Origin: Eledone cirrhosa
Lineage: Eukaryota
Assembly: GCA_964016885.1 (NCBI GenBank)
Contig: OZ024756.1
Location: 62,001-126,000 of the forward strand
DNA length: 64,000 nucleotides
Direction of reading: 5' to 3'
The position numbers and the translations under genes were made by a program. The notes under the pieces were generated by a model, which searched no databases, was not told the origin of the DNA, and saw only the letters and a program-made list of their open reading frames with translations. This document shows, one piece after another, positions 1-64,000 of the stretch (positions are counted from its first letter, which is position 1; each line of letters starts with the position of its first letter).

Positions 1-147
1 GAGTGAGAGAGGGGGAGTGAGAGGTAGAGAGAGGGGGAGAGAGAGAGGGAAAGATGTAGAAAAGTTGAAAAATCAATGGTAGTTTTACAGTTGTTCATCA
101 GATAACTTGATATATTGTACTTGACCCAGTTTAAATCACAGACACAC

Positions 148-434
148 AATACTACTACTACTGCTGCTAGTATTACTACTACTACTACTACTACTACTAG
201 TATTACTACTACTACTACTACTATTACTACTAGTACTACTACTACTACTACTACTACTAGTATTACTACTACTACTACAACAATAACAACAACAGTAACA
301 CCACCACCAACAGCAACAACAACAGTAACAACACCAACAACAACAGTAACAACACCACCACCACCAATGACAAGAGCAGCAGCAGCAACAACAGTAACAA
401 CACCAACAACATCAACAACAACAACAACCTCAAC
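148..434. repeat. (ACT)n / (ACA)n trinucleotide microsatellite
   Basis: Direct reading: actactact... followed by acaacaaca/ccacca runs. Confidence 0.95.
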
Positions 435-830
435 AGGAAATAGTTTCACTGTATTTGCTATCTTCTGTCTATAAAATCACATCACCTCTTCTCTTCATTT
501 CAAAATTGAAGTATGGTGCAGTGTAGTGTGGTGTGCTGGTGATGTGGGGTTGTGGTGTGGTGGTGCTGTGGTGTGATGGTGTAGTGTGGTGTGGTGGTGA
601 TGTGGGGTTGTGGTGGTGATGTGGTCTTGTGGTGTTGTCATGGCCCTACACCAAATGAGGGAAACCAGCAATAGACCAGAATAACTGATTCTGATGACTG
701 GATTATGTCAGCAGAGACAACATAGAATAGTTAGGTCTGAGACAACTGAAGACAACTGAAGCATGGCAGAATTTAAAGTACATGGCTAAATAGTTGTCAT
801 ACAATCCAAACTGCTGGCACAACAAATAAA

Positions 831-3800
831 TGGTCCAGTAACACCTGATATAGTGACAGGGGTGTTGTATTGACAGTGTATAGTCTAGTAATATCTGATA
901 TAGCCACAGGGGTGTTGTATTGACGGTGTATGGTCTAGTAACACCTGATATAACCACAGGAGTGTTGTATTGACAGTGTATGGTCTAGTAACACCTGATA
1001 TAGCCACAGGAGTGTTGTATTGACAGTGTATAGTCTAGTAATATCTGATATAGCCACAGGAGTGTTGTATTGACAGTGTATGGTCTAGTAACATCTGATA
1101 TAGCCACAGGGGTGTTGTATTGACGGTGTATGGTCTAGTAACACCTGATATAACCACAGGAGTGTTGTATTGACAGTGTATGGTCTAGTAACACCTGATA
1201 TAGCCACAGGAGTGTTGTATTGACGGTGTATGGTCTAGTAACACCTGATATAGCCACAGGAGTGTTGTATTGACAGTGTATGGTCTAGTAACATCTGATA
1301 TAGCCACAGGAGTGTTGTATTGACAGTGTATAGTCTAGTAACACCTGATATAGCCACAGGAGTGTTGTATTGACAGTGTATGGTCTAGTAACACCTGATA
1401 TAGCCACAGGAGTGTTGTATTGACAGTGTATGGTCCAGTAACACCTGATATAGCCACAGGAGTGTTGTATTGACAGTGTATAGTCTAGTAACACCTGATA
1501 TAGCCACAGGAGTGTTGTATTGACAGTGTATGGTCTAGTAACACCTGATATAGCCACAGGAGTGTTGTATTGACAGTGTATGGTCTAGTAACACCTGATA
1601 TAGCCACAGGAGTGTTGTATTGACAGTGTATGGTCCAGTAACACCTGATATAGCCACAGGAGTGTTGTATTGACAGTGTATAGTCTAGTAACACCTGATA
1701 TAGCCACAGGAGTGTTGTATTGACAGTGTATGGTCTAGTAACAACTGATATAGCCACAGGAGTGTTGTATTGACAGTGTATGGTCCAGTAACACCTGATA
1801 TAGCCACAGGAGTGTTGTATTGACAGTGTATAGTCTAGTAACACCTGATATAGCCACAGGAGTGTTGTATTGACAGTGTATGGTCTAGTAACACCTGATA
1901 TAGCCACAGGAGTGTTGTATTGACAGTGTATGGTCCAGTAACACCTGATATAGCCAGAGGAGTGTTGTATTGACAGTGTATGGTCCAGTAACACCTGATA
2001 TAGCCACAGGAGTGTTGTATTGACGGTGTATGGTCTAGTAACACCTGATATAGCCACAGGAGTGTTGTATTGACAGTGTATGGTCCAGTAACATCTGATA
2101 TAGCCACAGGAGTGTTGTATTGACAGTGTATGGTCTAGTAATATCTGATATAGCCACAGGGGTGTTGTATTGACAGTGTATGGTCCAGTAACACCTGATA
2201 TAGCCACAGGAGTGTTGTATTGACAGTGTATGGTCTAGTAACATCTGATATAGCCACAGGGGTGTTGTATTGACAGTGTATGGTCTAGTAACATCTGATA
2301 TAGCCACATGAGTGTTGTACTGACAGTGTATGGTCTAGTAACACCTGATATAGCCACATGAGTGTTGTATTGACGGTGTATGGTCTAGTAACACCTGATA
2401 TAGCCACAGGAGTGTTGTATTGACAGTGTATGGTCCAGTAACACCTGATATAGCCACAGGAGTGTTGTATTGACAGTGTATAGTCCAGTAACATCTGAGA
2501 TAGCCACAGAGGTGTTGTACTGACAGTGTATGGTCCAGTAACACCTGATATAGCCACAGGAGTGTTGTATTGACAGTGTATGATCCAGTAACACCTGATA
2601 TGGCCACAGGAGTGTTGTATTGACAGTGTATGGTCTAGTAACATCTGATATAGCCACAGGAGTGTTGTATTGACAGTGTATGGTCTAGTAACATCTGAGA
2701 TAGCCACAGAGGTGTTGTACTGACAGTGTATGGTCCAGTAACACCTGATATAGCCACAGGAGTGTTGTATTGACAGTGTATGATCCAGTAACACCTGATA
2801 TGGCCACAGGAGTGTTGTATTGACAGTGTATGGTCTAGTAACATCTGATATAGCCACAGGAGTGTTGTATTGACAGTGTATGGTCTAGTAACATCTGAGA
2901 TAGCCACAGAGGTGTTGTACTGACAGTGTATGGTCCAGTAACACCTGATATAGCCACAGGAGTGTTGTATTGACAGTGTATGATCCAGTAACACCTGATA
3001 TGGCCACAAGAGTGTTGTATTGACAGTGTATGGTCTAGTAACATCTGATATAGCCACAGGAGTGTTGTATTGACAGTGTATGGTCTAGTAACATCTGAGA
3101 TAGCCACAGAGGTGTTGTACTGACAGTGTATGGTCTAGTAACATCTGATATAGCAACAGGAGTGTTGTATTGACAGTGTATGGTCTAGTAACATCTGATA
3201 TAGCCACAGGAGTGTTGTATTGACAGTGTATGGTCCAGTAACACCTGATATAGCCACAGGAGTGTTGTATTGACAGTGTATGGTCCAGTAACATCTGAGA
3301 TAGCCACAGAGGTGTTGTACTGACAGTGTATGGTCCAGTAACATCTGATATAGCCACAGAGGTGTTGTACTGACAGTGTATGGTCTAGTAACATCTGATA
3401 TAGCCACAGGAGTGTTGTACTGACAGTGTATGGTCCAGTAACACCTGATATAGCCACATGAGTGTTGTATTGACAGTGTATGGTCTAGTAACACCTGATA
3501 TAGCCACATGAGTGTTGTATTGACAGTGTATGGTCTAGTAACATCTGATATAGCCACAGAGGTGTTGTACTGACAGTGTATGGTCCAGTAACACCTGATA
3601 TAGCCACAGGAGTGTTGTATTGACAGTGTATGGTCCAGTAACATCTGAGATAGCCACAGAGGTGTTGTACTGACAGTGTATGGTCCAGTAACATCTGATA
3701 TAGCCACAGGAGTGTTGTATTGACAGTGTATGGTCCAGTAACACCTGATATAGCCACAGGAGTGTTGTATTGACAGTGTATGGTCCAGTAACATCTGATA

Positions 3801-6800
3801 TAGCCACAGAGGTGTTGTACTGACAGTGTATGGTCCAGTAACATCTGATATAGCCACAGGAGTGTTGTATTGACAGTGTATGGTCCAGTAACACCTGATA
3901 TAGCCACAGGAGTGTTGTATTGACAGTGTATGGTCCAGTAACATCTGATATAGCCACAGGAGTGTTGTATTGACAGTGTATGGTCTAGTAACACCTGATA
4001 TAGCCACATGAGTGTTGTATTGACAGTGTATGGTCTAGTAACATCTGATATAGCCACATGAGTGTTGTATTGACAGTGTATGGTCTAGTAACACCTGATA
4101 TAGCCACAGGAGTGTTGTATTGACAGTGTATGGTCCAGTAACACCTGATATAGCCACAGGAGTGTTGTATTGACAGTGTATGGTCTAGTAACACCTGATA
4201 TAACCACATGAGTGTTGTATTGACAGTGTATGGTCTAGTAACATCTGATATAGCCACATGAGTGTTGTATTGACAGTGTATGGTCTAGTAACATCTGATA
4301 TAGCCACAGGAGTGTTGTATTGACAGTGTATGGTCTAGTAACATCTGATATAGCCACATGAGTGTTGTATTGACAGTGTATGGTCTAGTAACATCTGATA
4401 TAGCCACAGGAGTGTTGTATTGACAGTGTATGGTCTAGTAACATCTGATATAGCCACAGGAGTGTTGTATTGACAGTGTATGGTCTAGTAACATCTGATA
4501 TAGCCACAGGAGTGTTGTATTGACAGTGTATGGTCTAGTAACACCTGATATAGCCACAGGAGTGTTGTATTGACAGTGTATGGTCTAGTAACACCTGATA
4601 TAGCCACAGGGGTGTTGTATTGACAGTGTATGGTCTAGTAACACCTGATATAGCCACATGAGTGTTGTATTGACAGTGTATGGTCTAGTAACACCTGATA
4701 TAGCCACAGGAGTGTTGTATTGACAGTGTATGGTCCAGTAACACCTGATATAGCCACAGGAGTGTTGTATTGACAGTGTATAGTCTAGTAACACCTGATA
4801 TAGCCACAGGAGTGTTGTATTGACAGTGTATGGTCTAGTAACACCTGATATAGCCACAGGAGTGTTGTATTGACAGTGTATGGTCTAGTAACACCTGATA
4901 TAGCCACAGGAGTGTTGTATTGACAGTGTATGGTCCAGTAACACCTGATATAGCCACAGGAGTGTTGTATTGACAGTGTATAGTCTAGTAACACCTGATA
5001 TAGCCACAGGAGTGTTGTATTGACAGTGTATGGTCTAGTAACACCTGATATAGCCACAGGAGTGTTGTATTGACAGTGTATGGTCCAGTAACACCTGATA
5101 TAGCCACAGGAGTGTTGTATTGACAGTGTATAGTCTAGTAACACCTGATATAGCCACAGGAGTGTTGTATTGACAGTGTATGGTCTAGTAACACCTGATA
5201 TAGCCACAGGAGTGTTGTATTGACAGTGTATGGTCCAGTAACACCTGATATAGCCAGAGGAGTGTTGTATTGACAGTGTATGGTCCAGTAACACCTGATA
5301 TAGCCACAGGAGTGTTGTATTGACGGTGTATGGTCTAGTAACACCTGATATAGCCACAGGAGTGTTGTATTGACAGTGTATGGTCCAGTAACATCTGATA
5401 TAGCCACAGGAGTGTTGTATTGACAGTGTATGGTCTAGTAATATCTGATATAGCCACAGGGGTGTTGTATTGACAGTGTATGGTCCAGTAACACCTGATA
5501 TAGCCACAGGAGTGTTGTATTGACAGTGTATGGTCTAGTAACATCTGATATAGCCACAGGGGTGTTGTATTGACAGTGTATGGTCTAGTAACATCTGATA
5601 TAGCCACATGAGTGTTGTACTGACAGTGTATGGTCTAGTAACACCTGATATAGCCACATGAGTGTTGTATTGACGGTGTATGGTCTAGTAACACCTGATA
5701 TAGCCACAGGAGTGTTGTATTGACAGTGTATGGTCCAGTAACACCTGATATAGCCACAGGAGTGTTGTATTGACAGTGTATAGTCCAGTAACATCTGAGA
5801 TAGCCACAGAGGTGTTGTACTGACAGTGTATGGTCCAGTAACACCTGATATAGCCACAGGAGTGTTGTATTGACAGTGTATGATCCAGTAACACCTGATA
5901 TGGCCACAGGAGTGTTGTATTGACAGTGTATGGTCTAGTAACATCTGATATAGCCACAGGAGTGTTGTATTGACAGTGTATGGTCTAGTAACATCTGAGA
6001 TAGCCACAGAGGTGTTGTACTGACAGTGTATGGTCCAGTAACACCTGATATAGCCACAGGAGTGTTGTATTGACAGTGTATGATCCAGTAACACCTGATA
6101 TGGCCACAGGAGTGTTGTATTGACAGTGTATGGTCTAGTAACATCTGATATAGCCACAGGAGTGTTGTATTGACAGTGTATGGTCTAGTAACATCTGAGA
6201 TAGCCACAGAGGTGTTGTACTGACAGTGTATGGTCCAGTAACACCTGATATAGCCACAGGAGTGTTGTATTGACAGTGTATGATCCAGTAACACCTGATA
6301 TGGCCACAGGAGTGTTGTATTGACAGTGTATGGTCTAGTAACATCTGATATAGCCACAGGAGTGTTGTATTGACAGTGTATGGTCTAGTAACATCTGAGA
6401 TAGCCACAGAGGTGTTGTACTGACAGTGTATGGTCTAGTAACATCTGATATAGCAACAGGAGTGTTGTATTGACAGTGTATGGTCTAGTAACATCTGATA
6501 TAGCCACAGGAGTGTTGTATTGACAGTGTATGGTCCAGTAACACCTGATATAGCCACAGGAGTGTTGTATTGACAGTGTATGGTCCAGTAACATCTGAGA
6601 TAGCCACAGAGGTGTTGTACTGACAGTGTATGGTCCAGTAACATCTGATATAGCCACAGAGGTGTTGTACTGACAGTGTATGGTCTAGTAACATCTGATA
6701 TAGCCACAGGAGTGTTGTACTGACAGTGTATGGTCCAGTAACACCTGATATAGCCACATGAGTGTTGTATTGACAGTGTATGGTCTAGTAACACCTGATA

Positions 6801-9800
6801 TAGCCACATGAGTGTTGTATTGACAGTGTATGGTCTAGTAACATCTGATATAGCCACAGAGGTGTTGTACTGACAGTGTATGGTCCAGTAACACCTGATA
6901 TAGCCACAGGAGTGTTGTATTGACAGTGTATGGTCCAGTAACATCTGAGATAGCCACAGAGGTGTTGTACTGACAGTGTATGGTCCAGTAACATCTGATA
7001 TAGCCACAGGAGTGTTGTATTGACAGTGTATGGTCCAGTAACACCTGATATAGCCACAGGAGTGTTGTATTGACAGTGTATGGTCCAGTAACATCTGATA
7101 TAGCCACAGAGGTGTTGTACTGACAGTGTATGGTCCAGTAACATCTGATATAGCCACAGGAGTGTTGTATTGACAGTGTATGGTCTAGTAACACCTGATA
7201 TAGCCACAGGGGTGTTGTATTGACAGTGTATGGTCTAGTAACATCTGATATAGCCAGAGGAGTGTTGTATTGACAGTGTATGGTCTAGTAACATCTGATA
7301 TAGCCACAGGAGTGTTGTATTGACAGTGTATGGTCCAGTAACACCTGATATAGCCACAGGAGTGTTGTATTGACAGTGTATGGTCCAGTAACATCTGATA
7401 TAGCCACAGGAGTGTTGTATTGACAGTGTATGGTCTAGTAACACCTGATATAGCCACATGAGTGTTGTATTGACAGTGTATGGTCTAGTAACATCTGATA
7501 TAGCCACATGAGTGTTGTATTGACAGTGTATGGTCTAGTAACACCTGATATAGCCACATGAGTGTTGTATTGACGGTGTATGGTCCAGTAACACCTGATA
7601 TAGCCACAGGAGTGTTGTATTGACAGTGTATGGTCCAGTAACACCTGATATAGCCACAGGAGTGTTGTATTGACAGTGTATGGTCTAGTAACACCTGATA
7701 TAACCACATGAGTGTTGTATTGACAGTGTATGGTCTAGTAACATCTGATATAGCCACATGAGTGTTGTATTGACAGTGTATGGTCTAGTAACATCTGATA
7801 TAGCCACAGGAGTGTTGTATTGACAGTGTATGGTCTAGTAACACCTGATATAGCCACAGGGGTGTTGTATTGACAGTGTATGGTCTAGTAACACCTGATA
7901 TAGCCACATGAGTGTTGTATTGACAGTGTATGGTCTAGTAACATCTGATATAGCCACAGGGGTGTTGTATTGACAGTGTATGGTCCAGTAACACCTGATA
8001 TAGCCACATGAGTGTTGTATTGACAGTGTATGGTCTAGTAACATCTGATATAGCCACAGGAGTGTTGTATTGACAGTGTATGGTCTAGTAACATCTGATA
8101 TAGCCACATGAGTGTTGTATTGACAGTGTATGGTCTAGTAACATCTGATATAGCCACAGGAGTGTTGTATTGACAGTGTATGGTCCAGTAACACCTGATA
8201 TAGCCACAGGAGTGTTGTATTGACAGTGTATAGTCCAGTAACATCTGAGATAGCCACAGAGGTGTTGTACTGACAGTGTATGGTCCAGTAACACCTGATA
8301 TAGCCACAGGAGTGTTGTATTGACAGTGTATGATCCAGTAACACCTGATATGGCCACAGGAGTGTTGTATTGACAGTGTATGGTCTAGTAACATCTGATA
8401 TAGCCACAGGAGTGTTGTATTGACAGTGTATGGTCTAGTAACATCTGAGATAGCCACAGAGGTGTTGTACTGACAGTGTATGGTCCAGTAACACCTGATA
8501 TAGCCACAGGAGTGTTGTATTGACAGTGTATGATCCAGTAACACCTGATATGGCCACAGGAGTGTTGTATTGACAGTGTATGGTCTAGTAACATCTGATA
8601 TAGCCACAGGAGTGTTGTATTGACAGTGTATGGTCTAGTAACATCTGAGATAGCCACAGAGGTGTTGTACTGACAGTGTATGGTCCAGTAACACCTGATA
8701 TAGCCACAGGAGTGTTGTATTGACAGTGTATGATCCAGTAACACCTGATATGGCCACAGGAGTGTTGTATTGACAGTGTATGGTCTAGTAACATCTGATA
8801 TAGCCACAGGAGTGTTGTATTGACAGTGTATGGTCTAGTAACATCTGAGATAGCCACAGAGGTGTTGTACTGACAGTGTATGGTCTAGTAACATCTGATA
8901 TAGCAACAGGAGTGTTGTATTGACAGTGTATGGTCTAGTAACATCTGATATAGCCACAGGAGTGTTGTATTGACAGTGTATGGTCCAGTAACACCTGATA
9001 TAGCCACAGGAGTGTTGTATTGACAGTGTATGGTCCAGTAACATCTGAGATAGCCACAGAGGTGTTGTACTGACAGTGTATGGTCCAGTAACATCTGATA
9101 TAGCCACAGAGGTGTTGTACTGACAGTGTATGGTCTAGTAACATCTGATATAGCCACAGGAGTGTTGTACTGACAGTGTATGGTCCAGTAACACCTGATA
9201 TAGCCACATGAGTGTTGTATTGACAGTGTATGGTCTAGTAACACCTGATATAGCCACATGAGTGTTGTATTGACAGTGTATGGTCTAGTAACATCTGATA
9301 TAGCCACAGAGGTGTTGTACTGACAGTGTATGGTCCAGTAACACCTGATATAGCCACAGGAGTGTTGTATTGACAGTGTATGGTCCAGTAACATCTGAGA
9401 TAGCCACAGAGGTGTTGTACTGACAGTGTATGGTCCAGTAACATCTGATATAGCCACAGGAGTGTTGTATTGACAGTGTATGGTCCAGTAACACCTGATA
9501 TAGCCACAGGAGTGTTGTATTGACAGTGTATGGTCCAGTAACATCTGATATAGCCACAGAGGTGTTGTACTGACAGTGTATGGTCCAGTAACATCTGATA
9601 TAGCCACAGGAGTGTTGTATTGACAGTGTATGGTCTAGTAACACCTGATATAGCCACAGGGGTGTTGTATTGACAGTGTATGGTCTAGTAACATCTGATA
9701 TAGCCAGAGGAGTGTTGTATTGACAGTGTATGGTCTAGTAACATCTGATATAGCCACAGGAGTGTTGTATTGACAGTGTATGGTCCAGTAACACCTGATA

Positions 9801-11475
9801 TAGCCACAGGAGTGTTGTATTGACAGTGTATGGTCCAGTAACATCTGATATAGCCACAGGAGTGTTGTATTGACAGTGTATGGTCTAGTAACACCTGATA
9901 TAGCCACATGAGTGTTGTATTGACAGTGTATGGTCTAGTAACATCTGATATAGCCACATGAGTGTTGTATTGACAGTGTATGGTCTAGTAACACCTGATA
10001 TAGCCACATGAGTGTTGTATTGACGGTGTATGGTCCAGTAACACCTGATATAGCCACAGGAGTGTTGTATTGACAGTGTATGGTCCAGTAACACCTGATA
10101 TAGCCACAGGAGTGTTGTATTGACAGTGTATGGTCTAGTAACACCTGATATAACCACATGAGTGTTGTATTGACAGTGTATGGTCTAGTAACATCTGATA
10201 TAGCCACATGAGTGTTGTATTGACAGTGTATGGTCTAGTAACATCTGATATAGCCACAGGAGTGTTGTATTGACAGTGTATGGTCTAGTAACACCTGATA
10301 TAGCCACAGGGGTGTTGTATTGACAGTGTATGGTCTAGTAACACCTGATATAGCCACATGAGTGTTGTATTGACAGTGTATGGTCTAGTAACATCTGATA
10401 TAGCCACAGGGGTGTTGTATTGACAGTGTATGGTCCAGTAACACCTGATATAGCCACATGAGTGTTGTATTGACAGTGTATGGTCTAGTAACATCTGATA
10501 TAGCCACAGGAGTGTTGTATTGACAGTGTATGGTCTAGTAACATCTGATATAGCCACATGAGTGTTGTATTGACAGTGTATGGTCTAGTAACATCTGATA
10601 TAGCCACAGGAGTGTTGTATTGACAGTGTATGGTCTAGTAACATCTGATATAGCCACAGGAGTGTTGTATTGACAGTGTATGGTCTAGTAACACCTGATA
10701 TAGCCACAGGGGTGTTGTATTGACAGTGTATGGTCTAGTAACACCTGATATAGCCACATGAGTGTTGTATTGACAGTGTATGGTCTAGTAACATCTGATA
10801 TAGCCACAGGGGTGTTGTATTGACAGTGTATGGTCCAGTAACACCTGATATAGCCACATGAGTGTTGTATTGACAGTGTATGGTCTAGTAACATCTGATA
10901 TAGCCACAGGAGTGTTGTATTGACAGTGTATGGTCTAGTAACACCTGATATAGCCACATGAGTGTTGTATTGACAGTGTATGGTCTAGTAACATCTGATA
11001 TAGCCACAGGAGTGTTGTATTGACAGTGTATGGTCTAGTAACATCTGATATAGCCACAGGAGTGTTGTATTGACAGTGTATGGTCCAGTAACACCTGATA
11101 TAACCACAGGAGTGTTGTATTGACAGTGTATGGTCTAGTAACATCTGATATAGCCACAGGAGTGTTGTATTGACAGTGTATGGTCTAGTAACATCTGATA
11201 TAGCCAGAGGAGTGTTGTATTGACAGTGTATGGTCTAGTAACATCTGATATAGCCACAGGAGTGTTGTATTGACAGTGTATGGTCTAGTAACATCTGATA
11301 TAGCCACAGGAGTGTTGTATTGACAGTGTATGGTCTAGTAACACCTGATATAGCCACATGAGTGTTGTATTGACAGTGTATGGTCTAGTAACATCTGATA
11401 TAGTCACAGGAGTGTTGTATTGACAGTGTATGGTCTAGTAACACCTGATATAGCCACAGGGGTGTTGCATTGACA
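831..11475. repeat. 50-bp tandem satellite, about 213 copies, with higher-order repeats
   Basis: Unit TGGTCYAGTAACAYCTGATATAGCCACAGGAGTGTTGTATTGACAGTGTA keeps register from 831 to 11431 with no net indel. Variant blocks recur at offsets of 200, 400, 2450 and 3300 bp. Confidence 0.99.
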
Positions 11476-11689
11476 TACATCGTTTCTTGGGTATTTTAAG
11501 CCTGGTGGAGCACATCCCTCTTCAGGCCTGAGTACAGCAGATTTCTTGCAGAGAGAGGGCAATCGACCCCAGTACTTCTTTTATTGACCTCAATGGGATC
11601 GGAACCATAAAGCATTCTACCCAACGATTGATGGATTGGCAGTGTGGTGTTGTAGTAAGAGAATAACCTTTGTTGTGTTGTGTGCTATT

Positions 11690-14600
11690 ATGATGTGTTG
11701 TGGTAATGTGATGTGGTGTTGTGTGGCAATGTGGTGTGGTGTTGCGTGGTAATATGATGTGGTGTTGTGTGGTAATGTGATGTGGTGTTGTGGTGATGTA
11801 GTGTTGTGTGGTAATGTGATGTGGTGTTGTGTGGTAATGTGATGTGGTGTTGTGTGGTAATGTGATGTGGTGTTGTGTGGTAATGTGGTGTGGTGTTGTG
11901 TGGTAATGTGATGTTGTGTGGTAATGTGATGTGGTGTTGCGTGGTAATGTGATGTGGTGTTGTGGTAATGTGGTGTGGTGTTGCGTGGTAATGTGATGTG
12001 GTGTTGTGTGGAAATGTGATGTGGTGTTGTGTGGTAATGTGATGTAGTGTTGTGTGGTAATGTGATGTAGTGTTGTGTGGTAATATGGTGTGGTGTTGCG
12101 TGGTAATGTGATGTGGTGTTGCGTGGTAATGTGATGTGGTGTTGTGTGGTAATGTGATGTGGTGTTGTGGTAACGTAATGTGGTGTTGTGTAGTAATGTA
12201 ATGTGGTGTTGCGTGGTAATGTGATGTGGTGTTGTGTGGTAATGTGATGTGGTGTTGTGTGGTAATGTGATGTGGTGTTGTGTGGTAATGTGATGTGGTG
12301 TTGTGGTAACGTAATGTGGTGTTGTGTAGTAATGTAATGTGGTGTTGCGTGGTAATGTGATGTGGTGTTGTGTGGTAATGTGATGTGGTGTTGTGTGGTA
12401 ATGTGATGTGGTGTTGTGTGGTAATGTGATGTGGTGTTGTGGTAACGTAATGTGGTGTTGTGTAGTAATGTAATGTGGTGTTGCGTGGTAATGTGATGTG
12501 GTGTTGTGTGGTAATGTGATGTGGTGTTGTGGTAGTGTAGTGTAGTAATGTAATGTGGTGTTGCGTGGTAATGTGATGTGGTGTTGTGTGGTAATATGAT
12601 GTGGTGTTGTGGTAACGTAATGTGGTGTTGTGTAGTAATGTAATGTGGTGTTGTGTGGTAATGTGATGTGGTGTTGTGGTAACGTAATGTGGTGTTGTGT
12701 AGTAATGTAATGTGGTGTTGTGTAGTAATGTAATGTGGTGTTGTGTGGTAATGTGATGTGGTGTTGTGGTAACGTAATGTGGTGTTGTGTAGTAATGTAA
12801 TGTGGTGTTGTGTAGTATTGTAATGTGGTGTTGTGGTAATGTGATGTGGTGTGGTAATGTGATGTGGTGTTGCGTGGTAATGTGATGTGGTGTTGTGTGG
12901 TAATGTGATATGGTGTTGTGTGCTAATGTGATGTGGTGTTGTGGTAACGTAATGTGGTGTTGTGTAGTAATGTAGTGTGGTGTTGCGTAATAATGTGGTG
13001 TGGTGTTGTGGTAACGTGATGTGGTGTTATGTGGTAATGTGATGTGGTGGTGTGTGGTAATGTGATGTGGTGGTGTGTGGTAATGTGGTGTTGTGGTAAT
13101 GTGATGTGGTGTTGCGTGGTAATGTGATGTTGTGTTGTGTGGTAATGTGATGCGGTGTTGCGTGGTAATGTGATGTGGTGTTGTGTGGTAATGTGATATG
13201 GTGTTGTGTGCTAATGTGATGTGGTGTTGTGGTAACGTAATGTGGTGTTGTGTAGTAATGTAGTGTGGTGTTGCGTAATAATGTGGTGTGGTGTTGTGGT
13301 AACGTGATGTGGTGTTATGTGGTAATGTGATGTGGTGGTGTGTGGTAATGTGATGTGGTGGTGTGTGGTAATGTGGTGTTGTGGTAATGTGATGTGGTGT
13401 TGCGTGGTAATGTGATGTTGTGTTGTGTGGTAATGTGATGCGGTGTTGTGTGGTAATGTGATGTGGTGTTATGTGTAATGTGATGTGGTAATGTGATGTG
13501 GTGTGGTAATGTGGTGTTGTGGTAATGTGATGCAGTGTTGTGTGGTAATGTGATGGTGTTATGTGGTAATGTGATGCGGTGTTGTGGTAATGTGATGTGT
13601 TGTGTGGTAATGTGGTAATGTGATGCGGTGTTGTGTGGTAATGTGGTGTGGTGGTGTGTGGTAATGTGGTGTTGTGCGGTTATGTGATGTGGTGTTGTGT
13701 GGTAATGTGGTGTGGTGTTGCGTGGTAATGTGATGTGGTGTTGTGTGGTAATGTGGTGTGGTGTTATGTGGTAATGTGATGTTGTGTGGTTATGTGATGT
13801 GGTCTTGTGTGGTTATGTGATGTGGTCTTGTGTGGTTATGTGATGTGGTGTTGTGTGGTAATGTGATGTGGTGTTGTGTGGTAATGTGATGTGGTGTTGT
13901 GGTAATGTGATGTGGTGTTGTGGTAATGTAATGTGGTGTGGTAATGTGGTGTGGTCTTGTGTGGTAATGTGATGTGGTGTTGTGGTAATGTGATGTGGTG
14001 TTGTGTGGTAATGTGGTGTGGTGTTGTGTGGTAGTGTGATGTGGTGTTGTGTGGTAATGTGATGTGGTGTTGTGTGGTAATGTGATGTGGTGTTGTGGTA
14101 ATGTGATGTGGTGTTGTGTGGTAATGTGATGTGGTGTTGTGTGGTCATGTGATGTGGTGTTGTGGTAATGTGATGTGGTGTTGTGTGGTAATGTGATGTG
14201 GTGTTGTGTGGTTATGTGATGTGGTGTTGTGTGGTAATGTGGTGTGGTGTTATGTGGTAATGTGATGTGGTGTTGTGGTAATGTGATGTGGTGTGGTAAT
14301 GTGATGTGGAGTTCTGTGGTAATGTGATGTGGAGTTGTTTGGTCATGTGATGTGGTGTTGTGGTAATGTGATGTGGTGTTGTGGTAATGTGATGTGGTGT
14401 TGTGTGGTAATGTGATGTGGTGTTGTGTGGTTATGTGATGTGGTGTTGTGTGGTTATGTGATGTGGTGTTGTGTGGTAATGTGGTGTGGTGTTATGTGGT
14501 AATGTGGTGTGGTGTTGTAAGGTAATGTGATGTGGTGTTGTGTGGTATTGTGATGTGGTGTTGTGTGGTAATGTGATGTGGTGTTGTGTGGTAATGTGAT

Positions 14601-14792
14601 GTGGTGTTGTGTGGTAATGCGGTGTGGTGTTGTGTGGTAATGTGATGTGGTGTTGTGGTAATGTGATGTGGTGTTGTGTGGTAATGTGATGTGGTGTTGT
14701 GTGGTAATGTGATGTTGTGTTGTGTGGTAATGTGATGTGGTGTTGTGTGGTAATTTGATATTGTGTTGTGTGGTAATGTCATGTGGTGTTGT
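11690..14792. repeat. GT-rich 21/23-bp minisatellite
   Basis: Unit GTGGTAATGTGATGTGGTGTTGT repeated with variants for about 3.1 kb. Confidence 0.97.
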
Positions 14793-14819
14793 GAGACAAA
14801 CTCGCAGTAAGTAATAATA

Positions 14820-15022
14820 ATTGTTTCTACTTTAGGCACAAGGCCAGCAATTAAAATAAAGATAAAATAAAGTACCAGCAATGTACTGCGACTTTATTTT
14901 ATCGACCCCGTAAGGATGAAAGGCAAATTTAATCTCGGCGGGATTTGAACTCAGACTGTAAAGGGACGTAACTATGCTAGAAAGCATGGCGTCCGACCCT
15001 CTACCGATACTGCCAATCCAAT
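14820..15022 (-). mobile_element. tRNA-derived SINE, family S1
   Basis: Minus strand has A-box TGGCAGTATCGG, B-box GAGTTCAAATCC, then GCCTTTCATCCTTACGGGGTCGATAAAATAAAGT. Homologous copies at 29.5k, 48.4k, 51.4k and 52.7k. Confidence 0.85.
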
Positions 15023-15027
15023 AATAT

Positions 15028-15200
15028 AGGCACAAGGCCAGCCATTTGAAGGGAAGAGGAAAGTCAATCGACCTCAGTGCGTTACTGGTACTTTATTGAC
15101 CTTGTAAGGATGAAAGGTAAAGCTAACCTTGACAGGTTTTAAATTCAGAACATAAAGGACATAACCTTATGCCACAAATCATGTTGTCTGGCGCTCTACT
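15028..15200 (-). mobile_element. Older, diverged SINE S1 copy
   Basis: ggcacaaggccagc...gtaaggatgaaaggtaaagctaacct aligns by eye with 14820-15022. Confidence 0.7.
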
Positions 15201-15412
15201 GATTATTGTCAATCCACCGGCCAAACTGTGTAGAAAGCGGTGGGGAGAAGGGACAAAGAGAACTAGTTACTTTAAGGAAATATATATATATTCATACGTA
15301 TATATATAAACCCTATACATATATATACACATACACGAACACATACATACACACACGTGTACAGGAACACATACATACACACATATATATATATACACAC
15401 ATACAAACGCAC

Positions 15413-15445
<33 letters not shown>

Positions 15446-15858
15446 TATATACACATACAAACACAAATACACACAAACAAACACATACATAAACACACAC
15501 AAACACACATACACAAATACACACATATATATACACACACACCCATATACACACATCAGTGGTTCCTACTGTGCCCCACTCCAATCCTGTCACTAAATAA
15601 ATAAATGCTACCTCTCTCACAACATTGTTAGATTCCTTCATTTTGTTATGTAAGACACTTCTGAGACATTCTCTTGTCATATATATATACTTGCTTCTCC
15701 AACATACACCATCACCACCACCACCACTACTACTACAACACCACCATGACCACCACTACTACAACACCACCACTGAACAGTTACTTGCCTGCCTTAGGTA
15801 TATTTGTGTGTATATATGCTATGAGGTGTGTGTGTGTACATATATATATATATATATA

Positions 15859-15997
15859 AATAGGAAAATGTTAAATTCTGACGGCAGAGCTCTGCCGTCG
15901 GGGTTTAACATTTTCCTATTACCCACTCTACTACCCTAAGTATTGAGTACTCTGGTGCATTATGGTCCAACTGCTTTCTTACCACACTTCCTTCATT
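15859..15997 (+). mobile_element. Short palindrome (31-bp arms) plus one-sided tail; probable Penelope-type terminal remnant
   Basis: AATAGGAAAATGTTAAATTCTGACGGCAGAG|CTCTGCCGTCGGGGTTTAACATTTTCCTATT, then a tail with TTGAGTACT at 15943. Same family in reverse orientation at 20881-20990. Flanked by (TA)n. Confidence 0.6.
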
Positions 15998-16004
15998 ATG
16001 TACA

Positions 16005-16455
16005 TATATATTAACAAATGGAAACTATATTTATTTCATTATACATATTTCAAGGGCCACCAGAGCAAACTATGGTGCGCTTTCATCAAATAAAATATAA
16101 TATAGGTTAGTTTTATAAATAAATATTGGCATACCCTTAAAAAATGCAACCATTCTGGTTGGAATCTCCTGGATAGTGGATTCCAGGAGATTCCAACCAG
16201 AATGGTTGCATTTTTTAAGGGTATGCCAATATTTATTTATAAAACTAACCTATATTATATTTTATCTGATGAAAGCGCACCATAGTTTGCTCTGGTGGCC
16301 CTTGAAATATGTATAATGAAATAAATATGGTTTTATAAATATAGTTTCCATTTGTTAATATATTGTATTTTTACTCCAATAATTTGTTGAGTGCTTTATA
16401 TCAGTTATAAAAATATTTGCTTGTTGTATCCCAACAAATTAAATATAACTTCTAC
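16005..16455 (+). mobile_element. Hammerhead-bearing palindrome (arms about 170-180 bp, 8-nt spacer) plus about 90-bp tail; Penelope-like pLTR remnant
   Basis: Arms 16005-16173 and 16182-16362 are reverse complements. Outer arms and tail are homologous to 45070-45506. Confidence 0.8.
16258..16323 (+). ncRNA. Minimal type-I hammerhead ribozyme motif
   Basis: Stem I TATTTTAT/ATGAAATA; core CTGATGA (16266-72); stem II AAGCGCACCATAG..CTCTGGTGGCCCTT; GAAA (16304-07); short stem III A-TATGTA-T; predicted cleavage after A16315; AATAAA at 16320. Confidence 0.75.
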
Positions 16456-17112
16456 ATATATAATATATATATATTATTTGCTATGCACTCCCATTGCAGC
16501 ATGGTGTTCATTGAGAGGACTTCTATATTGCACATGCAATTCATCTTTGCATTACCACCATCACCAACACAACCACCACCATTACCACCACCATCACCAT
16601 CACCAACACAACCACCACCATCACCACCTCACCAACACAACCACCATTACCACCACCACCATCACCAACACAACCACCACTCCGGGGTACATTCTTCCCT
16701 CCTCCCCTTCCATTAGTCTTCTAGATGTCATGGTTGGAAGGTCAGTAGTTCTCTGTAAGGAATGGAACTGTGATGGAGAGAGAGAGAGAGGAGGAGGGAG
16801 AGATGGAGAGAGAGAGAGAGATGGAGAAAGAGAGAGAGTGAGTTCTGAGAGGGAGGGAGATGCCGGGGTGTGAGGGATTTAAAAGCATTGCAGGATGGAA
16901 GAGATTGTTTGTCTTCTTAGACAGTGGTTGGGTAGGGAGTAGGAGGGTGGTGGTGGGGACAGTAAGGTAGATGAGTGATGAGGAGGGATGGAGGGAGAGG
17001 GAGTGTGGAGGGATTTTAGGGAATATTTCTCAACTATGTAATACAGTAAATATAAAATATATAGAGATAAAGAAATAATACATCACAGCACACAAATATA
17101 AATATATTTGTG

Positions 17113-17144
<32 letters not shown>

Positions 17145-17176
17145 AATATATATATATATATATATATATACACAAA

Positions 17177-17218
<42 letters not shown>

Positions 17219-17236
17219 TGTGTATATATATATGTC

Positions 17237-17271
<35 letters not shown>

Positions 17272-17439
17272 ATATATATGTATATATTTGTATACACACA
17301 CACACACGTGTGTGTATATATATACACATACATATATATTTGTATATGCATTTGCATATTTATTATATTATATACATTCTTTATTACACACCCACACATA
17401 AACCTGAACACACAATAGTAAGTAAATACATTGTATTCT

Positions 17440-17461
17440 AGCATTCAGACATTTCCTGGTG

Positions 17462-17539
<78 letters not shown>

Positions 17540-17563
17540 ATTCACCAAGAAATGTCTGAATGC
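17440..17563. repeat. Inverted repeat (about 25-bp arms) flanking a (TA)n tract
   Basis: GCATTCAGACATTTCCTGGTGAATT ...(TA)n... AATTCACCAAGAAATGTCTGAATGC. Confidence 0.8.
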
Positions 17564-17815
17564 TTATCACTTATTTTTTTATCATTTATTTTGTTTTGAC
17601 CTGTTTAGCTTGATTTGGTTTTCGGCTTGGGTGGTTAATGCTTTCTTGATCACCTTTTCAGTTTTGTATGGCTTCTTAACACATTGTTTAGCTCTGGTTT
17701 TTAACTATTGAGCACTTTGCCAATATCATTTCTGATTTTTGCGTTTCACTTCGCTTTTCCTGCCCGCCTAAAATGCGATTCTTGCTGAATCTTTATTTAT
17801 ATATATATGTATAAT

Positions 17816-19398
17816 AAAGTACCTAGCTAAAAGTAAGCCACTCTACTTGGCATTTGTCGACCTTGAGAAAGCCTTTGACAGAGTTCCACGTGCGGTAATC
17901 TGGTGGGCTCTTAGAAAACTAGGAGTAGATGAATGGCTTTTGAAAGCAGTACAAGCCATGTATAGGGGAGCAGTCAGCAAAGTTAGGATTAGCAATGAGT
18001 ATAGCGAGGAATTTAGCGTACAGGTTGGGGTCCACCAGGGCTCTGTTCTTAGCCCTCTCCTGTTCATCATAGTCCTGCAGGCAATAACGGAGGAGTTTAA
18101 GACCGGATGCCCATAGGAACTCCTGTATGCTGATGACCTCGCACTCATAGCTGAATCTATGGTAGAACTAGAGAATAAATTCCAAACCTGGAAGCAGGGA
18201 CTAGAAAGAAAGGGTCTCAAAGTCAACATGACAAAGACTAAGGTCCTTGTAAGTAGACGAGAAAACAGAACCCAGATCCCCTCAGGGAAATGGCCTTGCT
18301 CAGTATGTAGGAAAGGTGTAGGTAGGAACTCCATTCTCTGCCCCAAATGCAAACAATGGGTACACAAGAGATGTAGCGGGATCTCAGGAAGCTTAATTAA
18401 GAATGTAGGATTCACATGCAGCAGCTGTGCTGAAACAGCAAGCAGCAAACAGCCACAGGAAACAAGTACCACCAATCTCTGGGAGGGCCCTGTAGAAACA
18501 GTAGACAGCTTCTGCTACCTAGGTGACCGAATTAGCAACGGAGGTGGGTGTTCAGAAAGTACAATAACTAGGGTAAGAACGGGATGGAAGAAGTTTAGGG
18601 AACTACTACCACTGCTAGCTGGAAAAGGCTTCTCCCTCAGAATGAAAGGCAGACTGTATGATGCGTGTATCCGAACAGCGATGTTGCATGGTAGTGAGAC
18701 CTGGGCGCTGAAGGTGTGGAAGACTTACGTAGATTAGAGAGAAACGAAGCCTGCATGCTTCGATGGATGTGTAACAGTAATATACGTGAACGACAAAGCA
18801 TAAATGAATTGAGAGAGAGACTGAGCATAAGAGAAATCAAATGCTGTGTGCAGGAGAGGCGGTTGCGCTGGTATGGACATGTGATGCGTATGAAGGATGA
18901 CAGCTGCATAAAAAGGTGCAGAGCACTAGAAGTTGATGGAAACCGCGGAGTGGGGAGACCCAAGATGACCTGGGATGAGGTGATAAAAGCCGACCTTACC
19001 CAACTACACCTCTCAAAGACAATGAGACACGACCGTGACTTCTGGCGTCTCGCAGTAATACAGAGTACCCGACCTCCCATGGGTACATGCTGAAGCATAT
19101 AAACAATATGCCCCCACACCCCCCACCGCAAGGTGGTCATGGAGGTGCCACGGCAAAAAAGCACCCAGCCCACACTGTAAAGTGGACGTGTAGGCGCCAC
19201 GAAAAAGCACCCAGCACTCACTGTAAATGAGATTGGTGTTAGGAAGGGCATCCAGCTGTAGAAATCAAGCCAGATCAATTTCTGTATGAGCAAGGCATGG
19301 TCAGCCGACCAGACACTGCACACAACAGGACAACCCGTCTAACCCATGCTAGCGTGGAAGAACGGACGTAAAACGGTGATGATGATGTTGATGATGAT
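17816..19398 (+). mobile_element. 5'-truncated RTE-clade LINE (3' UTR type A), decayed reverse transcriptase
   Basis: RT motifs AFVDLEKAFDRVP, GVHQGSVLSPLLF and YADDL; RLRWYGHVMR and GRPKMTW C-terminus; in-frame TAG at 18114-16 and frameshift near 18715; 3' UTR ends in (GAT)n. Confidence 0.95.
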
Positions 19399-19405
19399 AT
19401 ATATA

Positions 19406-20707
19406 CAAGGGGGGATCAAAAAGTTCACGGAATTTTTCAGAAAATATTCTATTTTTCAAAAAATATGATTTACCATCAATTTATTTTTCTACATAGTTGC
19501 TATCCAGGTCAATACACTTGACAAGGCGATGCTTCCAGCTTCGTAAGCTGTCTCTAAATAAAGTTGAAGGCCTTGTTTGAAGCCATGTGTTGGCAGTGTT
19601 TTTAGCTTCTTCAACACCACTAAAACGGGTTCCTTTTAGCATTTCTTTGAGTTTTGGAAAGAGGAAAAAGTCTGATGGGGCTAAATCTGGACTATAAGGC
19701 GGGTGAGGAAGCACTTCCCATCGAAATTCTCGAAGAACTTCTTTTGCAACCCACGCAGAATGCGCTGGTGCATTGTCATGGTGAAACAAGATCCCACCAT
19801 GAAGTTTCCCTTTTCGTTTCTTGACTAAAGCCTCTTTCAGCTCCCTTAAAACATTTGCATAGTAAGCTCCTGTCACAGTTCTTTGACCTTCAAGATAATC
19901 TATTAGTATCACCCCATCTGAATCCCAGAAAATGGTGGCCATCACTTTTTGATCCGACTTTTGAGATTTGAACTTGATTGGCCCCCGATGATCCATGTGG
20001 AAGCCACTGTTTTGACTGCTGTTTGGATTCAGGATTATACTGGTAGATCCAGGTTTCATCTCCGGTGATGATTCTGGTCAGGAAATGCTCTTCATCAACT
20101 TCAATTTTGTTTAATATCGCCAAAGACAGATCACTTCGAAGAATCAGCTGATCAGGGTGCAACGCTTTTGGGACCCATCGCGCTGAAAGCTTGCTTAGTC
20201 CCAAATTATCATGCAGAATTGAATTTGCCGAACCATATGAAATGTCTAGGGACTTAGCTAACTGATTAACTGTTATTCTTCGATCTTCTTCAATTAAAGT
20301 CTGAGCAGCCTCAACGTTTTGGTCATTTTTTGATGTTCCTAGTCTTCCACTGCGATGGTCGTCTTCAAGGTGGTCTCTCCCTTGTTTGAATCGCTGAATC
20401 CACTTGTAGACAGCAGTTTTCTTTGAAGCAGTAGTACCGTAAACTTTAACTAAAGCCTCCATAATCTGTGTCCCTTTCCATTTGAGTTTCACCAGAAACT
20501 TGATATTCGATCTTATCTCAAAATAACTATTTTCCATTGTTCCAAAAAGAGGTTTTTTAAAGAGTGTCAGTACTGTACAATAGTCCACGCATAACTGACT
20601 GCAAGCTAAACACCCAGTGACAATGTTCTGACATGTTTAATATTGTTTTAATCTATATTTTTCTTACTACGATAAAATTCCGCGAACTTTTTGATCCCCC
20701 CCCCTCG
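19406..20707 (-). mobile_element. Full-length mariner transposon (1302 bp), DD34D, irritans/Hsmar2-like TIR
   Basis: About 30-bp TIRs CAAGGGGGGATCAAAAAGTTCACGGAATTT / AAATTCCGCGAACTTTTTGATCCCCCCCCCTCG with TA on both sides. Subfamily call rests on recalled TIR similarity only. Confidence 0.95.
19481..20537 (-). pseudogene. Mariner transposase with a single frameshift
   Basis: MENSYFEIR start, WVPKAL, ITGDETW, HHDNAPAH, YSPDLAPSD with 34 residues between the 2nd and 3rd Asp. The two track ORFs join by a frameshift near 19985. Confidence 0.93.
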
Positions 20708-20880
20708 TATATATGTATATATAAATGTATATATATGTATATATAAATATATATATATACACACGCTGTTACAAAGATGTTTCTTTCAGACTGTGTATAT
20801 GTCACTTAAGAAGATTAGATGAAAAGAGGAGAGAAGATAGTGAGGGAGAGAGGGATATATATATATATATATATATAAAA

Positions 20881-21036
20881 CGAAGGAATTGTGGTAAGGA
20901 ATCAGATGGACCATGACGCACCAGAGTACTCAATACTTAGGGTAGTAGAATGGGTAATAGGAAAATGTTTAACCCCGATGGCAGAGCTCAAGCCGTTCCG
21001 ACGGCTATTTCTGGACTAAATTCAGTCCAGAGATAT
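20881..21036 (-). mobile_element. Second copy of the 15859-15997 family, with short terminal hairpins
   Basis: Reverse complement of 15885-15995 (AGAGTACTCAATACTTAGGGTAGTAGA...AATAGGAAAATGTT), then hairpins AGCCGT/ACGGCT and TCTGGACT/AGTCCAGA. Confidence 0.65.
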
Positions 21037-21043
21037 ATAATAT

Positions 21044-21163
<120 letters not shown>

Positions 21164-21660
21164 GAGACCGAGAAAATAAGTGAACATGTGTGTATATATC
21201 TATCTGTGTCTGTGTGTATATATCTATGTGTATATGTGCCTGTGTGTGTATGTATATGTTTCTGTGTGTGCGACTCCTGTGTGTATGTGTATGTATGTGT
21301 GCGACTTCTGTTTATAAAGGCAGCACTTATCTGAAGAATTTACGGAAATCTTATCAGTTTCAATATTTCTCGTCAGTAATCAATGTTGGATTTAGAGTTG
21401 ACCTCAGTAGGAGGTGGGGGAGAGACTGAGGTAGAGGGGGTGGGAGACTGAGACAGAGGGGCGTGGACTAAGGTAGAGGGGGGAGACTGAGACAGAGGGA
21501 GTGGGAGACTGAGACAGAGGGGGGTGGACTAAGGTAGGGGGGGAGACTGAGACAGAGGGGGTGGGAGACTGAGACAGAGGGGGGAGTAGATGAGGTAGAG
21601 GGGGAGGGGAGAATAGACTGAGACAGAAGTGAGATATTGAGGGATAGGGGATGAAGAGAT

Positions 21661-21707
<47 letters not shown>

Positions 21708-21824
21708 AAGGTGTGAGAGAGAGGATAAGGGAACGAAAGACAAAGAGAGAGAAGTTAGTGTGCATTCACGTGAGATGTAGAATGCGACAGGAAATTCTGT
21801 GAAATATATCTATATAGAAAGGTG

Positions 21825-22605
21825 GTAGACTGTGGAAGTGTTGTGGTGTGGTAGAATGGTAGACTATGGAGGTATTGTGGTGTGGTAGAATGGTAGACTA
21901 TGGAAGTATTTTGGTGTGGTAGAATGGTAGACTATGGAAGTATTTTGGTAGAATGGTAGACTATGGAAGTATTTTGGTAGATGGTAGACTATGGAAGTAT
22001 TTTGGTAGAATGGTAGACTATGGAAGTATTTTGGTAGAATGGTAGACTATGGAAGTATTTTGGTAGAATGGTAGACTATGGAAGTATTTTGGTGTGGTAG
22101 AATGGTAGACTATGGAAGTATTTTGGTAGAATGGTAGACTATGGAAGTATTTTGGTAGAATGGTAGACTATGGAAGTATTTTGGTAGAATGGTAGACTAT
22201 GGAAGTATTTTGGTGTGGTAGAATGGTAGACTATGGAAGTATTTTGGTAGAAAGGTAGACTATGGAAGTATTTTGGTAGAATGGTAGACTATGGAAGTAT
22301 TTTGGTAGAATGGTAGACTATGGAAGTATTTTGGTAGAATGGTAGACTATGGAAGTATTTTGGTAGAATGGTAGACTATGGAAGTATTTTGGTGTGGTAG
22401 AATGGTAGACTATGGAAGTATTTTGGTGTGGTAGAATGCAGACTATGGAAGTATTTTGGTGTGGTAGAATGCAGACTATGGAAGTATTTTGGTGTGGTAG
22501 AATGCAGACTATGGAAGTGTTGTGGTGTGGTAGAATGCAGACTATGGAAGTATTTTGGTGTGGTAGAATGCAGACTATGGAAGTATTTTGGTGTGGTAGA
22601 ATGGT
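21825..22605. repeat. 29/33/34-bp minisatellite
   Basis: TGGTAGAATGGTAGACTATGGAAGTATTT(TGGTG) tandem units. Confidence 0.95.
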
Positions 22606-22825
22606 GAAGTTTGGTTTAGTGGCAGCTAACAGAACATAATTACTAAACCACCACCGCCACAAACACCACCACCATAACAACTATCAATATCAATACAAAC
22701 TGCAATAAAAACAGGAAAGGTTAGGTAGATTTTACAAACGTATATATATATGTGTGTGTGTATATGTATGTGTATATATGTATGTGTGTGTATATGTGTA
22801 TGTGTGTGTATGTGCGTGCATGAGT

Positions 22826-22865
<40 letters not shown>

Positions 22866-23017
22866 GTATATATATATGTGTGTGTATATATCATGAGCCA
22901 ATGATCATATAAATACTTTGTTAAAAATATATAAACTAACGGCCTTAGGGACATTGTGAAGTTGTGCACATGAATAAATACACACACACACGTGTGTGTG
23001 TGTCTGTGTGTCTGTGC

Positions 23018-23068
<51 letters not shown>

Positions 23069-23116
23069 ATTAAATGTTTCTTGCTAATTTTATACTCACA
23101 AACCAAACATTAAACA

Positions 23117-23176
<60 letters not shown>

Positions 23177-23224
23177 TGTTTAATGTTTGGTTTGTGAGTA
23201 TAAAATTAGCAAGAAACATTTAAT
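23069..23224. repeat. Inverted repeat (about 50-bp arms) flanking (TA)n
   Basis: ATTAAATGTTTCTTGCTAATTTTATACTCACAAACCAAACATTAAACACCAA-(TA)n-reverse complement. Confidence 0.9.
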
Positions 23225-23653
23225 GGAGGACAGGCACATGTCTCTCAGCTGTATAAATTATATCATATATATGTCTCAGCTGTATAAATTATATCATATA
23301 TATGTCTCAGCTGAAGGAACTGGATATTGGTGGAGCCAATTGTTAATTCAACCATGAGACTCAACACCAATGTATACATACATGCGTGTGTGTGTGTTAG
23401 GTATTTCTGAAGAGAAAGCAAAGGATAAAAGAGTGCTCTCTCTTTCTCTCTCTCTCTATATATATAACAACATCATTCATTATCATCACTGTATAACATG
23501 CATTTTCCATGCTAACATGGGTTAGAGAGATTGTCCTATTTGAACCAAGTCAAGGCCACATGACCATGTCTTGCTCATACAGAACTGATTTTGGCTTGGC
23601 TTCTATGGCTAGATACCCTTCTTAACACCAATCACATTTTATATATATATATA

Positions 23654-23972
23654 TCATCATTTCACTTTACGTCCGCTTTTCCCTGCTTGCAAGGGTGGGA
23701 TGGTAACTGATTCTGGCTTGATTTCTACAGCTGGATGCCCTTCCTAACACCAACCTCATTTACAGTGAGTGCTGGGTGCTTTTTTTTGCCGCGGCACCTC
23801 CACGACCATTTTGCAGTGGAATGATAGGGACCCTAGTCCCTATCATCTCATTTCTACAGCTGAATAAACTGGAGCAATGTGAAATAAAGTGTCTTGCTCA
23901 AGGAAACAACACATCACGCGGTCTGAGAATTGAACTCACAACCTTTCGATTGCAAGGCCAATGCTCTAACCA
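23654..23972 (-). mobile_element. tRNA-derived CORE-like SINE, family S2, slightly 5'-truncated
   Basis: Reverse complement of 24001-24329. Confidence 0.9.
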
Positions 23973-23983
23973 TATATATATAT

Positions 23984-24329
23984 GGAGGCACATGGCTTAG
24001 TGGTTAGAGCATTGGCCTTGCAATCGAAAGGTTGTGAGTTCAATTCTCAGACCGGGTGATGTGTTGTTTCCTTGAGCAAGACACTTTATTTCACATTGCT
24101 TCAGTTTACTCAGCTGTAGAAATGAGATGATAGCACTGGGGTCCCTATCATTCCACTGCAAAGTGGTCGTGTAGGTGCCACGGCAAAAAAACACCCAGCA
24201 CTCACTGTAAATGAGGTTGGTGTTAGGAAGGGCATCCAGCTGTAGAAATCAAGCCAGAATCAGTTCCCGTCCCACCCTTGCAAGCAGGGAAAAGCGGACG
24301 TAAAATGATGATGATGATGATGATGATGA
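23984..24329 (+). mobile_element. Full-length tRNA-derived CORE-like SINE S2 with RTE-derived 3' tail
   Basis: A-box TGGCTTAGTGG (23993), B-box GAGTTCAATTC (24036), CORE-like CCTTGAGCAAGACACTT, tail GGTGTTAGGAAGGGCATCCAGCTGTAGAAA...CGGACGTAAAA(TGA)n shared with RTE 19133-19395. Confidence 0.92.
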
Positions 24330-24337
24330 TATATATA

Positions 24338-24490
24338 AAGTTTAATATATGGCTTGTACAGGACTAGAACTTTTTTATTCAAAAGAGTTCTTGTCCTGTA
24401 GAAGCCATTTCTATATTAAACTTAATGTTTACACTATACTAATGTATTGAGTACCTTACTAACTGTGATTACCCCCGATTGAACTCAGAA
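24338..24490 (+). mobile_element. Imperfect 86-bp palindrome plus one-sided tail
   Basis: AAGTTTAATATATGGCTTGTACAGGACTAGAAC...GTTCTTGTCCTGTAGAAGCCA..TATATTAAACTT, then TTGAGTACC at 24447. Confidence 0.55.
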
Positions 24491-24564
24491 CTCACACAAG
24501 TGGATTTGTGCCATCAATAAAGATGGCAGTAGCTTGGAAGATATTTAATTTTGTGAGTCTACGA

Positions 24565-24851
24565 TTGGTATACCATATATACCAGGATGGTATACCATAT
24601 ATACCAGGGTGGTATGCCAGATATACCAGGAGTGGTATACCATATATACCAGGAGTGGTATACCATATATCCCAGGGTGGTATGTCATATATCCCAGGGT
24701 GGTATGCCATATATACCAGGATTGGTATGTCATATATACCAGGATTGGTATGTCATATATACCAGGGTTGTATGCCATATATACCAGGATTGGTATACTA
24801 AACATACCAGGATTGGTATGCCATATATACCAGGGTGGTATACCATATATC
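24565..24851. repeat. 23-25-bp minisatellite
   Basis: GGTATGCCATATATACCAGG-based units; resumes at 25166-25212 after a SINE. Confidence 0.9.
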
Positions 24852-24879
24852 TAAAAGTCTAAAGTCTGTCTTAAGCCAG

Positions 24880-25145
24880 AAGGCTCATTTGGCTGGTGCT
24901 GATACTGGTTTCATGGCGTGAAGCGACTGAGAGTACAAGCTTTCCCCCTGGACAGGACACCAGTCCATCAGAGGGTTAAACCTCCAGCTATTGCTGGTAC
25001 TCATTTTCAGCTGAGTAAACTGGAGCAACGTGAAATAAAGTGTCTTGCTCAAGGAAACAACACATCACCTGGTCTGAGAATTGAACTCACAACTTTTTTA
25101 TTGCAAGCCTAATGCACTAACCACTAAGCTATGTGCCTTCACATG
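24880..25145 (-). mobile_element. SINE S2-related subfamily with a different 3' half
   Basis: Shares CAGCTGAGTAAACTGGAGCAA..GTGTCTTGCTCAAGGAAACAACAC..AACCACTAAGC with S2; tail differs. Confidence 0.75.
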
Positions 25146-25359
25146 GCTTAGTGGTTAGAGCATTAGGTGGTATGCCATATATACCAGGGTGGTATGCCAT
25201 ATATACCAGGACTATCAGATGTAATATGAAAATTAGCGTTTTGATAAATCTATGGTTGGCACAATTGAAACCGTATAGTTTATGTTAATTACTGGTATGT
25301 GACAGTGGTTAAAGATAAGAATTACATTTTGATTTATATCCTAAATATAATTACATAAA

Positions 25360-25575
25360 TACTTTGGGAGTCATGTTGCCACTGTTGCACCTGTTGGTTT
25401 TCACTTCAATTTATTACAAATTTGAAGTTGGTTGGTTTATTAACCGGATGGTTGTTTATATATTCATCGTCAAAGCTCTTTTGCCGCACATTCTGTGACC
25501 TCCACAGTGACTAATTTGTTATTTCATGTCTCTCCTTTGTTCTGTCCTACATCATCTCGTTTTTGTGTTCAGCAT
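25360..25575 (-). mobile_element. Penelope-like 3' UTR/pLTR fragment with degenerate hammerhead
   Basis: Homologous to 36325-36535; minus strand GTCA-CTGTGGA-GGTCACAGAATGTGCGGC-AAAA-GAGCTT-TGAC at 25469-25511. Confidence 0.65.
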
Positions 25576-25814
25576 ATATATATATGTACATAACATAGAG
25601 GATTAAATGTTTGAGTAACTTTGGTAAATAAATATATACAGGGACAAATGTAGGGTTAGAACCCAGGACCTTGTGCTTGGGAAGGGAGCTTCTTATTGTA
25701 GCAATCTGACTGAACTATAACGGTAACATATTGTATGTGTGTGGAAATTTTAAATAACTACATATATATACACACACACACAGACATACATATTACACAG
25801 GCATATATATACAT

Positions 25815-25848
<34 letters not shown>

Positions 25849-25985
25849 GGTAGATGTGGATGTAACTAGAGTTACAGGCAGTCTATTGAACCCTGAGATG
25901 ATCGATATCAAAACAATTGTCACATGCAATAAAGTTCATTTATGGTGCAACCTTGACTGTCTTCCTGTTTACTTGTGTGTGTGTG

Positions 25986-26038
<53 letters not shown>

Positions 26039-26207
26039 TCACTGTTTAACGTCCATTTTTCCATGCTCACATGGGTTTTATATGTATATACACACACACA
26101 CACACACACATAATTTCTTACACACACACATATATGTGCACACACACATTACATAGGAAGACACATATACTTTTAGTATTTGTCTTATGTATATTTCAGA
26201 GATGGAC

Positions 26208-27641
26208 CTATAACACAGCCATACTGTATGTCTAATACCACAACAGTTACTATAACACAGCCATACTGTATGTCTAATACCACAACAGTTACTATAACAC
26301 AGCCATACTGTATGTCTAATACCACAACAGTTACTATAACACAGCCATACTGTATGTCTAATACCACAACAGTTACTATAACACAGCCATACTGCATGTC
26401 TAATACCACAACAGTTACTATAAGGTAGCCATACTGTATGTCTAATACCACAACAGTTACTATAACACAGCCATACTGTATGTCTAATACCACAACAGTT
26501 ACTATAAGGTAGCCATACTGTATGTCTAATACCACAACAGTTACTATAACACAGCCATACTGTATGTCTAATACCACAACAGTTACTATATAACACAGCC
26601 ATACTGTATGTCTAATACCACAACAGTTACTATATAACACAGCCATACTGTATGTCTAATACCACAACAGTTACTATAACACAGCCATACTGTATGTCTA
26701 ATACCACAACAGTTACTATAACACAGCCATACTGTATGTCTAATACCACAACAGTTACTATAACACAGCCATACTGTATGTCTAATACCACAACAGTTAC
26801 TATAACACAGCCATACTGTATGTCTAATACCACAACAGTTACTATAAGGTAGCCATACTGTATGTCTAATACCACAACAGTTACTATAACACAGCCATAC
26901 TGTATGTCTAATACCACAACAGTTACTATAACACAGCCATACTGTATGTCTAATACCACAACAGTTACTATAACACAGCCATACTGTATGTCTAATACCA
27001 CAACAGTTACTATAACACAGCCATACTGTATGTCTAATACCACAACAGTTACTATAACACAGCCATACTGTATGTCTAATACCACAACAGTTACTATAAC
27101 ACAGCCATACTGTATGTCTAATACCACAACAGTTACTATATAACACAGCCATACTCTATGTCTAATACCACAACAGTTACTATAACACAGCCATACTGTA
27201 TGTCTAATACCACAACAGTTACTATATAACACAGCCATACTGTATGTCTAATACCACAACAGTTACTATATAACACAGCCATACTGTATGTCTAATACCA
27301 CAACAGTTACTATATAACAAAGCCATACTGTATGTCTAATACCACAACAGTTACTATATAACACAGCCATACTGTATGTCTAATACCACAAGTTACTATA
27401 ACACAGCCATACTGTATGTCTAATACCACAACAGTTACTATAACACAGCCATACTGTATGTCTAATACCACAACAGTTACTATATAACACAGCCATACTG
27501 TATGTCTAATACCACAACAGTTACTATAACACAGCCATACTGTATGTCTAATACCACAACAGTTACTATATAACACAGCCATACTGTATGTCTAATACCA
27601 CAACAGTTACTATATAACACAGCCATATGTCTAATACCACG
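26208..27641. repeat. 42/44-bp minisatellite
   Basis: CTATAACACAGCCATACTGTATGTCTAATACCACAACAGTTA, about 33 copies. Confidence 0.97.
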
Positions 27642-27724
27642 ACACTTGCTATTTACATTTTAGCACGATAGTAACACAAACACTTTACAGAGTGTACTGT
27701 GTACATTTTAGCACGGCACAAACA

Positions 27725-28440
27725 CTTTACAAGGTGTAAAGGGTGTATTCTATCACAGCACCAACACTACTGCTTTACAGGGTGTACTGGGTGTATTATA
27801 TCACAGCAGCAACGCTACCACTTTACAGGGTGTACTGGGTGTATTTTATTATGGCACCAACACTACTGCTTTACTGGGCGTACTGGGTGCATTCTATCAC
27901 AGCACCAACTCTACTGCTTTACAGGGTGTACTGGGTGTATTCTACCACAGCCCCTACACTACCACTTTACAGGGTGTACTGGGTGTATTCTATCACAGCC
28001 CCTACACTACCACTTTACAGTGTGTACTGGGTGTATGCTATCACAGCACCAACACTACCACTTTACAGGGTGTACTGGGTGTATTCTATCACAGCACCAA
28101 CTCTACTGCTTTACAGGGTGTACTGGGTGTATTCTATCACAGCACCTACACTACCACTTTACAGGGTGTACTGGGTGTATTCTATCACAGCACCTACACT
28201 ACCACTTTACAGGGTGTACTGGGTGTATTCTATCACAGCACCAACACTACCACTTTACAGGGTGTACTGGGTGTATTCTATCACAGCACCTACACTACCA
28301 CTTTACAGGGTGTACTGGGTGTATTCTATCACAGCACCAACACTACCACTTTACAGGGTGTACTGGGTGTATTCTATCACAGCACCAACACTACCACTTT
28401 ACAGGGTGTACTGGGTGTATTTTATGAAGGCACCAACACT
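27725..28440. repeat. 48-bp minisatellite
   Basis: CTTTACAGGGTGTACTGGGTGTATTCTATCACAGCACCAACACTACCA, about 15 copies. Confidence 0.96.
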
Positions 28441-28530
28441 AGAGAGGTTGTCACATATTTGGCCAGACTGAAGGATCCCCCCAGACCCAATACTGTCTCT
28501 GTTCAACACAGCAGGCTTCATGTCCCTCAC

Positions 28531-28588
28531 CATCTTTACTGTCAGTGTTGTAGTCCTTGATGGACAGGTCTTTTGTAGATATTTCTAT
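28531..28588 (-). other. Candidate 58-nt host exon (IEISTKDLSIKDYNTDSKD-)
   Basis: Acceptor ccttcctccattcacatattttag|ATAG, donor GATG|gtgagg, open phase-0 frame in unique sequence. No homology evidence. Confidence 0.3.
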
Positions 28589-29216
28589 CTAAAATATGTG
28601 AATGGAGGAAGGTGATATATGTCTTTGTACACATTTGTGTGTATATGTGTACACATCCATACATATGTGTGTACACACCCGCATATATATATGTGTACAC
28701 ACCCGCATATATATATATATATGTACACACCCACATATATATATATGTGTACACACCCACATATATATATATATATGTGTACACATCCACACATAAATAT
28801 GTGTACACACCCGCATATATATATATGTGTACACACCCGCATATATATATATGTGTACACACCCGCACATTCATGTGAGAATTTTAAGATGGACATAAAA
28901 TAAAAAACGGTAGAAATATTTCAGGTATGGCTGAACCAACAGTTTCTCTCAAGACTCAATTGGAATTCCAGTTGGAGCTTAGTATTCTTCACACTAGAAC
29001 TTTTATACCACCACTGCCATCATCACCACCACAACCACAATCATACCAGCACCACTGCCTCCACCACCACCACCACTATTAATACCCACAGACAGATGTT
29101 TATTCTACCTGGCACCATACTACAGATAAAAGCACAACTATGCAACAGCCCCCACTCCTTTATATTGTTCCTGACATTTCTTGTGAGGCCACTCACTGAC
29201 CATTTTAGAACAACTT

Positions 29217-29389
29217 TCACAGGTAAAGGTTAACTCTTTTACAGCAACAGCAACTGCAGCAGCCACAGCAACAGCAGCAGTCACAGCAACTGCAGCAGTC
29301 ACAGCAACTGCAGCAGCCACAGCAAGTGCAGCAGCAACAGCAAGTGCAGCAGCCACAGTAACTCCAATCTTCCTCAACACCTTTTAAAG
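29217..29389 (-). other. Candidate exon encoding a cysteine-string peptide
   Basis: Acceptor tctttcttccatttcag|CT; the only open frame reads LKGVEEDWSYCGCCTCCCCCTCCGCCSCCDCCSCCDCCCCCGCCSCCCCKRVNLYL*. May simply be a CAG-type repeat. Confidence 0.25.
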
Positions 29390-29459
29390 CTGAAATGGAA
29401 GAAAGATTCCCTAACTCATCTCTTCTGAATTCTAAGTGTTGATATCTATGTAAATAAAT

Positions 29460-29645
29460 GTTTCTACTTTTGGCAGAAGGCCAACACTTATCCCAGTGTA
29501 TTACTGGTACTTTATTCTATCGACCCCGTAAGGATGAAAGGCAAAGTTAACCTCGGCAGGATTTGAACTCAGACCATAAAGGGCCGTAACACTTTGCTGC
29601 AAAGCATGGCGTCCGACCCTCTACCGATACTGCCAATCCACCACC
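29460..29645 (-). mobile_element. SINE S1
   Basis: Matches 14820-15022 (cgaccccgtaaggatgaaaggcaaagttaacctcggc...ctctaccgatactgccaatcc). Confidence 0.88.
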
Positions 29646-29667
29646 CTCTCTATTATTATTATTAATA

Positions 29668-29865
29668 TTGGCAGAATTGGTAGAGCATCAGACACTATGC
29701 TATGCAGTATTTAGTTATGGCCCTTTATGTTCTGAGTTCAAATCCTGCCGAGGTTAGCTTTGCTTTTCATCCTCACAAGGTTGATAAAATAAAGTACCAG
29801 TAATGCACTAGGGTTCATTAAATCGACTTCCCCCTCCACTTTGGCCTTGTGCTTAAATCAGAAAT
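29668..29865 (+). mobile_element. SINE S1, head-to-head with the previous copy
   Basis: TGGCAGAATTGG...GAGTTCAAATCC...GCTTTTCATCCTCACAAGGTTGATAAAATAAAGTACCAG. Confidence 0.82.
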
Positions 29866-30124
29866 CCTAATTATTATTGGCAGCAAGAGGACAGTCAATT
29901 GGCAGACGTTGGACAACATGCTTCATGGTGTATAGTTACAGCCTTTTACGTTCTGCCTACATACCTATCTATCCTCAGATTCTGTCAGCCTATCTATCTG
30001 TATGTCTATCTATCTATCTCTCTACCTACATATCTATCTATCTACCTACCTATCTATCCATTTATCTAGCTATCTGTAAGTATCTATCTGTCTATCCATC
30101 TATTTATCTATCTGTCTGTCTCTA

Positions 30125-31360
30125 AGTCCTTCATCTACTACCGCTTGACACTCGTGCCTTGTCCCCATGATCACCTCACCAAGATGGAATGTCTTCTCTT
30201 CAAGTTCCTTTGGAAAAAACAGGCTCCGTTGGTGAGGAGATCCATCTGCTGCCAACACCCTTCTAATGGAGGGCTGGGCATGCTGTGGCTGATGATGTAC
30301 AAACATGCGCTGAGGCTACGCCATCTCCAGATGTCCTGACCGATGAACCGGTGTGGTTGTCGTTTGTGAGACAAGCTTTTCCACAACTCGTCTCGTTAAC
30401 ATAGCTGTAGTCTTGGGTCAAGCGAAGACCGAAAATAGGCGCCTGGCACCTTGAGTGCCATCAGGCGCTCACAGCCCTCTACCAAGCGCAAACAGCAATT
30501 AGCGGAGACTCCACGTCAACATTCTATAGGGGATTAGTGGAGGATAAGAGCGACAACGTTCCCGGGGAAATTCTAAGAGGCATCGAAGAGGATGAACTGG
30601 CCAGTCTGTTTGGGAGGACAATCCGTCCAGGGCATTTGGATAACTTCTAGAGGTCTCTGGCCTGGCAGTGCTACCAAGGAGCTCTACCAGTTCAAGACAA
30701 AATCTACAGGCACTGACGTCCTGGCAGGGATCCTGCCAAAAGGACCTGTCCAAGATGTGAGCAGGACATTGAAACAGTTCTGCACGCAATTGTTCAGTGT
30801 CCAGGGGTGACCGACCTGTGGAATAAAGTCGAACAGCTACTGTCTCATGTGGGAGAAATCCAGTTGTCAGCTGAGTCCATCGTGAGGATCATGTCGCCGC
30901 CTTCTGTCTGGTGACTATGGCGAAAGAAGTAATATGGTGGATGAGGTTAAAAGAGGGCAAACACCTTTCTCTCCGGACAACAACTCATCCCTTTCTTTAA
31001 GTACCACTTCAGAAGGAAGGTGAAAGTGGAGAGAGAGGTGCTACACCCCAGTAAATTCGCTGAAAGGTGGGTGAATGGGCCATCTCTGTATGTAAACCTG
31101 TAGGTTGAGGAAGATAAACAGAGGGACGCCAGGAATACCTACAAAACGTGTTCCTGCTGTTGAGGGTTGTTCTATCCACAGGGTGTAAAACAGCCCTGCA
31201 ATAACGTTCCCCCCTACTGGGGATTTCAATTGTTATTTTATTATATATAGTTTATTGTTATTTATTAATGTTAAAGTTATTTTTATGTACCCCCCCCCCC
31301 CCCGCCGTCACGTCTTGTAATGTCCCATTTTTGTACGCCCCTGTGGCAAATAAAGAAAGA
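30125..31360 (+). mobile_element. Decayed L1/Tx1-type LINE, 3' portion
   Basis: LFKFLWKK..VRRSICCQHPSNGGLG, then AWQCYQGALPV and CPRCEQDIETVLHAIVQC (CCHC zf-RVT-like); ends with AATAAA and an A-rich tail; many stops. Confidence 0.8.
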
Positions 31361-31505
31361 TATCTATCTGTCAGTCTATCTATTTGTCTATCTCTATTTA
31401 TATAACCCAGATTTCAGTCATACAACTCTTATCAGTGAATGACAGCAACTTTGGAAGAGAATTTAACTAACTGTCTTTCTTATGTTTATCAGTATGGTGA
31501 TGATG

Positions 31506-34000
31506 GTACTGCGTACACTATACACTGTACTGAGTACACTATACACTGTACTGCGTACATTATACACTGTGCTGTGTACACTATACACTGTACTGCGTAC
31601 ATTATACACTGTGCTGTGTACACTATACACTGTACTGCGTACACTATACACTGTGCTGTGTACACTATACACAGTACTGCGTACATTATACACTGTGCTG
31701 TGTACACTATACACTGTACTGCGTACACTATACACTGTGCTGTGTACACTATACACAGTACTGTGTACACTATACACTGTACTGCGTACATTATACACTG
31801 TGCTGTGTACACTATACACTGTACTGCGTACATTATACACTGTGCTGTGTACACTATACACTGTACTGCGTACATTATACACTGTGCTGTGTACACTATA
31901 CACTGTACTGCGTACACTATACACTGTGCTGTGTACACTATACACAGTACTGTGTACACTATACACTGTACTGCGTACATTATACACTGTACTGCGTACA
32001 TTATACACTGTGCTGTGTACACTATACTGCGCACATTATACACTGTGCTGTGTACACTGTACTGCGTACATTATACACTGTGCTGTGTACACTATACTGC
32101 GTACATTATACACTGTGCTGTGTACACTATACTGCGCACATTATACACTGTGCTGTGTACACTGTACTGCGTACATTATACACTGTGCTGTGTACATTAT
32201 ACACTGTGCTGTGTACACTATACTGCGTACATTATACACTGTACTGCGTACATTATACACTGTGCTGTGTACACTATACTGCGTACATTATACACTGTGC
32301 TGTGTACACTGTACTGCGCACATTATACACTGTGCTGTGTACACTATACTGCGTACATTATACACTGTGCTGTGTACACTATACTGCGCACATTATACAC
32401 TGTGCTGTGTACACTGTACTGCGTACATTATACACTGTGCTGTGTACATTATACACTGTGCTGTGTACACTGTACTGCGTACATTATACACTGTGCTGTG
32501 TACACTATACTGCGCACATTATACACTGTGCTGTGTACACTGTACTGCGCACATTATACACTGTGCTGTGTACACTGTACTGCGCACATTATACACTGTG
32601 CTGTGTACACTATACTGCGCACATTATACACTGTGCTGTGTACACTGTACTGCGTACATTATACACTGTGCTGTGTACATTATACACTGTGCTGTGTACA
32701 CTGTACTGCGTACATTATACACTGTGCTGTGTACACTATACTGCGCACATTATACACTGTGCTGTGTACACTGTACTGCGCACATTATACACTGTGCTGT
32801 GTACACTATACTGCGCACATTATACACTGTGCTGTGTACACTGTACTGCGTACATTATACACTGTGCTGTGTACATTATACACTGTGCTGTGTACACTAT
32901 ACTGCGTACATTATACACTGTACTGCGTACATTATACACTGTACTGCGTACATTATACACTATACACTGTACTGCGTACACTATACACTGTACTGTGTAC
33001 ATTATACACTGTACTGTGTACACTATACACTGTACTGAGTACACTATACACAGTACTGTGTATACTATACACTGTACTGAGTACACTATACACAGTACTG
33101 TGTACACTATACACAGTACTGTGTATACTATACACTGTACTGAGTACACTATACACAGTACTGTGTACACTATACACAGTACTGTGTATACTATACACTG
33201 TACTGAGTACACTATACACAGTACTGTGTACACTATACACAGTACTGTGTATACTATACACTGTACTGAGTACACTATACACAGTACTGTGTACACTATA
33301 CACTGTACTGCGTACACTATACACTGTACTGCGTACACTATACACTATACTGCGTACATTATACACTGTGCTGTGTACACTATACACAGTACTGTGTATA
33401 CTATACACTGTACTGAGTACACTATACACAGTACTGTGTACACTATACACAGTACTGTGTATACTATACACTGTACTGAGTACACTATACACAGTACTGT
33501 GTACACTATACACTATACTGCGTACATTATACACTGTGCTGTGTACACTATACACTGTACTGTGTACACTATACACAGTACTGTGTACACTATACACAGT
33601 ACTGTGTATACTATACACTGTACTGAGTACACTATACACAGTACTGTGTACACTATACACTGTACTGCGTACACTATGCACTGTACTGAGTACACTATAC
33701 ACAGTACTGTGTATACTATACACTGTACTGAGTACACTATACACAGTACTGTGTACACTATACACAGTACTGTGTACACTATACACTGTACTGCGTACAC
33801 TATACACTATACTGCGTACATTATACACTGTGCTGTGTACACTATACACTGTACTGTGTACACTATACACAGTACTGTGTACACTATACACAGTACTGTG
33901 TACACTATACACAGTACTGTGTATACTATACACTGTACTGAGTACACTATACACAGTACTGTGTACACTATACACTGTACTGCGTACACTATGCACTACG
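31506..34000. repeat. 7-bp-based (14/21/35-bp) satellite rich in GTAC palindromes
   Basis: ACTGTAC-TGCGTAC-ACTATAC subunits and variants over about 2.5 kb. Confidence 0.96.
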
Positions 34001-34253
34001 CAACTGATCCAATCATTTAGCTGTGATATTTTGTCAGAAACAATCAGATAACCTGAATTTAACAATATCACATTGGTAACAGGAACTAGAGCAATCAATA
34101 CTATCATATGTATAGATAGACGCACATACACATATATATATATATACATACACACACATATGTCTACCTACATTGTCACCATAATAATTTAACATTCATT
34201 TTCACACACACATATACTTATATATACACATGCTTAACTAAACATATATATAT

Positions 34254-34600
34254 GGAGGCACATGGCTTAGTGGTTAGAACATTGGCCTTGCAATCGAAAG
34301 GTTGTGAGTTCAATTCTCAGACTGGGTGATGTGTTGTTTCCTTGAGCAAGACACTTTATTTCACATTGCTCCAGTTTACTCAGCTGTAGAAATGAGATGA
34401 TAGGGACTGGGGTCCATATCATTCCACTGCAAAGTGGTCGTGGAGGTGCCGCAGCAAAAAAAAGCACCTAGCACTCACTGTAAATGAGATTGGTGTTAGG
34501 AAGGGCATCCAGCTGTAGAAACCAAGCCAGAATCAGTTCCCGTCCCACCCTTGCAAGCAGGGAAAAGCGGACGTAAAATGAAATGATGAAATGATGATGA
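34254..34600 (+). mobile_element. Full-length SINE S2
   Basis: Near-identical to 23984-24329; flanked by (TA)n. Confidence 0.92.
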
Positions 34601-35517
34601 TATATATATATATATACACATATATATACATATATAAAGAGAGGAACAAAAGCCCAGTGAGTGGCTGTGATATTGTGGTGCAACTGAAAGGTCTTTAGTC
34701 TCAGTTGAGACGTCCTTGTGTGTTTGTTGACAACTGTTTCAATGGAGAGATAGCTGAGTGGTGAGGAAGTCTGCTCCACAACCAGGAGAGGTTGAGTTCT
34801 ATCTTCCTGTCTGGCAACAAATGTTGCTATTTTAAATTTTTATAATTTTGTGAGAAGAAATTGGGTAAATGATGACTGCAGAAGCCCTTTGGATGAACAG
34901 TATCTGTAATTCTGTGACAATGTTGCTGTAAATCGACTTGTGACTTAAGGGTACACGTGACTGTGGAGTGTTTGGCAACTTCTACATTAACAAGTTGGAC
35001 ATTGTGTTGATCAAACATCGAAATCAATAACACGAGACTACATGTTATAGTTCAACTGACCCTTGGGAAGAGATTATCCAGCCACCCTTCTGGAACGGAC
35101 ACCATCAATATTCAAACAAGTACACCCATCTTAAAGGGTTCCTATTTAAAACCTTCCAACATATAAGAACCACATATTAAGGAACTAGTGTTGTAATTGA
35201 ATAATTAATAATTTTAGTAAATCTCTCAAAATTCTTCACTAATTAATAGAAATAGTGTATTTCATTAGAGATATGGTCAAGAAAGGGTTAAAAGCCACTG
35301 ATAGCTTAGGGAGGTAATTATAATTACAAATACACTTGCATTTGCTACATTTAACAAGTTTTATAGGAATCCCCCTGAAACTACCTCTAGTTCTACAATA
35401 CAAAACTGTTTACTTTTAATTGTATATATTTATCTTCCATCAAAAATATCTTTTTATTTGTACCTTTGTTAAGTTATGTTCCCAAACACCAGCATGATAA
35501 TGAGAAAGAGAGTTATA

Positions 35518-36110
35518 TTACTGAGTCTCTCCAATGTTTGTTGCTTCTGTAATTTGTTGGAGCATTGTGTCTCTTCTGTGTTTGAATATAAATTTTATCT
35601 CTATCTTCTCTAATGTGCCCCTATGTTCTATTTTGGCATGTTGGTGGAGTACTGATGAGTTTTTCCCACCCTGAAGTTCTTGCCAGTGTTCACTTATCCT
35701 TTCTCCTATGCTACAGGCTGTTTCACCTATGTATGTTATATTCTTATTCCTACACTGTCCCTCAGTACATCTTATGCTATATACTACGTTCCTAGTTTTG
35801 CAGTTAATTTGTGGGCTTAATTTGCAGACTAGGCATTTCCTATCAGTGCAGGAGGTTCTTTGAAATGGGTATGGTTTACTAATTAGGGGTTTTATGGAAA
35901 TACCTGGTCTTTCAACTATATTAATATTTAATTTAATTTTTGTTTGTCCAGAGCCCTTCTAAATCTGTATGCTAGTTTGTCTCTGGGGGTTGTATTGACA
36001 AATATTACACTCTGGTATTTATTGCTATCATACCATGAGTTGATTTTATTGGTCTTTTTCTTAATCTTTTCTATTTTATTCCAAAATTTGCTCCTATACA
36101 TGGGGCAAGT
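35518..36110 (-). pseudogene. Penelope-like element ORF fragment: linker, Cys motif and GIY-YIG endonuclease
   Basis: Manual translation 35880 to 35518: SKPYPFQRTSCTDRKCLVCKLSPQINCKTRNVVYSIRCTEGQCRNKNITYIGETACSIGERISEH...SSVLHQHAKIEH...DTMLQQITEA. The upstream part (SVIFVNTTP) is in track ORF 35928..36134. Confidence 0.88.
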
Positions 36111-36119
36111 GACAAACAA

Positions 36120-36600
36120 ACACACTACAACCAATATTAAACAGAAAACATGAGTGGAAGAGCAACAACATCACAACTAGTAATTAAGGACAAAATGAAG
36201 ACATACAGAGATACACAAAAACCAAACCAAACACACACAGATAAAACAACCAACCAACAATTAAATAAACACACACACACACACACACGAACGTAACACA
36301 TCTACAAACCAAGCACACAAAAACAAGGTGTAGGTCAGAACAAAGGAGAGACGCAAATTAAGAAATCAGTCATTGAGGAGGTCACAGAATGTGTGACGAA
36401 AGAGCTTTGACAATATATAAACAACCACCCAGCTACTCAATCAGCCAACCAACCAACCAACCGGAAACTTGTAATAAATTGAAGTGAAAAGCAACAGGTG
36501 TGTATGGTTTTATTGGCAGCATGATCCTCCCCAAGTATAACAATATCTGTTTCAACACGCGTTTTCAGATAAGATACCTTCCAAAATAAATTCAAAAACA
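36120..36600 (+). mobile_element. Penelope-like element 3' end (C-terminus plus 3' UTR/pLTR), inverted relative to the ORF fragment
   Basis: Plus strand QPILNRKHEW near 36128-36157 resembles the P-x-LN-x-K-x-EW end of PLE GIY-YIG domains; hammerhead-like motif at 36369-36411; AATAAA near 36473. Confidence 0.7.
36369..36411 (+). ncRNA. Degenerate minimal hammerhead ribozyme
   Basis: GTCA-TTGAGGA-G-GTCACA-GAATG-TGTGAC-GAAA-GAGC-TT-TGAC. C3 is mutated here but intact in the 25.5k copy, so the consensus core is CTGAGGA/GAAA. Confidence 0.55.
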
Positions 36601-36609
36601 AAGTATGTG

Positions 36610-36655
<46 letters not shown>

Positions 36656-36899
36656 TATCCACACACTTTAAAATAAACAACTATATACTATAGAATGAAA
36701 AGCGACTCCAGGCAGTTTGTTTTGTATGAAAAGGGTTTAAAAAATAGTGAAGCTTTGATCGTAAAATTGAGGGAGAAAGATAAAAGTAGAAGAGAGGAAT
36801 ATAGAAGATTTGTTGTATAAGACTACAGACACACTTATCTCAGTAGAGATAACTATACAGCTAGTCTTCTCTATATATGGTAATATATGCTATCAACAC

Positions 36900-37660
36900 A
36901 TGGTGTTATTGTTGGTAGTGGTGGTGGTGTTGTTGTTGTTGTTGGTGGTAGGTGTTATTGTTGTTGGTGGTGGTGTTATTGTTGCTGGTGTTGTTGTTGT
37001 TGGTGGTGTTGTTGTTGGTGGTGGTGGTAGTGTTGTTGGTGGTGGTGGGGTGGTGGTAGTGTTGTTGTTGGTGTTCTTGGTAGTTAGTATTGGTGGTGTT
37101 GATGTTGTTGGTAGTGTTGTTGATGTTGGTGGTGGTGTTAATTTTATTTATTTTGTGTGTCTTCTGTACTTTTTTTTTTAATCAATGCTAATGATTAGCC
37201 ACCACTACCACCACCAGCACCGCTATTACTATTACTACCCACACCAGCACCACCACTACCACCACCACCGCTACTACTACCACCACCAGCACTGCTATTA
37301 CTATTACTACCCACACCAGCACCACCACTACCACCACCACCGCTACTACTACCACCACCAGCACTGCTACTACTACCACCACCACCAGCACTGCTACTAC
37401 TACCACCAGCACTGCTACTACTACTACCACCACCACCACTACTACTACCATCACCACTGCTACTACTACCACCACCACCATTACCAGCACTACTACTACC
37501 ACCACCACCGCTACTACTACCACCACCATTACCACCGCTACTACTACCACCACCACCACTACCAGCACTGCTACTACTACCACCACCATTACCACCACTA
37601 CTACTACTACCACCGCCGCTACTACTACCACCACTACCACCATCTTTGTCACCATTACCC
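36900..37660. repeat. (GGT/GTT)n and (CAC/TAC)n low-complexity trinucleotide tracts
   Basis: Direct reading. Confidence 0.9.
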
Positions 37661-37922
37661 CCCCCCCCCCCAATACAAATGAACACTTATCTCTATTACC
37701 ATTAACAAAGTCCCAGGTGAGCTTTAGATGAACAAGAGTACTTTGGTAAAACAGAAGCTGTGTATATAAATGCAGGTCAACACACGCACACACACATCTA
37801 TATATATGTGTGTATATATATATCAGTGAGTGTGAGTGTCTTTATACATACATATATGTATGTATGCATATGAGGAAAAGAAAATGACAAATGTGCATGT
37901 GTGTACACTGATATATATATAA

Positions 37923-38005
<83 letters not shown>

Positions 38006-38227
38006 TATGAATGGATGGATGGATGTATATCTGAGTGTGTATATACATGCACTGTGCCAGTCAGAAAACATAGCACACTCATACACAAACACACCAACAC
38101 ATACACACTTTAATAAGCATACTATACACATATATAAACACACGCATGACATATGACATTAACTTGGTACAATTGAAGGCAAGCAATGGTATAAACATGG
38201 AATATATATATATATATATATATATAA

Positions 38228-38542
38228 TTGGTGTTGGATGCTTAAAGTGTCCGTATGCGGTAGGCCGTTTGAGCACTCGATGCTCTCATAGAGCAGAGTA
38301 TGATATCACAGAAAAAAAGAGAATCAGTGTTGCGACGAATGGAATTTATCGGACATATTACAATCGTTTCTCTGGCGACCAGTTCGCGGCACGATCGATG
38401 TGATGATCAAACCTGACTCTGAAAATCGCAAGGTCCTCAGATACGTCTCTATTCTATGAAGCAGATTTTCCTATTGGAAACGATTGTAATATGTCCAATA
38501 AATTCCATTTGTCGCAACACTGATTCTCTTTTTTTCTGTGAT
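38228..38542 (-). mobile_element. 66-bp inverted repeats (106-bp spacer) plus one-sided tail; partial hammerhead
   Basis: Arms 38305-38370 and 38477-38542, each reading outward GAAACGATTGTA; tail on the left with TCGAGTGCTC (minus strand, 38271-80); (TA)n on both sides. Confidence 0.65.
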
Positions 38543-38924
38543 TATATATATATATATATACACACACATACACTTGAGTTTATACATACATGGGAGGACA
38601 ATGGTATAAACAGCATTATACTTCAGAAAACATTGAATATGTATAATTTTATGTTGGGAATATATTGGAATATATATACACATGTGCGGATTAGAAATGC
38701 CTCCTCTATTTGTTCAGGATCACCCTGCTCTGAGGTCGACTTTCATCCTTTCATGGCTGATAAAGATACCAGTCCAGTCCCCTCCCGCCTGTTCCGACCT
38801 GAAGAGATGATGTGCTCTGCCAGGTTTAAAATGCATTAGGACAGCGCCACTACAACTCCATCAAGATATATATCATCATCTTCATCATTTTACGTCGCTT
38901 TTTCCTTGTCTATCTATTTATATA

Positions 38925-38955
<31 letters not shown>

Positions 38956-39124
38956 TTATTTATACTTATATATACCCTATATATAATTATAAACAGGAAA
39001 GGTCAGTAATTCATTACCACCTTATTACCAGTAAGAAAAATAGCTCAATCTAAATACATCAGATGTTTTACAGAGCCGGAATCTAAATTACAGAATAATT
39101 AAAACTATGTTCAAAACATTTTAT

Positions 39125-39171
39125 TGCTGACAATCGTTTCTTCCAAACTCTCGTTTGGAATCATCGGAGCA
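39125..39171 (-). ncRNA. Minimal type-I hammerhead ribozyme motif (U4C core variant)
   Basis: TGCT-CCGATGA-TTCCAAAC-GAGA-GTTTGGAA-GAAA-CGATTG-TC-AGCA then AATAAA: perfect 8-bp stem II with a GNRA loop and a GUC cleavage triplet. Confidence 0.75.
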
Positions 39172-39544
39172 CTAGCAAAGTTTAGACATATAATTAACCT
39201 CCTATTCCACAGAACAATCGTAAAGATACGTAGGTAGTTAGTGTTGTCATCAACAGTGTCATATTTAAAGAGTGGAGGTGATGTGGTCAGTATCAGTGGA
39301 TGCAACAAAGATTATAAAAGAATAATACAATTATAGAGGAATTAAAGAAAAAAGTTACTTGTTTTGCAAGTAACTTTCTTCTTTAATTGTTGTATTATTC
39401 TTTTATAATCTTTGTTGCATCCACTGATACTGACCACATCATCTCCACTCTTTAAATATGACACTGTTGATGACAACACTAACACCTACGTATCTTTACG
39501 ATTGTTCTGTGGAATAGGTTAATTATATGTCTAAACTTTGCAAG

Positions 39545-39591
39545 TGCTCCGATGATTCCAAACGAAAGTTTAGAAGAAACGATTGTCAGCA
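39545..39591 (+). ncRNA. Hammerhead motif, mirror copy
   Basis: TGCT-CCGATGA-TTCCAAAC-GAAA-GTTTAGAA-GAAA-CGATTG-TC-AGCA; one stem II mismatch. Confidence 0.68.
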
Positions 39592-39699
39592 ATAAAGTGT
39601 TTTGAACATAGTTTTGATTATTCTGTAATTTATATAAATATATATATATATATATATATGGAGGAAGTTATAGTTCACTTGAAGCATCGTGTAATGAGG

Positions 39700-40071
39700 T
39701 ATAAACGTTTGTATATGTATAATAAAGCCAAAACAATGCAGGTATGGACATAGAATAAAGAATGCAAATGCAAAAGATATTGTTGACAATTAGTATTTTA
39801 CGTTAGATTTATTTAAATGTCCTTAATTTCCGAGATAATATCTCTTCTTCGGAGGGAAGTAAAGCGGTTAAACCAGTGTTCTAAATAGCTATTTAGAACA
39901 CTGGTTTAACCGCTTTACTTCCCTCCGAAGAAGAGATATTATCTCGGAAATTAAGGACATTTAAATAAATCTAACGTAAAATACTAATTGTCAACAATAT
40001 CTTTTGCATTTGCATTCTTTATTCTATGTCCATACCTGCATTGTTTTGGCTTTATTATACATATACAAACG

Positions 40072-40077
<6 letters not shown>
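39700..40077. repeat. Apparently perfect 378-bp palindrome (189-bp arms, no spacer) with hammerhead-like motif
   Basis: Centre AAATAG|CTATTT at 39888/39889; CCGAAGA-A-GAGATATTATCTC-G-GAAA at 39925-39950, followed by AATAAA. Confidence 0.88.
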
Positions 40078-40102
<25 letters not shown>

Positions 40103-40400
40103 AAAATAAAAAAAAATATTCCAGAGTAGGTAAAAATATCATATGAATATTTATAGGTAGGTATATATATATAAAGTTTAAGCAAAGAATCGCTGCCGTC
40201 ATCTTTATATATATATCAGCATTATCATCATCACTGTTTTATGTCAATTCTTCCACGCTAGCATGGGTTAGACGGGTTGTCCTGTTATGGGCAATATTAG
40301 GTCGGCTGACCTTGTCTTGCTCATACGGAATATGAATAAATATAATCCTTATCGATCCCTCTTCGGATTTTAGTCTTCACATTTATTTTATATATATATA

Positions 40401-40788
40401 TCATCATCATCATCATCACCGTTTTACGTCCGTTCTTCCACGCTAGCATGGGTTAGACGGGTTGTCCTGTTGTGGGCAGTGTCTGGTCGGCTGACCATGC
40501 CTTGCTCATACAGGAACTGATCTGGCTTGATTTCTACAGCTGGATGCCCTTCCTAACACCAACCTCATTTACAGTGAGTGCTGGGTGCTTTTTCGTGGCG
40601 CCTACACGTCCACTTTACAGTGTGGGCTGGGTGCTTTTTTGCCGTGGCACCTCCACGACCACCTTGCGGTGGGGGGGGGGGGGGGGGGGCATATTGTTTA
40701 TATGCTTCAGCATGTACCCATGGGAGGTCGGGTACCCTGTATTACTGCGTGACGCCAGAAGTCACGGTCGTGTGTCATTGACTTTGAG

Positions 40789-40790
<2 letters not shown>
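40401..40790 (-). mobile_element. RTE LINE 3' fragment (UTR type A)
   Basis: Reverse complement of 19007-19395. Confidence 0.92.
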
Positions 40791-40866
<76 letters not shown>

Positions 40867-40941
40867 TTTCAAACCTCAATTCCTAATTCTAGCGTATTTT
40901 CAAAACGCCAGAAGTCACGGTCGTGTGTCATTGACTTTGAG

Positions 40942-40999
<58 letters not shown>

Positions 41000-41040
41000 T
41001 TTCAAACCTCAATTCCTAATTCTAGCGTATTTTCAAAACA
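40753..41040. repeat. Tandem duplication of the RTE 5' junction, (TA)n and flank
   Basis: cgccagaagtcacggtcgtgtgtcattgactttgagagg(TA)n gtattttcaaacctcaattcctaattctagcgtattttcaaaac occurs twice. Confidence 0.88.
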
Positions 41041-41469
41041 AAAAACAAAATCCTTTCCTTCTTCCTTAACTCCCGCTTCCTCGACCCCCCCCCCCCCACC
41101 TGCTACTTCGAAGGCATGGCGGTCAAACGCCTAACACACACAATCATCATGCGCCCCCCCCCTCTCTCTCTCTCTCTCTCTATATATATATGATAGGAAT
41201 TCACTTCGCCAAATTTCATTGCTTTGCTGTCTACCCCACGATATTCATGTAACGTAATGTACATATTTTCCTTCATCTCTACCTCCACAACCCATATTTC
41301 GTATCAAGTCCAAATAGCCAATCTATCGCTAAAACAATCTACATTTTTTGTATTTATTAATTGTTAGATACGAAAGTTTTTGGTCGTATTGAACAGAACA
41401 AATTTTGTATTTTTGTTAATCGCTTGTTAAATGTGCAAGGACCCCATTCAATCATTACCTCCTATCTAG

Positions 41470-44400
41470 CTACCCAACACCCCTCCCTCCCGCCCCCACG
41501 CACCACCATTGCTATTACGTGGACCAATCATAAGCCAGAGCCCCCACGCATCACCAGTATTATTACGCGGACCAATCAGAAGCCAGAGGCCTATACTATC
41601 GCTTGCCTGGTTGCCTTTCGATATATGATGGATGGATGGACTGCGGAATCCTGGAGAGTGGAGGAGAGAGAGAGAAAAATCTGGACGCTCAGCGACAATG
41701 CCAAAGATAAAGACAAATTCACCTCTTGGACGAGAATGCGAGCACTCCTCATTGTTTCGACCGCGGACGGCTAACATAACCCCATCGCCCCCAACCCCCA
41801 AACGCAATTCAAAACTTCAGAGTTGGTACCATAAATGTAGGCACCCTAAAGGGTCGCGCTAACGAGGTTGTAGAAATGCTTGAACGTAAGGAGGTCGATG
41901 TTTGTTGTATTCAAGAGACCAGGTGGAGGGGTGGGTCTGCTAGGTTCATTGAGGGTAAAAAACGATGTTATAAGCTTTTCTGGGTGGGAAACGACGATGG
42001 GCTGGGTGGAGTAGGAATCATGGTAGCAGAAAAGTGGGCAGATAAGATAATAGATGTAAATAGAGTGAACGACAGAATAATTAAAATACGACTTGTCCTC
42101 AATAGAACTACGGTGACAGTAATATCTGCGTACGCACCCCAATCCGGACTGCCCGGCACTATAAAAGACAGATTCTATGAGACACTGATGCTAACTACCT
42201 CCCAAATATCCGACAGTGACTATATAATTATTGCAGGCGACCTAAATGGTCACGTTGGACAACATTGTGACGGCTTCGACGAAATCCATGGAGGCTATGG
42301 GTTTGGTACTAGAAATGAGGAAGGCTCCAGAATCCTGGAATTCTGTGATGCAAATAACCTAACTATCTGTAACACTAACTTCAAAAAACGTGACAATCAC
42401 CTGATCACCTATAGATCCGGGGAACACACAAGCCAGGTAGATTATATCCTTACCAGAAGACGTGACAGAGTGTCTGTTGTAAACACTAAATCCCTCCCCC
42501 ATGAAGAATGCACCTCCCAACATAGACTGATAATTAGCGACCTCATAGTCAGGACGAGACGTACTCGACAGCAGAAGAGGACTATCCTCAGGAGAAAAAT
42601 ATGGAAGCTAAAGGACCCCACAGCCAGGAATAAATTTCAAAGCATATTACTTGATGCTTTCGACAGTAAGGAAGAACATTTAGAGTCGGACAATATAGAG
42701 GGAGAGTGGGAATTTCTGAAAGCAAACCTGCTGTTGGCGACAGACGAAGTGTGTGGCTGGAGCAGGCCGGTAGGCAGGAGGAGAGTAACATGGTGGTGGA
42801 ACAGTAAGGTGGAGGGGTCAATTAAGGCCAAAAAGCAGGCTTGGAAAGTATGGCGGGATGGGGGAAGTAGAGAAGACTATCAAGTGGCCAGGAGGGAAGC
42901 TAGGAGACAAGTGTACTTAGCAAGAAGGGAAGCTGAGGAAAGAAAGTTCAAGCATGTTCTACAACGCGATGACCAAAAACGTGAGGTGTTCAGGATTGCT
43001 AGGCAATGCGTCAAGGAAAACCGTGATATTGTCGGGGAGAAGTGTGTACTAAACGACGATGGCACACTTGCCATCACCGACGCTGATAAGAAGGTAGCTT
43101 GGAAGTGTCACTATGAAAGGCTACTAAATGAGGAGAATAAATGGGAGAAAGACAGTCTCCCCCATATCGACCCAATAGAGGGACCAGCAGTGTTAGTCGA
43201 GGGGAGTATAATAAGTAAGGCAATCAAGGATATGAAGACGGGTAAGGCGGCTGGGCCTTCGGAAATAGTTGCTGAGATGCTGAAGGCATCTGGCACGGTG
43301 GGACACACCATGGTCACCCGCATAGTTAACCAAGTCGTACAGAATGGGGTTGTTCCGAAGGACTGGCATAGCAGCATCATCGTTAACTGTTATAAGGGTA
43401 AAGGAGACGCCCTAGATAGGAGTAACTATAGAGGCATTAAATTAATTGACCAGGTCATGAAGGTCACGGAAAAAGTAATAGCGCAACTAATCAGAGAGAG
43501 AATTGACCTAGATGAAATGCAGTTCGGGTTTGTGTCAGGCAAAAGTACCACAGACGCTCTTTTCATAGTACGACAACTACAGGAGAAGTACCTAGCTAAA
43601 GGTAAACCCCTCTACTTAGCTTTTGTCGACTTGGAGAAGAAATTCCAAACATGGAAGCACGGCCTAGAGTCAAAAGGACTTAAAATTAACCTGGCTAAGA
43701 CCAAAGTTCTAGTTTGTAGGAAAGAAAACAAGGCGGCGATCCCTTCTGGGAAATGGTCGTGCTCGGTGTGTAGGAAAGGCGTAGGTAGAAACTCCATTTT
43801 ATGTCCTAAATGCAAAGTATGGGTGCATAAAAAATGTAGTGGGATCACAGGTAAGCTAACTAAGAACATAGATTTTACATGTGGCCGGTGTTCTGGTGCA
43901 ATAAGTAGCAGCAAGTGCCCACAAAATACTAGCTCTTTCAATTGCGCAGAGGGTTCTATAGAAATAGTGGACAGCTTCCGTTACCTGGGCGATAAAATCA
44001 GCAGTGGGGGAGGGTGCTCTGAAAGTACTGTAGCTAGAGTCAGAACTGGTTGGAAAAAGTTCAGAGAGCTTATACCACTATTAGCTGCTAAAGGGTTCTC
44101 CCTAAAAATGAAAGGCAGGTTGTACGATGCCTGCATACGAACAGCAATGCTGCATACGAACAGCAATGCTGCAAGGCAGTGAGACCTGGGCATTGTGTGC
44201 AGAGGATATACGCAGACTAGAGAGGAACGAAGCTTGCATGCTCCGCTGGATGTGTAACAGTAATATACGTGAACGGCAAAGCATAAACGAACTAAGGAAA
44301 AAATTAGAGATAAGAGGGATCAGATGTTGTTTACTCGAGAGAAGGCTACGTTGGTATGGACACGTGATGCGCATGAAAGTCGATAGCTGTATAACAAAGT

Positions 44401-44943
44401 GCAGGGCAATAAAGATAGACGGTAGTCACGGAATAGGCAGACCTAGAAAAACCTGGGACGAGCTGATAAACTCCGACATCACACACTTACACCTCTCCAA
44501 GACAATGTCACTGGACCGAGACCTTTGGCGGTACTCAGTAACAGAGAAGACCCGCCTTACCTAAATATATAGTAAAACCTACTCCAGCCAGTAGGCATCT
44601 CTAACAAAATACACCCCGTCCCACCACCACCACCCCATCCACACCACCCTGTTCTATGTAAAGTTATGTTGGTGCCGCGCCATCCAGGCCGAAACAAATG
44701 AGATCGTGTAGGTGTCACGACAAAAAACACACAGTCCACGCTGTAATGTGGCCGTGTAGGCAACACGGTAAAAACCTCCCAGACCCACACTGTAAATGTG
44801 GTTGGTGTTAGGAAGGGCATCCAACTGTAGAAAACCTGCCAGACAGTCCTATGCGAGCAAGACAATCACTCTTGCCTCAAGTGGGACTACCCCCGTCCAA
44901 ACCCATGCAAGCGTGGAACACGGACGTTAAATGTTGATGATGA
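41470..44943 (+). mobile_element. Near full-length RTE-clade LINE (3' UTR type B) with internal RT deletion
   Basis: APE endonuclease (GTINVGTL, IQETRW, SAYAPQ, GDLNGH, VDYIL, SQHR), RT N-terminus (YRGIKL, QFGF), PHD-like finger, RLRWYGHVMR; (GAT)n tail. 5' boundary is approximate. Confidence 0.95.
41815..44564 (+). pseudogene. RTE endonuclease-RT ORF, disabled
   Basis: FVDLEK is fused directly to KFQTW at about 43640, so the QG and YADD motifs are missing. A 19-bp tandem duplication at 44132-44169 causes a frameshift. Confidence 0.92.
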
Positions 44944-45069
44944 TATTTGAGTATGTGTTAGTTGGTTACCAATACTTCACTATGCAGGGTAGAGCACTCA
45001 ATGAAGTGAGCAGGTGGTCTGTTTACTCTGGATTAATTTTAACCTGTTGACTTACACACATATATATAT

Positions 45070-45501
45070 ATCAAAGTAGAAGGGATATTTAATTTGTTGG
45101 AAATTCAACAAATATAAATGTTTATAACTGATTCAGAGCACTCGACAGATTTCTGGAGTAAATATTCAATGATATTAAATAAATGGAAACTATATTTATA
45201 AAACCATATTTATTCTATTATATATATTTCAAGGGTACCAAAAACTTTGGTACGCTTTCATCAGATAAAATACAAAGTGTGTTTTATAAATTTTGACATA
45301 GCCAAGGAAATCATACCTTATCAGTTGAATTTTCCTTGGATAGGAAAATTCAACTGATAAGGTATGATTTCCTTGGCTATGTCAAAATTTATAAAACACA
45401 CTTTGTATTTCATCTGATGAAACCAAAGTTTTTGGTACCCTTGAAATATATATAATAGAATAAATATGGTTTTATAAATATAGTTTCCATTTATTTAATA
45501 T

Positions 45502-45506
<5 letters not shown>
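45070..45506 (-). mobile_element. Hammerhead-bearing palindrome (arms about 165-170 bp, 5-nt spacer) plus about 95-bp tail
   Basis: Arms 45167-45336 and 45342-45506; homologous to 16005-16455 in outer arms and tail. Confidence 0.82.
45211..45272 (-). ncRNA. Minimal type-I hammerhead ribozyme motif
   Basis: TATTTTAT-CTGATGA-AAGCGTACCAAA-GTT-TTTGGTACCCTT-GAAA-TATATA-TA-ATAGAATA: palindromic stem III (ATATATAT), 8-bp stem I. Confidence 0.78.
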
Positions 45507-45545
<39 letters not shown>

Positions 45546-46044
45546 ACTTCTTATACTAGCAGAAAAATTGCTTTGCAGGTAGTTTTCTGCTAGCATGTGT
45601 AGTGTGAATATTGATATTATACGCAAGTATATATACATGTAGATATGATACATCAAATAAAATCGTAATTGACAATATACACAGAAACTGAACAAAGACT
45701 GTAACACTCTCTTCAGTAAATAATCCATGATACATTTAAAAAAGACGATATTATATATAAACTGCATTACGGTGAAATGTTTATGAAAACGAAAGAGGAG
45801 AAGAAAATTAGCGACAGAAATATAAACGTTATGATATAATGAATGCTAACAGAAGTTGACATTTGGAAGTTTAAACAGAAGTGAATATTGAAATCAGTAA
45901 AACATTATATATAAGATTATTTATGCTTCATCAAGAGCTAAAAAATTTAGTAGATAAATTACATAATATTTATTCATGGTTTGTTCAATGGAATCCAACT
46001 TATTTTAATAACGTGATGTAAAATGATAAATTGGATAGTCTCAC

Positions 46045-46085
46045 AGTTCTCCAATCATCATATATATAAGATATAGAAATGACTT
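46045..46085 (-). other. Candidate 41-nt exon
   Basis: Acceptor atttcttcttattctgtag|, donor ACT|gtgaga; frame unresolved. Confidence 0.25.
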
Positions 46086-46370
46086 CTACAGAATAAGAAG
46101 AAATGTATAATTTGTATGAAATTACCAGAATATATATACATATATATATACATACACAGATGGTAGTATTGAAAACTCCATTGTATCTATAGCATTATAT
46201 ACATGTTTATAGGTAAGTCTGTATACACACATTTGTTACAGAAAATTGTTTTATCTTCATATTTCTGCAGTTTTTACAAAACTGAAAGGACTGTGTTTAA
46301 ATGATTAAATAGACTTGAAAATAACCAATAATAATAATATTAATAATTATAAAAATAAAATGTAACTCAC

Positions 46371-46407
46371 AAAGATACACATATTGATGTTTTCTTTTGA
46401 AAGCCAG
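46371..46407 (-). other. Candidate 37-nt exon
   Basis: Strong acceptor ttttttttattttacag| and donor TTT|gtgagt; all three frames open. Confidence 0.4.
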
Positions 46408-46449
46408 CTGTAAAATAAAAAAAAACACATTTAATTTATATATTCATAC

Positions 46450-46484
<35 letters not shown>

Positions 46485-46614
46485 ATATTTTACACATATA
46501 TATATATGTACACACAAAAATATATATATAAGCACACAAACCTAGACACACACACACATATATGCACCCAAACTTACACACACACATACATGCACCCAAA
46601 CATATATATATATA

Positions 46615-46855
46615 TGATAAAAGTCAACAAAGTAAATCAACAGAAGGCAACAATCAATACAGTAGAATGATGATATATATTAGTTTAATACTTGGTAGAG
46701 TGGGAAAAGATCATGACGTTTTGGATATTAGTCTTTCATCAGAAGACAGAAGGGGAGATAGCAGAAGAAATATAAAGATAAAGAAGAAAACAAAGAAAAT
46801 GGGAAGACATCTTTTATAGGAGAAATACACATTTAGTTTTAAAAATGGCTAACTA
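46615..46855 (-). mobile_element. Probable Penelope-like pLTR remnant with degenerate hammerhead
   Basis: Minus strand TCTT-CTGATGA-AAGACTAATATCC-AAAA-CG-TC-ATGA at 46711-46746 (G12 mutated, ACGT palindromic stem III). Confidence 0.45.
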
Positions 46856-46936
46856 CATACATACACACACACACACATATGTATATATACATACACACAC
46901 AATTATATATATATATATATATACATACATACACAC

Positions 46937-46973
<37 letters not shown>

Positions 46974-46994
46974 CACACACACACACACATTATA

Positions 46995-47335
46995 TCATCA
47001 TCATCCTCATTTTACGTCCACTTTTCCCTGCTTGCAAGGGTGGGACGGGAACTGATTCTGGCTTGATTTCTACAGCTGGATCTGGATGCCCTTCCTAACA
47101 CCAACCTCATTTACAGTGAGTGCTGGGTGCTTTTTTCCGCGGCACCTACAAAACCACTTTGCAGTGGAATGATAGGGACCCCAGTCCCTATCATCTCATT
47201 TCTACAGCTGAGTAAACTGGAGCAATGTGAAATAAAGTGTCTTGCTCAAGGAAACAACACATCACCCGGTTTGAGAATTGAACTCACAACCTTTCGATTG
47301 CAAGCCCAATGCTCTAATCACTAAGCCATGTGCCT

Positions 47336-47338
<3 letters not shown>
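46995..47338 (-). mobile_element. Full-length SINE S2
   Basis: Reverse complement of 23984-24329. Confidence 0.92.
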
Positions 47339-47381
<43 letters not shown>

Positions 47382-48096
47382 TCTTTACCATTTTTACCCC
47401 TCTTTTTCATTAACATACTTCTGAAGAGAGAGAAAAGGAGAGAGAGAGAGATAGATAGAGAGAGAGATATATAGAAATAGAGAGAGAATGCTCATCACAG
47501 ATATAATGGTTACTCCATAATTACTCGTTAGCCAGAAGCAATGAACACAAACGACACAATAATGTCAGGCAGAGATTTTGTTGTTTTCCTTATCAGAAAT
47601 AGGAATATGTCTTGCTTTATATGAATAGAACTCTTCTATTCCACCCCCTTTGTCTGTGTGCGGTGGGGGAGGAGGGGCTTCTGTTGATGTATTATCACCA
47701 ACACTATCAACATCATCATGGTCACATACATACTCTCTCCCACAACTTACACTAACCATCACCAACACTAAATTCATCATCATCACCACCACCATCACCG
47801 CACTGGCCATTATCACCCACCCACACTATCACCATCATCACCTCACCACCACTACCATTATCACACTGGTCATTGTCACCCACCCACACCACCACCACCA
47901 ACATCATCATCATCACTATCACCACAACCATCACACTGGCCATTCTCACCCACCCACACCACCACTATCATCATCACCATCACTACACTGGCCATTCTCA
48001 CCCACCCACACCACCACTATCATCATCACCATCACTACACTGGCCATTGTCAGCCACCCCCACCACTCATCTTTTTACCTAAGTATGTACAATGTT

Positions 48097-48245
48097 TCTA
48101 CCTCCTCTAGTTCTACCACCAGACAGACCACCTCCTCTAGTTCTACCACCAGACAGACCACCTCCTCTAGTTCTACCACCAAACAGACCACCTCCTCTAG
48201 TTCTACCACCAGACAGACCACCTCCTCTAGTTCTACCACCAGACC
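48097..48245. repeat. 30-bp tandem repeat, 5 copies
   Basis: CCTCCTCTAGTTCTACCACCAGACAGACCA. Confidence 0.95.
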
Positions 48246-48327
48246 AGACTTTAAGTAGACCAGACATTTTACGGATTTGAAGAAAAAGAAGAAAAAACAG
48301 AATTAGAATTAATTTAATGAAAATAAT

Positions 48328-48818
48328 GGTTTCTAATTTAGGCACAGGGCCAACAATTTGGGGGTAAGGGGAAAAATCGATTAAATCAACTCCAGTGCAT
48401 TACTGGTATTTTATTTTATCAACCCCGTAAGGATGAAAGGCAAAGTTAACCTCAGTGGGATTTGAATTTAGTATATGACACCCCACCCCATCCTCCCATC
48501 TCTGTCCACTGTATCGGTGACACAACAAAAAGCACCCAGTCTACACTGTAAAGTAGCCATGTAGGAGACACGGTAAAAAGGCTCCCAGTCCACACTGTAA
48601 ATGTGGTTGGTGTTAGGAAGGGCATCCAGCCATAGAAAACCTGCCAGAGACACTTCTGTACGAGCGAGACACGGTCACCAGACCAATCAAATGGAACAAA
48701 ACCGTCTAACCCATGCTAGTGTGGAAGATGGACTTAAAACGATGATGATGATGTAAAGGGCCGTAACTTTCTGCCGTGAAGTAGGTTGTCCAACGCTCTA
48801 CCATTACTGCCAATCCAA
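48328..48818 (-). mobile_element. SINE S1 interrupted by an RTE-type 3' tail (48478-48752, + strand)
   Basis: S1 reads ...gggatttgaatttag | insert ending (gat)n | gtaaagggccgtaac...actgccaatcc. Confidence 0.8.
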
Positions 48819-48827
48819 ATAATGATA

Positions 48828-49628
48828 ATTTCCTTATTAGCCACACAGGGCTCACATTAAGGAAACTATAAAGACGGTACAGAACGTTACAGTGTGGGGT
48901 TCTTTGTGTAAAATAAAATTTATAAAAAAGACTAAGAAATTAAACATTTAAAACAAACATAACTTCCCCAAAAGTGAGGAGACTAAGTGTCACTCGTGTA
49001 GAAATCCCACAAAAGTCACCCTGTCCGCTAGGGCAAAGTGCCCTCTCCCAGTCTTTCTTCTCCAATCTACAGGTGTATGCTCCATTCACACGGACCATGC
49101 TCACCTCTCTCACCCACCTTTCAACAAACTGGTTGGAAGGCAGCACTTCCTCCTCCTCCACCCTGTTTTTCCTCTTCAAGTGAAATCTGAAAAAGTTAAT
49201 CAGGGCTTCGCCAAAGAGGAAGATGGCTGTTGTTAACCCTTTCAAACGTGTTCACCACATGACCTCTTTCGCCATAGCCACCAAGCAGATAAAAACTGTC
49301 TGCCCTACAAGTGACAGCAGGTGCTCGTCATAAACCCACAGGTCAGCAATACTCGGACACTCGACGAGTGCGTGCAGGGCGGCTTCGTCACTCTGCACGC
49401 ACCTCGGACAGGCCAGACTCATGGCACTTTTATTCCTGTAGAGTTTATCTCGAACTGGCAGAGCTCCTCGGTAACACTGCCAGGCCAGGGATTTCTGAAA
49501 GTTGTCCATGGATCCTGGACCAAAAGTCCTCTGGAAAAGAGTGGCTAGTTGATTTTTGTCAATGGCCAGAGTCTCCCTGAGGATGTCATCGTTCTTACCC
49601 TCCAGTAACCCTTTACAGAAGGCTAAGC
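48828..49628 (-). mobile_element. Decayed L1/Tx1-type LINE 3' fragment
   Basis: SLAWQCYRGALPVRDKLY..CPRCVQSDEAALHALVECP; homologous to 30530-31360. Confidence 0.8.
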
Positions 49629-49907
49629 TGGAATAATTATTAAAAGGGAAGAAAAAAAATAATTGACAATTTTCAAAAACATTATGGTTTTTTGTCTTAC
49701 TACTACTGCTGCTACTACTACTACTACTGCCACTACTACTACTTCTACTACTACTGCCACTACTACTACTACTTCTACTGCCACTACTACCGCTACTACC
49801 ATTAAATTGTCAGCAATTGGTAGAGCGTCAGAGAAAATACTGTGCTATTATGATGGTGGTGGTGGTTGTGATGATAATGATGATGATGGTGGTGGTGGTT
49901 GTGATGA

Positions 49908-49941
<34 letters not shown>

Positions 49942-50048
49942 GGTGATATTGGTCATGATGACAATGGTGGTGGTGGTGGTGATCTATGATGGTGATGGTG
50001 AGAGGTTAGAGAGAGAGAAAGGAAGAAAAAGAGAAAAAGAGGATATAG

Positions 50049-50114
<66 letters not shown>

Positions 50115-50373
50115 GGGACAGCCGAGGATCTGAGTGTGGAATAAGTGGTTAAGAACATGGATGGTTTCATGTATGATTGCCATGGATATGGAGAAGTTAA
50201 GAAGATAAGATAAGAAATAAGCGTGAATTTGGTTAAAGAGAGCTCAACAGTCATGTCTGTCAGATAACATTCCTAATGTCACAGAAGGACAATTATGAAC
50301 CAAACCACATTAAACCACTCCTAATTCTGTCATACAAAACTTTAAAGCTTTCCTAGACTAATTAATACTTCCT

Positions 50374-50607
50374 TAACCCTTTCATCTCCACATTTTTAAT
50401 GGTTTACACTATTTTAATTAATTAATGAAGAATTTTGAGGGATTTACTAACATTATTAATCATTTCATTACTAAGTAACTTAATATAAGGTTCTTATATA
50501 AAATTACATTGGAAGATTTTAATTTAAATTGGAAACCTTTGAAATGGGAAGCTTTATATCAAAGACCAAGAGCTGGTTTTGGCTGGATTAGTAACAAAAG
50601 AGTTAAC
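50374..50607. mobile_element. MITE-like element with TTAA-CCCTTT...AAAGAG-TTAA ends (piggyBac-like termini)
   Basis: Terminal TTAACCCTTTC and AAAAGAGTTAA; related sequence at 35.1-35.5k, 51.95-52.25k, 56.05-56.16k and 63.92k. Confidence 0.5.
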
Positions 50608-50677
50608 TTATATCAGTTCCTATCTAATTACTTCAACCACAAGCCACCAGTTAGGGTAATATTTTAAAACTACAAGT

Positions 50678-51952
50678 AACCCTTTCATTACCATATTTCT
50701 AATAAAAGACTACCTATGTCATCAACCCTTTCATTACCATATTTCTAATGAAAGACACTGTCTATGTCTTTAACCCTTTCATTACCATATTTCTAATGAA
50801 AGACACTGTCTATGTGATCAACCCTTTCATTACCATATTTCTAATGAAAGACACTGTCTATGACATTAACCCTTTCATTACCATATTTCTAATGAAAGAC
50901 ACTGTCTATGTCATTAACCCTTTCATTACCATATTTCTAATAAAAGACACTGTCTGTCTTTAACCCTTTCATTACCATATTTCTAATGAAAGACACTGTC
51001 TATGTCTTTAACCCTTTCATTACCATATTTCTAATGAAAGACACTGTCTATGACATTAACCCTTTCATTACCATATTTCTAATGAAAGACACTGTCTATG
51101 TCTTTAACCCTTTCATTACCATATTTCTAATGAAAGACACTGTCTATGTCATTAACCCTTTCATTTCCATATTTCTAATGTAAGACACTGTCTATGTCTT
51201 TAACCCTTTCATTACCATATTTCTAATGAAAGACACTGTCTATGACATCAACCCTTTCATTACCATATTTCTAATAAAAGACACTGTCTATGTCATTAAC
51301 CCTTTCATTACCATATTTCTAATGTAAGACACTGTCTATGTCATTAACCCTTTCATTAATATATTTCTAATGTAAGACACTGTCTATGTCTTTAACCCTT
51401 TCATTACCATATTTCTATCGGTAGAGGGTTGGACGCCATGCTTTCTAGCATAGTTACGTCCCTTTTACAGTCTGAGTTCAAATCCCGCCGAGATTAACTT
51501 TGCCTTTCATCCTTACGGGGTCGATAAAATAAAGTACCAGTAATGTACTGGATAATTGCTGGCCTTGTGCCTAAAGTAGAAACAATTACCATATTTCTAA
51601 TGTAAGACACTACCTATGTCTTTAACCCTTTCATTACCATGTTTCTAATGAAAGACACTGTCTATGTCATTAACCCTTTCATTACCATATTTCTAATGTA
51701 AGACACTGTCTATGTCATTAACACTTTCATTACCATATTTCTAATGTAAGACACTGTCTATGTCATTAACCCTTAAATTACCATGTTTCTAATGTAAGAC
51801 ACTGTCTATGTCATTAACCCTTTCATTACCATATTTCTAATGTAAGACACTGTCTATGTCTTTAACCATTTCATTACCATAATTCTAATGAAAGACACTG
51901 TCTATGTCACTAACCCTTTCATTACCATGTTTCTAATGAAAGACACTGCCTG
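50678..51952. repeat. 48-bp minisatellite built from the MITE-like terminus
   Basis: TTAACCCTTTCATTACCATATTTCTAATGAAAGACACTGTCTATGTCA, about 23 copies. Confidence 0.95.
51416..51588 (+). mobile_element. 5'-truncated SINE S1 inserted in the satellite, with about 15-bp TSD
   Basis: Flanked on both sides by ATTACCATATTTCTA. Confidence 0.9.
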
Positions 51953-52720
51953 TGATTTTAAAATAAATTTGAAAACAGTTTTTTAATGGATTTAATCCAA
52001 TTGCTAAACTTCCTTATTGAGTTTGAAATGTAGTTAAAAAAAATTTCTTGTATAAAAATTATGATGGGAAATTTTAAATTTAAATAAATAGCTTTGGTAT
52101 CGAAAGTTAAAAACAGGTTTGTATCATAGAACCAGGGGTAGTTTTAACAGGTTTGTATCAGTAGCAGGGGTAGTTTTAACTGGTTTGTATTATAGAACCT
52201 CAGGTAGTTTTAACAGATTTGTATCAAGTGATTTGTTCTGGAAAGAGGATTAAATGTAAGTAAGATTTAATAAAAGTTCTCTTGACATCTACTAACAGAC
52301 TAGAGAGATAATAATAGTTAAAAAGGTTTATTTATAGCCAGTGTAGCAGGTAGTAATGGTAACAGCAGCTGAGACTGAAATATTTCTATTGTTATCATGG
52401 AGTGGTGAGTCATTCAGTTGAATGAACTTATTTCTTCTGGCTTCAGATTCACAGTTCAAATGCAGCTGAGGTCAACCATCACTTTTGTTCTTTTGGGGGT
52501 AAATACTTAAAGCTTTGTGTGTAAATTTGGGAGACAGACACTACAAAGAAGCCCATTTGTGTGTGTATGATCCCAAGTGAAACAGTTCTAGTCCTGTAGA
52601 AGCCATTTCTCACTCACTCTCTCTCATATATATTCAGTGTTTTGTAACAATTCGATTAGTATCTGCTATATTGTGGCTACAACTGTGATTTATACCTAGT
52701 ATTATTATAATTACATATAG

Positions 52721-52912
52721 GGCGGTGGTTTGGGAGTATCGGTAGAGGGTCGGACGCCATGCTTTGCAGCACAGTTACGTCCCTTTACGGACTGAGTTTA
52801 AATCCCGCCGAGGTTAACTTTGCCTTTCATCCTTACGGGGGTCGATTAAATAAAGTACCAGTAATACACTGGGATAATTGCTGGCCTTGTGCCAAAAGTA
52901 AAAACAATTATT
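52721..52912 (+). mobile_element. SINE S1
   Basis: GGCGGTGGTTTGGGAGTATCGGTAGAGGG...GCCTTTCATCCTTACGGGGGTCGAT. Confidence 0.88.
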
Positions 52913-53267
52913 ATAATTATATATATATATATATACCTATATATGTATATATACACAGACACATATATATAGGACTTTAAATTGATAAGATGCTAATGCC
53001 TAGAAGTCATTGCAATTATTTTGTTGTTGTTGAGAAAAGTTGCTCAATAATAAAGAGAGTCTGTGGCTGCAGCTGGAACTGTGAGATCTTGATAGAATAC
53101 TTTGTATTGTTGATCAGAACGTATGGTTACAGTCACAGTTCATGTAACAACAGTCAGGATTACAGCACCACCACTATCACTACCCCTGCTGCTGTTGCTA
53201 CTACTAGTACTACAAGGTTTTAAGCTAAGGACTGAAAACAATCCATGAGAATATATATATATATATA

Positions 53268-53455
53268 TCATCATCATCATCATCATTTTACGTCCGCTTT
53301 TCCCTCAGTCCCTATCATCTCATTTCTACAGCTGAGTAAACTGGAGCAATGTGAAATAAAGTGTCTTGCTCAAGGAAACAACACATCACCCAGTCTGAGA
53401 ATTGAACTCACAACCTTTTGATTGCAAGCCCAATGCTCTAACCACTAAGCCATGT
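53268..53455 (-). mobile_element. Internally deleted SINE S2
   Basis: Tail end ttttacgtccgcttttccct joined directly to cagtccctatcatctc. Confidence 0.85.
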
Positions 53456-53666
53456 ATCACATACAATCAGAGACACCATGACACCACATTGCCCCACCTC
53501 TCTGATCCACCCACCACAACCATGACACCACAGTGTCTGTTTCTAACAAATCCATCCTTGCCCCTCCTCCCCGATCCACTCACACACACACCACAGCATT
53601 AGATAACTGAAATCTCTGGTCATGACATCATCATCATCATCTGATTAAGGCCAGGGAGCTACTTAC

Positions 53667-53932
53667 ATATATCATCAACATGCAATGGCTGGGCTGTCTT
53701 CCTTGACAGCAAGAGTTGGGTCATGAAAGACTCATGGGGTGAGTGGTGGGGGTGGTGGTGGTGCTGCTGACTGTCCCAGTACTCACAGGGAGGGGGGTGG
53801 TAGTGACCTCTTGGCTGGACCAGGGTCCCATATACATATATCATCATTCAATGTCGGACCAGAGGAGGAAGGTGGGCTGGGGGTGACTATGTAGGTTCCC
53901 CTCTCGCTGTGTATTTTAGTGGGACACCAGCT
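53667..53932 (-). other. Candidate exonic region with two consensus donors
   Basis: GC-richer unique sequence; acceptor cctccctag| at 53932, donors CCT|gtgagt (53787) and TAT|gtaagt (53667); frame SWCPTKIHSERGTYIVTPSPPSSSGPTLNDDICIWDPGPAKRSLPPPS. Confidence 0.3.
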
Positions 53933-54504
53933 CTAGGGAGGTTGTTATGCCTTTGACACAACTGAAGGGGTTTCTCAACCCCTTGTTTGGCAGGTTATCT
54001 ATAGTAGAGAGAGAGGGGGAAGAGAGAGAGGGGGGAGGAGAAAGAGAGGGGAGAGAAAGCAAAAAAGAGAGAGAGAGAAAAGGAGAGATGGGGGATGAGA
54101 GAAAGAGAGAGAGAGAGATGGGAGAGCACACCAGACAGAACATCGGTATTTAGAATGTGTCAAGTCTACTGAGTAACAATGACAAATAAGCCACACTGAT
54201 GTCATTTAAAAATTATTTTCACATTTAATAAAGGTCAGATAGAAATTCTAGAAAATAAATCTCACTTTGATGGCCTTGGCCTCCTCAGGTAAGTTAGGTT
54301 TCTACCTAGCCTCAGCCTCCTCAGGTAAGTTTCTACCTAGTCTCGACCTCCTCAGGTAAGTTTCTACCTCAGGTAAGTTATGTTTTTGCAATGTCTTTCC
54401 TTGATAATTTCACCAAGCTTCATCTATTTTAACGAATGTTTCAAAAAAATATTAAAAGACTGTAAAATGTCTTGACAACAATCTTCTTGTTCTTATATGT
54501 GACG

Positions 54505-54710
54505 ACATATCTCTGTGACAATAATTCTCCAGTGATACATCTCTGTGACAATTCTCCAGTGATACATCTCTGTGACAATTCTCCAGTGATATATCTCTGT
54601 GACAATTCTCCAGTGATATATCTCCGTGACACATTCTCCAGTAACACATCTCTGTGACACCTCAAGTGACACATTTCTGTGACATTTCTCCAGTGACACT
54701 TTCTCCAGTA
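54505..54710. repeat. 27-bp minisatellite
   Basis: ATCTCTGTGACAATTCTCCAGTGATAC. Confidence 0.9.
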
Positions 54711-54714
54711 ACAA

Positions 54715-54960
54715 ACTTCATTTCTTTGGCACAGAAGGTAACTCAATACTGTGTGTGCATGATAACTAAATGTATGTGTGTGTGTATGTGTGTTAGTAAA
54801 AAACATTGCAGAGAATAACAACAGTTTAGTAGTAAAATGCTTAAAAGAAGTTAGAAAAGTGTTAGTCTTTCATTTTTGTTTCAAGAGCTAGTCCTTCATC
54901 AGAAGGCAGACAGAGAGAAGAAAGATGACAAATGAGGTGAAAAGGTACACAGAGGAAAAA
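54715..54960 (-). mobile_element. Probable Penelope-like pLTR remnant with degenerate hammerhead
   Basis: Minus strand GCCTT-CTGATGA-AGGACTAGCTCTT-GAAA (54879-54907); downstream GTATTGAGTTAC motif near 54745. Confidence 0.45.
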
Positions 54961-55171
54961 GTTATATATATGTATATATATACATATATATATACACACA
55001 CATATATATATACATATATACACACACACACACATATATACATATATACACACACACACACACACACATATACATATATACACACACACATATATACATA
55101 TATACACACACACATATATACATATATACACACACACATATATACATATATATACACACACACACACACAC

Positions 55172-55231
<60 letters not shown>

Positions 55232-55657
55232 TACATATATATATTACGTATTTATGTTCATACACGGTACAAAGGTAATATCCAAAGTTTCAAGGCCAAA
55301 ATTTGACCATACCTCCAGAAAACAAAAAGCATTAAAATAGTGACTTTTCTTCAGGTGCTAATACAACTTTGTGTATATATATATAGTAATAATAATAAAT
55401 TTGAAGACTAAAATCCAAAGAGGGCTCGATAATGATAAATATATATCAGATATATAAGAACCGTAGAGCAAATATACTTATTCGTATAGGGAACGTTTCC
55501 ACGAACCAAAGTATCGTCTTCCTGTCTTCCTTCGGTTGCAACGTTTTTTGAAATATTTACTTCTGCGTTCACAGATTGACTTTTTTAGTTTCAGAAGATC
55601 CCGTAAAGGGTGAAAGCAACGATTCTTTGCTTAAACTTTAATCTGTTATTTTAATAA

Positions 55658-55689
<32 letters not shown>

Positions 55690-56399
55690 TGATTGTAGAG
55701 ACAAACTAAGAGATAGCAGCAGATATATATATATATAGTCGGTATTTATCAGGTTTCATGTTTACACGTTTCTATACAAAACCCAACTGTAGGTTGTCAT
55801 CTTCCTATCAAACTACTTTTGTTATGATACATAATTATATGAGGATATATCAATGTATGGCAACATGATGGATGGACCGATAGGTAGGTAGGTTGGTAGA
55901 TAGAGAAATAGATAGGTTGATAGGTAGATAGATAGAGCGATAAATAGATAGATAAATAGGTTGATAGGTAAATAGACAGGTAGATAGTTGGATAGATAGG
56001 TAGGGAGGTAGATAAAGCAATAGAGAGATACATAGATACATTTTTATATTAATCAAGATTTTTTTATGATGAAAGGTTTTTAAATAAATTGTAAAACAAG
56101 GTATTTTGTATCACAGAAGCAGGAATGGTTTCAGGTGGTTTGGTATCAAAAGAGATTCTAAACTACAATCTTTAGAAATATGGCAATATCAATAAGAAAT
56201 CCACACTACATAGAGTTGTTTGACCTGCAAGAAATAGAAGTCAAATCTTCCTCCAATCACAATATATAAAGACACATTAGATAATGTGGTCATTTTTATG
56301 AAACACGGCTGACCTGGGGTTAAACAACAGCATTACCAATGTACTATATAAAGATTTCACACTTGACTGACCAGCTGACTGAACGTAGGTTGGCCTCTC

Positions 56400-56652
56400 T
56401 GTGACGTGACGTAAGCCAGAAAAGAGTATTTTGCAAAGGACCAGCAGTCATTCATACATACACGTCTTCTCTCTCAATAACACAAATACACCTTGATGAC
56501 TGGCATTGCAATTCATTTTTGTTTTCCAGCTGACTGGACTGAAGCAATGTGAAATAAAGTGTCTTGCTCAAGGACACAATGAGTCACTTGGTCTGGTAAC
56601 CAAACTCACAGCCTTACAATTGTGAGTTAAGCAACCTAACTACTAAGCCACA
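56400..56652 (-). mobile_element. Old SINE S2-related copy
   Basis: gcaatgtgaaataaagtgtcttgctcaagga...tactaagcca. Confidence 0.7.
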
Positions 56653-57656
56653 TTGTGGTTGTAGTTGATATTGTTTATGTTGTTGTGGTTGTTGTTGTTA
56701 TTATTCAATGGTAGTTTAATCTAGTGAAATGTAAATGTTAAAGGGTTAATGTGGTTTGATGTGGTACAGGACGTTAAGAGTTAATTAAACTTCATGTAGT
56801 GAACTTAACTTTTAATCTATTTCATTAGAGTAAAGTCCATACATATTTACTTTTACTGACTTAAATATGGAATGTTACGCGATGGGGCCACCCCCACAGC
56901 CCTGGCGGACAGGATGGAGAAGGCATTTCCCCGGAAGACGGCAAGGGAGACACACTTGTATGGACCGAAAGAGGTGAGAAACATGAAGGAATGGTAAAGA
57001 CAGAGAAAGGAGCAGTGTAAAACATGGAGAGGTTGTGTCTTGCTGAGTACTTAGGGCACAGCTAAGCTATGGATTTATACTTCAAATAGTGGGAAAACGC
57101 TATTTTGCTCTGAATGGATGACCTTCCTATTATCACTCACTATAGTGTGGTTGGTGACAGGAAAGACATCTAGCTATAGAAAACTTTCCAAACAAAAAGC
57201 CGAGAGGACTCTTCTCTGGTGTCAAAGACATGACAAGTTCATACACACACATACGTAAGCTCACACACACAAGCTCATACACATACTTACACACACAAGC
57301 TCATCCAAACACATACACACAGACACAAGCTCATACACACACAAGTTCATACACATGTAAGCTCGCACACTTACACACAAGCTCGTACACATATGTAAGC
57401 TCATACACATACACATATGTAAGCGCATACACACACACAAACTCACAACATCCCCGGTGCCATGCCTCAATTTGTACAAGTGTGAGCTTTAACAACAAAT
57501 ACAATACCAGTCATATACTGAGGTCAACTGATCATTTTTTTGGGTCACAACTTCCAGGTCAGGGCGAAAGTTAAACTATATAGCACATGGCTGGGGTGGA
57601 GGGACTGGACATAACTGGGTCACATACATATATGTATATATATATGTATATACATT

Positions 57657-57688
<32 letters not shown>

Positions 57689-57825
57689 CATATATATATA
57701 TATGTGTGTATATACATATACATATACATATATATGTGTATATACATATATGTATATTAATATATATATATGCGTATATACATATACATATATATGTGTA
57801 TATACATATACATATATATGTGTAT

Positions 57826-58326
57826 CAACGTTTAACGTCCGTGTTCCACGCTTGCATGGGTTTGGACGGGGGTAGTCCCACTTGAGGCAAGAGTGATTGT
57901 CTTGCTCGCATAGGACTGTCTGGCGGGTTTTCTACAGTTGGATGCCCTTCCTAACACCAACCACATTTACAGTGTGGGTCTGGGAGGTTTTTACCGTGTT
58001 GCCTACACGGCCACATTACAGTGTGGACTGTGTTTTTTTTTGTCGTGACACCTACACAATCTCATTTGTTTCGGCCTGGATGGCGCTGCACCAACATAAC
58101 TTTACATAGAACGGGGTGGTGTGGATGGGGTGGTGGTGGTGGGACGGGGTGTATTTTGTTAGAGATGCCTACTGGCTGTAGTAGGTTTTACTATGTATTT
58201 AGGTAAGGCGGGTCTTCTCTGTTACTGAGTACCGCCAAAGGTCTCGGTCCAGTGACATTGTCTTGGAGAGGTGTAAGTGTGTGAGGTCGGAGTTTATTAG
58301 CTCGTCCCAGGTTTTTCTAGGTCTGC
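57826..58326 (-). mobile_element. RTE LINE 3' fragment (UTR type B)
   Basis: Reverse complement of 44437-44937. Confidence 0.93.
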
Positions 58327-58646
58327 ATTGGCCTTGCAATCGAAAGGTTGTGAGTTCAATTCTCAGACCGGGTGATGTGTTGTTTCCTTGAGCAAGACAC
58401 TTTATTTCACATTGCTCCAGTTTACTCAGCTGTAGAAATGAGGTGATAGGGACTGGGGTCCCTATCATTCCACTGCAAAGTGGTCGTGGAGGTGCCACGG
58501 CAAAAAAGCACCCAGCACTCACTGTAAATGAGGTTGGTGTTAGGAAGGGCATCCAGCTGTAGAAATCAAGCCAGCATCAGTTCCTGTCCCACCCTTGCAA
58601 GCAGGGAAAAAGCGGACGTAAAATGAAATGATGATGATGATGATGA
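58325..58646 (+). mobile_element. 5'-truncated SINE S2 fused head-to-head to the RTE fragment
   Basis: Junction ctaggtctGCattggccttgcaatcg. Confidence 0.9.
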
Positions 58647-58889
58647 TATATGTGTATATACATATATATAGATATATGTATATACATATATATATATGTA
58701 TATACATATATATAGATATACGTATATATATATGTATATATATAAATATAGATATACGTATATATGTATATACATATATATAGATATACATATATATGTA
58801 TATACATATATATGTATATACGTATATATGTATATACATATATATGTATATACATATATATATATATGTATATACATATATATATATAT

Positions 58890-59154
58890 ATCATCATCAT
58901 CATCAACGTTTAACGTCCGTGTTCCACGCTTGCATGGGTTTGGACGGGGGTAGTCCCACTTGAGGCAAGAGTAATTGTCTTGCTCGCATAGGACTGTCTG
59001 GCAGGTTTTCTACAGTTGGATGCCCTTCCTAACACCAACCACATTTACAGTGTGGGTCTGGGAGGTTTTTACCGTGTTGCCTACACGGCCACATTACAGC
59101 GTGGACTGTGTGTTTTTTTGTCGTGACACCTACACGATCTCATTTGTTTCGGCC
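58890..59154 (-). mobile_element. RTE LINE 3' UTR fragment (type B)
   Basis: Reverse complement of 44686-44943. Confidence 0.92.
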
Positions 59155-59214
59155 TATATACATATATATAGATATACGTATATACATATATATATGTATA
59201 TACATATATATGTA

Positions 59215-59245
<31 letters not shown>

Positions 59246-59311
59246 ATATGTATATACATATATATGTATATACATATATATATATATATATATATGTATA
59301 GGCTGAGTATT

Positions 59312-61035
59312 ATTTGTTGTTGGAGGTCTCTTTCAATACTCAGCCTCAACATTTGTTGGTGGAGGTCTCTTTCAATACTCAGCCTCAACATTTGTTGGTG
59401 TTGGTGGAGGTCTCTTTTAATACTCAGCCTCAACATTTGTTGTTGTTGGTGGAGGTCTCTTTTAATACTCAGCCTCAACATTTGTTGGTGTTGGTGGAGG
59501 TCTCTTTTAATACTCAGCCTCAACATTTGTTGTTGTTGTTGGAGGTCTCTTTCAATACTCAGCCTCAACATTTGTTGGTGTTGTTGGAGGTCTCTTTCAA
59601 TACTCAGCCTCAACATTTGTTGGTGTTGTTGGAGGTCTCTTTCAATACTCAGCCGCAACATTTGTTGGTGTTGTTGGAGGTCTCTTTCAATACTCAGCCT
59701 CAACATTTGTTGGTGTTGTTGGAGGTCTCTTTCAATACTCAGCCTCAACATTTGTTGGTGTTGTTGGAGGTCTCTTTCAATACTCAGCCTCAACATTTGT
59801 TGGTGTTGTTGGAGGTCTCTTTCAATACTCAGCCTCAACATTTGTTGGTGTTGGTGGAGGTCTCTTTTAATACTCAGCCTCAACATTTGTTGGTGTTGGT
59901 GGAGGTTTCTTTTAATACTCAGCCTCAACATTTGTTGGTGTTGTTGGAGGTCTCTTTTAATACTCAGCCTCAACATTTGTTGGTGTTGGTGGAGGTTTCT
60001 TTTAATACTCAGCCTCAACATTTGTTGGTGTTGTTGGAGGTCTCTTTCAATACTCAGCCTCAACATTTGTTGTTGTTGGTGGAGGTCTCTTTTAATACTC
60101 AGCCTCAACATTTGTTGTTGGTGGAGGTCTCTTTTAATACTCAGCCTCAACATTTGTTGGTGTTGTTGGAGGTCTCTTTCAATACTCAGCCTCAACATTT
60201 GTTGTTGTTGGAGGTCTCTTTCAATACTCAGCCTCAACATTTGTTGTTGTTGGAGGTCTCTTTTAATACTCAGCCTCAACATTTGTTGGTGTTGGTGGAG
60301 GTTTCTTTTAATACTCAGCCTCAACATTTGTTGGTGTTGGTGGAGGTCTCTTTTAATACTCAGCCTCAACATTTGTTGTTGTTGGAGGTCTCTTTTAATA
60401 CTCAGCCTCAACATTTGTTGGTGTTGGTGGAGGTTTCTTTTAATACTCAGCCTCAACATTTGTTGGTGTTGGTGGAGGTCTCTTTTAATACTCAGCCTCA
60501 ACATTTGTTGGTGTTGGTGGAGGTTTCTTTTAATACTCAGCCTCAACATTTGTTGGTGTTGTTGGAGGTCTCTTTCAATACTCAGCCTCAACATTTGTTG
60601 TTGTTGGAGGTCTCTTTCAATACTCAGCCTCAACATTTGTTGTTGTTGGTGGAGGTCTCTTTTAATACTCAGCCTCAATATTTGTTGTTGGTGGAGGTCT
60701 CTTTTAATACTCAGCCTCAACATTTGTTGGTGTTGTTGGAGGTCTCTTTCAATACTCAGCCTCAACATTTGTTGTTGTTGGAGGTCTCTTTCAATACTCA
60801 GCCTCAACATTTGTTGTTGTTGTTGGAGGTCTCTTTCAATACTCAGCCTCAACATTTGTTGTTGGTGGAGGTCTCTTTTAATACTCAGCCTCAACATTTG
60901 TTGGTGTTGGTGGAGGTCTCTTTCAATACTCAGCCTCAACATTTGTTGGTGTTGGTGGAGGTCTCTTTTAATACTCAGCCTCAACATTTGTTGGTGTTGG
61001 TGGAGGTCTCTTTTAATACTCAGCCTCAACATTTG
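59312..61035. repeat. About 45-bp minisatellite with 3-bp length variants
   Basis: TACTCAGCCTCAACATTTGTTGGTGTTGTTGGAGGTCTCTTTCAA; variable number of GTT/GGT triplets. Confidence 0.97.
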
Positions 61036-61039
61036 ACAA

Positions 61040-61680
61040 CCATGTCAGGTCACCAGTTGGTGCTACTGGTAACATGTATCCCAGTACAACCTGTCTCATG
61101 GTCGGGTCGTTGGCGACTAAACTGGCAACCCCACCAAGGTTTCTTGGTGAGGAGGGTGACTTTGGACATCCTGCAGGACTAAAAACAAAACCTGTCAAAG
61201 GGCAAAGGAGCTCTTAAGAGTCAATGGCCATCCAAAATCACCGGGAGAGATGACCCCTTTAGCCTTAGTCAAGGCAGAATTCTAGGAGAAGGAAAACTCT
61301 GATATAACACCTGCAACCCTGATGGTATCCAATGATGTTGACTTGTTCTTCTTTTTGGTAAATAGCATCTTGGTTAAGAGAGTGGGACTGGCTTTGTGCA
61401 GTGCCTTTGCTCACTATAAAAGCTTCACGGCACAGGCATTGCTTTATATCTGGAGATCTCTCTGCACTTGTCCTCACATGGGCCCAGCACTATGTGTCAA
61501 TGATTGTCCTACCATGGGCCTAGCACTATGTGTCAATGATTGTCACAGGTGTTGTGTTTGTACCAGAGGTTTCAAGTCGCTGGCTGGACTAAAAAGTCAC
61601 ACTCGTTCAGCGCTTCGGTAGGGGTTATCCTACATGGATGTAAGGTAGTGGCCGTACTCGAAAACGAGTTGGCAGCCACC
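61040..61680 (+). mobile_element. Probable internally deleted RTE-type element (5' UTR plus zinc-finger 3' end)
   Basis: CTAGGAGAAGGAAAACTCTG resembles RTE 5' UTRs (recalled); C-terminal CCVCTRGFKSLAGLKSHTR; ends gtggccgtactcgaaaacgagttggcagccacc then (TA)n. Confidence 0.5.
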
Positions 61681-61720
61681 ATATACATATATATGTATAT
61701 ACATATATATATATATATAT

Positions 61721-62822
61721 ACACCACCACTCCATACAACACCTCACCATAACACCATACAACACTCCACCACCACTACTCCATACAACACCCCACCACA
61801 ACACCATACAACACTCCACCACCACCCCACCATAACACCATACAACACTCCACCACCACCACTCCATACAACACCCCACCACAACACCATACACCACTCC
61901 ACCACCACCACTCCATACAACACCCCACCATAACACCATACAACACTCCACCACCACCACCACCACTCTATACAACACCCCACCATAACACCATACAACA
62001 CTCCACCACCACCACTCCATACAACACCCCACCACAACACCACACAACACTCCACCATCACCACTCCATACAACACCCCACCATAACACCATACAATACT
62101 CCACCACCACCACTCCATATAACACCCCCACCATAACACCATACAACACTCCACCACCACCACTCCATATAACACCCCCACCATAACACCATACAACACT
62201 CCACCACCACCACTCCATACAACACCCCACCATAACACCATACAACACCCCACCACAACACTACACAACACTCCACCACCACCACTCCATACAACACCCC
62301 ACCATAACACCATACAACACTCCACCACCACCACCACTCTATACAACACCCCACCATAACACCATACAACACCCCACCACAACACCACACAACACTCCAC
62401 CACCACCACTCCATACAACACCCCACCATACACCACTCCACCACCACCACCACCACTCCATATAACACCCCCACCATAACACCATACAACACCCCACCAC
62501 TCCACCACCACCACTCCATACAACACCCCACCATAACACCATACAACACTCCACCACCACCACTCCATACAACACCCCACCATAACACCATACAACACTC
62601 CGCCACCACCACCACTCCATATAACACCCCCACCATAACACCATACAACACTCCACCACCACCACTCCATACAACACCCCACCACTCCATACAACACCCC
62701 ACCATAACACCATACAACACTCCACCACCACCACTACATACAACACCCCACCATAACACCATACAACACTCCACCACCACCCCACCATACAACACTCCAT
62801 ACAACACCCCACCACCACCACC
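61721..62822. repeat. CAC-rich minisatellite
   Basis: ccaccaccactccatacaacaccccaccataacaccatacaacact units. Confidence 0.93.
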
Positions 62823-62914
62823 AGTAGTAACATCTCCTCCTTCCCTCCCCCCACCAAGCTGAGAGTTGAGTAAGAGGGAGTTTAACCCACATTGGTGTGT
62901 GACCTAGAAACACA

Positions 62915-62972
62915 GGAGAGAGAGTGGGTGAGAGAGTGACACAGTGAGAGAGAGAGTGGGTGAGACAGTGAC

Positions 62973-63014
<42 letters not shown>

Positions 63015-63320
63015 AGACAGTGACACGGTGAGTGAGAGAGAGAGAGAGATTGTGGGTGAGACAGTGGCACAGTGAGAGAGAGAGTGGGGGTGGGTTGAGA
63101 CAGTGACACAGTATGAGTGAGAGAGAGTGGGGGTGGGTTGAGACTGACACAGTATGGGTGAGAGAGAGAGTGGGGGTGGGTTGAGACTGACACAGTATGA
63201 GTGAGAGAGAGTGTGGGGGTGGGTTGAGAGAGAGAGAGAGAGAGTGGGGGTGGGTTGAGACAGAGAGAGAGAGTGGGGGTGGGTTGAGTCAGTGATACAG
63301 TATGAGAGAGAGAGAGGGGG
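62915..63320. repeat. GA-rich compound repeat
   Basis: gagagagtgggggtgggttgagacagtgacacagt units. Confidence 0.85.
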
Positions 63321-63429
63321 GAGGCTATAAAATAACTGGCAGGTTATTTAAAGAAAACGTCAGAAGCTGTCACAGATGTAATTTAGATGGTTTCACTAAA
63401 TATAGTTTGTTGTTGAGGGAATTGTCTGT

Positions 63430-63915
63430 TCTCCCAGTAACAGATGCAGTTAGTACTTTACTGCACAGCTGCCTCCCAACAACAGATGCAGCTAACACTA
63501 CTGCACAGTTGTCTCCCAACAACAGATGCAGCTAACACTACTGCACAGCTGTCTCCCATCAACATATTCAGCTAATACTTTATTGCACAGTTGTCTCCCA
63601 ACAACAGATGCAGGCTAATACTTTACTGCACAGCTGTCTCCCAGCAACAGATACAGCTAATACTTTACTGCACAGTTGTCTCCCAGCAGCAGATGCAGTT
63701 AATACTTTACTGCACAGTTGTCTCCCAACAACAGAAGCAGCTAACACTTTACTGCACAGCTGTCTCCCAGCAACAGATGCAGCTAATACTTTACTGCACA
63801 GTTGTCTCCCAGCAGCAGATGCAGTTAATACTTTACTGCACAGCTGTCTCCCAGCAACAGATGCAGCTAACACTTTACTGCACAGCTGTCTCCCAGCAAC
63901 AGATGCAGCTAATAC
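63430..63915. repeat. 48-bp minisatellite
   Basis: GTCTCCCAGCAACAGATGCAGCTAATACTTTACTGCACAGCT-based units. Confidence 0.9.
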
Positions 63916-64000
63916 TTTCATTACCATATTTCTAATGAAACTATGATTTTCAAATAATTATTTTAAAATAGTCTTGAATTTGAAGGGTTGTTGTAATATA

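What the first reader, a model, noticed from the sequence alone, without database searches (positions are those of the whole stretch)
16258..16323. Structure conserved despite sequence change between the 16.3k and 45.2k hammerheads
Seen: both have stem I 5' strand TATTTTAT, paired with ATGAAATA (16k) or ATAGAATA (45k). Stem II differs (GCACCATAG/CTCTGGTGGC versus GTACCAAA/TTTGGTAC) yet both fold and keep the same basal AAG/CTT pairs and C-C mismatch. The inner parts of the arms have diverged much more. Stem III is (near-)palindromic, ATATATAT or ATATGTAT, as described for PLE minimal hammerheads that act as dimers. Inference: selection on ribozyme structure in the source elements.
Basis: partly seen in the sequence, partly recalled or inferred. 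Interest (0 to 1): 0.75.

Follow-up and report, generated by a model that had tools for sequence, protein, structure and literature searches.

The report
Hydra-clade Penelope hammerheads under selection
Both motifs are copies of a small, likely self-cutting RNA carried at the ends of a known kind of jumping gene; its fold stayed the same across the gene's subfamilies while silent sites in the gene changed almost completely, a real but already described feature of this class of element.

Summary
Observation confirmed. Both motifs are minimal type I hammerheads in the pseudo-LTRs of two subfamilies of one Hydra-clade Penelope-like retrotransposon (DKT, CxCX5C, CxxC/CxH, RWR for RWK, (TA)n targets; intact ~740-aa ORFs elsewhere in the genome). 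Each window copy is a short back-to-back inverted insertion with one damaged arm. The two copies alone show only one compensatory pair change in the ribozyme. Across 30 relatives stem II covaries (0/500 shuffles; at least four independent double changes on a flank-based tree), the C·C mismatch is invariant and N7 is the only freely varying core base, while 21 of 28 fourfold-degenerate ORF sites differ between the two subfamilies. Caveat: the 34 nt behind the ribozyme are equally conserved. Extra: arm 5' ends pile up 79-89 nt upstream of the core, hardly ever at the cut site, suggesting uncut RNA copied to its start. Known kind (Cervera & de la Peña 2014; Craig 2021); this scan already noted the same kind of motif on other DNA of this genome. 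Cleavage untested.

The parts
16258..16323 (+). Minimal type I hammerhead, 16k subfamily, intact (stem I, core, stem II with C·C mismatch, self-complementary helix III, predicted cut after A16315)
16181..16455 (+). Right arm of the 16k insertion: pLTR/leader fragment from about -85 to the long 3' end (about +190), followed by (TA)n-like flank
16008..16179 (-). Left (inverted) arm of the 16k insertion, short 3' end; damaged hammerhead 16032-16097 (C3>T, 14-nt deletion); begins at the conserved CACTATCC motif (16171-16178)
16320..16353 (+). 34-nt block 3' of the ribozyme, identical in both subfamilies; 37,404 exact copies in the genome; function not established
16373..16392 (+). Small hairpin just past the short 3' end; one further compensatory change against the 45k copy; a second similar hairpin follows the long end in full-length elements
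45211..45272 (-). Minimal type I hammerhead, 45k subfamily, intact
45076..45343 (-). Left arm of the 45k insertion, long 3' end, starting about 79 nt upstream of the core
45340..45510 (+). Right (inverted) arm of the 45k insertion, short 3' end into (TA)n; hammerhead with a 5-nt deletion in stem II
45140..45159 (-). 45k counterpart of the tail hairpin

Best explanation
Both motifs are minimal type I hammerheads in the terminal repeat of two subfamilies of a Hydra-clade Penelope-like retrotransposon, conserved by selection on the source elements, and they likely cut RNA only weakly and only when two copies swap their self-complementary helix III or the element's protein assists. Shown: identity of the element, covariation, saturation of silent sites, free decay of inserted copies, direct-repeat hammerhead pairs 3.5-4.3 kb apart flanking ORFs, two fixed 3' ends, 5' ends piled at -79 to -89. 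Inferred: transcription starts near the CACTATCC motif 88 nt upstream, so the ribozyme lies in the leader 237 nt before the ATG; in read-through RNA of a pLTR-ORF-pLTR copy the two hammerheads would pair and release a unit-length RNA; most templates stay uncut, and the reverse transcriptase, priming from both ends of a (TA)n break at the short and the long site, would copy through the intact ribozyme to the RNA 5' end, giving short back-to-back arms like the two in this window, which are dead products.
For: Intact ORFs with the motif 237-243 nt upstream and again downstream; Hydra motifs in P0079; look-alike clusters with GIY-YIG and RT families, feature score 0.96-0.98. Alignment of 30 relatives: 94% of cells paired, 44 cells with double change, 0/500 shuffles on three of five measures, all slid controls far lower; A-U/G·U/G-C series at three pairs; C·C in 30 of 30; six 5' core bases 100% conserved, N7 U22/A3/G3/C2. 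Flank-only tree: C-G to U-A twice, G-C/A-U once, A-U to G-C once (read by eye). 21 of 28 fourfold sites differ, 64% amino-acid identity. 49 hammerhead-descriptor hits in 999,800 random bases against 0, 2 and 1 in shuffles; 36 of 49 have a fully self-complementary helix III although this was not required. 31 of 35 inverted pairs have one long and one short end (p 2e-6). Exact copies of the 16k leader: 654 at -79, 221 at -88, 149 at -89, 98 at -102. 43 of 51 unbiased arms carry the whole ribozyme; at most 1-2 start near the cut site.
Against: No cleavage or expression data. Two of five covariation measures do not beat shuffles (279/500, 375/500), the structure was named by me from these sequences, and the shuffle ignores relatedness; four independent events is a small number. 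Stems I and III vary almost only by A/G opposite U, which any U-rich partner tolerates. The downstream 34 nt are as conserved as the core (0.985, though the set was ascertained on that block). Predicted stem I pairing in the long context is low (0.01-0.37). The closing pair of stem II is A-U or a mismatch, never G-C, in this clade. A chimeric copy (L231) shows that subfamilies recombine. In the anole element the hammerhead was dispensable for insertion in vitro and no reads began or ended at the cut site (PMC11167929).
Confidence: 0.8

Rival explanations
1. The fold is conserved as a binding or folding platform for the element's own RT-endonuclease (part of the signal for internal priming), and cleavage is vestigial or rare.
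For: The whole 200-nt leader is conserved, including the invariant block and tail hairpin; nearly all copies span the cut site intact; no G-C closing pair and an internal C·C mismatch weaken the fold; catalytic mutants did not affect insertion of the anole element (PMC11167929).
Against: Variation follows the catalytic rules exactly: only N7 is free, H17 is never G, and unrelated families in the genome keep the core while everything around it differs. That is hard to explain by binding alone.
Confidence: 0.15
2. The likeness of the two motifs comes from recent exchange of the leader between subfamilies (template switching or conversion), not from selection.
For: A chimeric copy with a 16k ribozyme and a 45k 3' end exists (L231); sharp loss of similarity upstream of -88.
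Against: Identity inside the shared region is uneven and follows the structure (variable loop II and internal loop, fixed core); compensatory changes occur on several branches; about 20 unrelated families keep the same architecture.
Confidence: 0.04
3. Chance hammerhead-like match in AT-rich inverted repeats or an assembly fold-back.
For: Very AT-rich sequence; 16k 66-mer folds no better than shuffles; no Rfam hammerhead model matches at E up to 10.
Against: Tens of thousands of copies, fixed place in full-length elements, arms that differ by mutations and have unequal ends, shuffled controls near zero.
Confidence: 0.01

Closest known systems
Minimal hammerheads of metazoan Penelope-like elements (Cervera & de la Peña 2014, PMC4209133; parts 1-2 of 4 read: results and discussion)
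   Same: [quoted passage not shown]
   Different: No G10.1-C11.1 pair and no single extra base after A9; an invariant C·C mismatch after three base pairs of stem II; stem I of 8 bp; roughly 1e5 motifs genome-wide by extrapolation against 4,000-9,000 in their richest genomes.
Hydra clade of C-terminal EN+ PLEs, including Hydra-1_Obim (Craig et al. 2021, PMC8557442; passages, section 11, supplement parts 2-3 and searches read)
   Same: DKT, CxCX5C linker, CxxC and CxH around E and N, short single ORF, (TA)n targets, hammerhead in the pLTR, inverted 5'-truncated copy, tail at one end; many published Hydra hammerheads also close stem II with U·U rather than G-C and have 3-4 bp helix III.
   Different: RWR in place of RWK; different hammerhead sequence from Hydra-1_Obim; long 3' UTR (1.2-1.5 kb) and unit of about 4 kb; tail about 90 nt instead of 30-40; no C·C-interrupted stem II among the Hydra rows of their File S2.
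Poseidon element of the green anole, PAc (Frangieh et al. 2024, PMC11167929; parts 1-2 of 4 read)
   Same: Two internal initiation sites bracketing the tail, AT-rich targets, both strands extended, uncut RNA as main template, hammerhead needing help.
   Different: Other clade; there the hammerhead overlaps the start codon and the initiation sites lie in the ORF, here all lie in the leader.
Penelope of Drosophila virilis (Schostak et al. 2008, PMC2377424; passages read)
   Same: Internal TATA-less promoter in the pLTR with the start site upstream of the hammerhead; partial tandem plus inverted repeats.
   Different: Start site and intron are mapped there; here the start site is only inferred from insertion ends and no intron is shown.
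Non-LTR retrozymes (PMC7229834, passages; preprint 10.64898/2026.07.22.740005, part 1 of 5)
   Same: Type I hammerheads, dimer use, PLE link.
   Different: These copies are not tandem arrays of a non-coding monomer; they are ends of an autonomous element.

Membership tests
Type I hammerhead, minimal PLE form | Core CUGANGA ... GAAA ... UH with free N7 and H not G | tested here: met
   core invariant in 30 of 30 (one G12 change in one copy), N7 takes all four bases, H17 = A
Type I hammerhead, minimal PLE form | Helices I and II with compensatory variation | tested here: met
   stem II covaries; stem I mostly one-sided changes plus one A-U to G-C
Type I hammerhead, minimal PLE form | Self-complementary helix III/loop 3 | tested here: met
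   ATATRTAT; 36 of 49 unselected hits self-complementary; dimer duplex -2.2 and -3.2 kcal/mol
Type I hammerhead, minimal PLE form | G10.1-C11.1 pair and one extra base after A9 (2014 consensus) | tested here: not met
   A-U 23, U·U 4, A·C 2, A·A 1 of 30; published Hydra hammerheads also often lack G-C
Type I hammerhead, minimal PLE form | Self-cleavage as dimer or with protein | not testable with these tools
   bench assay needed
Rfam hammerhead families | Match to a curated covariance model | tested here: not met
   no hammerhead model at E up to 10
Penelope-like element, EN+ | Single ORF with RT and C-terminal GIY-YIG, flanked by direct pLTRs | tested here: met
   Pfam-A copy gave no RT or GIY-YIG hit, so domain calls rest on motifs and the atlas
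Penelope-like element, EN+ | Inverted 5'-truncated copy and a tail at one end only | tested here: met
   35 of 58 loci inverted, 31 of 35 long/short
Hydra clade | DKT, RWK, CxCX5C, CxxC and CxH flanking E and N, (TA)n target | tested here: met
   DKT 122, RWR 39 (variant), CNCRNKSNC 602, CSLC 694, CKH 721; (TA)n flanks
Hydra clade | Placement inside the clade on an RT tree | not tested
   likeness to Hydra-1_Obim judged by eye from the supplement; no tree with reference sequences built
Neptune clade (first considered) | DKG motif and CX2-5CxxC linker | tested here: not met
Non-LTR retrozyme | Tandem non-coding monomers each with a hammerhead | tested here: not met
   no array at either locus; the sequence is the end of a coding element

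The most novel reading that the evidence does not exclude
The element keeps a deliberately weak ribozyme (dimer-only, C·C brake, no G-C closing pair) in its 5' leader as a self-limiting switch, and most of its tens of thousands of short insertions are complete run-off copies of the uncut 5' end of its own mRNA, primed from both DNA ends at two hairpin-marked sites. The genome would then record the transcription start, both priming sites and the rarity of cleavage for an uncharacterised clade, making the purpose of Penelope hammerheads directly testable.
Probability: 0.3. Interest if true: 0.6.

Novelty: new member of a known kind. Interest (0 to 1): 0.3.

Why it matters
What Penelope hammerheads do is still open (PMC8557442 says they may simply parasitise the elements; PMC11167929 found them dispensable in vitro). 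This family gives a clean quantitative case that the catalytic fold is under purifying selection in source elements whose silent sites are saturated, which argues against a mere passenger, and it offers intact templates and natural variants for a cleavage assay. The basic phenomenon, including covariation and opposite-strand pairs, has been in print since 2014, so the surprise is low.

Tried and rejected
Anti-ribozyme hairpin: RNAalifold paired the ribozyme's 3' half with the invariant block, but the duplex is no better than shuffled downstream sequence (z about 0 in this clade; 1 of 24 family representatives at p<0.05). Rejected as an AT-richness effect. Extended stem Ib: present in all six single folds but no double change; left open. 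Cap-derived G at the 5' junction: G precedes the motif in 25 of 72 non-C cases (p 0.009), but in the 12 G cases inspected it mostly comes from the opposite arm. Rejected. Leader intron: a GTATGT-like donor lies about 43 nt behind the putative start in most subfamilies, but the G is missing at that place in the 45k group and no acceptor is conserved. Unsupported. Neptune assignment replaced by Hydra. One search's within-family rates were inflated by two copies with secondary insertions; I recounted by eye without them. Pfam and PDB searches gave nothing useful. Rfam: no hammerhead among the 150 of 170 rows shown or locally. Sequencing runs: no RNA holder listed; contigs laid were uninformative on expression or splicing. 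Paper searches found no report on this family, on a C·C mismatch in PLE hammerheads or on 5' ends piling at a start site; subscription papers and unseen supplements (including those of PMC4209133) may hold such data.

Full report
Observation. The letters and coordinates are right. The core pattern has 8 matches in the window against 1.61 expected. Each locus is a back-to-back inverted pair with one intact and one damaged hammerhead. Between the two intact motifs the core is identical, stem II has one double change (C-G to U-A) plus indels, and stems I and III differ by A/G opposite U. On energy alone the case is weak: the 16k motif folds no better than shuffles and its isolated stem II prefers a different register.

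What the motifs belong to. The window lies in a 3.0-Gb animal genome; named homologues of the ORF come from Octopus, Argonauta and Hydra. Both motifs are young repeats: 40 of 49 listed matches are identical to the 16k query (779 candidates, 40 scored) and 33 of 52 to the 45k query (940 candidates). The 34-nt block behind the ribozyme has 37,404 exact copies, control 0. Walking upstream from long copies reached ORF remains for both subfamilies, and a protein search found intact frames of about 740 aa. In full-length copies the hammerhead sits 237-243 nt before the ATG and again after the 3' UTR, as direct repeats 3.5-4.3 kb apart in six loci checked. The protein has DKT, RWR, CxCX5C, CxxC and CxH, the marks of the Hydra clade (PMC8557442 section 11); Pfam gave no useful hit, while the atlas returned clusters with GIY-YIG and RT families.

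Test of the selection claim. I aligned 30 relatives chosen by hand from 165 distinct arms to span the stem II variants. For the hammerhead structure that I named, 94% of cells pair and 44 cells change on both sides, 0 of 500 shuffles on these measures and on the covariation score; the two measures that count pairs or types do not beat shuffles; slid controls pair at 38-56%. RNAalifold independently recovered the three best covarying stem II pairs. The C·C mismatch is present in 30 of 30, six 5' core bases are invariant and N7 takes all four bases. On a tree built only from flanking sequence of 57 arms, C-G to U-A occurs twice, G-C/A-U once and A-U to G-C once, with G·U states present (read by eye). 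As a neutral yardstick, ORF pieces linked to the two subfamilies are 64% identical in amino acids and differ at 21 of 28 fourfold-degenerate sites (second copy 8 of 13 and 11 of 12), and their 3' UTRs give no BLAST match. Among 24 copies picked only by their upstream motif, two carry secondary insertions; 5 of the other 22 have core mutations. So the fold is constrained in the lineage of source elements and unprotected after insertion. More widely, a descriptor that does not ask for a palindrome found 49 motifs in 999,800 random bases (100 stretches, 80 from the four largest chromosomes) against 0, 2 and 1 in shuffles, 36 of them with a self-complementary helix III; about 20 unrelated families share the design. 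That extrapolates to roughly 1e5 motifs.

Limits. Conservation covers the whole leader: the block behind the ribozyme is as invariant as the core (ascertained on that block) and a tail hairpin shows another compensatory change between the two subfamilies. The closing pair of stem II is never G-C, but that is common among published Hydra hammerheads. A proposed sequestering hairpin failed its shuffle control.

How the window copies arose. Of 58 loci, 35 are inverted pairs and 31 of those have one long and one short 3' end. The arms of a pair share private variants, pointing to one template. 5' ends cluster at -91 to -76 in 22 of 58 alignment ends for the 16k subfamily and at -87 to -63 in 31 of 51 for 45k (these lists include some fragments split at indels), at a CACTATCC motif conserved across the clade. 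Genome-wide exact counts fall from 654 at -79 to 149 at -89, then only to 98 at -102. Of 51 unbiased arms 43 carry the whole ribozyme and at most one or two start near the cut site. My inference is that transcription starts at this motif and that uncut leader RNA is copied from two internal priming sites to its end, in line with the two initiation sites and uncut template shown for the anole element (PMC11167929) and the internal promoter of Drosophila Penelope (PMC2377424). No RNA data confirm the start.

Mechanism, committed. The motif is a weak, dimer-dependent or protein-assisted self-cleaving ribozyme that processes read-through RNA of pLTR-ORF-pLTR source elements (0.8). Helix III cannot close as a monomer hairpin of useful stability and forms an 8-bp duplex as a dimer. 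The inverted arms in the window cannot serve as partners, since a transcript carries one of them antisense. Cleavage, dimer use and the start site are inferred.

Comparison and verdict. Minimal hammerheads in PLE repeats, their covariation, palindromic helix III and opposite-strand pairs were described in PMC4209133; Hydra-clade hammerheads, including one from an octopus, in PMC8557442. Earlier notes of this scan report the same kind of motif, the C·C mismatch, the twin hairpins and the unequal ends on other DNA of this genome. Interest 0.3.

Noticed in passing
window 54868-54902 (-): A further core match resembling a different short-stem hammerhead family seen at L041 and L066; looks decayed.
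   Followed up: partly
window 16335, 16338, 16341: In coded run X4 (kind not on record) A>G shows at about 16-31% of contig depth against about 1% or less in X1. It could be ADAR editing of the fold-back RNA or strain variation; cannot be told apart here.
   Followed up: partly
L231: Chimeric copy: 16k-type ribozyme joined to a 45k-type 3' end within or just behind the invariant block.
   Followed up: no
window 16219-16225 and relatives: Splice-donor-like GTATG about 43 nt behind the putative start, as in Drosophila Penelope (46 nt); not conserved at that place in the 45k group; no acceptor found.
   Followed up: partly
window 16237-16246 with 16330-16339: Conserved inverted motif that could extend stem I past an internal loop or be a paired protein site; no compensatory change seen.
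   Followed up: yes
window 45406-45422, L041, L210: The same T>C change just before the core recurs in independent copies and perfects a local palindrome; possible template-switch hotspot.
   Followed up: no
window 23090-23203, 23940-24033, 39332-39395, 39846-39931: Other short, near-perfect palindromes flagged only as weak miRNA-like Rfam matches; possibly fold-back insertions of other elements.
   Followed up: no
window 830-11475, 11695-14793, 31506-33997, 59315-61035: Large minisatellite arrays (50-, 23-, about 21- and 45-nt units) near the start of chromosome C17.
   Followed up: no
L182 6638-7753, L066: A hammerhead family in direct tandem units of about 530 nt, retrozyme-like, unrelated to this finding.
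   Followed up: no
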